A stretch of DNA of 63,896 nt, the filler included, from Lenisia limosa (lineage: Eukaryota > Protista > Breviatea): assembly GCA_001655205.1 (NCBI GenBank). It is 10 parts of 10 records of this genome, joined end to end, with 100 filler letters (N's around TTAATTAATTAA, not from the genome) between each part and the next. Parts side by side here need not be neighbours in the genome. Positions count along the whole stretch, not along the records: positions 28,241 to 54,309 come from LPNZ01008640.1; 9 more parts are not named here. The stretch is one strand, 5' to 3'. Both the position numbers and the translations under genes were made by a program. Shown here piece by piece: positions 1 to 63,896 of this stretch (position 1 is the stretch's first letter; each line of letters opens with the position of its first letter). The notes beneath the pieces are model-generated. The model was not told the origin of the DNA. It saw only the letters and a program-made list of their open reading frames with translations, and searched no databases.

Positions 1-1099
1 ACTAGTAGAGAGCACTCGGCAGAATGGGAATGTCAACTAGAGCGTACTAGATGGTCAGAGATGTCATACGTTTTGCTGTTGAATCCCCAGGTACGATTAT
101 GCCATATTGACCCAAAGTGCTTTGAAGTATAAATTGTATATGATATATAATAGATGGAATTAAAACAAGGTTGTATCTGACCGAAGCCATCCACGCCATC
201 ACACTTATAAAGAATATTGGATTCTAGAACCTCAAAGTAACAACAAAGCTACACCCCCCCCCCCCNNNNNNNNNNNNNNNNNNNNNNNNNNNNNNNNNNN
301 NNNNNNNNNNNNNNNNNNNNNNNNNNNNNNNNNNNNNNNNNNNNNNNNNNNNNNNNNNNNNNNNNNNNNNNNNNNNNNNNNNNNNNNNNNNNNNNNNNNN
401 NNNNNNNNNNNNNNNNNNNNNNNNNNNNNNNNNNNNNNNNNNNNNNNNNNNNNNNNNNNNNNNNNNNNNNNNNNNNNNNNNNNNNNNNNNNNNNNNNNNN
501 NNNNNNNNNNNNNNNNNNNNNNNNNNNNNNNNNNNNNNNNNNNNNNNNNNNCCAGCGATGAAATACTGTTTTTTATTTGAAAACAAAAGAGAGAAACAAA
601 ACCCTCAAACAGTTATACAAACAGGGAAGAGGGTAAATCAAGAAAATATATTAAATACAATCATAGCTATCTCATATCATTAATATAATATAATATTTTA
701 TTATACTATACAGTATATGTCTTGTAGTAATATATCATATAATATACTATCATATATATAGACCCAAAATCGATGTTAACACATGGATTGAAAACACCAA
801 GCNNNNNNNNNNNNNNNNNNNNNNNNNNNNNNNNNNNNNNNNNNNNNNNNNNNNNNNNNNNNNNNNNNNNNNNNNNNNNNNNNNNNNNNNNNNNNNNNNN
901 NNNNNNNNNNNNNNNNNNNNNNNNNNNNNNNNNNNNNNNNNNNNNNNNNNNNNNNNNNNNNNNNNNNNNNNNNNNNNNNNNNNNNNNNNNNCGTTAAATA
1001 AACAAAAACAGGTGAATAATATATGTTGTTTTTTTAAAAAAAACACTCCTCGTAAATATACATTTTGTCCCCTCCCCCTTCGTTAGTCTAACCCCCCTT

Positions 1100-4000
1100 C
1101 ATCATCATCAAAGATAATAGGAAAATGTTTTATGAATATCCCCTGACATTTGACTTCTAGCCACCAAATAAACGCCGGTTTGATCAATGACGTTGAGGGC
1201 CTCGCTTTCAAGGTGGACTGCGAACTGAAGCTATTGGGCGTAAAAGACAAATACCAAGTATGTTCATTCGACTTTTGCCGAGGACGTGTGAGAAAAGGGA
1301 CTTGGAGTATTTCTTGAAAGGTACTAACTATTATCATAGGAGCACTCCCCCCAACCAAGGTTCCTGATAAATCAATAGAGCAAGTGCTGTTTTCGTCTAA
1401 GTTGGTACGGAGCTGTAATGGTTAATTACAATATACAATATTCAACAGAAGCAGTGAATTGACTGATATCCCCTCCGAAATACTTCCAATCCACATAAGC
1501 ACAAATAAGACCCCATCACCATTTTAGATCTAGAAACCCACAACAGAGCAGATACTTGAATCCCCCCCACTGTGACACAGGGCGTCATTTCACTTTCTGG
1601 TGAAGCCATTGGGACGATTCCGTAGGTATAGCGGGTGGGAACGGCAGCCAACTAAACAGGAAAACAGTAAGAACTGTGGCGAAAGACAATATTACGACAA
1701 TTGTCAAGTATGGATGCAAAAGTGAGCAAAACAACCACACATGAACTCATCCAGACCATTTGTATAATCCCCCCCACGTTAATGTAAAACCAACATCATT
1801 ATACCCCCCCCCACACACACATATATATATATAGCTATATGATATACACATATATCGATATATATTCTAGTATATATACGAAATATTAATGTAAACATCC
1901 CCCACGTTAATATAGACATCAGTTGTGACGGCATCATCAGACTCCTTTGTAAGAGGCAGAATAGTGTGATTGCCAAATTCCAGGGGCGTCTCCGGGATAG
2001 CGTATGTATAGAGCTGGGGGGTGGGCGTAAAATTGGAAAATTTAAANNNNNNNNNNNNNNNNNNNNNNNNNNNNNNNNNNNNNNNNNNNNNNNNNNNNNN
2101 NNNNNNNNNNNNNNNNNNNNNNNNNNNNNNNNNNNNNNNNNNNNNNNNNNNNNNNNNNNNNNNNNNNNNNNNNNNNNNNNNNNAGAGGGGAATGAAAAGG
2201 AAAATTGAAAGTATTATCAGTTTCCACGCAGTGATATGAATACCTCATATCCAATCGTATGCTAATTGACCAACAAGTCTCAATGATACTCTGAAAAACT
2301 TGGGCCTTCGTGTTATCTTCTTTCTTCATTTCGACTTGAAAGTCGGTAATATGATCGAGTGGCATTTTATCAACGCAAAACAATTCTTTCTTCCCTCTTA
2401 CTCCTCTTAGGTATAACTACAGTGTATTGTCACAAAAATCTCCGTTACATTAACATTTTTTCCTCTTACTGAGGGCTTGGTGTCAATGGTGAAGGACAGA
2501 GTTGACGGGATGCCGTCTAAGGAAGTGAAGAGTGATGGTAATAAAAAAAAAGAAGATGAAAATGGTATTACTCGAGACTTTTGAAAGAAATACAAAAGCC
2601 CGGGTACCCCCAAAGGCCTACCAGGTGACCCCGGAAGCTTATCAAGGTAGAACTTCCAAGTAGCACTCATCGAAGTTTCTAAAATATTAAACCTGTTTGG
2701 CAGATATGATATGTGGGGGGATATACCGTTTGGCCATTATTCTAACCAAAGCATCCACGCCATCACAAATAAACAAACATGGTCAAATAAGCCCGAACTT
2801 GGTCACAAAATAGTCAAGCATGGTCAAATAAGCCCGAACTTGGTCACAAAATAGTCAAGCATTGTCAAATAAGCCCGAACTTGGGGCAAGAACTAAGTCA
2901 TTCTCCACAATACCCCCCTGCATACCCGATGTATAAGGGGCAAGAACTAAGTCATTCTCCACAATTCCTGGATAAATGAGAATGCTACAACGGTACAATA
3001 TAATAATACTATGTAAAGTGAGAAAGCTGCAATGGTACGATATAATAATACTATGTAAAGTGAGAAAATAAATGATTATGTATTTCAAAATTTCAAGGGT
3101 ATTTGTTTTGTCTTTTTCCCAAAATATAAAAAGAATATAAGCGGGTTACTCGTCCTAAAATGTCATGCCTAATGTCAAACGTCTCCATTAAGATTGCACC
3201 AGCGAACCATTCCCAATATCTCCGCCAGTGGAGTTTTTAAATTGGTATTCCACCCGGTTCAAGGTGTAGAATTGAGGAGGGTCAATCTGAGTCATAAATC
3301 ATAAGAATTTTGAGACCTATTGATATCTGAATCAAACCATAAAAAAAAAACAGAACATTGGAAATTGTTCCAGAAAGGTTGAAAAGGTGGCAGAAAAGTT
3401 GAAAAGGTGGCAGAAAAGTTGAAAAGGTGACAGAAATGCCACTATGCCCACCTCGAAAGCTACTGGAACCGTTGGCCTGAAATGTCACATTTTCAATGAG
3501 CACAATAAGTTACATTTGGTATAATTGGTGATGGGAAGTGTTTATTCTTATTATTATTTATTTTTATTGCTGGCATTTCATTCCATGGGATATGAAAAAT
3601 AGAAGAGATTCATTGTGTTGGGCTTCCTGACCGGGAAAGGAATTAATTAATCGATTGTTTTCGAGGATTTTCAGAAAAATTCATACATTTTTCAGACCGA
3701 AATGAAGCCCTAATTAAGACAACACTTAGCCTTACTTCTTACCGCACCACCATCCATCCTTGACTTGCTTCTTACCGCCCCACCATCTATCCTTGACTTG
3801 CGTGTTATTCAAAAGGGACGCGGGAAGGGAGAACGCAGACCATCTTGGGAGATACGACGAATAAGGGATGTCTGAATCATTAGATGGATACAGCCATATT
3901 ATCCAGCCCTCATACAGACGCACGCGGGAGCTGCCACTTCTTGGCCATTCTCACAAAACGGCTCGGTTTGGATGGTGATTGAAAAGGAAGGCTCAGCACA

Positions 4001-4430
4001 AGCGGGTGCGTAGTTCACGTTCTATGCCACGTGAGATTGGCGTGAATTGTGACATTTGGTTTTTTTTGAGTGGATTTTGGAGAATCAGCCCCCCCACCTG
4101 GCATGGGCGATTAGCCTCGAAAGCGGAGTATCTCAAACGGCCGGACGGCGAACTAGACACCGGCACGTCTGACAGGATAAGGGGGATGTATAATGTTGTT
4201 ATGGTGGTAAGGGTTATAGGAGTTATATGAGCTGCAGAAGAGGATGTCACAAGACACCCCCACATAAATAGCATATAAACACCCCCACTTGGCATATAAA
4301 CGAGCTTGTCCGCCTCAGAAGCGGCCACAAGGGCCCGGGTATCCACAGGGGACAATACGGCACTGTCAAGATCGAAGCGGTGCAAGGTGCTGAAGGAACT
4401 TGCCGCCGGTACGTAGTAGACCTGGAGGGT
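1100..4430 (-). CDS. Multi-exon gene fragment, unidentified, possibly extracellular
   Basis: GT-AG-bounded open exons read by hand, e.g. VYYVPAASSFSTLHRFDLDSAVLSPVDTRALVAASEADKLVYMPS (~4290-4430), LYTYAIPETPLEFGNHTILPLTKESDDAVTTDVYIN (~1905-2010), LAAVPTRYTYGIVPMASPESEMTPCVT (~1570-1650). No family motif recognised; ends approximate. Confidence 0.45.
2778..3067. repeat. Cluster of adjacent local duplications
   Basis: 41-bp unit catggtcaaataagcccgaacttggtcacaaaatagtcaag x~2.6, then ggggcaagaactaagtcattctccacaat x2, then a ~43-bp unit x2. Confidence 0.9.
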
Positions 4431-4624
4431 TATACATATCATATATATATATATGTAGACCTGAGGGTAATACATATCATATATATGTAGACCTGAGGGT
4501 TACACATATTCTGAGGGTTATACATATTATATATAGACCTGAGGGTATAAAAATTCATTTAGATCTGAGGGTTATACATATCATATATAGACCTGAGGGT
4601 TATACATATCATATATAGACCTGA
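4418..4624. repeat. Degenerate ~27-30-bp minisatellite running into the linker
   Basis: Unit agacctgagggttatacatatcatatat, about 7 copies. Confidence 0.9.
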
Positions 4625-4724
4625 NNNNNNNNNNNNNNNNNNNNNNNNNNNNNNNNNNNNNNNNNNNNTTAATTAATTAANNNNNNNNNNNNNNNNNNNN
4701 NNNNNNNNNNNNNNNNNNNNNNNN
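4625..4724. other. Artificial 100-nt contig linker N44-TTAATTAATTAA-N44
   Basis: The same construct recurs at 7874-7973, 13879-13978, 18175-18274, 24763-24862, 26367-26466, 28141-28240, 54310-54409 and 61916-62015. TTAATTAATTAA gives stops in all six frames. Confidence 0.97.
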
Positions 4725-4878
4725 CCCCCCCCTAATGCCAATATGTCCTCGTATCCCCTCACATACCCCGTCTCAACCCCCAGTTTGTTGTCAGCGAACA
4801 GTGTTGATTTTGAGCTTTTTTATTTCTTCAATTTTCTAATTTTATTTTTCCCCTAATATCCCCACTAACACCCCTTAG

Positions 4879-6159
4879 ACCGGAGCCCATGATGGACCGC
4901 TCTGCACTTTTGTCCACTCTTGGTTCTCTCGGCGCCTTGGATGGTGCGGGGGGAGGCAGTAAATACCTTATCTAAAGAAAAACACTCTCATACTTTATTC
5001 CAAGTAATATCACTCTCGAAGCAATTGACACTCTAATGCCTGATCCCAAAGAATGACATGCTCAAACCTTATTTCAAGCAAAGTCTCAAATTACCTTTAG
5101 AAGCAAAGTCTCTAATTATCTTTAGACGTAATCGAGGTCATTGACGATCAGGAAGAATCGGACGGACTTGTTCGATGTGGGTGTGAATATGCCATACCCC
5201 CCTCCTGTCTTTATCCTCCCAACACCAACACTTTGTCAGCCTTAAATCGAGATGTGCACCGTTTGGAGATAATACTCCCAACCAGTCTTTTTCATGTGTT
5301 ATTATCAACACTCGTTTGTTGCTAGCCAACAGAGTTGATTTCGGGCTTTTGTTTCATAATTTTCATCCAATCTTACTCCTTCCAGCGTCCTCGGATCTTC
5401 GAGGTAGTAGGAGTCTCTTGTCATCGTACTCTTCCCCCGAAAAGCCGCAAGATTTCCAGTTCAAAACACCACGCAAGCAGGGCGATGACACCACAATGGA
5501 ACTCTCCGTNNNNNNNNNNNNNNNNNNNNNNNNNNNNNNNNNNNNNNNNNNNNNNNNNNNNNNNNNNNNNNNNNNNNNNNNNNNNNNNNNNNNNNNNNNN
5601 NNNNNNNNNNNNNNNNNNNNNNNNNNNNNNNNNNNNNNNNNNNNNNNNNNNNNNNNNNNNNNNNNNNNNNNNNNNNNNNNNNNNNNNNNNNNNNNNNNNN
5701 NNNNNNNNNNNNTCCACTTTGGCCCTCTCCAGTACCCCTCCAGCTCTCAGATCTCCTTCAGCTTCAATCACACCCCAGGTAGTGGGCTGTTTGATGTTTC
5801 GTTAATATTGTATTTGTGTTGATTCAATATGTATAACTCCCCCGTCCCCCCACCCCCTTATACTGACTTGTTAGTCTCGAATCCCGTCCCCCGCAACCCG
5901 GAGACAGAGAAGCAGGAGTGTTGTTTGTAGGCAGGAGTGTTGAGTGGGTGTGATATCTTTTAATCTCATAATAATCATTTTAACGCTTCTCTCTTATTAC
6001 GCTCTGCATAATCGTCTAATCCCATTGTATTCAACTGACTATCCCATAAATCCAATAATCACAATTTATTCCCATTTTATCCCCCCAGCCATAACGGCAC
6101 GGCCCGCGAGTGTCGATGAGGGGGCGGGAGACGTGTTGACGCGGAGGAAACGCGCATAA
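4879..6159 (+). CDS. 3' end of an unidentified gene (Ser/Pro/Thr-rich C-terminus)
   Basis: Exons ASSDLRGSRSLLSSYSSPEKPQDFQFKTPRKQGDDTTMELS, STLALSSTPPALRSPSASITPQ and terminal AITARPASVDEGAGDVLTRRKRA* (TAA at 6157-6159). The 5' part is lost at the 4625-4724 linker. Confidence 0.55.
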
Positions 6160-6286
6160 CGCGTGAAAATCTTGTGAGAGTTCGGGCTGTTTTGTTCTTA
6201 GTTTTCTTTATATGAGTGGTATTATTTAATTTCTATGCTTCTTTTTCTTTCGGTTTTTTCATGGGCTTTATTTTGGTTTAATAAAG

Positions 6287-7523
6287 ATGAGGAAATTATC
6301 AATATTATTTTATTTTTTACGTTTTACCTTTGCTCAAAATTATTCCACGGAAAATGCCCATGGAGGAAGCATAAGGTCAGAACACTTTAAATTCAAATGA
6401 AATTTATTGGGCAAAAAATCAAATAAAACACTAATTCCTAACCTCATATGAAACTACTCATAAATCTCTCAACAGCATATCATATTATATATAGAACTTG
6501 ATAACAGCTTAAATAAGCAACTTATGTATGATATTATAGAGAACATAATATAATACCACTAGGGTCCACCAGAAAAAGAGACAGCTCATTTATCAACTAA
6601 TAGACCTTTCAAATTTTGTAATGTAATACAGTGACCGAGATACGTCCCGGCACAGATATTGAGTGTTATCGTCAGGACTTATCGCAGTCAGTGTAATTTC
6701 CAAAACCTCCCTCTAAGCCGTCAAGGTCTTACTATTAGTTGTCTCTGGTCAAGAAACAGCTCATATTAACAGTTTAATACAACAAGAGTTATCATATTAC
6801 TTCAAAAGCTCAAATGAAACAGTTCAAATAACAACATAATTATATTAATACAGCTACTCGGGGTCGTCACGGTCCAAATACTCCTTTGTTCTACTTCGCC
6901 TCGAAGAGTCAACACATCGCCGAATCTGTGTCGTCATTCCGGGGCAAATTACAAATGTTGCCCATATCTACAAGTGACGTTCATAGACTTTCGAGTCGAA
7001 ATAAAGGTAACACGAGGGTTTACCCCGAGAGCATCATAGTCTCATTGTGACTTGTCTGTCAATTCACATGAGTGGATATGAGGTATATCGAAATAATAGT
7101 TCACACCTGTGACATGGTACTCTATGACAGACCGTTGCAGGTCTTAACAGGTGTTCTGACAGGTATTCGTATCAGAAACGTAAGACTTAACCAAGTTCAT
7201 TTCGTTTTGGAACCGAATGTAATAACCTATTGTTCCCCCGACATACGTAGTGGATCAAAATGGTGAGAAGAATGCCGATGATGGGAAGGACCATCACGTC
7301 GAATATGCCTTCTGGAAAGGTCACAGCAATAAGTCATTGTTAATACTACCTCTAACAACAATACTCCAACTGAAACATTAAATACACATCAACATACAAC
7401 AAGCCCTTGGCGATTGTCTGTCATATTCTCAATACACCTACCGCTTCTTAAGGGTCCCAGCCAAACAGACGGGAAGAGGAAGGCAAGGCGGAAGATACAG
7501 CCTATCGCATCCTAGACGGCTAA
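6287..7523 (+). CDS. Putative small secreted protein, unidentified
   Basis: ATG 6287 gives signal-peptide-like MRKLSILFYFLRFTFAQNYSTENAHGGSI. Later exons join in frame as YSFVLLRLEESTHRRICVVIPGQITNVAHIYKCSDRYSYQKLDQNGEKNADDGKDHHVEYAFWK. The 3' end is tentative. Confidence 0.35.
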
Positions 7524-8015
7524 AAAGAAAACGATGTCTGATTTTTAGGCAACTATACATGTATATATTTGAAAAAATATTCATATGATATGCATACAAT
7601 AATCGTTATAAGTCCTAACACGATTGACTTAAAAGCTGAATATCCGGTTCAGGACTTATCACTCTCAGTGTATATCACCACCCTTGCGGCTAGTGAAGGA
7701 ACCGACTTTGTCTAGTATAATCAATTTACCGAACCGAACCGAAACAAAGTGAAACACTACTTGTTGCATAGCATCCATCACCATCCTGGCTTAGCATCAC
7801 CATCATCATCCTGGCTTAACATCACCATCCTGTCCACCACCAAAATTCAACCCCCATATTTCCTCTTCATTACNNNNNNNNNNNNNNNNNNNNNNNNNNN
7901 NNNNNNNNNNNNNNNNNTTAATTAATTAANNNNNNNNNNNNNNNNNNNNNNNNNNNNNNNNNNNNNNNNNNNNTATTTCCTATCTAAGATCCTGCTACTT
8001 TTACCTTCTCACCAG

Positions 8016-8766
8016 GCGTTGCTGCGATGATTGCAGTCACCCTTCTATCATGGGCGTTGTTTGACCTCAGGCCAACTTTCCTCTTCGTCATCGGATTGGT
8101 GCAAGTGGGAGCGGTTTTTAAACAAGAACTAAGAATGATTGGGAGTATTATTATTATACATATGCTGGGAACGCACACAGAAAGCTGTGTGCATAGAGTT
8201 GTCAGGCAAATTATTGGGTGAATTAATATTTACTTTATAATCCAATATTTCTTATAAGCGTGANNNNNNNNNNNNNNNNNNNNNNNNNNNNNNNNNNNNN
8301 NNNNNNNNNNNNNNNNNNNNNNNNNNNNNNNNNNNNNNNNNNNNNNNNNNNNNNNNNNNNNNNNNNNNNNNNNNNNNTATTTTGAGGAAATTAATTGACA
8401 AAATTAGAAATTAAAGTGTCTGGAATAGGGCTCCCGTTATAATATGTTTCAAATTTTGATATTAAAATATCAATCAATTGCACGGAGCCCTAATTACACA
8501 ATAATCCAACATCTCATATAATGACGGCTTCGGCCGGATACAACCTTGCTTAATTTCTCATATCTCTATAAAACCACCATTAATCACTCCAGGTTATTAT
8601 TGCCAGAATATTTGCATATTCACACTTCTAAATCACCACAGATTATTATTACAACTTCTATTCTTATCCCCAACTCCCAGGTTATTATTGCCACCTACTT
8701 CTACTATTCGGACCTGGGTCCGGTGAAGGAGTTGAAGCGAGACGTGGCACGGCTGAACCCGTTTGC
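8016..8766 (+). CDS. Fragment of a membrane protein, unidentified
   Basis: Hydrophobic exon GVAAMIAVTLLSWALFDLRPTFLFVIGL after a ccag acceptor, and TYFYYSDLGPVKELKRDVARLNPF running into an N gap. Confidence 0.35.
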
Positions 8767-10523
8767 NNNNNNNNNNNNNNNNNNNNNNNNNNNNNNNNNN
8801 NNNNNNNNNNNNNNNNNNNNNNNNNNNNNNNNNNNNNNNNNNNNNNNNNNNNNNNNNNNNNNNNNNNNNNNNNNNNNNNNNNNNNNNNNNNNNNNNNNNN
8901 NNNNNNNNNNNNNNNNNNNNNNNNNNNNNNNNNNNNNNNNNNNNNNNNNNNNNNNNNNNNNNNNNNNNNNNNNNNNNNNNNNNNNNNNNNNNNNNNNNNN
9001 NNNNNNNNNNNNNNNNNNNNNNNNNNNNNNNNNNNNNNNNNNNNNNNNNNNNNNNNNNNNNNNNNNNNNNNNNNNNNNNNAACAAGAGAAATAATACTAC
9101 ATAAGAAACATAGTGAAACAAATAATACATAGGGATAGACAAGACAAATTAGGATATTCCCTATTTATTTCCCATCATATACCATGCCATCACAATCACC
9201 AACACTCATATCTATTAGGGTCAGTAATACTCCATTATCCAGGAGTGATATAGTCATATGACCGACTTTCAAGTCGAAATGATGAACGAAGATAGCATGA
9301 GGGTTTATCCCGAGAGTATCGGAGTAGCATTGAGACTTGTTTGTCAATTATCATACGACTGGATATGCGGTATCATATCACTGCGTGGAAAATGATATTT
9401 CATACGTGTGAAAATGATCCAAAAAGTGATACGAAACACAACCACTCACCACTCTAGGTCCGCGGGAACCGAATTGCTGCATGGCCCCGTGATAGAGTTC
9501 CAGTAATCCAGTGACCGTTTTCCTTCCCAGTTAAATCCCTGTACAACCCCTAGTCGCCACAGCCTTCCAACTTAGATTTCTATCCAGCAGTCCGCTTTTC
9601 TCCCTCCATCCCACAATTCCACTACCTAGCACAACCCTAGCACACTTCCCCCCTTCCCCGAAGTTTCACCAAAGCCGCTGATGTGATGCGGTACTTTCTT
9701 TTCTTCTTAGATCCATTTGCTGATATTTGCTGATGTACAATATATTTATGCCCCCCCCCCCCCNNNNNNNNNNNNNNNNNNNNNNNNNNNNNNNNNNNNN
9801 NNNNNNNNNNNNNNNNNNNNNAAAAGAAGATTATAGATTTAGGGCTCTATCCAGGGGTTTATTATTCTATTATCTTTCTGGCTTAGTATACTCGTTATCA
9901 TTATCAACATATCAACAGATGCCAGGCCAAGATATCAGTCAGTTTCTGGTGTTTCTGATACGACCTGAAACAGCGCAACAGCGTGTTGACAGCGTGAAAG
10001 ATCCTTTGGCAATTCAGAAGAATAATGAGATTAAGTTCATCAATATGTAACTAATGTAAATAAAAATGTAAACCCCCACCATCCAAAATCATCCAAACAA
10101 ATATCCTTATCCAATTGGTTCCTTGTATAATAAGAAGAGAATAATAAATAAGAAAAGATAGAGAAGGAAAGAAGGAAGTGGCCGGAAGAACCACAGCTTC
10201 TGCACCATAAATAGTACCATTTGCCTGTGTAGTGTCAAGTCTTCCTACCCTCAGCAGCATTACTACTACAACAATACCTTAATCAGGACGAGTGAGGGTA
10301 AGTGGGATGTCATATTATTCTATCCCATTGTAGAGCATTTTCAACCACCATCACCAGTTATTGGTTAACTCTCGTTTAGATGTTCTGGTTTATTGCCGTA
10401 ATCGTTTTGGCTGTCCAGTTATTTGCTCCATCGACCCCCACACCATCATTCATCCTCAGCTCATGGTACCACTTTCCTTGTAAGAGGGATAAGCGGGATG
10501 ATGTAGCAGGAGTACACTACGGT

Positions 10524-10642
10524 GCATCGACTTGGGGTTCTTGTGAAAACGTTGGAATTCCCTTTTACATGGGAATCTCATAAAATTTTATGAAGAAACT
10601 TCTGGGATTCCCACATAATATAAGGGAATCCCAAGTCGATGC
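10524..10642. repeat. Fold-back (inverted repeat) element of ~120 bp
   Basis: Outer arms gcatcgacttggg / cccaagtcgatgc, with inner ttggaattccctt / aagggaatcccaa. Confidence 0.7.
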
Positions 10643-11312
10643 GCGGCAGTGTATTAAAAACGTGTTGGTGTGGTGCCCACGGCTTTATTCAAATAATAGG
10701 CTTTTAATTTAATGTAGAGTATCGATATGTAGATAGTTTACCATACAACCAATAATTAATAGAATAATATGAAAAATACACCATCAAGCTTAAAGAGATC
10801 TGATATTGGATTATTGTAAAATATTAATTCACCCAACCTAAATCATAATAGTATAAGCTGGGGAAGCACGCAGAAAGCTGTGTGCACAGAGTTGTAAGGC
10901 AAATGATTGGGTGAATAATATATACTATNNNNNNNNNNTTGAGCGCTAAAATACCAATATTGCTTATCTGGGAAGTCAATGTTTTATTCTTACAAATTCT
11001 AGGTCAGCAGCTAATGGATGCGTCAAATTTCCCGTCAAACCGTTTTGTCTGGGGGGGGGGGNNNNNNNNNNNNNNNNNNNNNNNNNNNNNNNNNNNNNNN
11101 NNNNNNNNNNNNNNNNNNNNNNNNNNNNNNNNNNNNNNNNNNNNNNNNNNNNNNNNNNNNNNNNNNNNNNNNNNNNNNNNNNNNNNNNTACTATCGCATT
11201 TAAGATTTTGTGGCAACAAATTTCCAAACTGGTGTGGCTCGGATGCAAGGAACCATATATTCAAATGCTGGTGTAATTTTTAGACAATATTAGAACCTCA
11301 AGTAGCTTGTTC

Positions 11313-13830
11313 TTAAAACACTCGAGTAATATATTCTGAGAGCACAATTTGATCCATCTGTACAACTGTTTTCCGTTGTAAGCCCTCAAAGGTCTTTACG
11401 CTGAGGAAAACAAAGATAATATTCTGTTTCTTGTCAATTATAACTCTACAATAGATCTTGACTTGCTTAGAAATCAGTGTAATATAGAGGCTGCATCCGA
11501 GACACCCCACTTGAAATTTTGACCCCATTTGCTATAGTAACCCATGCGTGATGATGTGTGGCTTCGGCCAGATACTGTAATCCAATATCTCAGATGGTGG
11601 ACGGCTTTGTTCAGAGACCTCCTTGTTTTATTTCCCCTCTCTACATACTACGAAACTAAAAAGCCCAAAATCAATCAAGTGAAAAAATCTTTGGTTCATA
11701 TCTTTTGTTTTTATTTTGAAATGTTGTCCCATATCCACTGGTAAATCGAACTACAAGTTTTCTTTTTTTAATCCTGAAAAAGACCGTCAGAATATCGATA
11801 TTCATCAAGATTTATTGATAAATTCAGTATTTTTTGGGGGAAGCTTTACAGCTAGGGTGTTACTTTGATTAGAAAAATAGACGAAGTTTCTGAGATAAAT
11901 CCTCGAAAACTATCGATATTTTACCGGTCTTTTTCCAACCGAAGAGAAGCCCTACTACACCGTGCAATAACCTCCCACAGGGCCACGCCTTTGTCTTCAC
12001 CGACACGGGGGAAGGATACATCTATGGCGGCGCGGTGCGGCAAAGTGGCTCGGTTGTTCCTCTAGGGGACATGTGGACTATTCCAAATGGTGGGGGTATA
12101 CCCTATGTATATATTTTATCACGTGTATACATACATATCATATGATCAAGTCTTGCCATATTATCATAAGTTGATATAATGGTTGTTTCTGCTACTTCCC
12201 AAAGGTCAGTATATCACCTCATCCATTTGACCAATCAGATCTCTCATGTGAATGGAAGGAAAGGTCTGAAATGTCTGGCCCGCGAGAGAGGTATTTGGGG
12301 GGGGGGGGGGGGNNNNNNNNNNNNNNNNNNNNNNNNNNNNNNNNNNNNNNNNNNNNNNNNNNNNNNNNNNNNNNNNNNNNNNNNNNNNNNNNNNNNNNNN
12401 NNNNNNNNNNNNNNNNNNNNNNNNNNNNNNNCTGAAACTCCAAACAAACAAAAAACAAGTAAAAAAAACAGGAAGTTTGCTTAGGACGGGTAAGATGGCT
12501 GAATAATGAGAGGAGGAATAAGATGGGGGAGTTACATTGGAATTGATAGTGAGAACGGGGGTAAAAGTTATTCGATGAAAGGAAGTGATGAGAGCGGAGT
12601 GACCTGATAATGAGACTTATCAATAGGGCTTCCCACGGTCCCAAAAAAGAGTGAATTTTCCAAGAAATTCTCTTGATAAATATCAATATTTTGACGGTCT
12701 TTTTCGGACCGCAGGGAAGCCCAACTTTTGGGAAAATTCGATTCTGGTTTTTTTGCTGGTGGTGAGTTGACCCCCATATTCCTTCATTTACCTCCAATGG
12801 GATGCGGTTTTGCAGAAGCGTCTGGCCTGGGCTTTGTTTGTTTCCTACCCGCGTGTATCNNNNNNNNNNNNNNNNNNNNNNNNNNNNNNNNNNNNNNNNN
12901 NNNNNNNNNNNNNNNNTTTTTGTTTCATAAAATCCAATTTTCGCTTTTTTTTTTTTCATAATTTTACAATTTTTACTACCCCCACCCTCTCCCAACACCC
13001 TTGGGCTGAAGTGTCGCACTCTTATGGTTATGTATTTAAGCGATCATGATAATAGCATCAATCAGAATTCAGTTCGAAAAAAAGACTGAAATTTCGGTAT
13101 CAGAAGCGGTCCGCACTATCATGTTTAGAAGGGATATTTTGGTTTATAGTATCAGACTCACCATCTTGTTGACTTTCTAGGTTTGGCCACTCCATGATCT
13201 ACATTTCACCAAATGATAGTGGGGGGATGGGATTTACATTTATTCTAATGATAGTGCCCCACACGCATACACCCTTACATTTGTGAGAATTACAAGAATA
13301 TTACTACACGTATAAACATAGTGCAGTTTCAAAATACCATGTCCAGCACCTACACCTTAATCACAAAATTGTAAAATATCGATAGTTTTCGACGATTTAT
13401 CGATAAATTCAGTCTTTTTCGAATAGGAGTGAAGCTGTAAATCACAACCGTCGTCAATTAATATAGAATCTCCCCTCCCATCACATCTGTAGAATCCCTG
13501 CCATTTGCTGGCAAGATTCTACTCTTTGGAGGGGTGGTGTTTGATCGGCTTGATGACTCACTGTTCCTCTTCGACATCCGTAGGGGGGGAGTGTTAAGGA
13601 GATAAGTCTTGACTAGGGCTTCCCTACGGTTCCAAAAAAGACTGCATTTCTCGATAAATCCTCGGTAAATATCGATATTTGAACGGTCTTTTTCGGACCG
13701 ATGGGGAACCCACACATACACACATGCATACACACACACTCAGTCACACACTCACAACGATACTAACTGCCATCAGAGAGCAACATTTGGAAACCCGTGC
13801 AGGTATCAGGAGAAACCCCAGCGCCACGAG
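11313..13830 (-). CDS. Multi-exon gene fragment, unidentified
   Basis: Candidate exons RNNRATLPHRAAIDVSFPRVGEDKGVAL (~11970-12060), TFQTFPSIHMRDLIGQMDE (~12215-12275) and VKTFEGLQRKTVVQMDQIVLSEYITRVF* (stop 11313). Frames and ends are uncertain. Confidence 0.35.
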
Positions 13831-13978
13831 CGTTTCACTCGGTCACTGCTACAAAATATAACGTGGGGGGGGGGGGGCNNNNNNNNNNNNNNNNNNNNNN
13901 NNNNNNNNNNNNNNNNNNNNNNTTAATTAATTAANNNNNNNNNNNNNNNNNNNNNNNNNNNNNNNNNNNNNNNNNNNN

Positions 13979-16900
13979 GACGCCACCCTGCTGCCGGAGA
14001 ACAATTCTGCGGCTGCGAAGGGTGCTCACCCCAAGATCACATTGATCACTTGTTGTGATACTAAGGGCGTCGACGGATACCTAGAACCGTGACGGATGGA
14101 TATTTAAAAACAGTATGGTCAAAACTGGCATCAGTTTTTAGAGATATTTGATTATAGTATAATATTAATTCACCATCACCCTTATAATAAGAGATTTTTG
14201 ATTATTGTATTCACCCAATCATTTGCCTTACAAATCTGTACACATAGCTTTCTGTGTGCCTCCTCAGCATACGTATAAATGAGAAATAAAAAACAAGGTT
14301 GTATCTGGCCCAAGCCCACCATCACGCTGATCAGAGATATTGAATTATAGTATAATATTAATTCCCAATCATTTGCCTACACAGCTTTCGGCTTGCCTCC
14401 CTGGCATTATACCAATATATGAGAAACGTCCACACCATCTCGCCAATAGATGAAAATTACGATTCTGGTGAGGCCATAACCACCCCCACCTTGCTACTCA
14501 TTGCGCGCATTGGTGCTGTTGCGCGTTCCTTCGCTGAGTACCTGGGGGGGGGGGAGTAAAATTGGAATTTATGAAACAAAAACCCCAAATCAACTCTGTT
14601 NNNNNNNNNNNNNNNNNNNNNNNNNNNNNNNNNNNNNNNNNNNNNNNNNNNNNNNNNNNNNNNNNNNNNNNNNNNNNNNNNNNNNNNNNNNNNNNNNNNN
14701 NNNNNNNNNNNNNNNNNNNNNNNNNNNNNNNNNNNNNNNNNNNNNNNNNNNATTTATGGACCAATAATTGGAAGAGCTCTAATGGTACTGGAGCTTACTG
14801 CAGCGTAGAGAATTCAGACGAGAATCGGTGCTGTTTGGGGGACTTCGTGAGATCCAGAGACTCAGGGGTAGGGGTGGCCTACATCGTCACACTAGTTCTT
14901 CTCTCAGGTACGAAGAAGGCGGTAAAATAATTTATTGGTATTAATTAGTGCTTCACTCCGATCCGATCCGATCCCGAATCGGATCGGATCGGATCGGTGT
15001 GAAGCACAAGTATTAATCAGGGTTATCGAGAATTTCAGTCTTTGATGGGAGCGTAGGGAAGCGGGGTATCTACTCCTGATATTCATCCCTTGTGTAATAA
15101 TATATCCATATGTTAACCTATATCCACTAGTTATATCATCATATGTTAAGGGTTCCGAGTGTATCAGAGTATCATTGAGACTCGTCAGTCATATGATCAT
15201 TCCAGTGGATATGAGGTATCATATCACTGCGTGGAAAATGATAGTTTACACGTGTGAAAATGATCCAAAAAGTGCTATTACGTCCAGCCATCCAACACCC
15301 CATTCCCGCAGGGGGGAGGGTTGCGTTGTTTCTTTGGTACATGTGATATTATATGATATGTAATAGTTTTCCAACAAAGACACTCCCCACCCCCCACAAA
15401 AAAATAAAAATAATAATAATAAAGAAATAAAAGTAAAACTAATCGTTATAAACACCCCTCACCGCAGCCTCCATGGGGATGGTGGAGAAAATGGGAAGAA
15501 GTCTTTGGGCTGTGGACTGATGGACACACACCAGGTTGGAGGGTGAGAGGCTCTCTGCCTTGGCCGCTGGAGGGGTAAAACAAAGGTAAGACAATCAATA
15601 TAATGTTAACCCATATCCACTAGTGATATGATCATATGACCGACTTCCGAGTGAACGAAGATTAGTATTCCGCTGTGTCAGAGTATCATTGTGACTTGTC
15701 GGTCAATTATCATACGAGTGGATATGAGGTATCATATCACCGCGTGAAAAATGATAGTTCACACGTGTGAAAATGATCCAAAAAGTGATATGATAATAAT
15801 AAAAATTAAAAGCCGAATTAATTGAAAATAATAATAATAAAAAAAGAAACTAAATTTACTGAAATAGGGTTCTTGTAACAATATGTCGCATATCAAACTG
15901 GAAATAAATATTTTTAATTAATTGCACAGAGCCCTGCTATTATTTCGTGCACAAAAAACCAAACTCCACGATCATCCGAGCCAATTGCCTCAGCCTACCA
16001 AGTTTCATAACACCTTGAGTGCCGACGGGATCCCACATCAAATATGCGGGCTTCATGGACCCGATAACGCCCGCGATAGCCGGACCTGTGGCTAGGCCGA
16101 ACCGGATATTCATTGTGGGGTTTGCTGCGGCTTTACGGCGACTGTTGAGATTGTTCAGACGGAGAACCATTGAGAGTGCCAGGGCTGCAAGGGGGGGGGG
16201 GGGAATAAAATTGGAAAATGTNNNNNNNNNNNNNNNNNNNNNNNNNNNNNNNNNNNNNNNNNNNNNNNNNNNNNNNNNNNNNNNNNNNNNNNNNNNNNNN
16301 NNNNNNNNNNNNNNNNNNNNNNNNNNNNNNNNNNNNNNNNNNNNNNNNNNNNNNNNNNNNNNNNNNNNNNNNNNNCAGTCATATTGTATGATAATGTATC
16401 CTCAGATTGTACCTTGCTCTTCACTTCGGTCCAAAAAAGACCAGTAACATATCGATAGCTTTCGATGATTTAACGAAAAATTCAGTCTTTATTCGAACCG
16501 AAGTGAAGCCCTTATTGCACCCCCCTCAAAGCCAGCCATATTGTATGATAATGTAGTCAGATTGTAGAGTCAATCGCCGGATCTCTGTGATCCTAGTTTC
16601 AATAGAGACTTTACTGCAAAAGAATGCACCCCCCCTACAAGCCATTGTATTTGGGTGGTCGAAAGCGGTATTAGGCACGCCACTACAGCAGATGTAGGCG
16701 TCTGTGGTGGTAAATAAATTTGGACTCTAATTGAATAATATCGATATGATACGTACAGATGAGAAATAAAACAAGGTTGTATCTGGCCAAAGCCGTCCAC
16801 ACCATTGCGCTTATAATAAGAGTATGTGATGATAGGATAATATTAATTCACCCAATCATTTGGATGATATATTAAGTACAATTAATTGCGAAATTGCATT

Positions 16901-18174
16901 GAATGCCAAAGTAGCAAGTTGTATTATTGTAAACTCTTGACTTCCTTAGTTGTACTTTGTCCATTATTCACAAGTAATAATCAACATAGTAAAATGTGAA
17001 ATTCAAAAAAAAAGGCTGGGTTTAGCTGGAAACAAGAGAACACAAGCTCAGCCAGTTTCCTTCAATTTACAATCTTCATCCCTCAGACCTCCAATTGTGT
17101 AAAGATGGAGAGCATCAAAGTCCTCAATCAGAGCGTCAAATGAGTTGAAGATTTCAGTGATAAGTGACGAGAGCTAAAAAAAGTGAACTTGAGCCAGACG
17201 GGGGGGGGGGAGTAAAAATAGGAAATGNNNNNNNNNNNNNNNNNNNNNNNNNNNNNNNNNNNNNNNNNNNNNNNNNNNNNTGTGTGGGGGGGATAGTGGA
17301 AAAAGTTTTCTGTAACTGTTCAAAAACTATACATAAAGGATCAGTGACCGGGATAAGTCTTGTCCTATTTTCCCACATAGTAAACGGTCAAGACATATCC
17401 CGATCACTGTATCATGTATATTATAACATAACTATTCAATAATTCCAACCTGGACAGCAGTGATGTTGTGAGAAAGGTCAGTGAAAAGCACACCATCCGC
17501 CTGGATGACAGAAATGTCTCGGAACTCTTCAGCAATACACTTGTCGGCTGAAATGTCAGAAATAATGAGGAAGTGGGTTCAAATGAACTGAAGAAGAGAG
17601 CATAGTGTTCAAATGAATAAGGTCAAATGAGATTCAAATAATTTGGAAGGGAAGGATTAGAGAAGTTGAAGTTGAAGTAAACGAGGGTTACAATAAACTG
17701 AGAGGAAAGGAAAAAGGCAAATTAAAATAATAGACATTTCTTGCAAGCTTACTATTGTAAGAGTGCAGCAGGGGGGACACCGTGTGGAGGGGAAGAAGCA
17801 TAACAAGCTAGGAGTGTTATTGGAATCCAAGAGCTTGAACTAGAGTTATGGAATGCTGAACATGAGGGTGCTATCAGAGTTATGAAATGCTGAACATGGA
17901 AGTGCTATGTCCAGAGTTTCATTTTCTCAACCTAGAAAGTACATTTCGGACCATTATGTAGGGCTTCACTTCTGTTCGAAAAAAGACTGACTTTCTCGAT
18001 AAATCCTCGAAAACTATCATGTTTTCCCGGAATTTTTTGAACCGAAGAAGCCCAACTTATATGGCAGCTCACCAAGTCAGAAGAGCTTTGGATCTGCCGC
18101 TGAATCTGCTCATTGAGAGAGAAGTACATTCGTCGACTGCCGTCAATGAATATCGTCAGTCGGAACACCGTGTA
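13979..18174 (-). CDS. Class III adenylyl/guanylyl cyclase-domain protein, partial, with non-canonical catalytic residues
   Basis: Spliced translation: IAEEFRDISVIQADGVLFTDLSHNITAVQ|LSSLITEIFNSFDALIEDFDALHLYTIG|DAYICCSGVPNTAFDHPNTMA|SLALSMVLRLNNLN...MNIRFGLATGPAIAGVIGSMKPAYLMWDPVGTQ|AAKAESLSPSNLVCVHQSTAQRL. This follows the cyclase consensus (xAD..FT, FD, TIGD.Y, GxxTGP..AGVIG..K..Y..W). Confidence 0.85.
14948..15007. repeat. Near-perfect 60-bp palindrome with a (CCGAT)n core
   Basis: gtgcttcactccgatccgatccgatc-ccgaatcg-gatcggatcggatcggtgtgaagcac; one mismatch across the 26-bp arms. Confidence 0.9.
15605..15795 (+). mobile_element. Family B dispersed intronic element (~180 bp) with an internal inverted repeat; representative copy
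   Basis: ccatatccactagt...tgaccgac pairs with gtcggtcaattatcatacgagtggatatgagg, followed by the tail cacgtgtgaaaatgatccaaaaagtg. Copies at ~2215 (reverse), 6975, 9250, 15110. Confidence 0.8.
17341..17409. mobile_element. Family D mini-MITE (~68 bp, TIR cagtgaccgggataagtcttg); representative copy
   Basis: cagtgaccgggataagtcttg...caagacatatcccgatcactg. Copies at ~6629-6693 and 20793-20863; half copies at ~7645, 13600, 20088. Confidence 0.75.
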
Positions 18175-18539
18175 NNNNNNNNNNNNNNNNNNNNNNNNNN
18201 NNNNNNNNNNNNNNNNNNTTAATTAATTAANNNNNNNNNNNNNNNNNNNNNNNNNNNNNNNNNNNNNNNNNNNNGGTGTATTCGATGACGTCATCTGTAT
18301 CCACTCTGAAAACGTATCTGCCTTCCTCTTTCGCCGTAAAAAGCCCTATTAAAGGAGTAAAAATTATACTAAAGGAGTAAAAGGCCGAAATATAATGAGT
18401 ACAAAGCCCATTTAATGAATTAAACAATATAGTTATCTAGTATATACTCAAAAAAAAAATGATTACAACTTCTATCGCTGCACCAAGAGCAGCAGCTAAC
18501 ATGGCACAATATAACATCAATCTTAACACCAAAGTAATG

Positions 18540-19100
18540 GGAACGTAACATCAATAAACAGTTTATCAATATAAAGATGACCCCATGATCGGATCGGCAA
18601 CACTAGAAAGATGACCACCCGAGCCACCAACAACACGAACAAACCTGATTTTTCCACCATTCTCACCATTGTAGAGAAACGAAAACGGCAGCTCCATCTG
18701 CGGTAGAGGCACCATGGGGGACAAGGAACTCGTAAGGTTGAGAAGGGGGACGTCGTTAACAATGAGGGGACCAAAGGCTGGGATGGTCGTCGAGGTGTTA
18801 GAGTAGTACAACCGGATACCTTCTTGTGGAGGCAGAAGCGGGCTGTCTGCAGCGCATCCTAGATGAGATCAGCCAAATCAGCCCATTCCAGGTCTCATAC
18901 CTGGTATTAAGGATATACACAGAGTACATATTAATAACAAGATGGTAGTTAGGTTGGTCATCGCACTCTACAGTGCCCAATGGCAAAGTCCTCGCCTGTT
19001 TAATCACATTCTTTCTTGACTTTTGTTTGATCGATCGTATAACGTCTATATCAATAGAAGATGTTATTGTGCGGGTGTTTGTTTAGAGTTATTCGAAGCT
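18540..19100 (-). CDS. Small multi-exon gene, unidentified, divergent from MAPKBP1/WDR62
   Basis: Short GT-AG-bounded exons ARTLPLGTVECDDQPNYHLVIN, DALQTARFCLHKK, LWSLIVNDVPLLNLT, MELPFSFLYN. Start and stop not fixed. Confidence 0.35.
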
Positions 19101-19225
19101 TCGCAGCATCCCGCTATAAGTACCGATATATTCCAAAGGTAATCCCCAGATAAATCGATATTAAATTAAATTTCATTCTTTGATTTGGTGGCCTCATTGT
19201 TAACAGCATATAAATAATACACAAA

Positions 19226-22200
19226 ATGCCACCTAAAGGCCCAGGAGCGGGAGGCAAAAAGAAGAAAAAAGAGGAAAGGAAAGTTCGTTTTCTTGCCGCT
19301 GTTGTCGCCTCCTAACACCTTTAGCTCACTTTAGAACGCGTTATTGGGAACACAGTCACATCGCATTCAAGCTTTGCCGAAAACAAACGTAAGTGCGGTC
19401 TTCACAACCAGCACTAACGATCCAGAAACCGGGCATCTTGCCTACACTGCTGGCTGCGTATGTGTGCTGTACTCACCGAAAAAGAACACTCAAATCAGAT
19501 TCTGCACAACGTGGGTTACATATCATGAGAGGAATATAGATATTCGCGCTTAATATTGATATTCATAGAGGATTTATTGTCAGTTTATTCTTATCTAAGA
19601 AACAGAAGTAATGCCCTCAAAAACTCTATGTTTTTATTTAAAATTGTGCAGGATTTGGATGTAGTTTCCTGAGTTTTTTATATGTGCTTGCCAATAATTT
19701 CTCTATTGGTAATCGAATACAGACCGTAGGGAAATCCTAAATTCTCAGAAACAAGCCTCATAATATATTAGTAGGATTACCGTTTAACTTCAAACTTCAC
19801 GCTACATCATAGTGAGCTTCACACTACATCATAGTGAGCTTCACACTACATCATAGTGAGCTTCACACTACATCATAGTGAGCTTCACGCTACATCATAG
19901 TGAGCTTCACGCCACATCATAGTGAACTAAATATGATATATCCCTCCATAACAGTTTTCAATTTATTAATCTTTTGAAAAAGCCATTTTTGATAAAGGTT
20001 GTTTCTCTCTATACTGTATTATTAGAGCTTCACTTCAGGTACCCAAAAGAGCCTGAATATTCGCTAAATTATCCATATTATATGCATGCAGGGACCGGGA
20101 TAAGTCTTGACGAATTTGTTGTATTTTTGAACCGAAGGGGGGCTCTATTTTGAATCTGGGCAGTTTTTCATGAGCAGCTGTAACTTACTGTTTCATTTTT
20201 AGAATGTCTTATCATCTAATCAGTCAGCTTCCTGATTTTATGTGTATTATTTTCTTCCTGAATTAATTGATACGTTTTCATTCTTGCTCTTCAAAAATTT
20301 ACCGATCCAGGAAGGGAAGAAGGCCTCTGATATGCCTGGCGTTTTCTCCGAATGGCCAATACCTTGCTGCGGGAGAGGTGGGCAGCACAGCAATTTTGAT
20401 GAACTAAGTACTCCCTATTTCAACTCACATTCCCATTATTTTAGATCTCAAATATTGAACCGCAAGTACATAATTCTGAACTTTAGTGGCCTTGATTAAG
20501 GTTACTGCCATCACTCAATAACAATGATCATCATTGCCACCATCACCAAAAACAATCATCATCATCGTCATCCCCACCATCACCATGTTAACGATCAACA
20601 GACCGGACACCAACCTTCAGTTGTGGTTTGGGATGTCACTACTGGATCTATGATCAGCGAGCTCAAGGGACATAAATTCGGTATGAAATTTAAGACTGTG
20701 ATGAAGTGTTTTCTTTTTTTTCAAAGATTTTGATGTCCTTCAACTTCTTTGAGTATGGCTTATGCTATACTCGTGGTGTTTATATGGTTACAAGAACCGG
20801 AATAAGTCTTGACCGATTAACTATGTGACAGGGAAATTAGGTCAAATCTTATCCCGGCCACTGTATAACTATTTCATATTTTTCTCAGTCAACACAACCT
20901 TGTCACTGGAAAATATCCTTACATTCCAATACCTTTTTAGGAATCGGGAGTTTGGCCTTCAGTCCAGATGGAACGGTGGGTACAAGTAACAAGTAATAGC
21001 CACCCCCATTGTAGCAGACAGGTTGACTTTGGTCTTTTTTTGTCATCAATTATCCAATTTTGGAGTGATGGGATGCGGTGCTGTAGAAGTGACTGGCTTA
21101 AGCTTTGTTTATTTTGTTTTTTTGAACCATGTATGTTTTTTGCAATTTTACTACCCCCTCAACATCACCGCCACTACCCTCAACATCACCGCCACTACCC
21201 TCAACATCACCGCCCCCTTAGGTTCTGGCGTCGATTGGAGTAGAGCATGACGGCGGTGTACGGCTGTGGGACTGGAAGGAGGGCAAGGCCAAACTCGGCG
21301 GAGTTTCCCGGACCACCAGCAAAGTATGCTCCTGGGACATGATGAGTTTCTTTTCATTGTATAAAATAAGGAAAGTTATATATTAATCTGTTTATCCTTG
21401 TTAAATTTTTACCAAAATTTTCTCAACAGGAGGCAGATAAAAAGAGTTAAAATATCCTTTCTGCAGCCCTTTAATCAAATAGAGTAGTTTTTTTTGGATT
21501 ACAGTTCTTTTGAAAAGCCAAATATTCGACTTACGACTCCCATTTCTAGGTCATTTAAGCTCAAAGGTCACCCTATTATCACCCTATTATAAGTTCAGTT
21601 TACCTAAGCAGTCACCCTATTCCGTCTTTAACATTTTAGGACATTATAAGTTCAGTTTACCTGAGCAGTCACCCTATTTAGATCTACTCCTGCGCCTTCA
21701 GTCCCGACGGCAAGTCTCTGGTTACCGTCGGCACGCGACATGTCAAGTTCTGGACTGTCCCGGGTCGGCTGGGCTTGTTTTTTTTTAGAGTAATTGACCG
21801 GTAGAGCCGCAACTAACACCCGCAGTCGGACCTAGTGATGCTCTTTCCGGCCGCACCGCGACCCTCGGCGAACATCGGAACAACATCATTGTTGATGTTA
21901 CCTTCAGCAAGGGTCTGTTTTGTTGATGATGGTATCAAATTCTTTTCAATTTTTATTATTATTATTATTTATTTTTCATTTTCATTATCATTGAAATTCC
22001 TCTTACGTTTCACCCCCCCCCCCCTTAGATGGATCGTGCTACTTCATTACAGCGTCCGGCCTTCTTCTAGCAACTTCTCCGGAGAGCAGAAAGATTGAGA
22101 AGTGGATTGACTTGAAGGTATAAAGGGGGGGATGTTATTAAATAGTCTTTGAAATGGCAGCCCAAAATAATTCTCTGAAAACTATCGGAAGCCCTCCTGA

Positions 22201-24762
22201 CTAACGTGGAGCATGAGATGTGATATTTCCCAGACATTTCATCCCCGTAGTATCCGTCAATACTACTCACTAGATTTTGGGGTGATGGGATGCGGTGCTG
22301 AAAAAGTGACTGGTTTTGTTGTTATCAACCCTCTTGTGTTGTCAGCCAACAGAGTTGATTTGGGTTTTATTTTTTTCATAATTTTTCTAATTTTACTCCC
22401 CCCCCCCCAGATGNNNNNNNNNNNNNNNNNNNNNNNNNNNNNNNNNNNNNNNNNNNNNNNNNNNNNNNNNNNNNNNTGCTGGCGCTGACGGCATTGTTAG
22501 GTTAGGGGGCTCGAGGTTCTGTTTTTGTGTTTTAGTCATCTGGCTTTGGTCTAGTTTTAACGCTGGTTGCTCATGTTATTGCTTTTGTTTTTTTTTAGTT
22601 TTAGATTGGCATAACGACGTGAAATGACATGGGGGTGTTAGATTAGGGCTTCCCTGCGGTCCGAAAAAAATCCAGACTCGGCTCAAAAACCCATTTCTTC
22701 AAAATCTGTAACTCATTTAGGCTGTTTTCCATCCCCAACTTGACCTACGCTGCCACATTGCCGCGATCCTTGGCGCTTGGCGCTGACGTTGCTGTTGGCG
22801 TCAGGATGAGGTAGGGGGTGGTAATTAGAGAATTGATGAAACAAATAAAAAGGCCAATAACTTGTTCGATCACAACAACAAAGCAAAACAAGCCCAGACC
22901 ACTGGGGAGCTTCTCTTTTCTCAAACACAAAATCTCAACTCGAATTTCCTAGTAACGCTGGGAAAATGGATAATTCTAGGACTCTTTGCAATTGATTTTT
23001 TGAACACATTAATTGACAAAGTTTGAAATTTAAGTGTCTGAAATGGAGTTCCCATCACAATAGGTCTCACTTCAAATTTGATCATCAGACCGAATAAGCT
23101 GCATAAAGGGGACGGCTGTCCTGCTCTAAATCTCCGATTCTCATATATTTTGCGATATGATAGGTATATACCTCCCACCACGCATTCGGTTCGTGATGAG
23201 TACCTTTGCGCCAATATTCTTCATTAAAATTTCCTTCGTTTTACCTCCTCCTAGTCTCTCGGCCGCGGCCCGCACGGACTCAGTCTACGCCGACACAGTG
23301 GCCATTAGCATTTCCGACGATGGAAAACGCGTCACCGCAATGTATTCAGACAGGTCTCTCTACGTCTGGGGCCTCGGGTCTTCGGGCAAGGTGGGTGGTT
23401 TTATGATTATATGGTTANNNNNNNNNNNNNNNNNNNNNNNNNNNNNNNNNNNNNNNNNNNNNNNNNNNNNNNNNNNNNNNNNNNNNNNNNNNNNNNNNNN
23501 NNNNNNNNNNNNNNNNNNNNNNNNNNNNNNNNNNNNNNNNNNGAAGGCGCGTAGTGTACACGCTCCTGCAAGTTGTGTCTGGGATGTCAAGCTTATGCCC
23601 CCAGGCGGTGAGAGGGGTATGGGATGAGGGAGTGGCTGTGAGGGAACTTTAAAGAAAACCAAGAATACTGTATTCCCAAGTGCTGAATTTATTATTATGA
23701 GTTAATTGACAAAGTTTTAAATTAAAGTGTCTGAAATGACAATATGTCACACTTCAAGTTGGCAATTAATTTTTCAATCAATTGCTTCACGAAGCCCTAA
23801 TTATTATGTCTATTTAATCAACTTTCAGTTAGTTACAGAAAGTATCAATGGAGTTGAATTTGGGACTGTTTCTCATATTTCCCTTCTCCATTCTAATTTC
23901 ACGATTTTAGCCTCCCATCTTCCCGCCAACACCATTGCAGCAGCGAGTGCGGACGGAACTATTCGGTAGGCTTGGGGATAGTTTTCTATGTTGAGTATTT
24001 CCTGATTGTGTACCATCATCAAGTTTGTTGCTCGTGGTTGTCTTGGCTTGTTGTTTTTTGTTTTGTTTGGAGTTTTAGATTATTTTGTGACAGTACCTTT
24101 ACGCCACTATTCATCGAAACTTTCTTTGTTTTACTCCCAAGATTCTTTCCCATTGAGCCACCCGGCCTGGATCAAAGCATGGCAGGCTCTATTAAGCCGT
24201 CCCTGGGGAAATCCATGTTGAAAGTGGGGGGGTCTTGAGCTGAAAGTGGTCTTGGGTTTCTTCTGTTCTTTTCTGTATTTACGCTGGTCACCCAATTTTA
24301 CCCTAGGTAATTCACGTTTCTTCAAAAGATAACAATTTCGCCAACTTTAAGGCTGAAGCCCACACAAAGAGTTGGGGGAGTGGGGCAGGTATCAGGCATA
24401 AACCTCTCTCTTCTTTGTTGACCCAATTTTGTCATACATGGAGGGTTTCTATTGAAACTAGAATCATAAGGACTGTTCTCTTAATACCCACGCCAACTTC
24501 CCCCCCTCACCCCTCGCAGCTGGAGCCAACGCCGATGCACCAAAAGATGTCGGAATTAGATGGTATGGGGGGGGGGATGATTTTGGACAAGAGAAACCAA
24601 AGGAAACAAATAAGTACATTGGGATACCAAAAACAAATTATCATATTTCCGCGCCCACGCTCCTTGGTGCCCTCCGCCCCGAAACACACATCATTTATGG
24701 CTAGTCTGCACATATTACATAAGTGCTTCTGATTAGTGGAGGTTGTGAGGCGGTGGGGTATA
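19226..24762 (+). CDS. MAPKBP1: MAPKBP1/WDR62-family WD40 protein, 5' part, truncated at the linker
   Basis: MPPKGPGAGGKKKKKEERK|LTLERVIGNT...TGHLAYTAGCVCVLYSPKKN; CLAFSPNGQYLAAGE; TGHQPSVVVWDV; VTVGTRHVKFW; GRTATLGEHRNN; KIEKWIDLK; LFSIPNLTYAATLPRSLALGAD; YADTVAI...YSDRSLYVW; SCVWDVK; ASADGTIR; KDVGIR. These blocks are colinear with remembered MAPKBP1/WDR62 motifs. Confidence 0.9.
19795..19926. repeat. 22-bp minisatellite x6 in a MAPKBP1 intron
   Basis: Unit cttcacactacatcatagtgag. Confidence 0.95.
22277..22410 (+). mobile_element. Family C dispersed intronic element (~130-150 bp) ending at a 3' splice site; representative copy
   Basis: Consensus (ct)ggagtaatgggatgcggtgc..gtgactggcctgggctttgtt..aaccctcgtgtgttgtcagccaacagagttgattttggg..tttcataaattttccaattttactcc(c)n cag. 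Other copies at ~2005, 4785, 5315, 12795, 14541, 16185, 17200, 21060, 22840, 25365, 31389, 32545, 54410, 55890, 56829, 58010. Confidence 0.8.
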
Positions 24763-24898
24763 NNNNNNNNNNNNNNNNNNNNNNNNNNNNNNNNNNNNNN
24801 NNNNNNTTAATTAATTAANNNNNNNNNNNNNNNNNNNNNNNNNNNNNNNNNNNNNNNNNNNNACTGTGGAATTAGGGGGAGGGGGGTAGTAATACCTA

Positions 24899-24990
24899 GG
24901 CTTCACTTCGGTTCGAAAAAGACCTTAAAATATCGGTAGTTTCGAAGATTTATCGAGAAATTCAGTCTTTTTCGAACCGAATTGAAGTAC
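24899..24990. mobile_element. Family E MITE (~95 bp, TIR gggcttcacttcggttcgaaaaagac); representative copy
   Basis: Clear terminal inverted repeats, usually flanked by TA. Copies at ~3620, 11880, 12626, 13616, 16415, 17961, 20025, 22646, 26780, 39458, 51312. A related family sharing the gagccc/gaagccc end lies at ~8430, 15865, 23010, 23700. Confidence 0.85.
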
Positions 24991-25235
24991 TAGTATGCCT
25001 TAATAAAAATGAAAGAAAACACCTTGAAATGATGTCAAATAGTTGAGCCACTGAGTGGGGGATAAGAAAGCATAAGAAATTAAATGAGAGGGGGGATAAG
25101 AAAGCATAAGAAATTAAATGAGAGGAGGGATAATGTTGTGAAATCTATGACAGATAAACTGGATTATCTTCACTTGGCAGATAATCTGGATTGTCTCAAC
25201 TTGGCAGATTAATTGGGTGATTTTTTACTTGACAG

Positions 25236-26326
25236 ATCAAACTTGAGTATCACTTCATGGGAGGACCTGAAGGAGACTCAGAAATTCAGTGGTTCAGAGA
25301 TAGTGATGAGGTAGGGCTGGTCTGTTTTCTCAGTTCTTCTTATCCCCAACACAACCCCTATGCCCTAGTGTTTTGTGCTTGCGAACAGAGTTGATTCTGG
25401 GGGGTTTTTTGTTTTATTTTTTTTTTATTATTATTTCTCTCAATACAATACACTCATGCCCCCCTCAGGTTGGCGACGGTAAGAAGACGTACATGGTTGT
25501 GGAGGAAGACGCCGGCGCCCTCATGGCCGTTTCTCTCACTCCAAAAAGGACTGATGGTAGGGGGCAAGATGCTTGAGGTACTAGGAGGGGGGGGGCTAAA
25601 TCACTGTTTTTTGAAACTAGAAACCAAAGAGAGAATCCCCTCCTTTCTTCTGTCACTTTCACACCCATCCCCCCCAGGTATACATATATAACTTGTGGTT
25701 TTAATTGTTTCCCAAATACTAGCCAACNNNNNNNNNNNNNNNNNNNNNNNNNNNNNNNNNNNNNNNNNNNNNNNNNNNNNNNNNNNNNNNNNNNNNNNNN
25801 NNNNNNNNNNNNNNNNNNNNNNNNNNNNNNNNNNNNNNNNNNNNNNNNNNNNNNNNNNNNNNNNNNNNNNNNNNNNNNNNNNNNNNNNNNNNNNNNNNNN
25901 NNNNNNNNNNNNNNNNNNNNNNNNNNNNNNNNNNNNNNNNNNNNNNNNNNNNNNNNNNNNTAATGAACGTAAGTGGAAAGGAATAAACGCAAGGTTAGGA
26001 ATATACGTAAAAAGTAAGGAATAATGAACTTGAGAGAGGGGGGACAACATATCATCGTTTCCCCAGTGCATATTATCGTATCACGTTCTCTCACTCTGCA
26101 GCAAGCGAGGAAGTAACTGAAGAACAGCCATCCAAACCAGTAGCCGAGCCTCAACCGACACCTGCAACTGCCCCTCAAACAACACCCGAATCCTCTGGAG
26201 CTGCGACACCATCTGCTGCAAGTGCTGAAACTGCTGAAACCACAAGGTCCACGGAGCCGACCTCGGAAGCTGGAGCCACAACCTCCGGGGATACTGACAC
26301 TGCCGAAGCGGAAGCAGGCCGGACCG
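25236..26326 (+). CDS. AIR9-like protein fragment: an A9 (Ig-like) repeat plus an Ala/Thr/Pro/Glu-rich tail
   Basis: Exon 25236-25310 IKLEYHFMGGPEGDSEIQWFRDSDE and exon 25469-25556 VGDGKKTYMVVEEDAGALMAVSLTPKRTDG match the A9 pattern Y.GG.EG.S...W.R ... TY....ED.G......TP.R.DG. Low-complexity exon ASEEVTEEQPSKPVAEPQPTP... at ~26100-26326. Confidence 0.7.
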
Positions 26327-26466
26327 TGGGGGGGGGGGCAAACCTGAAAATTATGGCTCATCTAAANNNNNNNNNNNNNNNNNNNNNNNNNNNNNNNNNN
26401 NNNNNNNNNNTTAATTAATTAANNNNNNNNNNNNNNNNNNNNNNNNNNNNNNNNNNNNNNNNNNNN

Positions 26467-28063
26467 CATCGGCCACCCAGCCATGGCCTTGGCGTTGAGG
26501 AGCCTGGGGGGTTAAAGGGAGAGGGAAGACTGATTATAATTATTATTTTATATGATTTAGCTTTATAAAATAAAAATAAAAAGGAGGGGGGTTAGAGGGA
26601 GAATGGAGGAAGATTACTAGGTTAGTTAACTCGGATTTTGTCAAGAACGTGTGAGAGAAGTGGAGAAGGGGGGTGGGGTCTGGAAACAAAATCAAACAAA
26701 CAAAAAAAAAATCCTGGGAGTGCAAGTGCAATACAAAGGAAGAGTTAAGCAGACCCCTCCCATTTCAAAATGTCAGCTTGGGCTTCCCCTGCGGTTCAAA
26801 AAGACCGGTAAAATATTGATACTTATAAAGAATGTATTGAGAAATTGTCTTTTTTAGGACCGTGGGGAAGTGTAACAGCCCAACAAACCGAGGGAGAAGT
26901 AGGCGATGGGAGGCCAGTTCAAGCCATGAGAAAGCGAAACCAGGGCAGCGAGTGGGGTTGAACTGGGACGTGTGAATATGGATACTATATTTTTTTTTAA
27001 AAAAAAGAAGCCCAAAAAGAAGAGAGAAGAAAGAAGAGAGTATGCCCCCCCCCCCCAACCTGNNNNNNNNNNNNNNNNNNNNNNNNNNNNNNNNNNNNNN
27101 NNNNNNNNNNNNNNNNNNNNNNNNNNNNNNNNNNNNNNNNNNNNNNNNNNNNNNNNNNNNNNNNNNNNNNNNNNNNNNNNNNNNNNNNNNNNNNNNNNNN
27201 NNNNNNNNNNNNNNNNNNNNNNNNNNNNNNNNNNNNNNNNNNNNNNNNNNNNNNNNNNNNNNNNNNNNNNNNNNNNNNNNNNNNNNNNNNNNNNNNNNNN
27301 NNNNNNNNNNNNNNNNNNNNNNNNNNNNNNNNNNNNNNNNNNNNNNNNNNNNNACACTTTCACAATTTGCAATGAAAACAACAGGAAATCACCTCCAAAA
27401 TTCACCATTAAATAACAACAGGAAAACGAACCGCTCACTTCGTGAACTTAGCAAGGAACACAGTAGCCATGATATTCAGGAACCTCGTGATAATCAGGCT
27501 GTCACTGGTTGCCGCTCCTTCAACACCAACATCTGGAGTAGTCAGATTGGGGGGGGGGGGGGNNNNNNNNNNNNNNNNNNNNNNNNNNNNNNNNNNNNNN
27601 NNNNNNNNNNNNNNNNNNNNNNNNNNNNNNNNNNNNNNNNNNNNNNNNNNNNNNNNNNNNNNNNNNNNNNNNNNNNNNNNNNNNNNNNNNNNNNNNNNNN
27701 NNNNNNNNNNNNNNNNNNNNNNNNAAAGATAGCAATAATAAGAATAATAATCATAATAATAATAATAATAACAGTACCACCGCCCCTACTAGCTAGAAGG
27801 GCTACTAGTCTGATGAGGGCGTCAATGATGCGGAAATCTGACTCTTCTGTGAAAGTCAGTTTTTGAACCTCTCTCTTTCAAACATAACTCAAAAAGTCCA
27901 ACCCCCCACTCAATGACAAAAGTATACTTTTAAAAAAAGTCTCTCCTCAACAAATCTCTCAAATAATGTAAAACAGTCTCCTTTCTCAACAAAAAAACAA
28001 TAACACCATTTACCGCTCTCGTCTGAGGGTTTGGCTTGGGAAATCGCGTATTCTATGGCTGAT
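26467..28063 (-). CDS. CNOT1: CCR4-NOT scaffold subunit NOT1, C-terminal domain fragment
   Basis: Exons FRIIDALIRLVALL, IITRFLNIMATVFL, FNPTRCPGFAFSWLELASHRLLLPRFV and LLNAKAMAGWPM parallel NOT1 'LDAFVRLIALL ... RPTKAPGFVYAWLELISHR ... QKGWPM'. Linkers bound it on both sides. Confidence 0.85.
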
Positions 28064-28240
28064 CTAAGGGGGGTTAGAACATGGTTACGTTGTTGTTTTT
28101 TTGTCATCTCTGTCAAGAATATGATAAAAATGATACAAATNNNNNNNNNNNNNNNNNNNNNNNNNNNNNNNNNNNNNNNNNNNNTTAATTAATTAANNNN
28201 NNNNNNNNNNNNNNNNNNNNNNNNNNNNNNNNNNNNNNNN

Positions 28241-31200
28241 CTCTTATGTATCCAGAGCAGGTGACCAGCTAATTAATTTACGTTTCAGACATTCAGTTCC
28301 TGATTGACCTCCACTACCCCTGCAAGTTCACCAACTGGGTTTTTATCCATGAGGTAAGATCCAAAATTTTCAATACTTCTATTGGTAATCAACCACTCTT
28401 TTAGAGCCTTGTAGAAGATGCTCACTTCTAGAAATGTTATCATATACTATAGTATATCATATGTATAATCCAAGAGAATGAAGTAAATTATGTCAAACAA
28501 AAACAATTATTTTTTCTCTTGTAGATGATGGGGACATTATCGAACGCAGCCGCTTTGTATGCCCGTTTCCTCAATGAAGGTTTGCTACAATGTCGCCTCA
28601 TCAAATCCGAATGCTTCACCTGACTTTTATGCCAAACGGAGAATAATCATTAACGCATAATATGATAAAAAGCTTGTGATATCTAAAATTGGGAGATTAT
28701 CATGATTGATTTATCGAATAATCTTACTCCTTTACTCACCCATCATTCTCCAATCGGAATGAGTTCTGACGGTGATAGACATTGCAATGGCGCGAAGTGA
28801 GCAGGTTGTCTTAGAAGCTGATCAGATCACTTCCGATATATCCGCCTCCATGCACAACGAAGCCACTCACAGCTTCACCGTTTTGAGTACTTCGCTTTCT
28901 TCAAGGCTACAGGTTTGAGTCGCGGTCTGGTCATTTATTTGGATATTAACACACTATTTGTTCTCTGCTGACGATATAGGGATCTGGCATTCAAGGCACT
29001 TTAGTTTCGCACTTGGCACCATTTGCTTTGGTATGATGACCCCCCCCCCCCTGTCTGGGNNNNNNNNNNNNNNNNNNNNNNNNNNNNNNNNNNNNNNNNN
29101 NNNNNNNAAACCCTGCTTTAAACAAGTATTATCCCTTGTTTCCATATTATGGGGTATTACTTACTCTCAGGTGAAACCTGCAAGTGAGCTTCAAACCGAA
29201 ATCCAAGAAGGAGAGGTGACCCCAATGACAAAAGTGGGGTGCAATTCAATTCTTATCATTTTGCTGTATCTTATTAGTCGAATATAGCCGTTGCTAACCA
29301 TGCAGATTTCAGTCCTTCTCAATAACGCAGCCATCTTCAGAGCTCAGCTCAATGCCTTGGTAAGGCCTGCTATCTACACTATTTAACACAGTGATGGTAA
29401 AAAGACAGTAACGGATTATGTACAATCGTCATTGTGTGGCAATATTGTCGAGTTTGACGATTGGCAAAATCCACGTAATTCCCTAGGCTGAAGCCTTGGA
29501 AAATGAGCTTTTGGATCAGTTAGACCGAAAAGTGCAATGTCAGCCCCAGTCCCCGCTGCATTCCAACATTATGGACCTTGTCGCGGATGGAGTGGGGGTA
29601 ACACAGGATCTTCATGAGCCAAGAAACACATCAGCTGTACCATTTATATTAGTATAATAAGGACGTTTTTCATAATTCTTGGAAACCGTTTTGACCCAAA
29701 CACAGCCAAGTGACGCGTTGGACGTCATTGAAAACACCGATCTTTCACACGAGCTCCGGCCTGGCCTTTCCGATCTGAGAGAAACCCTGGTTTGTGCCAC
29801 TCTGTGTTTGTAACTTTTTATCATTATTTTGAATTTCTTTCCGATGTTCCCTTCCTTGTTTCTTTCATTGTTTCTTTCTCAGAGTTAGCGAGTGTTTTTA
29901 ACAGTCGCATTTCCACAACACAAAAGATGGTGCCACTTGTGGTTGAGCCTGGGGGAGGGGGGGGACTGGTTGACTACACAAAAGAACATCCACTGAAAAC
30001 GACAAAAACAGGAGGACTTCGTGAACTTGATTCACAGTATAACCTGACAGAGTGAGGTTAAAGCAGGGTGCCAACCCAGAAACTGGCTTGGATATAGCCA
30101 AAACCGAGAGTAACCTGCGTGATTATTAGATTTGCTAATATCGAGGAAAACCTAAAAGAGGCCCTTCCCGCTTTAAACTTTTGTGTATTAATAGTATCAA
30201 CATGATTAGGACAGAGAGCGGATATCTTATTGGCAGTAAATAAGCAGGGGGAAAAGGAGGTATTATCATTCAAAAACAATTATCCGAAGATCTTCAACCA
30301 CAACAGATTACCCTGTTGAATGCTGAAAACACTTACTATCTCAAACCGACTTTGTTGTGTTCTTCTGTGAATCTGAACCCTCCCCCCCTGCTAACTGACA
30401 TATTAGGAAATCGGAGTGTCGATGGTGATGGAGAAGTTTGAGCCGTACTTCCGAGTTGGTGAGTGGGTGAGAGTTTTCACTGATATGATATGTGGTTTTG
30501 GCTTTGTTTCGTTCTTTAATCCCGTATTTTTTTTGTTTTTTGTTTTTTTGATGCAAAGTGCGAATCCCATTTCTTTTTCTCAATCGTATCTCAGTAACAT
30601 GTTTAGCATTTCAAGGATTTACCACGCCTCTGTTCTGCCAATACCTGCACAAAAGAGGCGACTACATGGGCGAGGTTTGGTCTTGAATTATATTATTCAC
30701 CTCGTAGTCACCCATTATCAGAATTCTGAAGGAATAATCCATGAAAGCGGTCTGACCCCCCAGATGATGCCGCGTGCAGTGAAACCATCGGCCCAGCTTT
30801 TGGAGTCGCATCTGTGCGAACTCCTGCGATGTCTCGACACGTCACTTGCCGAAATGGTTCGCATTGCTCTGGCTGTGCGATCCAAGTGGAAATGTATCTA
30901 ACATAATAACACTATAATCCTCAAACAACGCAATAGTGGCAGCAGTCTGACCCCTCAGTCGCGAGTGATGTATTTCGATGACGTACTTGAGAGAGTATTG
31001 CGCCAATTGCTGACCATGGCTGTCGACAGTGCGGCGGCGGTGACTGCAGGTCTCAGACCACTCGAAGTCTGTGGACTGTTTATTGTGCTTGTATTATCGT
31101 TCTTCCTCTTTGCAATCACATAGTTCAGCCTCCAAAACCGTTGGACAGGCGACAGGTAACCGCAATCGAAATGGCCGTCAACGCCATCACTGAACTGCTC

Positions 31201-33057
31201 GGTGCCAAGGGTGCAGGTATGGGGTAACTGTATTATTTGAAGTATCTTCGATTGGGAAGAGCGAAAAAGAAATGTATTTAATTAATCTTGTGTTTAATCT
31301 AGTTAGTCTTTCTACCTTTGTAATTCGCTTTTGTAGTTCTATAGTATTACCTTTAGTCGTTATTTTTTTTGTTGTACTTGAATTACCCTGGCTGGAGTAA
31401 TGGGATGCGGTGCTTCGGAAGCGACTGGCCTGGGCTTTGTTTTTTTATTGTCAATCCTCCTCTGTTTCGCTAGATTTTTGTTTTTTTGGGGGGAGGGGTT
31501 TCATAATTATCTCCATTTTTATTTCGCAGGCCTGACATCAGCCTACATTCGGCGGACGCGTGAGCCGTATTCATGCTTCATGGACACATATAAGAACCTG
31601 GTTGGTGGGAATGAGTCTATGTTGTCATGGGCATCTGTTACAAAAATCACTATCATATATATACATTTATTTCTATATTTTAAATGATGACGGTTTAGGT
31701 TGTGTACCCAATGGAGCGACTTATTTTGGGCAAATCGGTGGTGAAGCCGCCAACTACTTCCGTTTCGTGCAAGGACCTCAGAGTAGCCTATGAGATGGGT
31801 ATGTGCAGGGATTGTACAATTATCAAAAGTGCCACACTTACACTCAAGGACCATACGACGGCACGTCGATTTCGGATATCCAAATCTCCGCTGAGCTGAC
31901 TTCTCAGGAGTATGGGGACTGATTTCTATTAAGTACATTCCACTTCAGACATGCGCCTATGATGTCGCTGTCTGCGTTGATTGGTTTAGATCACAATCTT
32001 CTCTGGATAACAGCATCCCTCCGCCTTCAATGCGCAAGCTCAGATTACTAAAGGTTGGTTGAAGTTATTGACGTTCTTATCATGTAGCCGGATTGGATCC
32101 TATCTTTGGTGATGCTTTCGGGAAAGAAGAAGGACCGAAAGTAGGAAATGAGAATTCTTATTGCTTTGGTCGGTGTTTTCTGACCTTTAGGTGGGCGCAC
32201 GCGTGTGCCAAAGAATGCCACGAAGACTGACCCTATTTATTTGTACTGTTATTTATTTGTTTTCTCCTAATATTCTCTATTTAGTATTATGGTTCCGAAG
32301 AGGTTTGGGCTGGAATGAAGCTAAATATCTCTATTTCTGAATAACCCTTACAGCCGCGTATCCTCAAAAGATGTAAACATGAATAAGAAATTCGAACTAA
32401 ATGGAAACAAAACAAAAAAACCTCAAAGAAAAAAACAGAAACATCATGACTGACGAGGGCTTTTGGGCTGCTGTGTTAGATGGTGTGTTGACACTCCAAA
32501 GAAGACTCCCCTCCCCCACAAGGAACTTCCCTCCCCTCCCCTCTCCTACTGGGCTGTTTTTTGGTTGTTCTAAACCCTCGTGTGTTGTCAGCCAACAGTT
32601 GATTTTGGGTATTTTTTTGTTTCATAAATTGTCCAATTTCACTCCCTCCTCTCCCACATCAGAAGGCCAGTGTCGCCAAGTCTCGGTTGCCACGTCATCG
32701 TGGGGATTGTGCGAGGCTGGCGTTGGTCGGTACGGCTGCACTATTTCCTTCCTCCTGCGGCGGGGGGGGGGGGGNNNNNNNNNNNNNNNNNNNNNNNNNN
32801 NNNNNNNNNNNNNNNNNNNNNNNNNNNNNNNNNNNNNNNNNNNNNNNNNNNNNNTGGCTTGCAACCCACGAGGGTCAAAAACCTCCTCCCACCTTCTGAA
32901 TTGATTGGAGTATCCCCCCCCTCGCGGTGTCACTATTCCCTCCGATGATGAGGGCTGAAACATCAGCAAGTTATGGGAAGCCCAAGTAATGTTGTCTTCA
33001 AAACGCGGAGATTGAAGAAGTTGAAATAAATGATGAAAAGGGCAATAATGAATAGCT
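28241..33057 (+). CDS. MUN / Munc13-homology (MHD2) domain protein, 5'-truncated
   Basis: More than 20 short exons. LLESHLCELLRCLDTSLAEMVRIALA|SRVMYFDDVLERVLRQLLTMAVDS...AIEMAVNAITELLGAKGA|GLTSAYIRRTREPY resembles MHD2 'LDSNL..F.K....VLKRVLKELW ... LDTIKQYFHAGG.GL'. The 3' end is tentative. Confidence 0.6.
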
Positions 33058-33189
33058 CACCGCGCTGATCTCGGAGAGAGTGTCGTAAGACGAAGCCTTT
33101 TTTATTCGAACCTGGGGGAGTTCCAAGGACAAGGCGTCTTGGTAGCCTATTACGTCAACTAAACTCTAATGCTTTGAGTATATAATACT

Positions 33190-36100
33190 AGTATATAATA
33201 TGATATGTAAAGATTGTGTATAGACATTCCCAACTTTTAGCTTTGGCCTTGGGTAAGACATTCTTTGGCATTTCCTCTATCCTGCCATCGTGTTTAGTGG
33301 ACCATCCTGAAGGATTTCGATGCAACGTGTACTCCCTTTCATTGCTGTCGCTTTCCGATTCTACAATGGAAAGTAAGTTATTGATCATTTCAAAACGCAT
33401 ACAATAAAACGATCCCCCCCCCCCACCCAGCGACGGCCGACGTCCCTGTCTCNNNNNNNNNNNNNNNNNNNNNNNNNNNNNNNNNNNNNNNNNNNNNNNN
33501 NNNNNNNNGCTTCCAGTTCGCCAAACTCGCCTACAAACGGAGTCGGGAAGTCGGAAGCGGGTGCCGGGGGCGGAGCATTGCCTCTGCGCCGCCGTGATAG
33601 CTCCTGTCCACTCATCTTCGAGAAATCGTAGCTAATCGGGTGACCTCGTAAGTATGCAAGATATCAAAGATTGAGTAAAAGTTTATCATTAACAAAAAAA
33701 GGTAACGAATTGCGAATAAGTAGCACCCAGATATTTTCCAACTAACTCCGAAATTGCGATTCCCATTTAGCCTACCCAGATTCGTTATTCCGCCTTCCAG
33801 CGTTGCCGAGGCTTTTGGACTTGCCGGTGTGATTGGACCATTGCGGTCGACTGTTCGCTGCGTTACCGTTTCTGAACCGGTAATCAATCAATGCACAGAA
33901 AGTTGTTCCGAGCCACACCCACATATCACCACTGAGCGTGTTACGTCTGCGCATACGTGCAGAGCTTGCTGATGACGCAACCGAAACACTGCGTTCTGGG
34001 GAATCGACTTCGGGTGATTTCCTGAAACGAATCAGCAATGTCCCTTTGGCCTCCAAAAGGTCCAAGGAACTCGCATGATGATAGAAGGGGTCTGTCTATA
34101 CAAGGAACTCACATGATGATAGAAGGGGTAGATACCGTTTTTGTGGGTCTTCGATGTGTGGCAAGAGCTCTGATGGATCTGAATGATTATGCCATCTGCG
34201 AGGCCCAAATAATCCGAAACACCGCCATGCGTACCTAGGTGTCTTCGAATATGAGATCGCTAGAGGTGGGACCGGAATCGTTCGTGGCTCTATGGAAGCT
34301 ATTTCCGAGAAAATACCTGATTGAAAAAAGTGAGTATCGAAAGAAGACAAATCCGCTTGGACTCACGAAGAGCGAAATACTATGTGTGTATACTTTTAAA
34401 AAAACAGGAACACACCTTGAGGGGCAGAAAGTTTTTGGTTTACTGGGGACTTCAGTATTGAGCTCTATACTCAAGTCAATGGGAATAAACTAATAAAAGC
34501 GCTGTACAGAAGAGTACCTTGAGAGTATCCTCGGATCTCTTGGTCTGGATATAGGAGCTGGAGTGCGTTCTCCGATGACGTGTTGGCCGATTTCTTGGAA
34601 CCGGTGACTTGCTCAGTGTCGGTTCCGGAACCGTGTTGTGCGTGGGTGAAAAAGGGGGCTTTGTTGACCTAGTATGTGACAATTTGTCCTTCGAAAAGAC
34701 TGGGAGAATTAAAGCCTCATGCCACCTTGGGGAGGACGTGGGGTAATAGACAGTTGGTGACGTGGGGGACTTGGGAGACTAAAGAGGTCAAAATAAAAAC
34801 AACTAGGTCCCATTCGGAACAATAACAAAGGCAGGCAACAAGCAAACCAATAACAAAGGCAGGTGACAAGCAAACCAATAACAAAGGCAGGCAACAAGCA
34901 AACCAATAACAAAGGCAGGGAGACACGCGCCGAATTGGGTACTCCCGCACTAAGGGTGCTTGAGTTTGATGTGAAGGACTTTGCGCCTTGAAGAACACGA
35001 GGGTTGATGTGCTCTTTTGATCTGAAGCCCGTAAGTGGTTAAACCGTCTGGTGCATTTCATCATCAATTTCCCATATTTCACACGTTAAGAGTTCTAGGC
35101 ACGGGTCCAGCGGAACGAGGGAAGACGCAGCGTTACTTCTTAACCCGGGGTATCGCGAATACTCGTCGTCAGAGTCGCTGTCAATGGGGATGCTTGAGGC
35201 AAGTTCGGTGAGCTCCAGCCTGAGGGTGAGTTGTGAAGGGTACCAATAAATGATGAGGAGGTTGTTTGTGATGCTAACCAAGATTTTGACGGAACAATTA
35301 CTCCTGGAGTGTCTGAAAACTAAAGAATAAGGTTCAACATTGTGAGACTTTGAATTTCAAACTGACTACGAGACTAGCACTTACTTACCCAATACCCAGC
35401 TCACAAAATCTGCTGTTGAAAGCTGTCTCGCTATAATGGTGAAATAGAGCGCAATTGCAATTAAAGCGATGAATGAATTGAATTGCTGCCAGAAGTCACC
35501 CTATTACATTGTGCAGGAGAATTGTTTGGTGATGAGAAAGGAGATGGAGAGTCAAGCACAAGCCCAAAACTACATCGTAAGTAGACCTGAAATAATATTC
35601 TATGGTACAACGTGGAAAGTGAAACTGGTTATGTTCAGATAATCGTGCACGATTATTGCAACGAGAAGACAACCTAATACTCATATTCCAATAATTAATA
35701 AATTGCCTGTGACCATCTACTCCTACTGCCCACTTTGGAAACTCGGAGATCTGTCCAGAGCCAATTTCAACTGTTTCCCAGTTTCCTAAAACAATTAACC
35801 AAGCCTGTCGCCACGTCATTGGCCAATTGCTTGTATTCTCAAATACGAAGCAGAAGAAGCCCCACCCAATACGAGGGAGAAAAGGTATCTCAATACTGTT
35901 CTTTGTATCGAGATCTTGCCTCAAACCTGAGAGACAGAGGTCGGAGTCACCCCCTGTGGCTTTCGAACTGAACTCAATAAGAAATGTCTACCCCAGGAAT
36001 GAGATAATTCCGTCTTATTTGGTGGAGCTGAACCCCTAGACAGGGAACTAATTTACAATGGCCAAATCGCAGAAAACAGTATAGAAAATTTGAGAATAAC

Positions 36101-36600
36101 AACACGGCAATTTTCCTTAACTAATATACCACATGATATGCGGTGTGACATTTTAGGATTTGAGCAAAAGAAGGAGAGATTGTGAGAATGTCAGTTTTTT
36201 TAAAGTAGAACAATCGGTTCCGGGTGAAAGAAGACTTTAGAAAGTAACAGTTGCTGCATCAATGTCTCAGCAAAAAATCGAAGAAAAAGACTGATAGATA
36301 GGGGGATCATCGAAGATAAAGACTGATAGATAGGCGGATATACCACCCATTTCAACATAACATAATCATTCGCACACCTTGGGCTGTCTGAAATTCTGAC
36401 CAGTGATTGGGCCGTAGGAAGACCCGAAGCCGCTTAAGATGTGCCTCGTAGCCAGATCGTCAGCAACAATGTTTGAATGCGGGCCTAATTCGACGGTGGT
36501 GAAGATTTATCTCAGTTTACCTCCTATATCGAACACAACATTATTTAATAATAATAATAAGATCACAAATGTCGGGAGCGGTGGCCGCGGGGACAAANNN
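33190..36600 (-). CDS. Multi-exon gene, unidentified, with Ser/Arg/Pro-rich regions
   Basis: Open exons such as FLRFFAETLMQQLLLSKVFFHPEPIVL, ELTELASSIPIDSDSDDEYSRYPG, DLLEAKGTLLIRFRKSPEVDSPERS and SGQELSRRRRGNAPPPAPASDFPTPF. No family assigned; ends approximate. Confidence 0.45.
34822..34922. repeat. 28-bp tandem repeat x~3.5 (intronic)
   Basis: Unit aataacaaaggcaggcaacaagcaaacc. Confidence 0.9.
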
Positions 36601-36773
36601 NNNNNNNNNNNNNNNNNNNNNNNNNNNNNNNNNNNNNNNNNNNNNNNNNNNNNNNNNNNNNNNNNNNNNNNNNNNNNNNNNNNNNNNNNNNNNNNNNNNN
36701 NTGTGCAATTGTGCAATTTATATATTATTTTTTTGTGTTGCATTGTGATATATTGTTCATATTGATTTGAATC

Positions 36774-39700
36774 ATGAAAGTGCTTCTATTTGCCTTTTTG
36801 GCACTTTTAGGTGTTGCTTTCGCTCAAGAACGTAGGTATCCGGTAAAAAGTAACAGTTTGACCACTTCAGTTGATGGAGTTGTTCTCCCAACAAGGAAGG
36901 TTAACCGTAAGCCAGACTTTATCCAGTCTTTATTGTAATTTAGCTGTCCCTGAGGGCACTGTGATGCCGAAGCATGAGCGTGAGTATTTCGATAGACTTC
37001 CACCCAAAGTTAGCCGTGGCTACTCAACCTCTATCTCTGATAACACTAATTCCTGGCAATATATCTGTAATATGTCGTTGAATTGGGAATAAAGCGTGGA
37101 GAAGTGAAATTCGGCCACCTGACAAAAGTGTTCTGAGTGTTTTCTGAGCTATGGCCGATCTTGAATCTTTGCAATAATTTTGAAGCCATGTTGTGTTTTT
37201 TTGGTTTGAATTAACCGATTTACTGCCATGAAATGAGCAAAGGTTCTCAGCAATAATTAGCCCGGGGTTGCTCCTCTGCTTGTTATTAAACCGCCAGCTC
37301 TTCACATTAACCGGCAGGATATTGAGACCGATGAGAGATGCGGAATGGGCAAGGAAGAGCAGATGAGTTCCCACAGAAGAAGAAGTGGGAGGCAGTCAAG
37401 ATCATTTGGCTTCTCCTCACTGTACTGAATAACTGGTTCAGATGTTGACACTGTGACCTCGCGCGACCCCTACCTTCAAGAAGTGGTATGCTCTTTACTT
37501 CATCTAATAAGACACTTGGACGTTATCTCGGAAGAGTGATTCTGACCCCCCCCCCTCAGATCCCAGCCTGTGGAGAGGATGTCTGTGATGTCCCCGAGCT
37601 TATTGAAGGCTACGTTACGTACATGGATGCTGGCAAAATGTCTCCTCCCACTCTTGGTATTCGGTGCTGGAATGATAAACTAATCTTTAACTTGGATGAT
37701 GTTTACCATTCTAGCGGTCAACGTGATTCAAGTACAGAACACTGGCGGACAGAAGATGCCTACTGACACTCAGACTTCCCAGCAGCTCACTGTTGTATGT
37801 GGCNNNNNNNNNNNNNNNNNNNNNNNNNNNNNNNNNNNNNNNNNNNNNNNNNNNNNNNNNNNNNNNNNNNNNNNNNNNNNNNNNNNNNNNNNNNNNNNNN
37901 NNNNNNNNNNNNNNNNNNNNNNNNNCAAGACCATCGTTTCTGACGGTTGGTTATTTTGGGGCACTCCGCTTATTTGTCAAGGATTTATGGCAGATAGAAA
38001 TTTGCTCTTCTGACTTCCCTAGATTTTTACGCTCTTACTGTAGTCCCCTTCTGCGACCGCCCGTATGTGAAAGATGTTTAATATCTTTGTGCTTCTTTTT
38101 GTGGAATGCGACGAATAAAATTTGTCTCACAAACATGGAAATAATAGTTTAGTGGAGACGGCCAGTGTGACGACTCATGTGACTACCTCACTACCGGTTT
38201 GTGGACTTGCCTCTTCTTTATTGTCCTTGTTTATTCCCGCAATTACTGCTGTTCACGTGCTCGTCTTCCTATGCGCCGTATGTATCCACTCCCGTCTCAC
38301 ACTTCAGGATTCGATGGAGGCGATTGCACTGAGTATGCCAAATCTGCTTTTTGAGATATTGTGCATGCTCCCTAGTATAAAAGTAATCAAATCATGGTTT
38401 CATTTGGGTAAAACCCAAACTGCTCAACCTAGTGTGTTCTTTTGTGTTCTTTTGTGTTTGTGCTTGTAGTGTGATCCAGGACAATAGGATCGAAAAAATT
38501 GCCAGTGGAGTGGTTTGTTCTGTTGGCCTCACAACCTCAGTTCCAAGAGCGTCTGGGAGAGCCATTGTGTCTACGGCAGTGGTCGTCCCCATACCACCCT
38601 TTCTGGTGGGCGCTACACTAATTTTGCTCCGATGCCGGGGAGGGGCTCTTGATCTCATATTGTAGCTTGCAACTCTGGACAGTGCAGCAACAACGGATGG
38701 ACCTGTGCTCCGGCCTGCACCAGCGGCATGACCAGCAACGGCGTGTGTGACGAGGCTTGCAACATCAAGGAGCACAAGTGGGTCATGGGGCGCAGGTCTT
38801 AAAGTTCACAAGTTGTTATTATTTTTTGTGTCATCATCCCTAATGTATGGCGTTATCCCTTGTGACTTTGCAGCTACGATGGTGGAGAGTGCTGCCTCAA
38901 GTCCGGCAACGCCCTCAAATACCCCGGAAAATGCAGAGACCCTTCATCAAGCAACCGTCTCGCTGGTCTGCCACTTATCTTCCCTTGTATATGATATGAT
39001 ATATTATGCTATAGTACTACACGTCTTTTTCCACGTTTAAATACCACAACTGGTTCTGAACAGGCTTTTGAAAAATGCTGATTGACCTTACAGGATGGAT
39101 GAATGCCCCTACTTTCAAGCTCAACGTCCAAAACGTTCTCAAAAACAACAACGAACTTGATGACGGCCTTTATGCCTACGTCAAACAAGTGGGCTGTTAT
39201 GTCTTTCCTCTTCAATGAACAAGCCTGACCCCCCCAGTTCGACAGCAAGGACCTTCTCCTCGGCTATGCCACTTTCCCCTGGTCCAATGACCTTCTTGGC
39301 GGTGTCTTCATGGGTGCTCATGTCAGAGGGACACAAATCAAAGAAGGCTTTGGCCAACTTCCTTTAGTCGTTTCCACATGCCCTTTACCTTCGACTCATC
39401 TTCCAGGCCTGGGGTGTTGTCGGCTCCTTTACTGGGGTCACTGCTGCTCATGAGGTGGGGGGCTTCATTAAACTATCGATATTTTGCTGGTCTTTTTTGA
39501 ACCGAAGTGAAGCTCTACCTGCCATCATCATTCATTACCGCCTGCCATCATCCTCTGGTTATCATTGCCCTGTTTTGACCGAGCAGATTGGCCATTGCTT
39601 TGGCCTCTACCACGTTTTCCACGGACAAAGCGAGAGTGTGTCGGGGTTCAGATTGTTTCCTTCAAAGCTTCAATGCAACGGGCCTAAAGACAGCGTTATT

Positions 39701-41018
39701 GATTCTTCTTCTGACGCGTACAGTTGACAGCTGCTCGCACCCCTGCTACGAGGGTGTCAACTCTGCATCGTCCATGACTAATGGTGACATGTGCTCGGAC
39801 ACCACCATGACTCCCACAATGTTTACTTGCTCAGCTCCTGATGCCTGCTCTTCCTGTATGCTTGTCTCACGTGCCAAAGCTCCTGTCATTTCCTCATATT
39901 TCTAGCCGCCCCTAAGGGCTGTGACGTCTGTGCCGGCACCGACATGACCATCACCAATGACGTGCTCAAGAACTACATGTACGCCAACTAAGCTTTCAAT
40001 GAAAAGAAATGAGTGTATTTTTTGGCTCATTTTGCCAGGAATTACGGGCCTGATAGCTGCCTCAACCAGTACACCAAGCAGCAGTATGCGAGACAGCGTT
40101 GCTACGTCGACCTCATGTACGGCGACTGGATGATTGATGACGCCGATACTGCCGTGGGGAGGGCTCTCAAGCCAGTTGACATAATCCGAAAAATCAGGGG
40201 GCGTAACTCCTAGGACACAAGGGATATATGTATGTACACTTGCTTATTCCTCCATCTGACAATCCAGGCCCAAGTTGCTACCCCCTCCCCCGTTGTTATT
40301 GCCCCTGTGGTTTGTGGCGACCCTCGCTTTTGCTTCTTTTGGCTATTCAGCCGCCACCCCTTGACTCTGCCAGGTTTACGACAAGGACACCCATTATCTG
40401 GTAGCATGGCATCGCTCTATCTACGAGCCCTCCGGAACCAAGTAAGCCCTTGCTCTTAACAGGGAATACTAAAGGACCGTGCCACTCGTTACACCGCTAA
40501 CTCCCAGATACGAGGTGACCCGTACCCCGGCCTTCTCCTCTGCTGTCGTTGTTGAGGCTCCTTCCGCCGCCAACGGTACGCGGCTTCAAAGAATCATTTC
40601 TATGTTTATCAAGGTTTTATCGACCAACAAGTGGTATTATATCATCATATACGATGTCACTCTTGCCCCCCTCCCCTCACACCGCAGCCGCAGTGACGTA
40701 TTCCGACTCCGATCGTCAAGAGGGCGCCAAATACACGTGAGTTGAGATTTGTCATAGCCTAAACTGGATCGGTCCTAAATAACCGCTTATTTCCCAAAAT
40801 CCCCCCTTCCATAACCAGCCTAGTATTACCGCCTTTGTTGGGTCGAATAAGGCCTCTCCGTCCCCGGATTCCCTGGATGTTGTCGTGTCCCCCGCTTCTG
40901 TCCCGTGAGCAAGGGTCCTGATATCTTGATGATGATAATACCAACAGTTGATTTGAACTGATTGTGTAGCATGGTCGCTTTCACTGCTCTGGTTACCCTT
41001 ATTGCCCTACTCTTCTAA
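36774..41018 (+). CDS. PAPPA: Pappalysin (PAPP-A)-like M43 zinc metalloprotease with signal peptide, LNR module and hydrophobic C-terminus
   Basis: MKVLLFAFLALLGVAFAQE signal; IPACGEDVCDVPELIEGY; LNR CAPACTSGMTSNGVCDEACNIKEHNYDGGECC; CRDPSSSNR; LGYATFPWSNDLLGGVFM; zinc motif HE|IGHCFGLYHVFHG; GDMCSDT; Met-turn NYM; YTKQQYARQRCYVDLMYGDW; terminal MVAFTALVTLIALLF* (TAA 41016-41018). Confidence 0.88.
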
Positions 41019-41350
41019 ATCCTTTGATACATAAATTTTGGTTTAAACTGTTTTTTGATACTTATTGCGATCGGGAAATTAGGATCACGTAACGAATATG
41101 CTAGATGATTTTAATGCAGGGATGCTTGAGAAGGGAAGTATTCCAGTTCTTTAAGGGTCTACCGCAATCCAAGCTTTGCCCTATTCAAAAACCATTGAAA
41201 GTACAACACGTAAATAAGACCAGACCTGGAACCGAAACAAGACAAACACCCACATAAACTAAATCAGACAAAATAAAAAATAAAAACCAATAATAAAACC
41301 ATACCTAAATCAAGTCCATCACTTGAGTCAGAATCAACTCCCTGTCCGCC

Positions 41351-44300
41351 TCATATGTTCGTCGATCTGATGTTTGAAATTTGTTCAAAGGAATCGGAAG
41401 GGATTTTACAGACGTGATAAGTAAGAACGTTAGAGCTTATTCTAACATTCATCACATCCCACCTTTGGAAACTGGGGCGAACTCCTGGAGGAAAGTGTGG
41501 ACAACTTGCCAGCTCTTGTTGCCCTATTGCGTAAAAAGTCACATCAATGTGCAATACTGTGAAAGAGTCAGAACTACCCCCCACTAAATCAGTATTGATA
41601 ACATGACCAGAAGGGGGGTCTTCACCCTGGTTTGCCTGCCTCCTTCTCATGACATGACTTATCTCGTATATGGGGGTGAAGCGGTCCATGGCAGCAAGTG
41701 AAAGCGGCACTCGTCCTGTCAACCGTAAGCGAACATCGGGTGGGAATGATGCGTGTTTCATGCATATGTACAAGAGTAAGTTGATTTTTGGTAACACATA
41801 ATTGCCTTTTCCTCTCACCTGTCTCACTAAACTCCTGCCCGTACATGCCGTCCAGGATTAGCAACGCATCCATGCTGGAGTGGCCAAGTTGGTCCTGAAG
41901 GGGTATGAGAATTGCTACAAAGCAAGGGTAAACCCCAATACGAGGAAAGACAATACCCTCTTTTTATTAATGACAAGCATACTACCAAATGGTCGTGGGA
42001 TCGAACAGGGAAATGTGCCTTGCGGAGGACAATCGCTGCCAGTCGCCTGAGCAAATACTGCAAGGTCAATATGGGGCTTTGAGCAGAATCAATGCGATCC
42101 CTACCATTTGGGAGAAGTTTTGAACCTCGGAGTGAGTAAAAAACGCCGTATTCAGGCACATCATCACTTCTTTGTTTTCATCGCACGACAACACTGAATC
42201 ATTATTTCCAAGTGTCGTGTTTCTGAGTGATGAGACACCCTCATACCCTCGACCAGGTTTTTCAATGCTCTTTCAGAGTAATCTGAGCTGATGACAGCAT
42301 CAATGATGTGAGGTGTCAGGCTGGGTAGTCGATGTAGCATTTCAGCTATCACGGACATGTTGGTGCTGTTTAGTATAAGAAGAAGAATTGCTGAAAAATG
42401 GGGAGACAATCAAATCAAGCCAATAATGTTGCAGTTTTGTACCCCCCCCCGACTAGTCAAAGGGAGGGGATATGAAGAGGGGGTTAGGGTGATGAATCCA
42501 TGAGGGCTGTACCTGGCTGACTAGCTCAATGCTTTGCAAACTAAACCATCAAGATAAAAAAAAACTCATAATAATATCAAAACGGATCCAATATCATGAT
42601 TTAATAAAAGGTTAGCTTATTTTGCCCCTGTTGTACAACACCCAGCAAACTCAATAATGTGAGAGAACGGGTGAATAACGTTATCCAAAACATCAGGTGG
42701 GGCGGTGACAGGCCAACAGTCGTTGCTTTTGAGGTATTGGAGCGCCAGCTGGCCGAAGGNNNNNNNNNNNNNNNNNNNNNNNNNNNNNNNNNNNNNNNNN
42801 NNNNNNNNNNNNNNNNNNNNNNNNNNNNNNNNNNNNNNNNNNNNNNNNNNNNNNNNNNNNNNNNNNNNNNNNNNNNNNNGAAAAAGCTAAGCACAATCGC
42901 AGCAGTTAGTAAGTCGAACTCTGAATTGTTAGTTACGGCCAGGCGAATCATAAGCCCAGTCCTGCCCACTTTTGAGTGTTGCCAGGAGGTGAGTAACGCA
43001 GTGGACTGGACGCTTGGGACCGAGGATGAACAGGCCGTTAAAGAGCTGACTTGCCGTAAATATTGGCGTCTGATCCTTGACAACCATCGTGAAAAGAGAC
43101 TACAACGGTCATACTAATGTAAAGGAAGCGTCTTATCATTTGGGCTTCACCACAGCCAAAAAAAACGATTACAATTGATCAAGGAAAGCCCACCACAGTC
43201 AGTTGGGAGGTAAACAGCTGACACTGGGCCGTTGTGTAGTATTCGGAACCTGAACAATAAAACCAAGGAAAAAAACACCATATTCTGCTATCTGATGTAT
43301 GATAAAACAAGTGCATATGCCATACTAACTCAACAGCACAACTTATCAGAATCTATAATCGCTCTGGATTGTGCCCCCAGCCAACAATAGAGGAATGCAA
43401 ACAGAGGGTACCCCATGAGAGCGAGGGACTCCAGCATTAGTCCATGGCCCTTGGCAAATTGAAGAATCTCAGAGAAGCCCTTGAAACGTCAGTCAAGGCA
43501 TTAATCAACAAGGGGAGGACGGAACCTCAAGATACGCTCTGATCGCCAGGGTGCCCCCACCGATTGAGCGAAACAGCACAAAACAGCGCGCATGAAGTCC
43601 GGTGGCGTGGATCGGAAGATCTCTTCAAACAGTCGATTGGCCTCCACGTTGTCCAACAGGTTGGCTCGGAGAATAGGGGATGGAATCTTGGGGGGGGGGG
43701 GNNNNNNNNNNNNNNNNNNNNNNNNNNNNNNNNNNNNNNNNNNNNNNNNNNNNNNNNNNNNNTTGTTCTTTACAGAACAACTATGCCCAAGATTGAAGGC
43801 TCGAATCAGTGACACTACCAGGATGAACAACCCACCATTGCCAGGATGAACGAGGTTGGTGGCTCACATGGGGCAATCCAATTCAGGAGCCTGATGGTAA
43901 AAGGGAAATTAATGAAAACAAAAAAAAAACTCCATTCACGCATCTGGGTAACAGGTAATGTACATTCAGCCCACGCACCCGGTTTTCGGATTAATAGTGA
44001 CAGAAGGACCGAGTTTGAGAGTCTGAGGGAAACTGGCAGTACTTGCGTAGGCTGGGGGGGGGGGGGNNNNNNNNNNNNNNNNNNNNNNNNNNNNNNNNNN
44101 NNNNNNNNNNNNNNNNNNNNNNNNNNNNNNNNNNNNNNNNNNNNNNNNNTGCAAACCTATGCTTACAAACTCCTTCGGAACCAATAGGGTGAGGAGAGCG
44201 GAGGACGCGCTAAATGTATCAGAACTGTCAACCCAATCAATATTAAGCCGTCAAAACTCAAACCACGAGTGAGAAAATGAACAATTCATAATAGGAAAAT

Positions 44301-47300
44301 AAACAATTTGTATGATGTTTGTTATGGACATGACATACAAATACGACAATGATCGAGGAAAGGTATACCTTGAAAGAGGTGGGAGAGGAGTGGAATGAAG
44401 AAGCTCAGGTGTGGCCAGAGATACCACGTGGAGGATAATGGGGGAGGCGAGTGACAGATGCAGCCCTGACAGAAGATTGGACAGCATTGTGGGTTCAACT
44501 GCAGTGTCATTTTGAAAGGGGGCTTACTGTACTGCTTGAGACAGATTTGGAGTAGTTCATTGGTCAATTTCTTCAGTAATATCAAGCCATTGTGAAACTG
44601 AAAGAGTGAATGATCCACATTTTAGTTAGTACTTTGGCTAGTACCCCCCCCCCCTTCCCACATTCTGGTTAGTACTAGCCATTTTGGCTGCCTGTTTGAG
44701 GGTGTCTGGAGAAGACATCAAACAATGCACCTGCTGTGTGAAACAAAAAACGATCAGTATCCAGCTGAGCCCACTGACCGTGGCGTCAAGGTTGTGTGTT
44801 ATCTTCAAAAGCGCTATTTCGGCACAAAATAGCTGCTCGGAGAATTGGACAATGAAATGCGATTCAAAGTGGAAGCACGCAGCGTTACTGTCACAATCTG
44901 GGTCACTAAGCTGTTAGAAATGCCCACTGTATCAGACTTGGACAGAGAATTGACCTGGGCTTACTCAATGACCGCAATGGCTTCAGCCAAAGGAAGATCC
45001 TCCTCAACTAAACTGTGAAAGAAGCCGTATGGTATATCGCTAATTCGTAGATCAACCGCAAATGCAGCGCCATGAAGGATCCGAGGTAACTCACATGACA
45101 TGAACTGGGGTGCATTATCACTTGAGGGATGGATTACACGGTTCGAGAATGAGCAGTAACGTGGAAGTTCGTCCTCCTCAAAGAGTCCCGTGTCACAATA
45201 ATGATTCTAAGGTGTAATTCCGTGCACAGTGGCAGAAAGACTAACCACCAAATGGATTTGCAGCGCCTGGGATGAGCAGTTGATGCAATGAAGCCATCGA
45301 GAGAGAAGGGCTAGGTTATTAGCTTTATCATGCAGCAGTGGTAGTCATGATAGACCTCCACTTACAGTAGAAGATTGGGTGAATAGTTGGAAGTCTTGCT
45401 ATGAAGCGTGGAATTGTGGTTAACGCCCTATGGGGGTTACAATCTCATCTCCTGAGTGAGGGAGGTGAAGGCATGGGTATGGGAACAACTCCCACTTGGT
45501 AGGGAGTTGATCGATGGCGAAGGCAAATTCGGGCGGTATAAATACTTCCTGCAGAAGTTAGTTTCTGCTATGGAAGGAGAGACATTCATACCTTGGTGTC
45601 AATGGGCTCCATGCTCCTCAACTTCTCCAATTGGGACACAACCTGAAGGGTCAAGTATCGATGCACTGTCCTCACCCATTGCCCCACAAACACTAGGCAA
45701 GAGACCATTGAGCTTCTTATAGCTGCAACCTGGGAACATGAGATAGTGTCCAACACTGGTCTCAATCTCAACCGCATTTGGTAGACAGAACATTCGATAC
45801 AGTAGCTGCGTAGTTAAAAAGACAATGATAAGGTCCAAAAACAGGAGAATTGAAAACTCCACTCATGGCTAAACATTTACACACCATCCTACCGAGAGCC
45901 TTTGAAGGTACTCGAGTGAATACAGCGACTCAAGCGTCTTCAGCATGTCTAATGCGAGGTAAATGCGGTCATGAGGGGTGCTTAAAATAAATCAGCCATC
46001 TACACGAACCAAGACAAGTATCAACAACCAACCAAGCATCAACTCAGGGGAGGCTGCCTTGAAAACGAATCGAATAGTAGATGCGGTGAGATGGTGGCCT
46101 CCCTGAAGACCGTAAGAAGGAAAAGAGCGAGCTGACGAGACACCCCAAGTTACAATACTCTCCTTTGAACAGTCGTGGTAGCTTTGGCCGATGTAGGGGT
46201 GCAGCTTCTCCGGATAAGTCGCGTTGACTATCAGAATAATAGTTACCCAGTCCGAGTACGTGGGCCCTGCAGATGGTCAGAGAAGCGGTTTTTATACACA
46301 TATTTCAATATTTATCAAGGACTTGTCGATATGTTCCAATTCCATAAACACCAAAAAGAGCCTCACAAAGCCAACCAATGGTCTCGAAAAATTCGTTAGT
46401 TCGGACTGACGCGATCAAACCGAGGTTTTGCTCCTCCTCAGAGAGCTGTACAATGAGTTCGAACGTTAGAGGTTGCAGACAAAGAAACATATAATATGGT
46501 ATTACGTACGAAGATGATATGATTCCTCAGAGTACAACCATTTGCCTTCGTGCCTACCGCGCCGACAACGCTGGCCATCTTCAGCGGGATTACCAGCGGC
46601 GACCACAGCGGCAAATACTGCGTGTACACCTGGGGGCTGACGTGTCAAAAAAGGACGAAAAGAACCTTCAGCGACACGGATCCAAACACCCAACCAACAG
46701 AGAGTCAGCCAACGAGAACAGCGTGGCGAAGTCAAGGGACGATACGATGGACTCAATTTGCGATGGGTCAAGACGGCAACAAAAGGACGAGCCTATAATG
46801 TCAGTCATAACCTTACTATGACACAAGTAGTTTGACAGGCTGCATACTAATGATAGAGCCCAAGCTGCCGAATTTGCCTCGACTTGCCAAATGCGGAACA
46901 AGCAAACTAATGTGATCGTTCAGATCCTCGTCAGACATCCTGGGGCATGATATCATACCAATAACAAAGAGATTTCGGGTAGATAAACCAACTTTTCCAA
47001 GTCCTCGCGCATTTCCTGAGCGCTATTGACTTGGGTGATTTGTTGGCTGAAATCACGGTCGTCGAAAACGGACGAACCACTACACCATCATTTTCATTAA
47101 ATGTTGCCTATTGAGAAAAATCCCGTATAAACGCCGTTGATACCTTCGGTGCCCCCTGGAGTACTCGCTGCAATTCGATGACACTTCGCTGGCTGTCCTA
47201 TTTCGACTTCGACCGGATGATGAGATCGACCCTCCGGGAGACAGTGGCGGGGTCAGGCCGACAACGCTGATGGTCAGAGGGAATCTGATGCACACGAATC

Positions 47301-50300
47301 CACTGCCTATTCATAGCCTGACTTGGGCGAACCTTGCCAAACTGGATTCTGCCAGATTCTGCTGTGTCAGCGGCACAGCAAATGCCATTTTAGCAGTAGC
47401 CGTGGTTTCGTCATCAGAGCTAGCCAGGATCGAAGATAGAGACGATGCTGAGGACATGGACATGATGTCCTCAGCCTCGTCAAGACCCACATTGAGCCCG
47501 TCAAGCTTCTGGCAGAAGTCGCCGTCGTCGTCATCGGAATAATCATGGCTCGTAGGCGTCAGTTTGATGTTGTCGGAAACTTCAGGTTCGGAGGTAAACA
47601 TGAGTTGGGGGGAGATCAAGTCACTGTTAAATGGCTCAATGTCAGAAATAGACTCCGATCCTGAAGGGTGAGTGAGACCTTCCAAAAGGACTGTTAGACA
47701 GAAAGCGACAAGTCCGACCTGAGTTGTCTTCCTCGGATATGACAGCGTCTGAATAGTAAGTTTGTGAGTGGGCTAATCTATTCATAAAAGTAGTGGGTAA
47801 GCCTCGGATTATATACCACTGAAACACCCATCTACAAACAGAAGATGTGAATACCGGCAACAGCAAGGAAAACCACCCACCAAGCTGACTAGCAACAAGT
47901 ACTGGTGGTGCACTGAGTGGCGAAGGTCGTACTGACACTGGGGGGGGGGGGNNNNNNNNNNNNNNNNNNNNNNNNNNNNNNNNNNNNNNNNNNNNNNNNN
48001 NNNNNNNNNNNNNNNNNNNNNNNNNNNNNNNNNNNNNATTGGGACGAGCTTTATTATCAACATTGTGACTCGAGCTTGGGACTCGAGCTTTATTATCAAC
48101 ATTGGGAATACCTGTTGGTGGCGGTGCAGGGCGTACACAGTCTGAGGAGAGCTCAAAAAGCTTTCTCCACCCTGACTACTGTGAGTTGTATCATTAATTG
48201 ATGAGTGGGACTGAACCAGATGGTCTTCCCCTGGCTTACGCGGGTTTCTGACAAGGTCTTCTGCAGACTTGGTTGCTGAGGCTTCCCATGAGCGAAGACT
48301 CTGTCAACATTATTAATGTCAAAGAGGATCATATATTACATATGTTCCATTGATGACACGACGCTGGTTTTTTGAACCCGACAGAATAACAAATATTTCA
48401 GCATAGCTTACTTTTGCTGACTCCCTGATACATGCCCAAGCCTCCTGCGCAAGTGTCGTTGTGGCGCTGGTGGGCTCCTTAGGGGTGAAATGAAAAGGGA
48501 GCTGAGAATTCACCAATAAGGGGTGAAATGAAAAGTTCGAACAATATGATTTGAACTGACATTCATTGCATCAGCAAGACGTTTCTGCACAGGATGTCCA
48601 AGTTGCTCCCCAATGAATTGCAGAACTGTCAGGTGAATAGACGCAGTAAGTAAAAAAAACAGCAAAGATAATTTTTGTGTATGAAATGGTATTAATGCCC
48701 TTTGGTGTTTTACTTTGCTTTATCCCTCAGTACTCTCATTTGGGATAATGGCTGATCTCTCATGGTGCGTCAGGGCACTTAGATAGTACTCAGCTGCAGT
48801 AAAGGATTCCTAAATCGTAATGGACGGGACGATGGAGAAGCTCACAACCAATGCCACACCCACATCGATATTGACATCAACAGCCACAACAATCTCGTCA
48901 AAGAACCGCTTTGATAATGCTCCGTTTTCAAGGCTTGGCGAAATTCCAATTCTTGAGAAGTTACAAGGACATTAAAGAAATGACAAGGTGATTCTTATCT
49001 ATTATACCCGATACTAACTCGAAAGCTATCGCCGCCATCAAGGGTTTGTTGTATTGGATGATGCTTCTAAAAGGTCATGAACATTGAAACAGCAACAACC
49101 AACCGAGCAAGCCAGTCAGTGATTGGGAGTTCAGCCATGTTGGAAAACCGCTTCTTCGGATGAAGCTTCGACAGTTTCGGCATGAGCTTGCAGCCGAATA
49201 TGCACATTCCTAAATTTCATAAGTTAACCACACAAACGCACCGTAGATCCAGTTGTACTGGACAATGAACCCTGCGAGTGATTGAGCTTTACAAGGGAGA
49301 AGACTCGGCATCAGGTTTGCAAGGTTGGGCATGACATTAANNNNNNNNNNNNNNNNNNNNNNNNNNNNNNNNNNNNNNNNNNNNNNNNNNNNNNNNNNNN
49401 NNNNNNNNNNNNNNNNNNNNNNNNNNNNNNNNNNTCCCATAGGGGAAGAGCAATAGCTTGAGTTCATCCATAAAAGATGTCCTACCTGAGAGCTGAGAGA
49501 TAAGGCTCCACTTCTTGAACTGTGCAGTATTCATCCAAGGTGTCTCTCTAGTATGTGAACAATTTCCCATCACTCAGACCACTTCGGCTTGATTTCCTGG
49601 GTCCCCATATCACAATTATAGCAATTCTTTGGACATTCCTCGTACCTCCTTCTGTCTCAGTAGGACACTCTCCAAGCAAGTTGTTGCTGCAGCCAGCACG
49701 TAGCCTTGTACACTGGAACGGAACATCGGGCTGATGGCTGGGTTTGGGGCCTCGCTGTTGTCATACGGGCTAGGGTATGAGGATGGTATGGATTCCTCCT
49801 CCAAATAATCTTGCTATTGCTCACGTGAAGTACTCTGGAGAATAGTCCTCATCATCAACAACATGTGTGGCGTAGGGCTGGCCCAAGTACGTCTGCAAAA
49901 GTAAACGAGCAGCACTATTTATCCAGACGGTTTTTTCCAGGTATGCAATTCTTTTGAAACCGGATATGAATCATGGATAAGGGAGCTGTAACAAACCTCA
50001 ATGGGGAGAATGAAAGAGGGGTCACCAGTCAACGTAAGGAGGTAAACGATCAAAGCAATGGTTCGGAACAGTTCGTCCTCGTGAACCGGGAGATCAAAGT
50101 CCGTACCTGCTTTATCAGACTCGTAGCAAATCGTACATATACCATACCAGTTGAGCCTCGTACCCAATTCCCACCATCATCAATACCAGCTTGCTTCATT
50201 TTCCTTCTTTTGAAGTACATCACAAGAAGGCTGTCGATATACGAAGACGCCTGTACAAGGAACTGAAGCGTCCGTGTTTGGATTACTGCAGAAAATCATA

Positions 50301-53300
50301 TGACAGTTATTCATCAAAACACAACACAACCCAGCATATTGCCTTCGTGGTCTCACCCATCGATCCGTCGCCAATCTTGAAGTGCTTGAAGAGACTCTCC
50401 ACTGCAATTCGAAGATGGATGAAGGGAGAAACATCTCCTACAAAGTCAGCTCTATTTTTCAAAATATACAACATAATCCATCAATCAGCAAAAGCTACAA
50501 ACCATATGATGTCGGTTTAGCTGCCTTGAGCGCTTCAAGAGAACACAGAAGTTGGGGGATGGGCATTAGGGATGCTAAACAAACACTAGCAAAATCCAGA
50601 CCCCGAGACGCGGTGATTTTACGAGCCTTGGAAAAGAGAATCTGGGAGGGGGGGGGGGGNNNNNNNNNNNNNNNNNNNNNNNNNNNNNNNNNNNNNNNNN
50701 NNNNNNNNNNNNNNNNNNNNNNNNNNNNNNNNNNNNNNNNNNNNCACATGACTAGTTAGATCTCTGACTACTCTGTGTAATTATAGTACACAGGCTAGTT
50801 AGATCTCTGACTACTCTGTGTAATTACAGTACACATGGCTAGTTAGATCTCTAAGACCTCCATGGGGTATCAAGAAGAGCGCATGGACTTACAGAGAAGA
50901 ACTGGAGGAGAGCCGCGCATCCTTGCATATTGTGGCGCAATGCGTACAAGCTGACGTCAAATAACGACATATAACCAAAACTGGAGGGGGAAATGAGATG
51001 AGTAGAAATCCAAGATGTTTGAAGCATTATCTGGGGGCGAATCTTTATAACAATGTACAATATGAGAACAACAATGGATATATCAGTTGGCTTACGGAGT
51101 GTTTATCTCTACGAAACCCGAGACGTTGTGGATCAGAAGCGAGTTGACAAAACCAACATCAGTAAACATTGGGTGGGGCTGAAGATAAGATCAATAACCT
51201 GGTTCGGCCTACCTTTACTGACGAATTGAACGGTGTGAGTTGTTGTTGTGTGTTAATAAAGTGCTCCCCTAGGTCCGCCTATCTTGTCATTATCTCTTCA
51301 GCAAGGCCGTACAGCTTCAAAAAAACGGAAATTTCTGGATAAATCCTCGGTAAATATCGATATATTGGTATTTTCTCGGACCACAGTGAACGCATTCAAT
51401 CATTCACCCACATTGTTCTCAAACCCAGCCTTGAGCTCAGTCAGAAACTTCGGTGAAGCTGCCAGCACCTGATGGTCAATGGTTGATGGAATAGAATACC
51501 AAAGAAACATGTATCTAGTAAGCCATCAACACCATCCATAATAATAGAACAGGGAAATCTATCCCACCGCCTATTTCAAGTTATAATCCCGGATTATCCT
51601 TGTCATAATGTGAGAGACTTTTCCAAAAAGGAAAACAGTCTGCTAAAAAAGATCCATACCTCAATCCATTGACTGTTTCTGCCTTTTGCAGCGTGAACAA
51701 GCCAAAGGGGAGTGATGACAGCCGCAATGCTGTGCGTCTGAAGGATCAGAGGGTAACACTAGCCCGAGGAATACTTGTGGAATATCAGGGAGTCAAGTCA
51801 TAAAACCTAGTAAAATTGCATCACAAACCGATGGTCGGCACCAATCATTGATGAACATATGCGACCTGAGTGATGAACAAGAAGAGTTATGCCGAAATAC
51901 GAGTCAGATTAACATGGGCTCACTTGAATATTGAAGCACACAAGAAGGCCGTTTCTATTGAGACAACTACTCCATAGGGGTGGTATCGACCTGGTTGCAG
52001 TAAGTTGTCCCATTGAAAGCCTTGATAGCCCCCTCCTGTTGAAAGCCTTGCTGACCTGCTGAGGTTCCGAGGTCCAATGGGACGGTGTCGGCGTTATATG
52101 ACGTATCGGGAAGGCCGATACTCAGTGTCGACGTGAAGACAGCCATGCAGAGATGGTAGAACGCAGTAACTGCCGAAAATAAAGAGGAGGATGGAAGCGG
52201 ATCCAAAAGAAAAGTCCTGGGAACCGAACGTACCGGAAAGTGAAACTGGTGGGTGGATGTTGTTGCTGTTCAAATTGGCCAGAAGAAGCTTGGTCATTGG
52301 TTCTAAAGTGTTAGGTTTTATTTGGAAAGAAAGCCATGAGATTTGTTATTTCCAGAGTTTTGTTTGGAAAAGGAACTCAAGGATTTAATAGATTACAAAT
52401 ATTGTCAACAAACCTCCAAATAAGAGACAGGCAAGGTGGGCAGAAAAGTGCAAGGCCGAAAGGTGGATAGGATGTGTACAAAAGTTCTTATTTTGACAGA
52501 GCCTGATGAATTCATAAAAGAGACTTAAATTACCCCGTTGAACATTATTTTCAATAAAAGCACAGAAAAGACATATCCCAACGTACTGGTCCTGAAATAC
52601 AGGGAACATGCCCCAAATCACAATGTAGGGAAGAACTCGAAGGATCAAAAACTAAAAGAGTAAATAATAAATAAATATCACATCAACATATCGACATCAG
52701 TAAACAACAACCTTCAAAATATTAAAGAAAGGGATATACCAAGGCTTGCAATCTACCAGCACCACCAGACCATTTCAATTTCTTCATCCTCACTAAATTG
52801 AAGTACTTTATCCAGCATCAAGGCAATGATTTCAGGCTCTAGGAAGTCAGCGGACAATGCCCACTAACAATGGAACAAACAGCTTACTCTTTTGTGTTTT
52901 GGTGGCGGCAAATGCCAGGTTAATTAACATGCTGTGGTGGGGTGGAAACCTCAGCATTCGTTCAATGAGATGGGGAAAGTCTGATCTCCACGACTCAAAT
53001 GCCTGTCGCTGGGGAGATGGGGGAGTAAAATGAAGGAAACTTCGACGAAGAATACTGCAGTAAAGTTGATGGTATGGCAAAACGTGCTGCAACAAGCGGA
53101 AAAAGAAAAACAACAAATTCCAATAAGGAAATTGTTTTGCTCATGAGCAGCCCCAATAAAAAAAGCATAAGCAGCCCACCAGTCGGACAGCGTCTGGATC
53201 GGAGGCAAACCGTTTCTCAAGACTTGGCATCCGACCTAAACCGTGACAGTTGTCAAAAAAACTAAAACAATACAAACTCCAGGCTTTGCTGTGTGAAGAC

Positions 53301-53592
53301 TATTGCACCTTAGAATGACCTGGGACCCACTTTCATTGATTTGCTGCAAAAGCCGTTGGAAGAACTCAGGAACAAAGCGGTCCCAGCAATCTGGGGACAT
53401 TGCCAGGTACCACAGCTCCTCAAGATCGGTACTATCATCCTCTTCTGCTCCCTTTAATTCATTGTCAATGTAGACCTGTCGGGAAAATGGCTCCACAACC
53501 TTCTTCTTTCTTCGTTTGCGAGTTTTGGCAAGAGGTGGTGGAGGGGAGGCCGCCAACCCCGGCTTTGCCGATTTAGCTTTTTTTCTTACCAT
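41351..53592 (-). CDS. Very large multi-exon gene (or two genes), probably an alpha-helical solenoid/scaffold, unidentified
   Basis: Starts MVRKKAKSAKPGLAASPPPPLAKTRKRRKKK (ATG 53592). Dozens of Leu-rich exons separated by short introns, with a central Ser/Asp-rich exon at ~47300-47690. No catalytic motif seen; the 3' end may extend to ~41100. Confidence 0.5.
50746..50852. repeat. ~47-bp tandem repeat x~2.3
   Basis: ctagttagatctctgactactctgtgtaatta(t/c)agtacaca repeated. Confidence 0.85.
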
Positions 53593-54021
53593 AATAAATA
53601 TTTTACTGTTCCATCATAGTACAAAGAGGAAGAGAGAAGACAGAAGAGATCGGAGGAAGAAGAATCTTTACACTAGTTACATGTGTAGCGCTTAAGGATT
53701 TTCCTGTTTTTTCCGTCCCTCTAATCCATATTACAGCCAATGTAAGCTGTGTTTATAGAGACACATGGGGTTTCATGATCTATCTGCGCTTTTTTTTTTC
53801 TTTTGGGTTTCATATTTGCTTCCAAACGGATTGTTGACCATTTTTGACACATTTTAGAGAGTTTTGGGAGCTTTTTGGGAACTGAAGGTGGGGAACACTT
53901 GGATTTCTTCTTTTTCTTGTCTTTGGGCACTTTCATAGCAATTGGGCTGTTATGATCTCATTTTTCTATGAATTGGGCTTCATGGCTGATACTGTCTCCT
54001 TTTATTTTGTGATCTCCTCAG

Positions 54022-54292
54022 ATGGGAGACAGCATGAACCAGAACATGGGTGGAATGGGCCAGATGGGTGGTATGGGCCAAATGGGAGGCAACCAGGGCA
54101 ACATGATGACCAACCAGAGCAACATGATGGCTAACCAGTCCAATATGATGGCTAACCAGGGCATGATGGGCGGCAACATGATGGGAAACATGGGTGGCAA
54201 CATGATGGGTGGCAACATGCCTGAAATGCGTCCTAGTGGAAGCATGAACGACGACTATGACAAGACTAACAGATCTCGTGACCGTGATTACA
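54022..54292 (+). CDS. Met/Gly/Asn/Gln-rich low-complexity exon of a truncated gene, possibly RNA-binding
   Basis: MGDSMNQNMGGMGQMGGMGQMGGNQGNMMTNQSNMMANQ...DYDKTNRSRDRDY, bounded by ctcag and gtatg. Synonymous variation between repeat units supports coding status. Confidence 0.7.
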
Positions 54293-54569
54293 GTATGCTG
54301 CTGAATTTTNNNNNNNNNNNNNNNNNNNNNNNNNNNNNNNNNNNNNNNNNNNNTTAATTAATTAANNNNNNNNNNNNNNNNNNNNNNNNNNNNNNNNNNN
54401 NNNNNNNNNAAAACAAACAAAGCCCAGGCCAGTGCACCGCATTCCATCATTCCAGCCGAGGGAAAAGAATAACACAAAATATCAAAGAACGAGGGGGGTT
54501 CATTAGAAGGAGAAAGACGGTGTATGAAAGAGAAAACAAAAGAAAATTGCCCCCCCGCCGCCGCCCCAC

Positions 54570-57500
54570 AGCAAAAGTAGAGTTGACCAGGAGGTCCATA
54601 TCGGTATCAGCAACCATGGTGCCTGCTGAGTTGGCTGTGGCATAGGAGTCAAGCTGAGGGGTCAGGCGTTGATGAAATGCTGTGTGTTCATACCTGCATT
54701 TAATATTCAATATCGTAAAAAGACCAAAAACAACCCCACCAAGATAGGGTTGTCGAGGGAGGAGGAAGTGGGTTTCAGCTTGAGACTCCCGGAGAGCTAA
54801 AGGGTGAAAACCGAAAGGGAGGAGGAAAGAACAACCGGTGGAAGATGAATAAAGGAGTTATTGAATAAAGCGCTATATATTGGTTGAAAAGGAAACAGGC
54901 AACACCATAGCGAATAGCTCCCCTAGATTCTACAATTGCTAATCGCAATCTGCCCCTACATAGAGGGTAGAAGGGAGGCGATATTGGCCGTACACCTCAT
55001 GGCCGTGTGTGTAGTCCACAGTTGGGGGGAAGATGACCGTGGAGGTCGGGTGGAATTTAATCTGAAGCGTGAAGGCGTGAAAAGTATGGTGACGAAGATG
55101 TACAGAAAATGTTGTCATTGTATTTCTGTCATTTTCTTGCTTTAACAAAGCCCCACTGGCTGGCCAATCTGGGTGGTAGCGGTGAAGTCGACTGATCCAT
55201 AGATGTTGATGTGGAACAACGATGTGGCCTGGGTAAAGCCCGTGCTGTGTGCCTTGATCACAACTCCCTCGGGCAGGATCCACTGGCCGTACGACACCGC
55301 TCGGGGGGTGATCTGAGGGATAGTGTGTTAGAAAACGGAACCACAGAATCGAAAGCAAATCCTGGCAAAACGCAATAATAGAGACAGGAACAGAATACCC
55401 CACTCTCACGGTGAACTCGTCCATATCCGCAATGGCCTGACCTATGATGACTCCGTTCTTGGGGGACGGGCCACTACCGACCCGATCCTGGGTGACCGTG
55501 CCCCATCTGCAGCATTATAGGTCTTGTATGCTAATAATGCGTTATAGGTCTTGTATGCTGATAATGCGTTATAGGTTTTGTATGCTGATAATGCGTTATA
55601 GGTTTTGTATGCTGATAATGCTAGGTTTTGTATGCTGATAATGCTAGGTTTTGTATGCTGATAATGGGATTTATTGGTGATAAATAATCAGTTATAGGGG
55701 TTCTTGTAATTACTTCAGACGAGCGCCGAAACTCCTTTCTTTTTTATCAGTATCGACACTATTGAGAAAGAGTCAACTGAAAGGCCCCTCCCTCCAAACG
55801 CTTTGAAAGGCCTCTTCACGATCCATCCAGCTGCTCCGTTCTCAGCCGAATACTGGCCGTTCAGGGCTGAGCAACTGTAGCTTGGAATAGTCTGGGGGGG
55901 GGGGGTAAATTGAAGAAAATTTNNNNNNNNNNNNNNNNNNNNNNNNNNNNNNNNNNNNNNNNNNNNNNNNNNNNNNNNNNNNNNNNNNNNNNNNNNNNNN
56001 NNNNNNNTGGCTGATAACACACGAGGGTTGATTACAACAAAACAAAAAAAAAAGCCCAAGCCAGTCACTTCTGCAGCACATGAATTATATCAACATAATT
56101 TACACAATATTCACACGGGGATTGAAAGCGCCCAGGCCAATCACTCTCTTGGACCGGGTGGATAAGTATCAACCGTATTGTGAGACCCCCTTACACAGGT
56201 GTCGCATTCTAGGAAGATGTAGCCTCCAGACCCGCCCGCGCCCATTCCGCTGATACCGTTGACGGACTTGGCTTCGACTGGGCGGAGTAAGTAGGTATAG
56301 ACTGAATAAAAAAAAAAAAACAGCCCAAGATAAAGTCTTGCTGATGGTAATCCTTGAAAGTATGAGACAATTTCCGTATTTGTCAGGTTATTGGGATTTC
56401 TTGAGAAATCGTGTCTGTATTGGACCAAATGCCCCACTTGTAGTTGAACCGGTCATGGACTCGGAGGCGATGATGATAACTGCGCCGCCCGCTCCGGATC
56501 CTCCTGAAGTGCCTGAACCCGATCCGCCAACAAGGCCATTCATGTAGATGCTGGGAGGGGGGGGGCGATTAGAAACAAGTAAGCGGCAAAAACTATAACT
56601 GCTCCAAACTCACACCCATCAAATAGTTACGAACCAAAAAGGGATGAAGAGAAAATAATTTAGAAAGCCCNNNNNNNNNNNNNNNNNNNNNNNNNNNNNN
56701 NNNNNNNNNNNNNNNNNNNNNNNNNNNNNNNNNNNNNNNNNNNNNNNNNNNNNNNCGCCGCCATTGCCGCCAATAGCGTAAGCTGAGGGTGAGTTGGTGG
56801 GGCCTCCTGCGCCTCCCATGTAGGCCTGGGCGGAGTAAAAATGGAAAATTTATGAAACAGAAAAGCCCAAAACCAACGCTATCACTAAGAACACACGAGG
56901 GTTGAAAATAACAAACAAAACAAGCCCAGGTGAGTCGTGAATAGGGGCTTACGTCTCCTAAAAACCCAAGATACCACCAATACTAGGAACAAAGATACAC
57001 CAAGGGGCACCAAAAGAGGGCGGTTTAATGGCGTAAGATATGAATTAGAGTAAACAAAACACGGCTTCATGCATACAAAACGATCCAAACTCATTACCAC
57101 ATCTATTCATATATCATAGTATGTAATATCCTTGATAAACATTTATCGATATATCATGTATGTACGTACCCCACCCCACATTGCGGCCGCCCTGCCCGAT
57201 GATGTCCGCGGGTTTGTTCTGACAATTGGAGGTGGAGCCTGCTACGCCGCCGACGCCCGTTGATTGCCCTCCTGTGAGGTCATGACGGCATGAACAAACA
57301 TTATAATTACATCAAAGCTTTGTTGCGAAGTCCTCCCTCCCCCCATACGCGGCAGAGTTTAGAAATATCATTACAATTGTATTGATAACTTGGCCTTGAT
57401 ACGAAGCATACTCACCGCCTACCATCACCGCCTGAGAGAGACGAGCAGAGGGGGAAGGAAGGCGCAGAGTTGGTCGTTTGGGGGAAGGAGTGCTGGAACG

Positions 57501-60500
57501 GCTGCATACCCTGTAGAAGTTAGACACTGTAAAATACTTAGTATCCTTCTTGCCCAACTCTGCCTGCACCCCTGATATCCATCCTTGGGGAATGGCCAAA
57601 TATGACCTTCAGAGAATAGATTCACCAGTTGACCTAAATACGACATCTTAATGTGATATTCCACACCATTCATAATTATGTTTTACATGTACCCTAGATT
57701 TTAAAAATGTCCCTGTGTAAATCCCAATACCCCACTCGAGAGCCGCCGCCGTTTCCGTTGAAAGTTGCGCTTGTAAGGGTCACAGTATCAGCGTTGATAT
57801 AAACGCGACCAAAAATATATACCTGGGGGGGGGGGTCAGAAATACAATCCTTCCGGTAAAAAAGGCAACACTCCACATACTCGTTACTAAATAGCATGAA
57901 GTCCCCCACCCCCACCGTGACACTGGTGACGCTGACGTCAGTGAAGTTGTAGGTGTGGATGGGGAAGTCCGCGGGATGGATGAACTTCTCTGCAGTGCCG
58001 TACTGCGGAGTTAAAATAGGACAACTTTATAAAATAAAATAAACTTTTTGGCCACAAATGTATTGCACACACGAGGGTTGAAATAACACAAAGCCCAGGA
58101 TGGGGGGGGGGGGNNNNNNNNNNNNNNNNNNNNNNNNNNNNNNNNNNNNNNNNNNNNNNNNNNNNNNNNNNNNNNNNNNNNNNNNNNNNNNNNNNNNNNN
58201 NNNNNNNNNNNNNNGCATTTGCCTTTACCCAATCACCTCTTCCAGCTCAGGGTGCATTCCAAGGTAGCAATTAGCAGTGGGACTGAAAGTAGGCGTTGAT
58301 ACGTTACAGGGTGGTACACTGTTGATGATGGGGCCTGGAATGTCAGAAAATAAGTATGGTAGATTGAAACGGTTACATATATTTCAAATACTCATCCAAT
58401 GCTGAGATGTTTTAGCTTGAATTAGCCATAGTANNNNNNNNNNNNNNNNNNNNNNNNNNNNNNNNNNNNNNNNNNNNNNNNNNNNNNNNNNNNNNNNAGG
58501 AAGCTGAGAGCCGCAGATCTGGAGGGTCATTGTGTCGGAGTTGCTATCAACTCTCTTCATTGTAGTCAATATATGAACTAAAGGGCATTAAAACACACTC
58601 ACTCACTCTCTCTCTCTCTCTATACATTTTCACCTTCTATCCTTCTGCCACTTTTAAATTCCCTTCTTAGCCACGTTAACACCAGTGATACCCCCCCCCC
58701 ACTTCGCACTGCCCGAAGGCCACACCTCCGAGGCCGCCGCAGCCCTCCACGCAAGATGCCGCGCAATTCGATCCTGGTGGCGTGAGGGGAGCGGGTGCTG
58801 AACAAGAAAGAGCAAGAATGTAATAACAGGGTGATCCGGTTGAAGTATAATGCAGGGCAACTTGAGAGCAAAAGACTAACCCGGGTTAACAGTAACACCG
58901 GAAGTGATGTTGGAGTTGTCAATGAAGCTTTGAAGCGAACTGCAGCAAAGAGCCATGCCAAAGGAGAACGAGTCAAGAGATAGCTATAAAGAGTGAAATG
59001 GCCAAACATTTGCGGCGAGGGCGAAATGGACAATCGAAGTATACATTGGATATTATTGAAAGATGATGGGTGACGGTACGTGAAACGTGAATTTATTCCA
59101 TCAAAAAGCCTCATTTCCCCTCACAGCGGCAGCGGGTGTGTCCACGACTCGAACAGAAGAGGGGAGCGCCACGGACGATAAGTGGGTGGAGAGCGATGAG
59201 AAGATGTTAAACTCTCTACGAGACGTTAGTTTAACAAGTTCTCAATAAACAAGGGGAGAGGAGTAATTAGCCATTATTTTGTCTCAAACCCTTTCTTGCA
59301 ATATGAATGACTGTACTCAATGGAAACTCAGAAGCCGCTCACTCAAGGCCGGTAAACGATGACATGTCCAAATCCACCACAGTTGTCAGAACGGGCATGT
59401 TAATTTTCTTGACGTTGGGGTTGGTCAATCCCTTGAGACCCTGAAGCACATAAAAGGGAAATTTAGGTTTTGGGAGGTGGGATCGTTTGTACGCATAATT
59501 ATGTAACATGTATACATACTATATCTACTGTATATGTAAATGTAATATACATATATCGATATATATAATATATATAAAAATAATAATATACTATATATAT
59601 GATATACTATATATTTATGATGTACTATACATTACTCTCATGAAAGAACATAAATGATGCTTACACAAGTAAGTATTAATCCTGATATCATTTGTAGGCT
59701 ACGCTAATTTTGAAAAATTATAATAAAAAAAGGGGGGGGCATTTTTAGAAGCACTCGTCCTACATGAAGGTTCTCGAGAGCGTTGAAGGAGAACACGGCC
59801 TCATTGTACTGCCCTGAGATGGTCCTAATTTCAATGTAGCCATGTACAGTGTGAAGACTCTGTTGGAGAGCGGTCAAAAGAATAACCAATACTATGCATG
59901 AGCTATTGTCATAATTTGGTAATCTACCCCCCCCCCCCNNNNNNNNNNNNNNNNNNNNNNNNNNNNNNNNNNNNNNNNNNNNNNNNNNNNNNNNNNNNNN
60001 NNNNNNNNNNNNNNNNNNNNNNNNNNNNNNNNNNNNNNNNNNNNNNNNNNNNNNNNNNNNNNNNNNNNNNNNNNNNNNNNNNNNNNNNNNNNNNNNNNNN
60101 NNNNNNNNNNNNNNNNNNNNNNNNNNNNNNNNNNNNNNNNNNNNNNNNNNNNNNNNNNNNNNNNNNNNNNNNNNNNNNNNNNNNNNNNNNNNNNNNNNNN
60201 NNNNNNNNNNNNNNNCAAACTACAAATAATTACTGGAACACGGGGAAGCAAGCGGACTAAGCAAGCATCAAATGGTGGAATAGTAGTTGACCCAGGTACG
60301 AACGCCAAGAAACACTCACCGAAAGGTCTCCTGTTGTGACAAGGTTGTTCATCACATTCAATTCATGGATTCCTGGGTATGTAAAATGCGACCTTACGCT
60401 TTGAAAAACAACACATCAAAATGACAGGAATAAATATACATATATAGAGAGAAATCAACAATAAAGATGTATCTGGCCAAAGCCGTCCACACCATTACGC

Positions 60501-61902
60501 ATAAAAGATATATTGGATTATAGTATAATATTAATTCACCCAATCATTTGCCTTACAACTCTGTGCACACAGCTTTCTGCGTGCCTCCCCAGCATACAGA
60601 GCGAGAGGGGAGTGACAAAAGAAAATACATGAAATCAAAGAAGCCCAACTCTGAATTCTAAGATGAAGCCCCCCAACTAAGCATGCTGCTGATGTCGATG
60701 GAGGCAGCCTCAGTAAGAGCGGCCATGAAAGTTGCACCAAAGTACCAGGGCTCGTTACCGCTCACCGTCACAGCACCTATCACTACGAGCGTGATGGAAG
60801 ACCACTAACGTGGCAATATTCCGAGGCAGGGTGGAGGGTACATTAATAATGAACGTTTAAACATCACGAGGAAAAACATCGTGCTCCGAGAAAAAAAAAA
60901 CTTGGGAATGAAGGATATTGTATTAACAACATCCCCCTCCTCCTTACCAGTCTGAAGGCCCGCAAAAACTTCCAGCGTCATGCCCTTAGGGTTGGCTAAG
61001 GTGACGTCTCCATTCACAGTGGCGATACTGTCAGTTCCTGGGGGGGGGGTAAATTTGTGATCATGCGCGCGCGGGGGGGTCTCAAGAGAAAAAATAATGG
61101 TTTTGACCCAACATAATCGTTTTCAGAGACCCAACATAATCGTTTCCAGAGACCCAACATAATCNNNNNNNNNNNNNNNNNNNNNNNNNNNNNNNNNNNN
61201 NNNNNNNNNNNNNNNNNNNNNNNNNNNNNNNNNNNNNNNNNNNNNNNNNNNNNNNNNNNNNNNNNNNNNNNNNNNNNNNNNNNNNNNNNNNNNNNNNNNN
61301 NNNNNNNNNNNNNNNNNNNNNNNNNNNATCGCATTCTGAGAGGAACATTCTTCAAACATTCCCCATACCTGTACTTGAGGCAGCGAAGCGGTTGAGTGTC
61401 ACAGATCCGTTAACACTAGTAACATCCTGAAGGAAGCCTGATAATAGTGAGGGGGGAGGGGAGGAAGACGTAAAACATAAATGAATGTAACGTGAAGATG
61501 TAATATTTGGCAAACATTGGGACAGGGTAGGATAGGACGCAAGAACGCAGGCCTACCAAGCTGAGTGATGGCTCCGAAGTTGAGCAGGTCAACGAAGGCG
61601 ACTTTTCCTGCTGGGTAGAACCCTTCAAACGTTTCCGCTGTCACAGTGCTGATGTGTCAGGTTAATAAGGCTGAAATCAACATATCACTACTCATGAGGC
61701 CAACATGACTAAATAATGCAGTACTTATCACATAATTTATTATTTATATGTATTATGTATTTTTGTAAAAATTTTATATCGTCAAGGAACCCCCACTTGA
61801 CAAGAATGCCATTAGGTGCACTAGTGACCTGGCCAAAACGGAGGAGACGCGCCTTGGAGCAGGACGCAATGTCGGGACTCAAGCTGCTGGCAAAGTGGAA
61901 TC
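54570..61902 (-). CDS. Large mosaic extracellular/surface protein, partial: L-domain-like beta repeats, Cys-rich linker, Gly-rich GGxGG repeats
   Basis: Exons GTDSIATVNGDVTLANPKGMTLEVFAGLQT, GLKGLTNPNVKKINMPVLTTVVDLDMSSFTGL, PGSNCAASCVEGCGGLGGVAFGQCE, VYIFGRVYINADTVTLTSATFNGNGGGSR, GSGSGTSGGSGAGGAVIIIAS, GMGAGGSGGYIFLECDT. Linkers cut both ends; continuity as one gene is inferred. Confidence 0.6.
55515..55667. repeat. 27-bp then 23-bp tandem repeat (intronic)
   Basis: ttataggt(c/t)ttgtatgctgataatgcg x4, then ctaggttttgtatgctgataatg x2. Confidence 0.9.
60468..60597. mobile_element. Family A MITE-like element (~130 bp; ends gtatctgg ... ccagcatac); representative copy
   Basis: Shared core cacccaatcatttgccttacaactctgtgcacacagctttctg. 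Full or partial copies at ~170, 8160, 10790-10925, 11560, 14150-14410 (tandem pair), 16775. Confidence 0.8.
61107..61345. repeat. 23-bp tandem repeat spanning an N gap
   Basis: acccaacataatcgtttycagag, at least 3 copies before the gap; total copy number unknown. Confidence 0.75.
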
Positions 61903-62030
61903 CTGGGGGGGGGGGNNNNNNNNNNNNNNNNNNNNNNNNNNNNNNNNNNNNNNNNNNNNTTAATTAATTAANNNNNNNNNNNNNNNNNNNNNNNNNNNNN
62001 NNNNNNNNNNNNNNNCCCCCCCCCCCCCAG

Positions 62031-63720
62031 GCGATCCCTTTGCTCAAGTCGGCAACCAAACCGAAGGCGACTTATTCTCCCCAATTCCGACCCCCAAAAG
62101 CAACCCCTCCGATGACCCCTTCAGCCCTGCTCCCAACGACCCTTTCACTCGGCCGTCGAGCAAGCCAGTTGCTACGGGGCCAGCTAAGGAGGACGTCCCA
62201 AACCTCGAGGCCGTCACCATTCAACCTCCCGAAGACCCCTTCAAACCAGACAAAAACGACCCTTTTTCTTCTCCTCCCCAAGCCTCCGCCAACCCCTCTC
62301 CCCCCAATCACGACCCTTTTTCTCCTGCCGGCACCCGGGACCCTTTTGTCCCCACCCCGTTCAGTCACAAGAAAGCCGTCACGCCCCAGCCTGCCTCCCT
62401 TCTCTCACCGCCGTCACCTGAGATCCCAAGATCGTCAAGTGCGAGTGGCTCGCTTCTGGGTATGTGGCAGGGTGGTTCTTCTATGTGCACTTGCTCGAAA
62501 TGCAAGAGCTCATCTACACAGCAGGGTGGTTGGGCTTCATATAATATCATATTCAACAATATGGGGGGTTCGCTAGTAGTGGTTATGATGCTGAACCGAT
62601 TTAGTTTCTTGAGGCGAATACCTAGATCCTTAACTTTGTTCCCAACATACGTCACTTTGACCTATCACAGGCATGCTTGATTGGACTGCGAGTGGCTCTG
62701 AACCCCAACACGCCTCGATAATACCCACACCTCCTCAGTCACCAAAACCCTCAATCCAAGTTGTGGGCGGGCGAGGGGGGGGGGGGCTTAATTGCCTCGC
62801 ATAAAAACAAGTTGAGATTCTATTTCTGCTCATAAAAAACGAGTTGAGGTTAACATTTGCCCTTTCTGACCCGAAAGACCCAGGTACCAGCATCCGCCCC
62901 CCGACAGCCCGCAGTGCAGAGAATCTCCAGACCAAGCCATCGCCGCACTATGTCCGACCAAACGTCAAGTCCCATTGTGTGCAAGGATAGGACTTTTCTG
63001 GCTTTTTCGATGTATTCATACATGTGTGTACATCATACACATTCATTTGGTCGCGTAGCTTACCACTCAGACCACACGACCCCTTCCGCCCGCCTTCAAC
63101 AACCCCAAACCCAGCCAAGTGCCCCAGCAAGGTTCGACTACTAGCCATGATTCTAAACACTACTCTGATCCCTCTCTGACTTATATAGGCCTTCCCCTCC
63201 CCAACTTCCAAGTCCCCACCACACCAAGTCCATCAAAGTTGGTTTGTGTGCGTTTTGTCCACTGGGCGTTACAACGGTGCACCTGACCCCTTAGCCCCAC
63301 TCTTGCCCAAACCGCGCCGTCACCAAGCCAGGCCCAGGGCCCTCTCATGGACCTTTTGTTTGGTGGTCAGCCGGCTCCACCAAGTCAGACTCCTCAGGTT
63401 TGTGACAACCGCGCCATGGATAGGAGTCTTGGAGTAGAAATGAACTTCATAAATTTGCGGTGCTGATTGTATTTACATTTTCAGCAGGCAACACCTATTA
63501 AACCCCAACAAGAGGTTGACCTCCTTGGTAACTTCGCGTCCCCCCAGGTTCGTCTTAATAATTGCGTTTTTTTTAGGATTACATGTTTGTTAGTTTGTCT
63601 AAGATTGCCTTCTTTTAACCAGCTAGGGCCCAACGTCCTTCCAGCAAACCCCCCAAAACACGCCTGGAATTGCAGGTCTCTCCCGCCCCTCCAGCCTTTG
63701 TCCCCCTCCCGGTGCCAGAT
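62031..63720 (+). CDS. DPF-repeat endocytic adaptor-like protein fragment (Eps15/epsin-type tail)
   Basis: Exon 62031-62444, in a frame absent from the ORF track: GDPFAQ...SDDPFSPAPNDPF...PEDPFKPDKNDPF...NHDPFSPAGTRDPF (7 DPF). A later exon reads QQEVDLLGNF. The 3' limit is approximate. Confidence 0.75.
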
Positions 63721-63896
63721 CTGACCATTCCGGCCACATGCGCTCCCTTAGCTCAGGAGGACAACTCTCATCCCCCCTCCCTGGTTTGCACCCGTTTTTG
63801 TACTCAATACCGAATTATGAATGTGGCTCTTAGGATTGTGTTCACAGTTTCCCCAAAGAAATCCTTATGCCCCCCCCCCCCCAGGCCTGGGCTTTG

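What the first reader, a model, noticed from the sequence alone, without database searches (positions are those of the whole stretch)
36774..41018. Pappalysin-type protease with an LNR (Notch-like) module inside the catalytic domain, in a protist-like genome
Seen: signal peptide, C-x3-CD 'PACGEDVCDVPELIEGY', LNR 'NGVCDEACN...YDGGECC', 'GYATFPW', HEIGHCFGLYHVFHG, 'GDMCSDT', Met-turn and a hydrophobic tail. Known: vertebrate PAPP-A has the same order of blocks (PPCGQTLCDN...LNR1/2...AGVATWPW...HEIGHSLGLYHVFRG), whereas prokaryotic ulilysin-type M43 enzymes lack LNR. Here I see one LNR and no LamG or CCP modules, and the protein appears membrane/GPI-anchored. Inference: the LNR-in-M43 architecture predates animals or moved laterally, acting on a non-IGFBP substrate.
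Basis: partly seen in the sequence, partly recalled or inferred. Interest (0 to 1): 0.75.

Follow-up and report, generated by a model that had tools for sequence, protein, structure and literature searches.

The report
Pappalysin protease with two LNR modules
This is a real, expressed, very intron-rich gene for a secreted zinc protease built like the catalytic core of the human growth-regulating enzyme PAPP-A (two Notch-type calcium-binding modules inside the protease domain) but without PAPP-A's other domains, a "transitional" form that a 2025 survey of the family said it could not find.

Summary
One poly-A RNA contig from a public run joins them into one mRNA through GT..AG introns. My model has 27 exons and 613 codons. 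The assembly gap lies in an intron region and hides about 39 nt, or 13 codons. The RNA contig bridges it and the length arithmetic keeps the frame. There is no LamG, CCP/SCR or third LNR.

The joined model, compared in local scripts only, matches transcriptome proteins of Heterolobosea, Soliformovum (Amoebozoa), Diphylleia (CRuMs) and Palpitomonas, plus marine contigs, at E up to 4e-64. It matches animal PAPP-A-like proteins at E 1e-42. In a tree these eukaryotic proteins separate from bacterial M43 (100/100). The animals form a clade without the window protein (99/98), but a sister position is not rejected (AU p 0.30).

The host organism could not be named. The architecture is not unique to this genome, but I found no paper describing it. 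Kjeldsen and Oxvig (2025) reported no such intermediate.

The parts
36774..41018 (+). Whole coding region of the pappalysin-like gene (ATG 36774 to stop TAA 41016-41018). It has 27 exons, 613 codons including 13 unread ones, and the transcript starts at or before 36727.
   Evidence: RNA contig joints; model built
36774..36831 (+). Exon 1: start codon and signal peptide (residues 1-17, ...AFA|QE). An in-frame TGA lies at 36768-36770 upstream.
36871..36906 (+). Exon 2 (pro-segment)
   Evidence: joints 36831>36871 and 36906>36944
36944..37008 (+). Exon 3 (pro-segment)
37318..37384 (+). Exon 4: pro-segment with Arg60-Cys61-Gly62 (37333-37350), a candidate cysteine switch, and the basic cluster HRRR (37372-37383), a candidate activation site.
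   Evidence: motif compared with mirolysin in PMC6949598
37442..37485 (+). Exon 5
   Evidence: (cut +1)
37560..37656 (+). Exon 6: start of the catalytic domain, with the C-G-x-x-V-C-D-x-P motif shared with animal PAPP-A and protist homologues.
37715..37794 (+). Exon 7: first beta strand and helix of the catalytic domain. It ends in phase 0 before a GTATGT donor.
37804..37925 (.). Assembly gap. It hides about 39 nt (13 codons) of the mRNA (exon 8, or part of one). Both flanks are on the same RNA contig and in frame.
   Evidence: record arithmetic (positions 414-731 of the contig)
37998..38062 (+). Exon 9. The RNA alignment begins at about 38003, and the AG acceptor is at 37996-37997.
38153..38196 (+). 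Exon 10: first part of LNR1 (GDGQCDDSCDYLTT)
38308..38332 (+). Exon 11: end of LNR1 (FDGGDCT)
38541..38605 (+). Exon 12: start of the Cys-rich insert between LNR1 and LNR2. This insert is absent from animal PAPP-A.
38666..38777 (+). Exon 13: rest of the insert and first part of LNR2 (SNGVCDEACN...)
   Evidence: (Pfam Notch, E 0.0027, 18.5 bits for profile positions 3-30)
38874..38965 (+). Exon 14: end of LNR2 (YDGGECC) and the conserved CRDPSSSNR
39094..39188 (+). Exon 15 (catalytic domain)
39238..39321 (+). Exon 16: GYATFPW strand
39407..39454 (+). Exon 17: ends with H371-E372 of the zinc motif
39587..39635 (+). Exon 18: IGHCFGLYHVFHG, the rest of HEXXHXXGXXH
39724..39855 (+). Exon 19: Cys-rich segment with GDMCSDTTMTP
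   Evidence: (contig positions 1213-1344)
39906..39978 (+). Exon 20: ends in the Met-turn codon (NYM, codon split by the intron)
   Evidence: contig length arithmetic (73 nt)
40039..40153 (+). Exon 21: C-terminal helix of the catalytic domain (RCYVDLMYGDW). It is the best exon-level match to human PAPP-A.
   Evidence: (PDB 8a7d, E 5.4e-4)
40268..40309 (+). Exon 22: linker
   Evidence: depth arithmetic
40374..40441 (+). Exon 23: FN3-like domain
40508..40575 (+). Exon 24: FN3-like domain (YEVTRTPAFSS, shared with protist homologues)
40688..40736 (+). Exon 25: FN3-like domain. The RNA contig ends at about 40730.
40824..40904 (+). Exon 26 (predicted only): end of the FN3-like domain. If the next intron is retained, a TGA at 40905-40907 ends the protein here.
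   Evidence: only ORF-preserving GT-AG combination; no RNA cover
40970..41018 (+). Exon 27 (predicted only): 15-residue hydrophobic C-terminal tail and stop codon
   Evidence: mean Kyte-Doolittle value 2.64

Best explanation
The locus is an expressed nuclear gene of an intron-rich eukaryote, most likely not an animal. It encodes a 613-residue secreted zinc endopeptidase of the pappalysin family (MEROPS M43B).

Shown:
- The mRNA is spliced from at least 25 short exons.
- It encodes a signal peptide and a pro-segment of about 58 residues.
- The catalytic domain has HEIGHCFGLYH and a Met-turn, and two PAPP-A-type LNR modules are inserted in the position of LNR1 and LNR2 of PAPP-A.
- A single FN3-like domain follows.

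Inferred mechanism:
- The protein is made as a zymogen in which Cys61 of an Arg-Cys-Gly motif caps the catalytic zinc. This is the cysteine switch of mirolysin, whose pro-segment holds a conserved Cys-Gly dipeptide.
- It is activated by cleavage at the HRRR cluster. Pappalysins prefer Arg or Lys in S1', and mirolysin activates itself at a Ser-Arg bond.
- The two LNR modules bind calcium beside the active-site cleft and help choose substrates, as LNR1-3 do in PAPP-A.
- The hydrophobic C-terminal tail tethers the enzyme to the cell surface, probably through a GPI anchor. It would then act as a surface protease on an unknown substrate that is not an IGFBP.

Evolutionary reading: the gene belongs to an undescribed group of protist pappalysins that bridges the single-domain 'unicellular' pappalysins and the multidomain PAPP-A of animals.
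For: - Splicing and expression: one poly-A RNA contig with 23 joints; the 15 listed are GT..AG. The 8 not listed equal the 7 further introns of my model plus one joint across the gap. The spliced sequence is a single ORF.
- Family: exon 21 hits only PAPP-A and PAPP-A2 among solved structures at E below 0.01. Exon-level Pfam gives Peptidase_M43 and Notch/LNR.
- Local blastp of the joined model: 31% identity over 584 aa to Heterolobosea sp. BB2 (E 4e-64), 30% over 562 aa to Soliformovum (E 2e-61), and 30% over 439 aa to a full-length Ptychodera PAPP-A-like protein, residues 316-690 (E 1e-42).
- Alignment: LNR1, LNR2, the zinc site, GDxxxDTxPTP, the Met-turn and the RCYxDL helix all align without rearrangement.
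- Tree: eukaryotic LNR-bearing proteins split from bacterial M43 at 100/100; the animals form a clade at 99/98 that excludes the window protein.
- Shared non-animal traits: a 45-59 residue Cys-rich spacer between LNR1 and LNR2, against 19-26 residues in animals; the FN3-like motif TRTPAFSS; no LamG.
- Fold proxy: an AlphaFold model of the Soliformovum homologue matches PAPP-A cryo-EM structures (E 2.8e-28, TMq 0.57) far better than ulilysin or mirolysin (E about 1e-6, TMq 0.27), and its C-terminal domain matches FN3.
- Membrane anchoring is common in the group: transmembrane helix plus tail in Diphylleia, Palpitomonas and the P0023 cluster; a bare hydrophobic tail in Soliformovum and here.
- Cysteine switch and S1' preference: PMC6949598.
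Against: - The full spliced protein could not be given to Pfam, HMMER or AlphaFold. Exon-level Pfam scores are below the curated cut-offs (M43 13.9 bits against 23; Notch 18.5 against 21.2).
- Thirteen residues are unread.
- The last two exons and the anchor tail have no RNA support, and no GPI predictor was available. The spacer before the tail is short for a textbook GPI signal.
- The host is unidentified. The AU test does not reject the window protein as sister to the animal clade (p 0.30), and its branch is long (1.61).
- The other protist homologues lack a Cys-Gly in the pro-segment (they have Cys-Ala, Cys-Thr or Cys-His), so the switch motif is not conserved within the group.
- The fold evidence comes from a homologue with mean pLDDT of only 65.6.
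Confidence: 0.85

Rival explanations
1. The host, or a contaminating scaffold, is an animal, and this is a much reduced or early-branching orthologue of invertebrate PAPP-A that has lost LamG, M, SCR and LNR3.
For: The AU test does not reject window plus animals as one clade (p 0.30). LNR1 is intact and 60% identical to hemichordate LNR1, whereas it is degenerate in three protist homologues. Exon 21 is 53-54% identical to the Ptychodera and Dirofilaria proteins.
Against: - The animals form a 99/98 clade without it.
- It carries the long Cys-rich LNR1-LNR2 spacer and the FN3 signature of the protist group.
- Overall it is more similar to the Heterolobosea and Soliformovum proteins (E 4e-64 and 2e-61) than to any animal protein (E 1e-42).
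- All metazoan pappalysins surveyed keep the complete domain set (PMC11925022).
- It has about 14 introns per kb of coding sequence, introns of 37-309 nt, and a branch-site motif 8-12 nt from the acceptor. From my own knowledge this is not typical of animals.
- No protein at least 50% identical exists in the 15-billion-protein collection.
Confidence: 0.12
2. The patchy occurrence in Discoba, Amoebozoa, CRuMs, Palpitomonas and this genome reflects lateral transfer between eukaryotes, from or into the animal stem, rather than an old, vertically inherited gene with many losses.
For: The distribution is sparse: only a handful of species among the transcriptome sets reached by my searches. The protist branches are an unresolved polytomy with long branches. 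Spacer length is animal-like in the P0023 cluster (23) and between two of Palpitomonas's three LNRs (29), and long in the others.
Against: The protist sequences are only 27-38% identical to each other and to animals, so any transfer would be ancient. Animals are not nested among them with support, nor they within animals. My searches were shallow: a 38-residue query needing 36 bits or more, plus word-based searches. The true distribution is therefore unknown.
Confidence: 0.25
3. The cysteine-rich segments are not true LNR modules but convergent disulfide loops, and the protein is an ordinary 'unicellular' M43 with decorated loops.
For: Exon-level Pfam Notch scores are under the gathering cut-off (18.5 and 14.3 bits against 21.2). 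Ulilysin and mirolysin have a short 'LNR-like loop' at this position (PMC6949598).
Against: - Each exon holds only part of a module, and LNR2's exon already scores 18.5 bits on profile positions 3-30 of 36.
- Both modules align column for column with LNR1 and LNR2 of animal pappalysins, including the DGGDC / DGGECC ends and the PAPP-A-specific Cys pattern.
- Homologues pass the Pfam cut-off: Palpitomonas 75.6 bits over three modules, P0004 32 bits, P0023 33 bits, P0011 32.7 bits.
- The homologue model matches PAPP-A rather than ulilysin.
Confidence: 0.04
4. The locus is a pseudogene, a mis-assembly or a chimeric scaffold, and the open frame is apparent only.
For: The scaffold has many N gaps, one of them inside the gene. 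Five bases at 37998-38002 are not covered by the RNA alignment.
Against: A poly-A transcript contig is collinear with about 4 kb of the scaffold. All its joints sit at GT..AG sites, and its lengths reproduce the model to the base. DNA contigs of run X2 match 37926-39513 and 39484-41100 without a difference. All catalytic residues are intact, and there is no stop in 600 read codons.
Confidence: 0.03

Closest known systems
Animal pappalysins: human PAPP-A and PAPP-A2 (PDB 8A7D, 7UFG, 7Y5N, 8SL1) and invertebrate PAPP-A (Kjeldsen and Oxvig 2025, PMC11925022)
   Same: An M43B catalytic domain that opens with C-G-x-x-[VI]-C-D. LNR1 and LNR2 are inserted at the same place with the same Cys pattern (4-Cys LNR1, LNR2 ending DGG[DE]CC). 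It has HEIGHxxGLYHVF, GDxCxDTxxTP, the Met-turn NYM and the RCYxDLxYxxW helix. About 30% identity over about 430 residues.
   Different: There is no LamG domain, no M region as such, no five SCR/CCP modules and no LNR3 or C domain. It is 613 residues against about 1550-1630. It has an extra Cys-rich stretch of about 30-35 residues between LNR1 and LNR2, a short pro-segment with Cys-Gly, and a hydrophobic anchor tail. It lies outside the animal clade (99/98).
Protist homologues in EukProt transcriptomes: Heterolobosea sp. BB2 (P0001), Soliformovum irregulare (P0002), Diphylleia rotans (P0015), Palpitomonas bilix (P0017); and environmental ORFs (P0010, P0011 from Tara marine metagenomes, P0023 cluster)
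   Same: The same order of parts: signal peptide, short pro-segment with one Cys, catalytic domain with LNR region, FN3-like domain, and usually a membrane anchor. It is 26-31% identical to the four named species and P0010 over 519-584 residues, 29% to the shorter P0011 over 388, and 24% to the P0023 cluster over about 540. Five of them share the long LNR1-LNR2 spacer.
   Different: The window protein keeps an intact LNR1, which is degenerate in P0001, P0002 and P0010. It has a Cys-Gly in the pro-segment and one FN3-like domain (P0001 has three). P0010 has HMMGH...D and is probably inactive. None is closer than about 31% overall, so none reveals the host.
Unicellular ('lower') pappalysins: ulilysin (2CKI), mirolysin (6R7V/6R7W), leptolysin, cytophagalysin
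   Same: The M43B fold family, the zinc motif and the Met-turn. [quoted passage not shown] Basic residues are expected in S1' (PMC6949598).
   Different: Those enzymes have only a short 'LNR-like loop' where this protein has two full LNR modules plus an insert. No exon of the window gave a PDB hit to them, and the homologue model matches them only at TMq 0.27. None of the bacterial M43 proteins retrieved has a Notch/LNR Pfam hit.
Notch-receptor LNR modules (Pfam PF00066)
   Same: A small calcium-binding disulfide module ending in [FYW]DGG[DE]C. The Pfam Notch model is the best hit of the LNR exons.
   Different: The modules here sit inside a protease domain rather than in tandem before a heterodimerisation domain. 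From my own knowledge of the Notch consensus, the fifth Cys of that pattern is missing, as it is in PAPP-A.

Membership tests
Pappalysin family (MEROPS M43B, Pfam PF05572) | Extended zinc-binding motif HEXXHXXGXXH | tested here: met
   HEIGHCFGLYH, residues 371-381, at 39449-39613. It is split by intron 39455-39586 and joined in the RNA contig.
Pappalysin family (MEROPS M43B, Pfam PF05572) | Met-turn methionine downstream of the zinc motif, in the context N-[FY]-M-x-Y | tested here: met
   KNYMNY, residues 454-459, aligns with NFMSY/NYMSY of PAPP-A-like proteins.
Pappalysin family (MEROPS M43B, Pfam PF05572) | Significant match to the family profile | tested here: inconclusive
   Only exon-level scans were allowed. 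Peptidase_M43 gave E 0.054 and 13.9 bits against a cut-off of 23 on the zinc-site exons. Indirect support: homologues P0003, P0004, P0007 and P0016 pass the cut-off, and the joined model matches them at E about 1e-39 to 1e-42 in a local blastp.
Pappalysin family (MEROPS M43B, Pfam PF05572) | Conserved Asp at the bottom of S1', giving Arg/Lys specificity | not tested
   An Asp in GPDSC after the Met-turn aligns with the D in YADDDC of PAPP-A. Its equivalence to mirolysin Asp289 was not checked against a structure.
Animal multidomain PAPP-A / PAPP-A2 / invPAPP-A | N-terminal laminin-G-like domain | tested here: not met
   Only 90 residues precede the catalytic domain (signal peptide plus pro-segment). 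An in-frame stop lies upstream of the ATG inside the transcript. Animal homologues show Laminin_G_3 in Pfam.
Animal multidomain PAPP-A / PAPP-A2 / invPAPP-A | LNR1 and LNR2 inserted in the catalytic domain | tested here: met
   LNR1 at 38052-38327 and LNR2 at 38704-38895, both upstream of the zinc motif, align with animal LNR1 and LNR2.
Animal multidomain PAPP-A / PAPP-A2 / invPAPP-A | Five SCR/CCP modules and a C domain with LNR3 | tested here: not met
   The ORF ends about 125 residues after the catalytic domain, with one FN3-like domain and a tail. No further DGG[DE]C or zinc motif is present in the 26-kb piece.
Animal multidomain PAPP-A / PAPP-A2 / invPAPP-A | Placement inside the animal pappalysin clade | tested here: not met
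   The animals form a clade at 99/98 that excludes the window protein. A sister position is not rejected (AU p 0.30).
Unicellular pappalysins (ulilysin/mirolysin type) | Short N-terminal pro-segment with a Cys-Gly cysteine switch | tested here: met
   Arg60-Cys61-Gly62 lies about 30 residues before the catalytic domain and is the only Cys of the pro-segment. The motif is described in PMC6949598. Its function was not tested.
Unicellular pappalysins (ulilysin/mirolysin type) | Catalytic domain alone, with only a short LNR-like loop | tested here: not met
   Two full LNR modules plus a Cys-rich insert (about 95 residues) occupy that position, and an FN3-like domain follows.
LNR / Notch domain (Pfam PF00066) | Profile match and the Cys / DGGDC calcium-binding pattern | tested here: inconclusive
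   Each module is split by an intron, so only parts could be scanned. LNR2 exon 13 gave 18.5 bits (cut-off 21.2) on profile positions 3-30. LNR1 read through its in-frame intron gave 14.3 bits. The patterns C-x8-C-x3-C-x11-C (LNR1) and C-x3-C-x9-C-x3-C-x11-CC (LNR2) equal those of animal pappalysins.
GPI-anchored proteins | C-terminal signal: small omega-site residues, a spacer, and a hydrophobic tail with no cytosolic residues | not testable with these tools
   ...VVVSPASVP is followed by 15 hydrophobic residues and the stop codon (mean Kyte-Doolittle value 2.64). No predictor was available, and this exon has no RNA support.

The most novel reading that the evidence does not exclude
This gene and its protist relatives are the 'transitional' pappalysin that Kjeldsen and Oxvig (2025) looked for and did not find. 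On this reading, the insertion of LNR1 and LNR2 into the M43 catalytic domain arose in unicellular eukaryotes well before animals. It existed as a cell-surface, cysteine-switch zymogen with an FN3 domain. Animal PAPP-A was then built from it by adding LamG, SCR modules and LNR3. The LNR module itself would be older than Notch receptors and would have served first in a protease.
Probability: 0.5. Interest if true: 0.75.

Novelty: new variant of a known kind. Interest (0 to 1): 0.62.

Why it matters
PAPP-A is a drug target, and its LNR modules determine which substrate it cuts. [quoted passage not shown] It also states that LNR modules are otherwise known only from Notch receptors (PMC11925022).

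This locus gives a genomic, transcript-supported example of such a form. The searches started from it turned up relatives in four deep eukaryotic lineages and in marine plankton.

This has three consequences:
- The origin of the LNR-in-protease design becomes testable.
- It offers a protein of about 600 residues for studying how LNR1 and LNR2 shape specificity without the other 1000 residues of PAPP-A.
- It shows that the design works outside any IGF/IGFBP system.

The caveat is that the sequences of the relatives are already public, so the novelty lies in recognising and describing them, not in new data.

Tried and rejected
- Joined protein left out of the database tools.
- Exon-level PDB search with exon 19 (43 aa) found nothing at E up to 10. 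The zinc-site read-through gave only weak PAPP-A hits (E 0.12) and a spurious hit caused by the translated intron.
- Word-based protein searches with P0002 and with a profile found few relatives. They did not even recover P0001, so they say little about distribution.
No scan was made.
- Host identification failed. No tRNA and no Rfam family were found in the piece. Ten long ORFs of the neighbourhood gave no Pfam hit. A codon-bias scan found almost no other coding-like segment.
- I considered Hyphochytrium catenoides, which has a 2016 assembly of similar size with gaps and three Notch-domain proteins (PMC5795050). I dropped the idea because its transcriptome was 454 data and it has 3.6 introns per gene. 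Nothing ties it to the window.
- The ESM Atlas search with P0002 returned only bacterial M43 and reprolysin clusters at scores of 0.82 or less.
- The tree does not resolve the order of the protist branches, and the AU test does not separate 'sister of animals' from other positions.
- No complex prediction was run, because no binding partner is claimed.

Full report
**1. The observation**

No single reading frame carries them. They lie in short open segments in all three + frames, as expected for a eukaryotic gene with many introns.

Direct evidence for splicing came from public reads. One study holds the locus both as DNA (run X2, all sampled words) and as poly-A RNA (run X1, 0.22 of the words, roughly the exon share).

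Laid on 36702-41100, X1 gives a single 1753-nt contig that is collinear with the scaffold from 36727 to about 40730. It has 23 joints. The 15 listed all have GT..AG ends.

I adjusted the listed cuts to the GT/AG dinucleotides and added the seven further introns that keep the frame open. The result is one open reading frame. Three checks support it:
- The anchor positions printed for the contig fit the model to the base: 317-413, 732-844, 845-935, 936-1031, 1032-1115, 1213-1344 and 1418-1532.
- The per-bin depths fit the exon lengths.
- The 8 unlisted joints equal my 7 remaining introns plus one joint over the gap.

**2. The gap (tested first, as asked)**

Exon 7 ends at 37794 in phase 0, in front of GTATGT. 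Exon 10 starts at 38153 in phase 2. Between them the RNA contig holds 104 nt (positions 495-598).

Exon 37998-38062 accounts for 65 nt. It has an AG acceptor at 37996-37997 and is open in the right frame. That leaves 39 nt, or 13 codons, that are not in the assembled letters and must lie in the gap 37804-37925.

So the two sides belong to one transcript, and the frame is kept (104 mod 3 = 2, as required). With 13 X in the model, the homologues align through this point without any indel.

One small discrepancy remains. By depth, the RNA alignment starts at about 38003 rather than 37998, which suggests a difference or assembly error in those five bases. The X2 DNA contig runs 124 nt further into the gap.

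**3. The protein**

The model has 27 exons of 25-132 nt and 25 assembled introns of 37-309 nt. It encodes 613 residues, 13 of them unread. In order:
- Signal peptide, residues 1-17. An in-frame TGA two codons upstream of the ATG lies inside the transcript, so there is no N-terminal extension.
- Pro-segment, residues 18 to about 75. It has a single Cys in Arg60-Cys61-Gly62, followed by HRRR (72-75).
- Catalytic domain from about residue 91 (IPACGEDVCD).
- LNR1, residues 181-205.
- A Cys-rich spacer.
- LNR2, residues 242-273, then CRDPSSSNR.
- GYATFPW, HEIGHCFGLYH (371-381), GDMCSDT, the Met-turn NYM (454-459), and RCYVDLMYGDW.
- A Pro/Val linker.
- An FN3-like domain of about 85 residues.
- A tail of 15 hydrophobic residues, then the stop codon.

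LNR1 (38052-38327) is split by an in-frame intron and is 15/25 identical to LNR1 of the Ptychodera protein. The piece holds no LamG, SCR/CCP or third LNR, and no second gene of this kind.

**4. Family assignment**

The joined protein was therefore not sent to any database tool, and I state that here as a limitation.

Exon-level Pfam gives Peptidase_M43 (E 0.054) on the zinc-site exons, and Notch/LNR on the LNR exons (E 0.0027 and 0.059). These are partial-domain scores below the cut-offs.

Exon 21 (38 aa) hits only PAPP-A and PAPP-A2 among 177,635 PDB sequences at E below 0.01. The best is 5.4e-4, with 47% identity over 30 residues.

The same exon, searched with HMMER against 1.84 billion representatives, found four proteins. 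Look-up showed them to be from Heterolobosea sp. BB2, Soliformovum irregulare, Ptychodera flava and Dirofilaria immitis. There was no self hit, so the window protein is not in that collection.

A later search with the heterolobosean protein added Diphylleia rotans, Palpitomonas bilix, a 23-member environmental cluster, more animal PAPP-A-like proteins and about 45 bacterial M43 proteins. Taxonomy was checked. One environmental homologue (P0011) sits on Tara Oceans marine metagenome contigs.

Pfam on these proteins shows the following:
- Notch/LNR at or above the cut-off in Soliformovum (21.6 bits), Palpitomonas (three modules, E 4e-21), P0011, P0023 and the animal proteins. The Heterolobosea protein scores 19.6 bits, just under the 21.2 cut-off.
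- Peptidase_M43 above the cut-off in four animal proteins (P0003, P0004, P0007, P0016).
- LamG and Sushi only in animals.
- fn3 in the heterolobosean protein.

None of the bacterial hits lists PF00066.

**5. Comparison of the joined model (local scripts only)**

Local blastp gave these matches:

| Subject | Identity | Aligned length | E-value |
|---|---|---|---|
| Heterolobosea sp. BB2 | 31% | 584 aa | 4e-64 |
| Soliformovum | 30% | 562 aa | 2e-61 |
| Diphylleia | 29% | 519 aa | 1e-48 |
| Ptychodera PAPP-A-like (residues 316-690) | 30% | 439 aa | about 1e-42 |
| Palpitomonas | 27% | 545 aa | 2e-38 |
| Bacterial M43 (second half of catalytic domain only) | 35-43% | 150-200 aa | - |

In the alignment all landmarks are collinear.

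Two traits set the window protein with non-animal sequences:
- The distance from the TGxDGG of LNR1 to the GNGxC of LNR2 is 54 residues here and 45-59 in four others. It is 19-26 in animals. It is 23 in the P0023 cluster, and 29 between two of Palpitomonas's three LNR modules.
- The FN3-like domain opens with the shared signature [YF]-x-[VI]-x-R-T-P-x-F.

Membrane anchoring is common in the group. Diphylleia, Palpitomonas and P0023 have a transmembrane helix plus a cytosolic tail. Soliformovum and the window protein have a bare hydrophobic C-terminus.

**6. Phylogeny**

I built an IQ-TREE (LG+C20 PMSF) tree of 30 rows: the window protein, 8 non-animal sequences, 5 animal sequences and 16 bacterial sequences, over 438 columns.
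- All LNR-bearing eukaryotic proteins separate from the bacterial M43 at 100/100.
- The animals form a clade at 99/98 that excludes the window protein.
- The non-animal branches are long and unresolved.

The tool warned of long-branch contact between the window row and Diphylleia. The AU test does not reject window plus animals as one clade (p 0.30). The tree therefore shows one eukaryotic LNR-pappalysin lineage and shows that the window protein is not inside sampled Metazoa. It does not give the branching order or a root within eukaryotes.

**7. Fold proxy**

The window protein could not be folded, so I folded the Soliformovum homologue with a 20-row alignment. Mean pLDDT was 65.6. The catalytic core and FN3 scored above 80, and the LNR region scored 55-66.

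Foldseek against the PDB ranks nine PAPP-A and PAPP-A2 cryo-EM chains first (E 2.8e-28 to 3.5e-23, TMq 0.50-0.57). Ulilysin and mirolysin follow far behind (E about 1e-6, TMq 0.24-0.28), then FN3 domains for the C-terminal part. This supports 'PAPP-A core plus FN3' for the group, and only indirectly for the window protein.

**8. Mechanism**

Shown: an intact metzincin active site (HEXXHXXGXXH plus Met-turn), a secretory signal, expression and splicing.

Inferred from the family literature:
- Guevara et al. 2020 (PMC6949598) show that mirolysin is kept latent by a short pro-segment. Its Cys, in a conserved Cys-Gly dipeptide, caps the zinc, and an Arg two residues before it enters S1'.
- Mirolysin activates itself at a Ser-Arg bond.
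- Pappalysins accept Arg or Lys in S1' because of a conserved Asp.

The window protein has Arg-Cys-Gly followed 10 residues later by HRRR, so a cysteine-switch zymogen activated at the basic cluster is the most likely mode.

In PAPP-A the LNR modules bind calcium and decide the cleavage of IGFBP-4 (PMC11925022). Here LNR1 and LNR2 probably form a calcium-dependent exosite next to the cleft.

The tail suggests a GPI anchor. If the last intron is retained, a TGA follows immediately (40905-40907), giving a soluble isoform. The substrate is unknown.

**9. Host**

The host was not identified. The run records are coded, and the piece holds no tRNA, no Rfam family and no recognisable neighbouring gene.

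The gene itself is unusual:
- About 14 introns per kb of coding sequence.
- Donors that fit GTNNGY, with G at +5 in 23 of 25.
- A YTNAY branch-site-like motif only 8-12 nt before the YAG acceptor in most introns.
- GC3 of 0.59 against 0.43 in introns.

From memory, such signals are described for some fungi, but they are not diagnostic. Taken together with the protein's traits and the tree, I put about 0.8 on a non-animal host.

**10. Novelty**

Kjeldsen and Oxvig (2025) state that no PAPP-A homologue was found outside animals and that no transitional multidomain pappalysin bridges ulilysin or mirolysin and PAPP-A. They also state that LNR modules are otherwise known only from Notch receptors. 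Their criterion was at least 90% coverage of human PAPP-A.

Three full-text searches found no paper describing LNR-bearing M43 proteases in protists.

I rate it a new variant of a known kind, of real interest to the PAPP-A and Notch-domain field but not a new kind of system.

Noticed in passing
window 39470-39517 (inside intron 39455-39586): A short dispersed repeat. In DNA run X2 the summed contig depth rises to about 800-1300 against about 35 elsewhere, and many contigs end here with unlike flanks. There is no second copy in the 26-kb piece.
   Followed up: partly
all 25 assembled introns, 36832-40969: The splice signals are unusual. Donors fit GTNNGY (G at +5 in 23/25). A YTNAY motif (CTGAC, CTCAC, TTGAC, CTCAT...) lies 8-12 nt upstream of the YAG acceptor, with no long pyrimidine tract. 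Exons average about 69 nt, which gives about 14 introns per kb of CDS. This may help to identify the host lineage.
   Followed up: partly
window 37998-38002 and 37802-37925: The RNA contig aligns only from about 38003, although the AG acceptor is at 37996-37997, so there may be a base difference or assembly error at the gap edge. The X2 DNA contig extends 124 nt into the gap from 37926 (loose end), so the gap could be closed from public reads.
   Followed up: no
window 40905-40907: The donor of the last intron (GTGAGC) sits directly after codon ...SVP, and the intron starts with an in-frame TGA (ccc|GTG AGC read as ccg TGA). Intron retention would therefore give a secreted isoform without the hydrophobic tail.
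   Followed up: no
P0010 (JGI sample 3300012469, locus L006): This environmental homologue has HMMGH...GLLD in place of HEXXH...GXXH. The catalytic Glu and the third zinc ligand are lost, so it is probably an inactive pseudo-protease that keeps LNR2 and the FN3-like domain.
   Followed up: no
P0011, loci L001-L004 (Tara and other marine metagenome contigs): The 374-residue ORF is uninterrupted from the catalytic-domain start to ...TNYM and then runs into VGRV and a stop. This looks like an intron beginning right after the Met-turn codon, the same place as intron 39979-40038 of the window gene.
   Followed up: no
window 54013-54309 (+), cut by the piece's edge: An open frame rich in Met, Gly, Asn and Gln (MGGMGQMGG..., NQSNMMANQ repeats). 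It has the strongest coding-like codon score outside the protease gene. No family was assigned.
   Followed up: no
window 47314-47772 (-) and 53239-53613 (-): Two further coding-looking open frames: one acidic and Ser-rich, and one with a basic N-terminus (KKAKSAKP...RKRRKKK). Neither has a Pfam hit. The rest of the piece looks gene-poor by codon bias.
   Followed up: partly
ESM Atlas clusters; bacterial hits P0031, P0036, P0048: Bacterial M43 proteins, mostly Bacteroidota, often carry an fn3 domain after the catalytic domain. The CD-FN3 pairing of the protist proteins may therefore be older than the LNR insertion.
   Followed up: no
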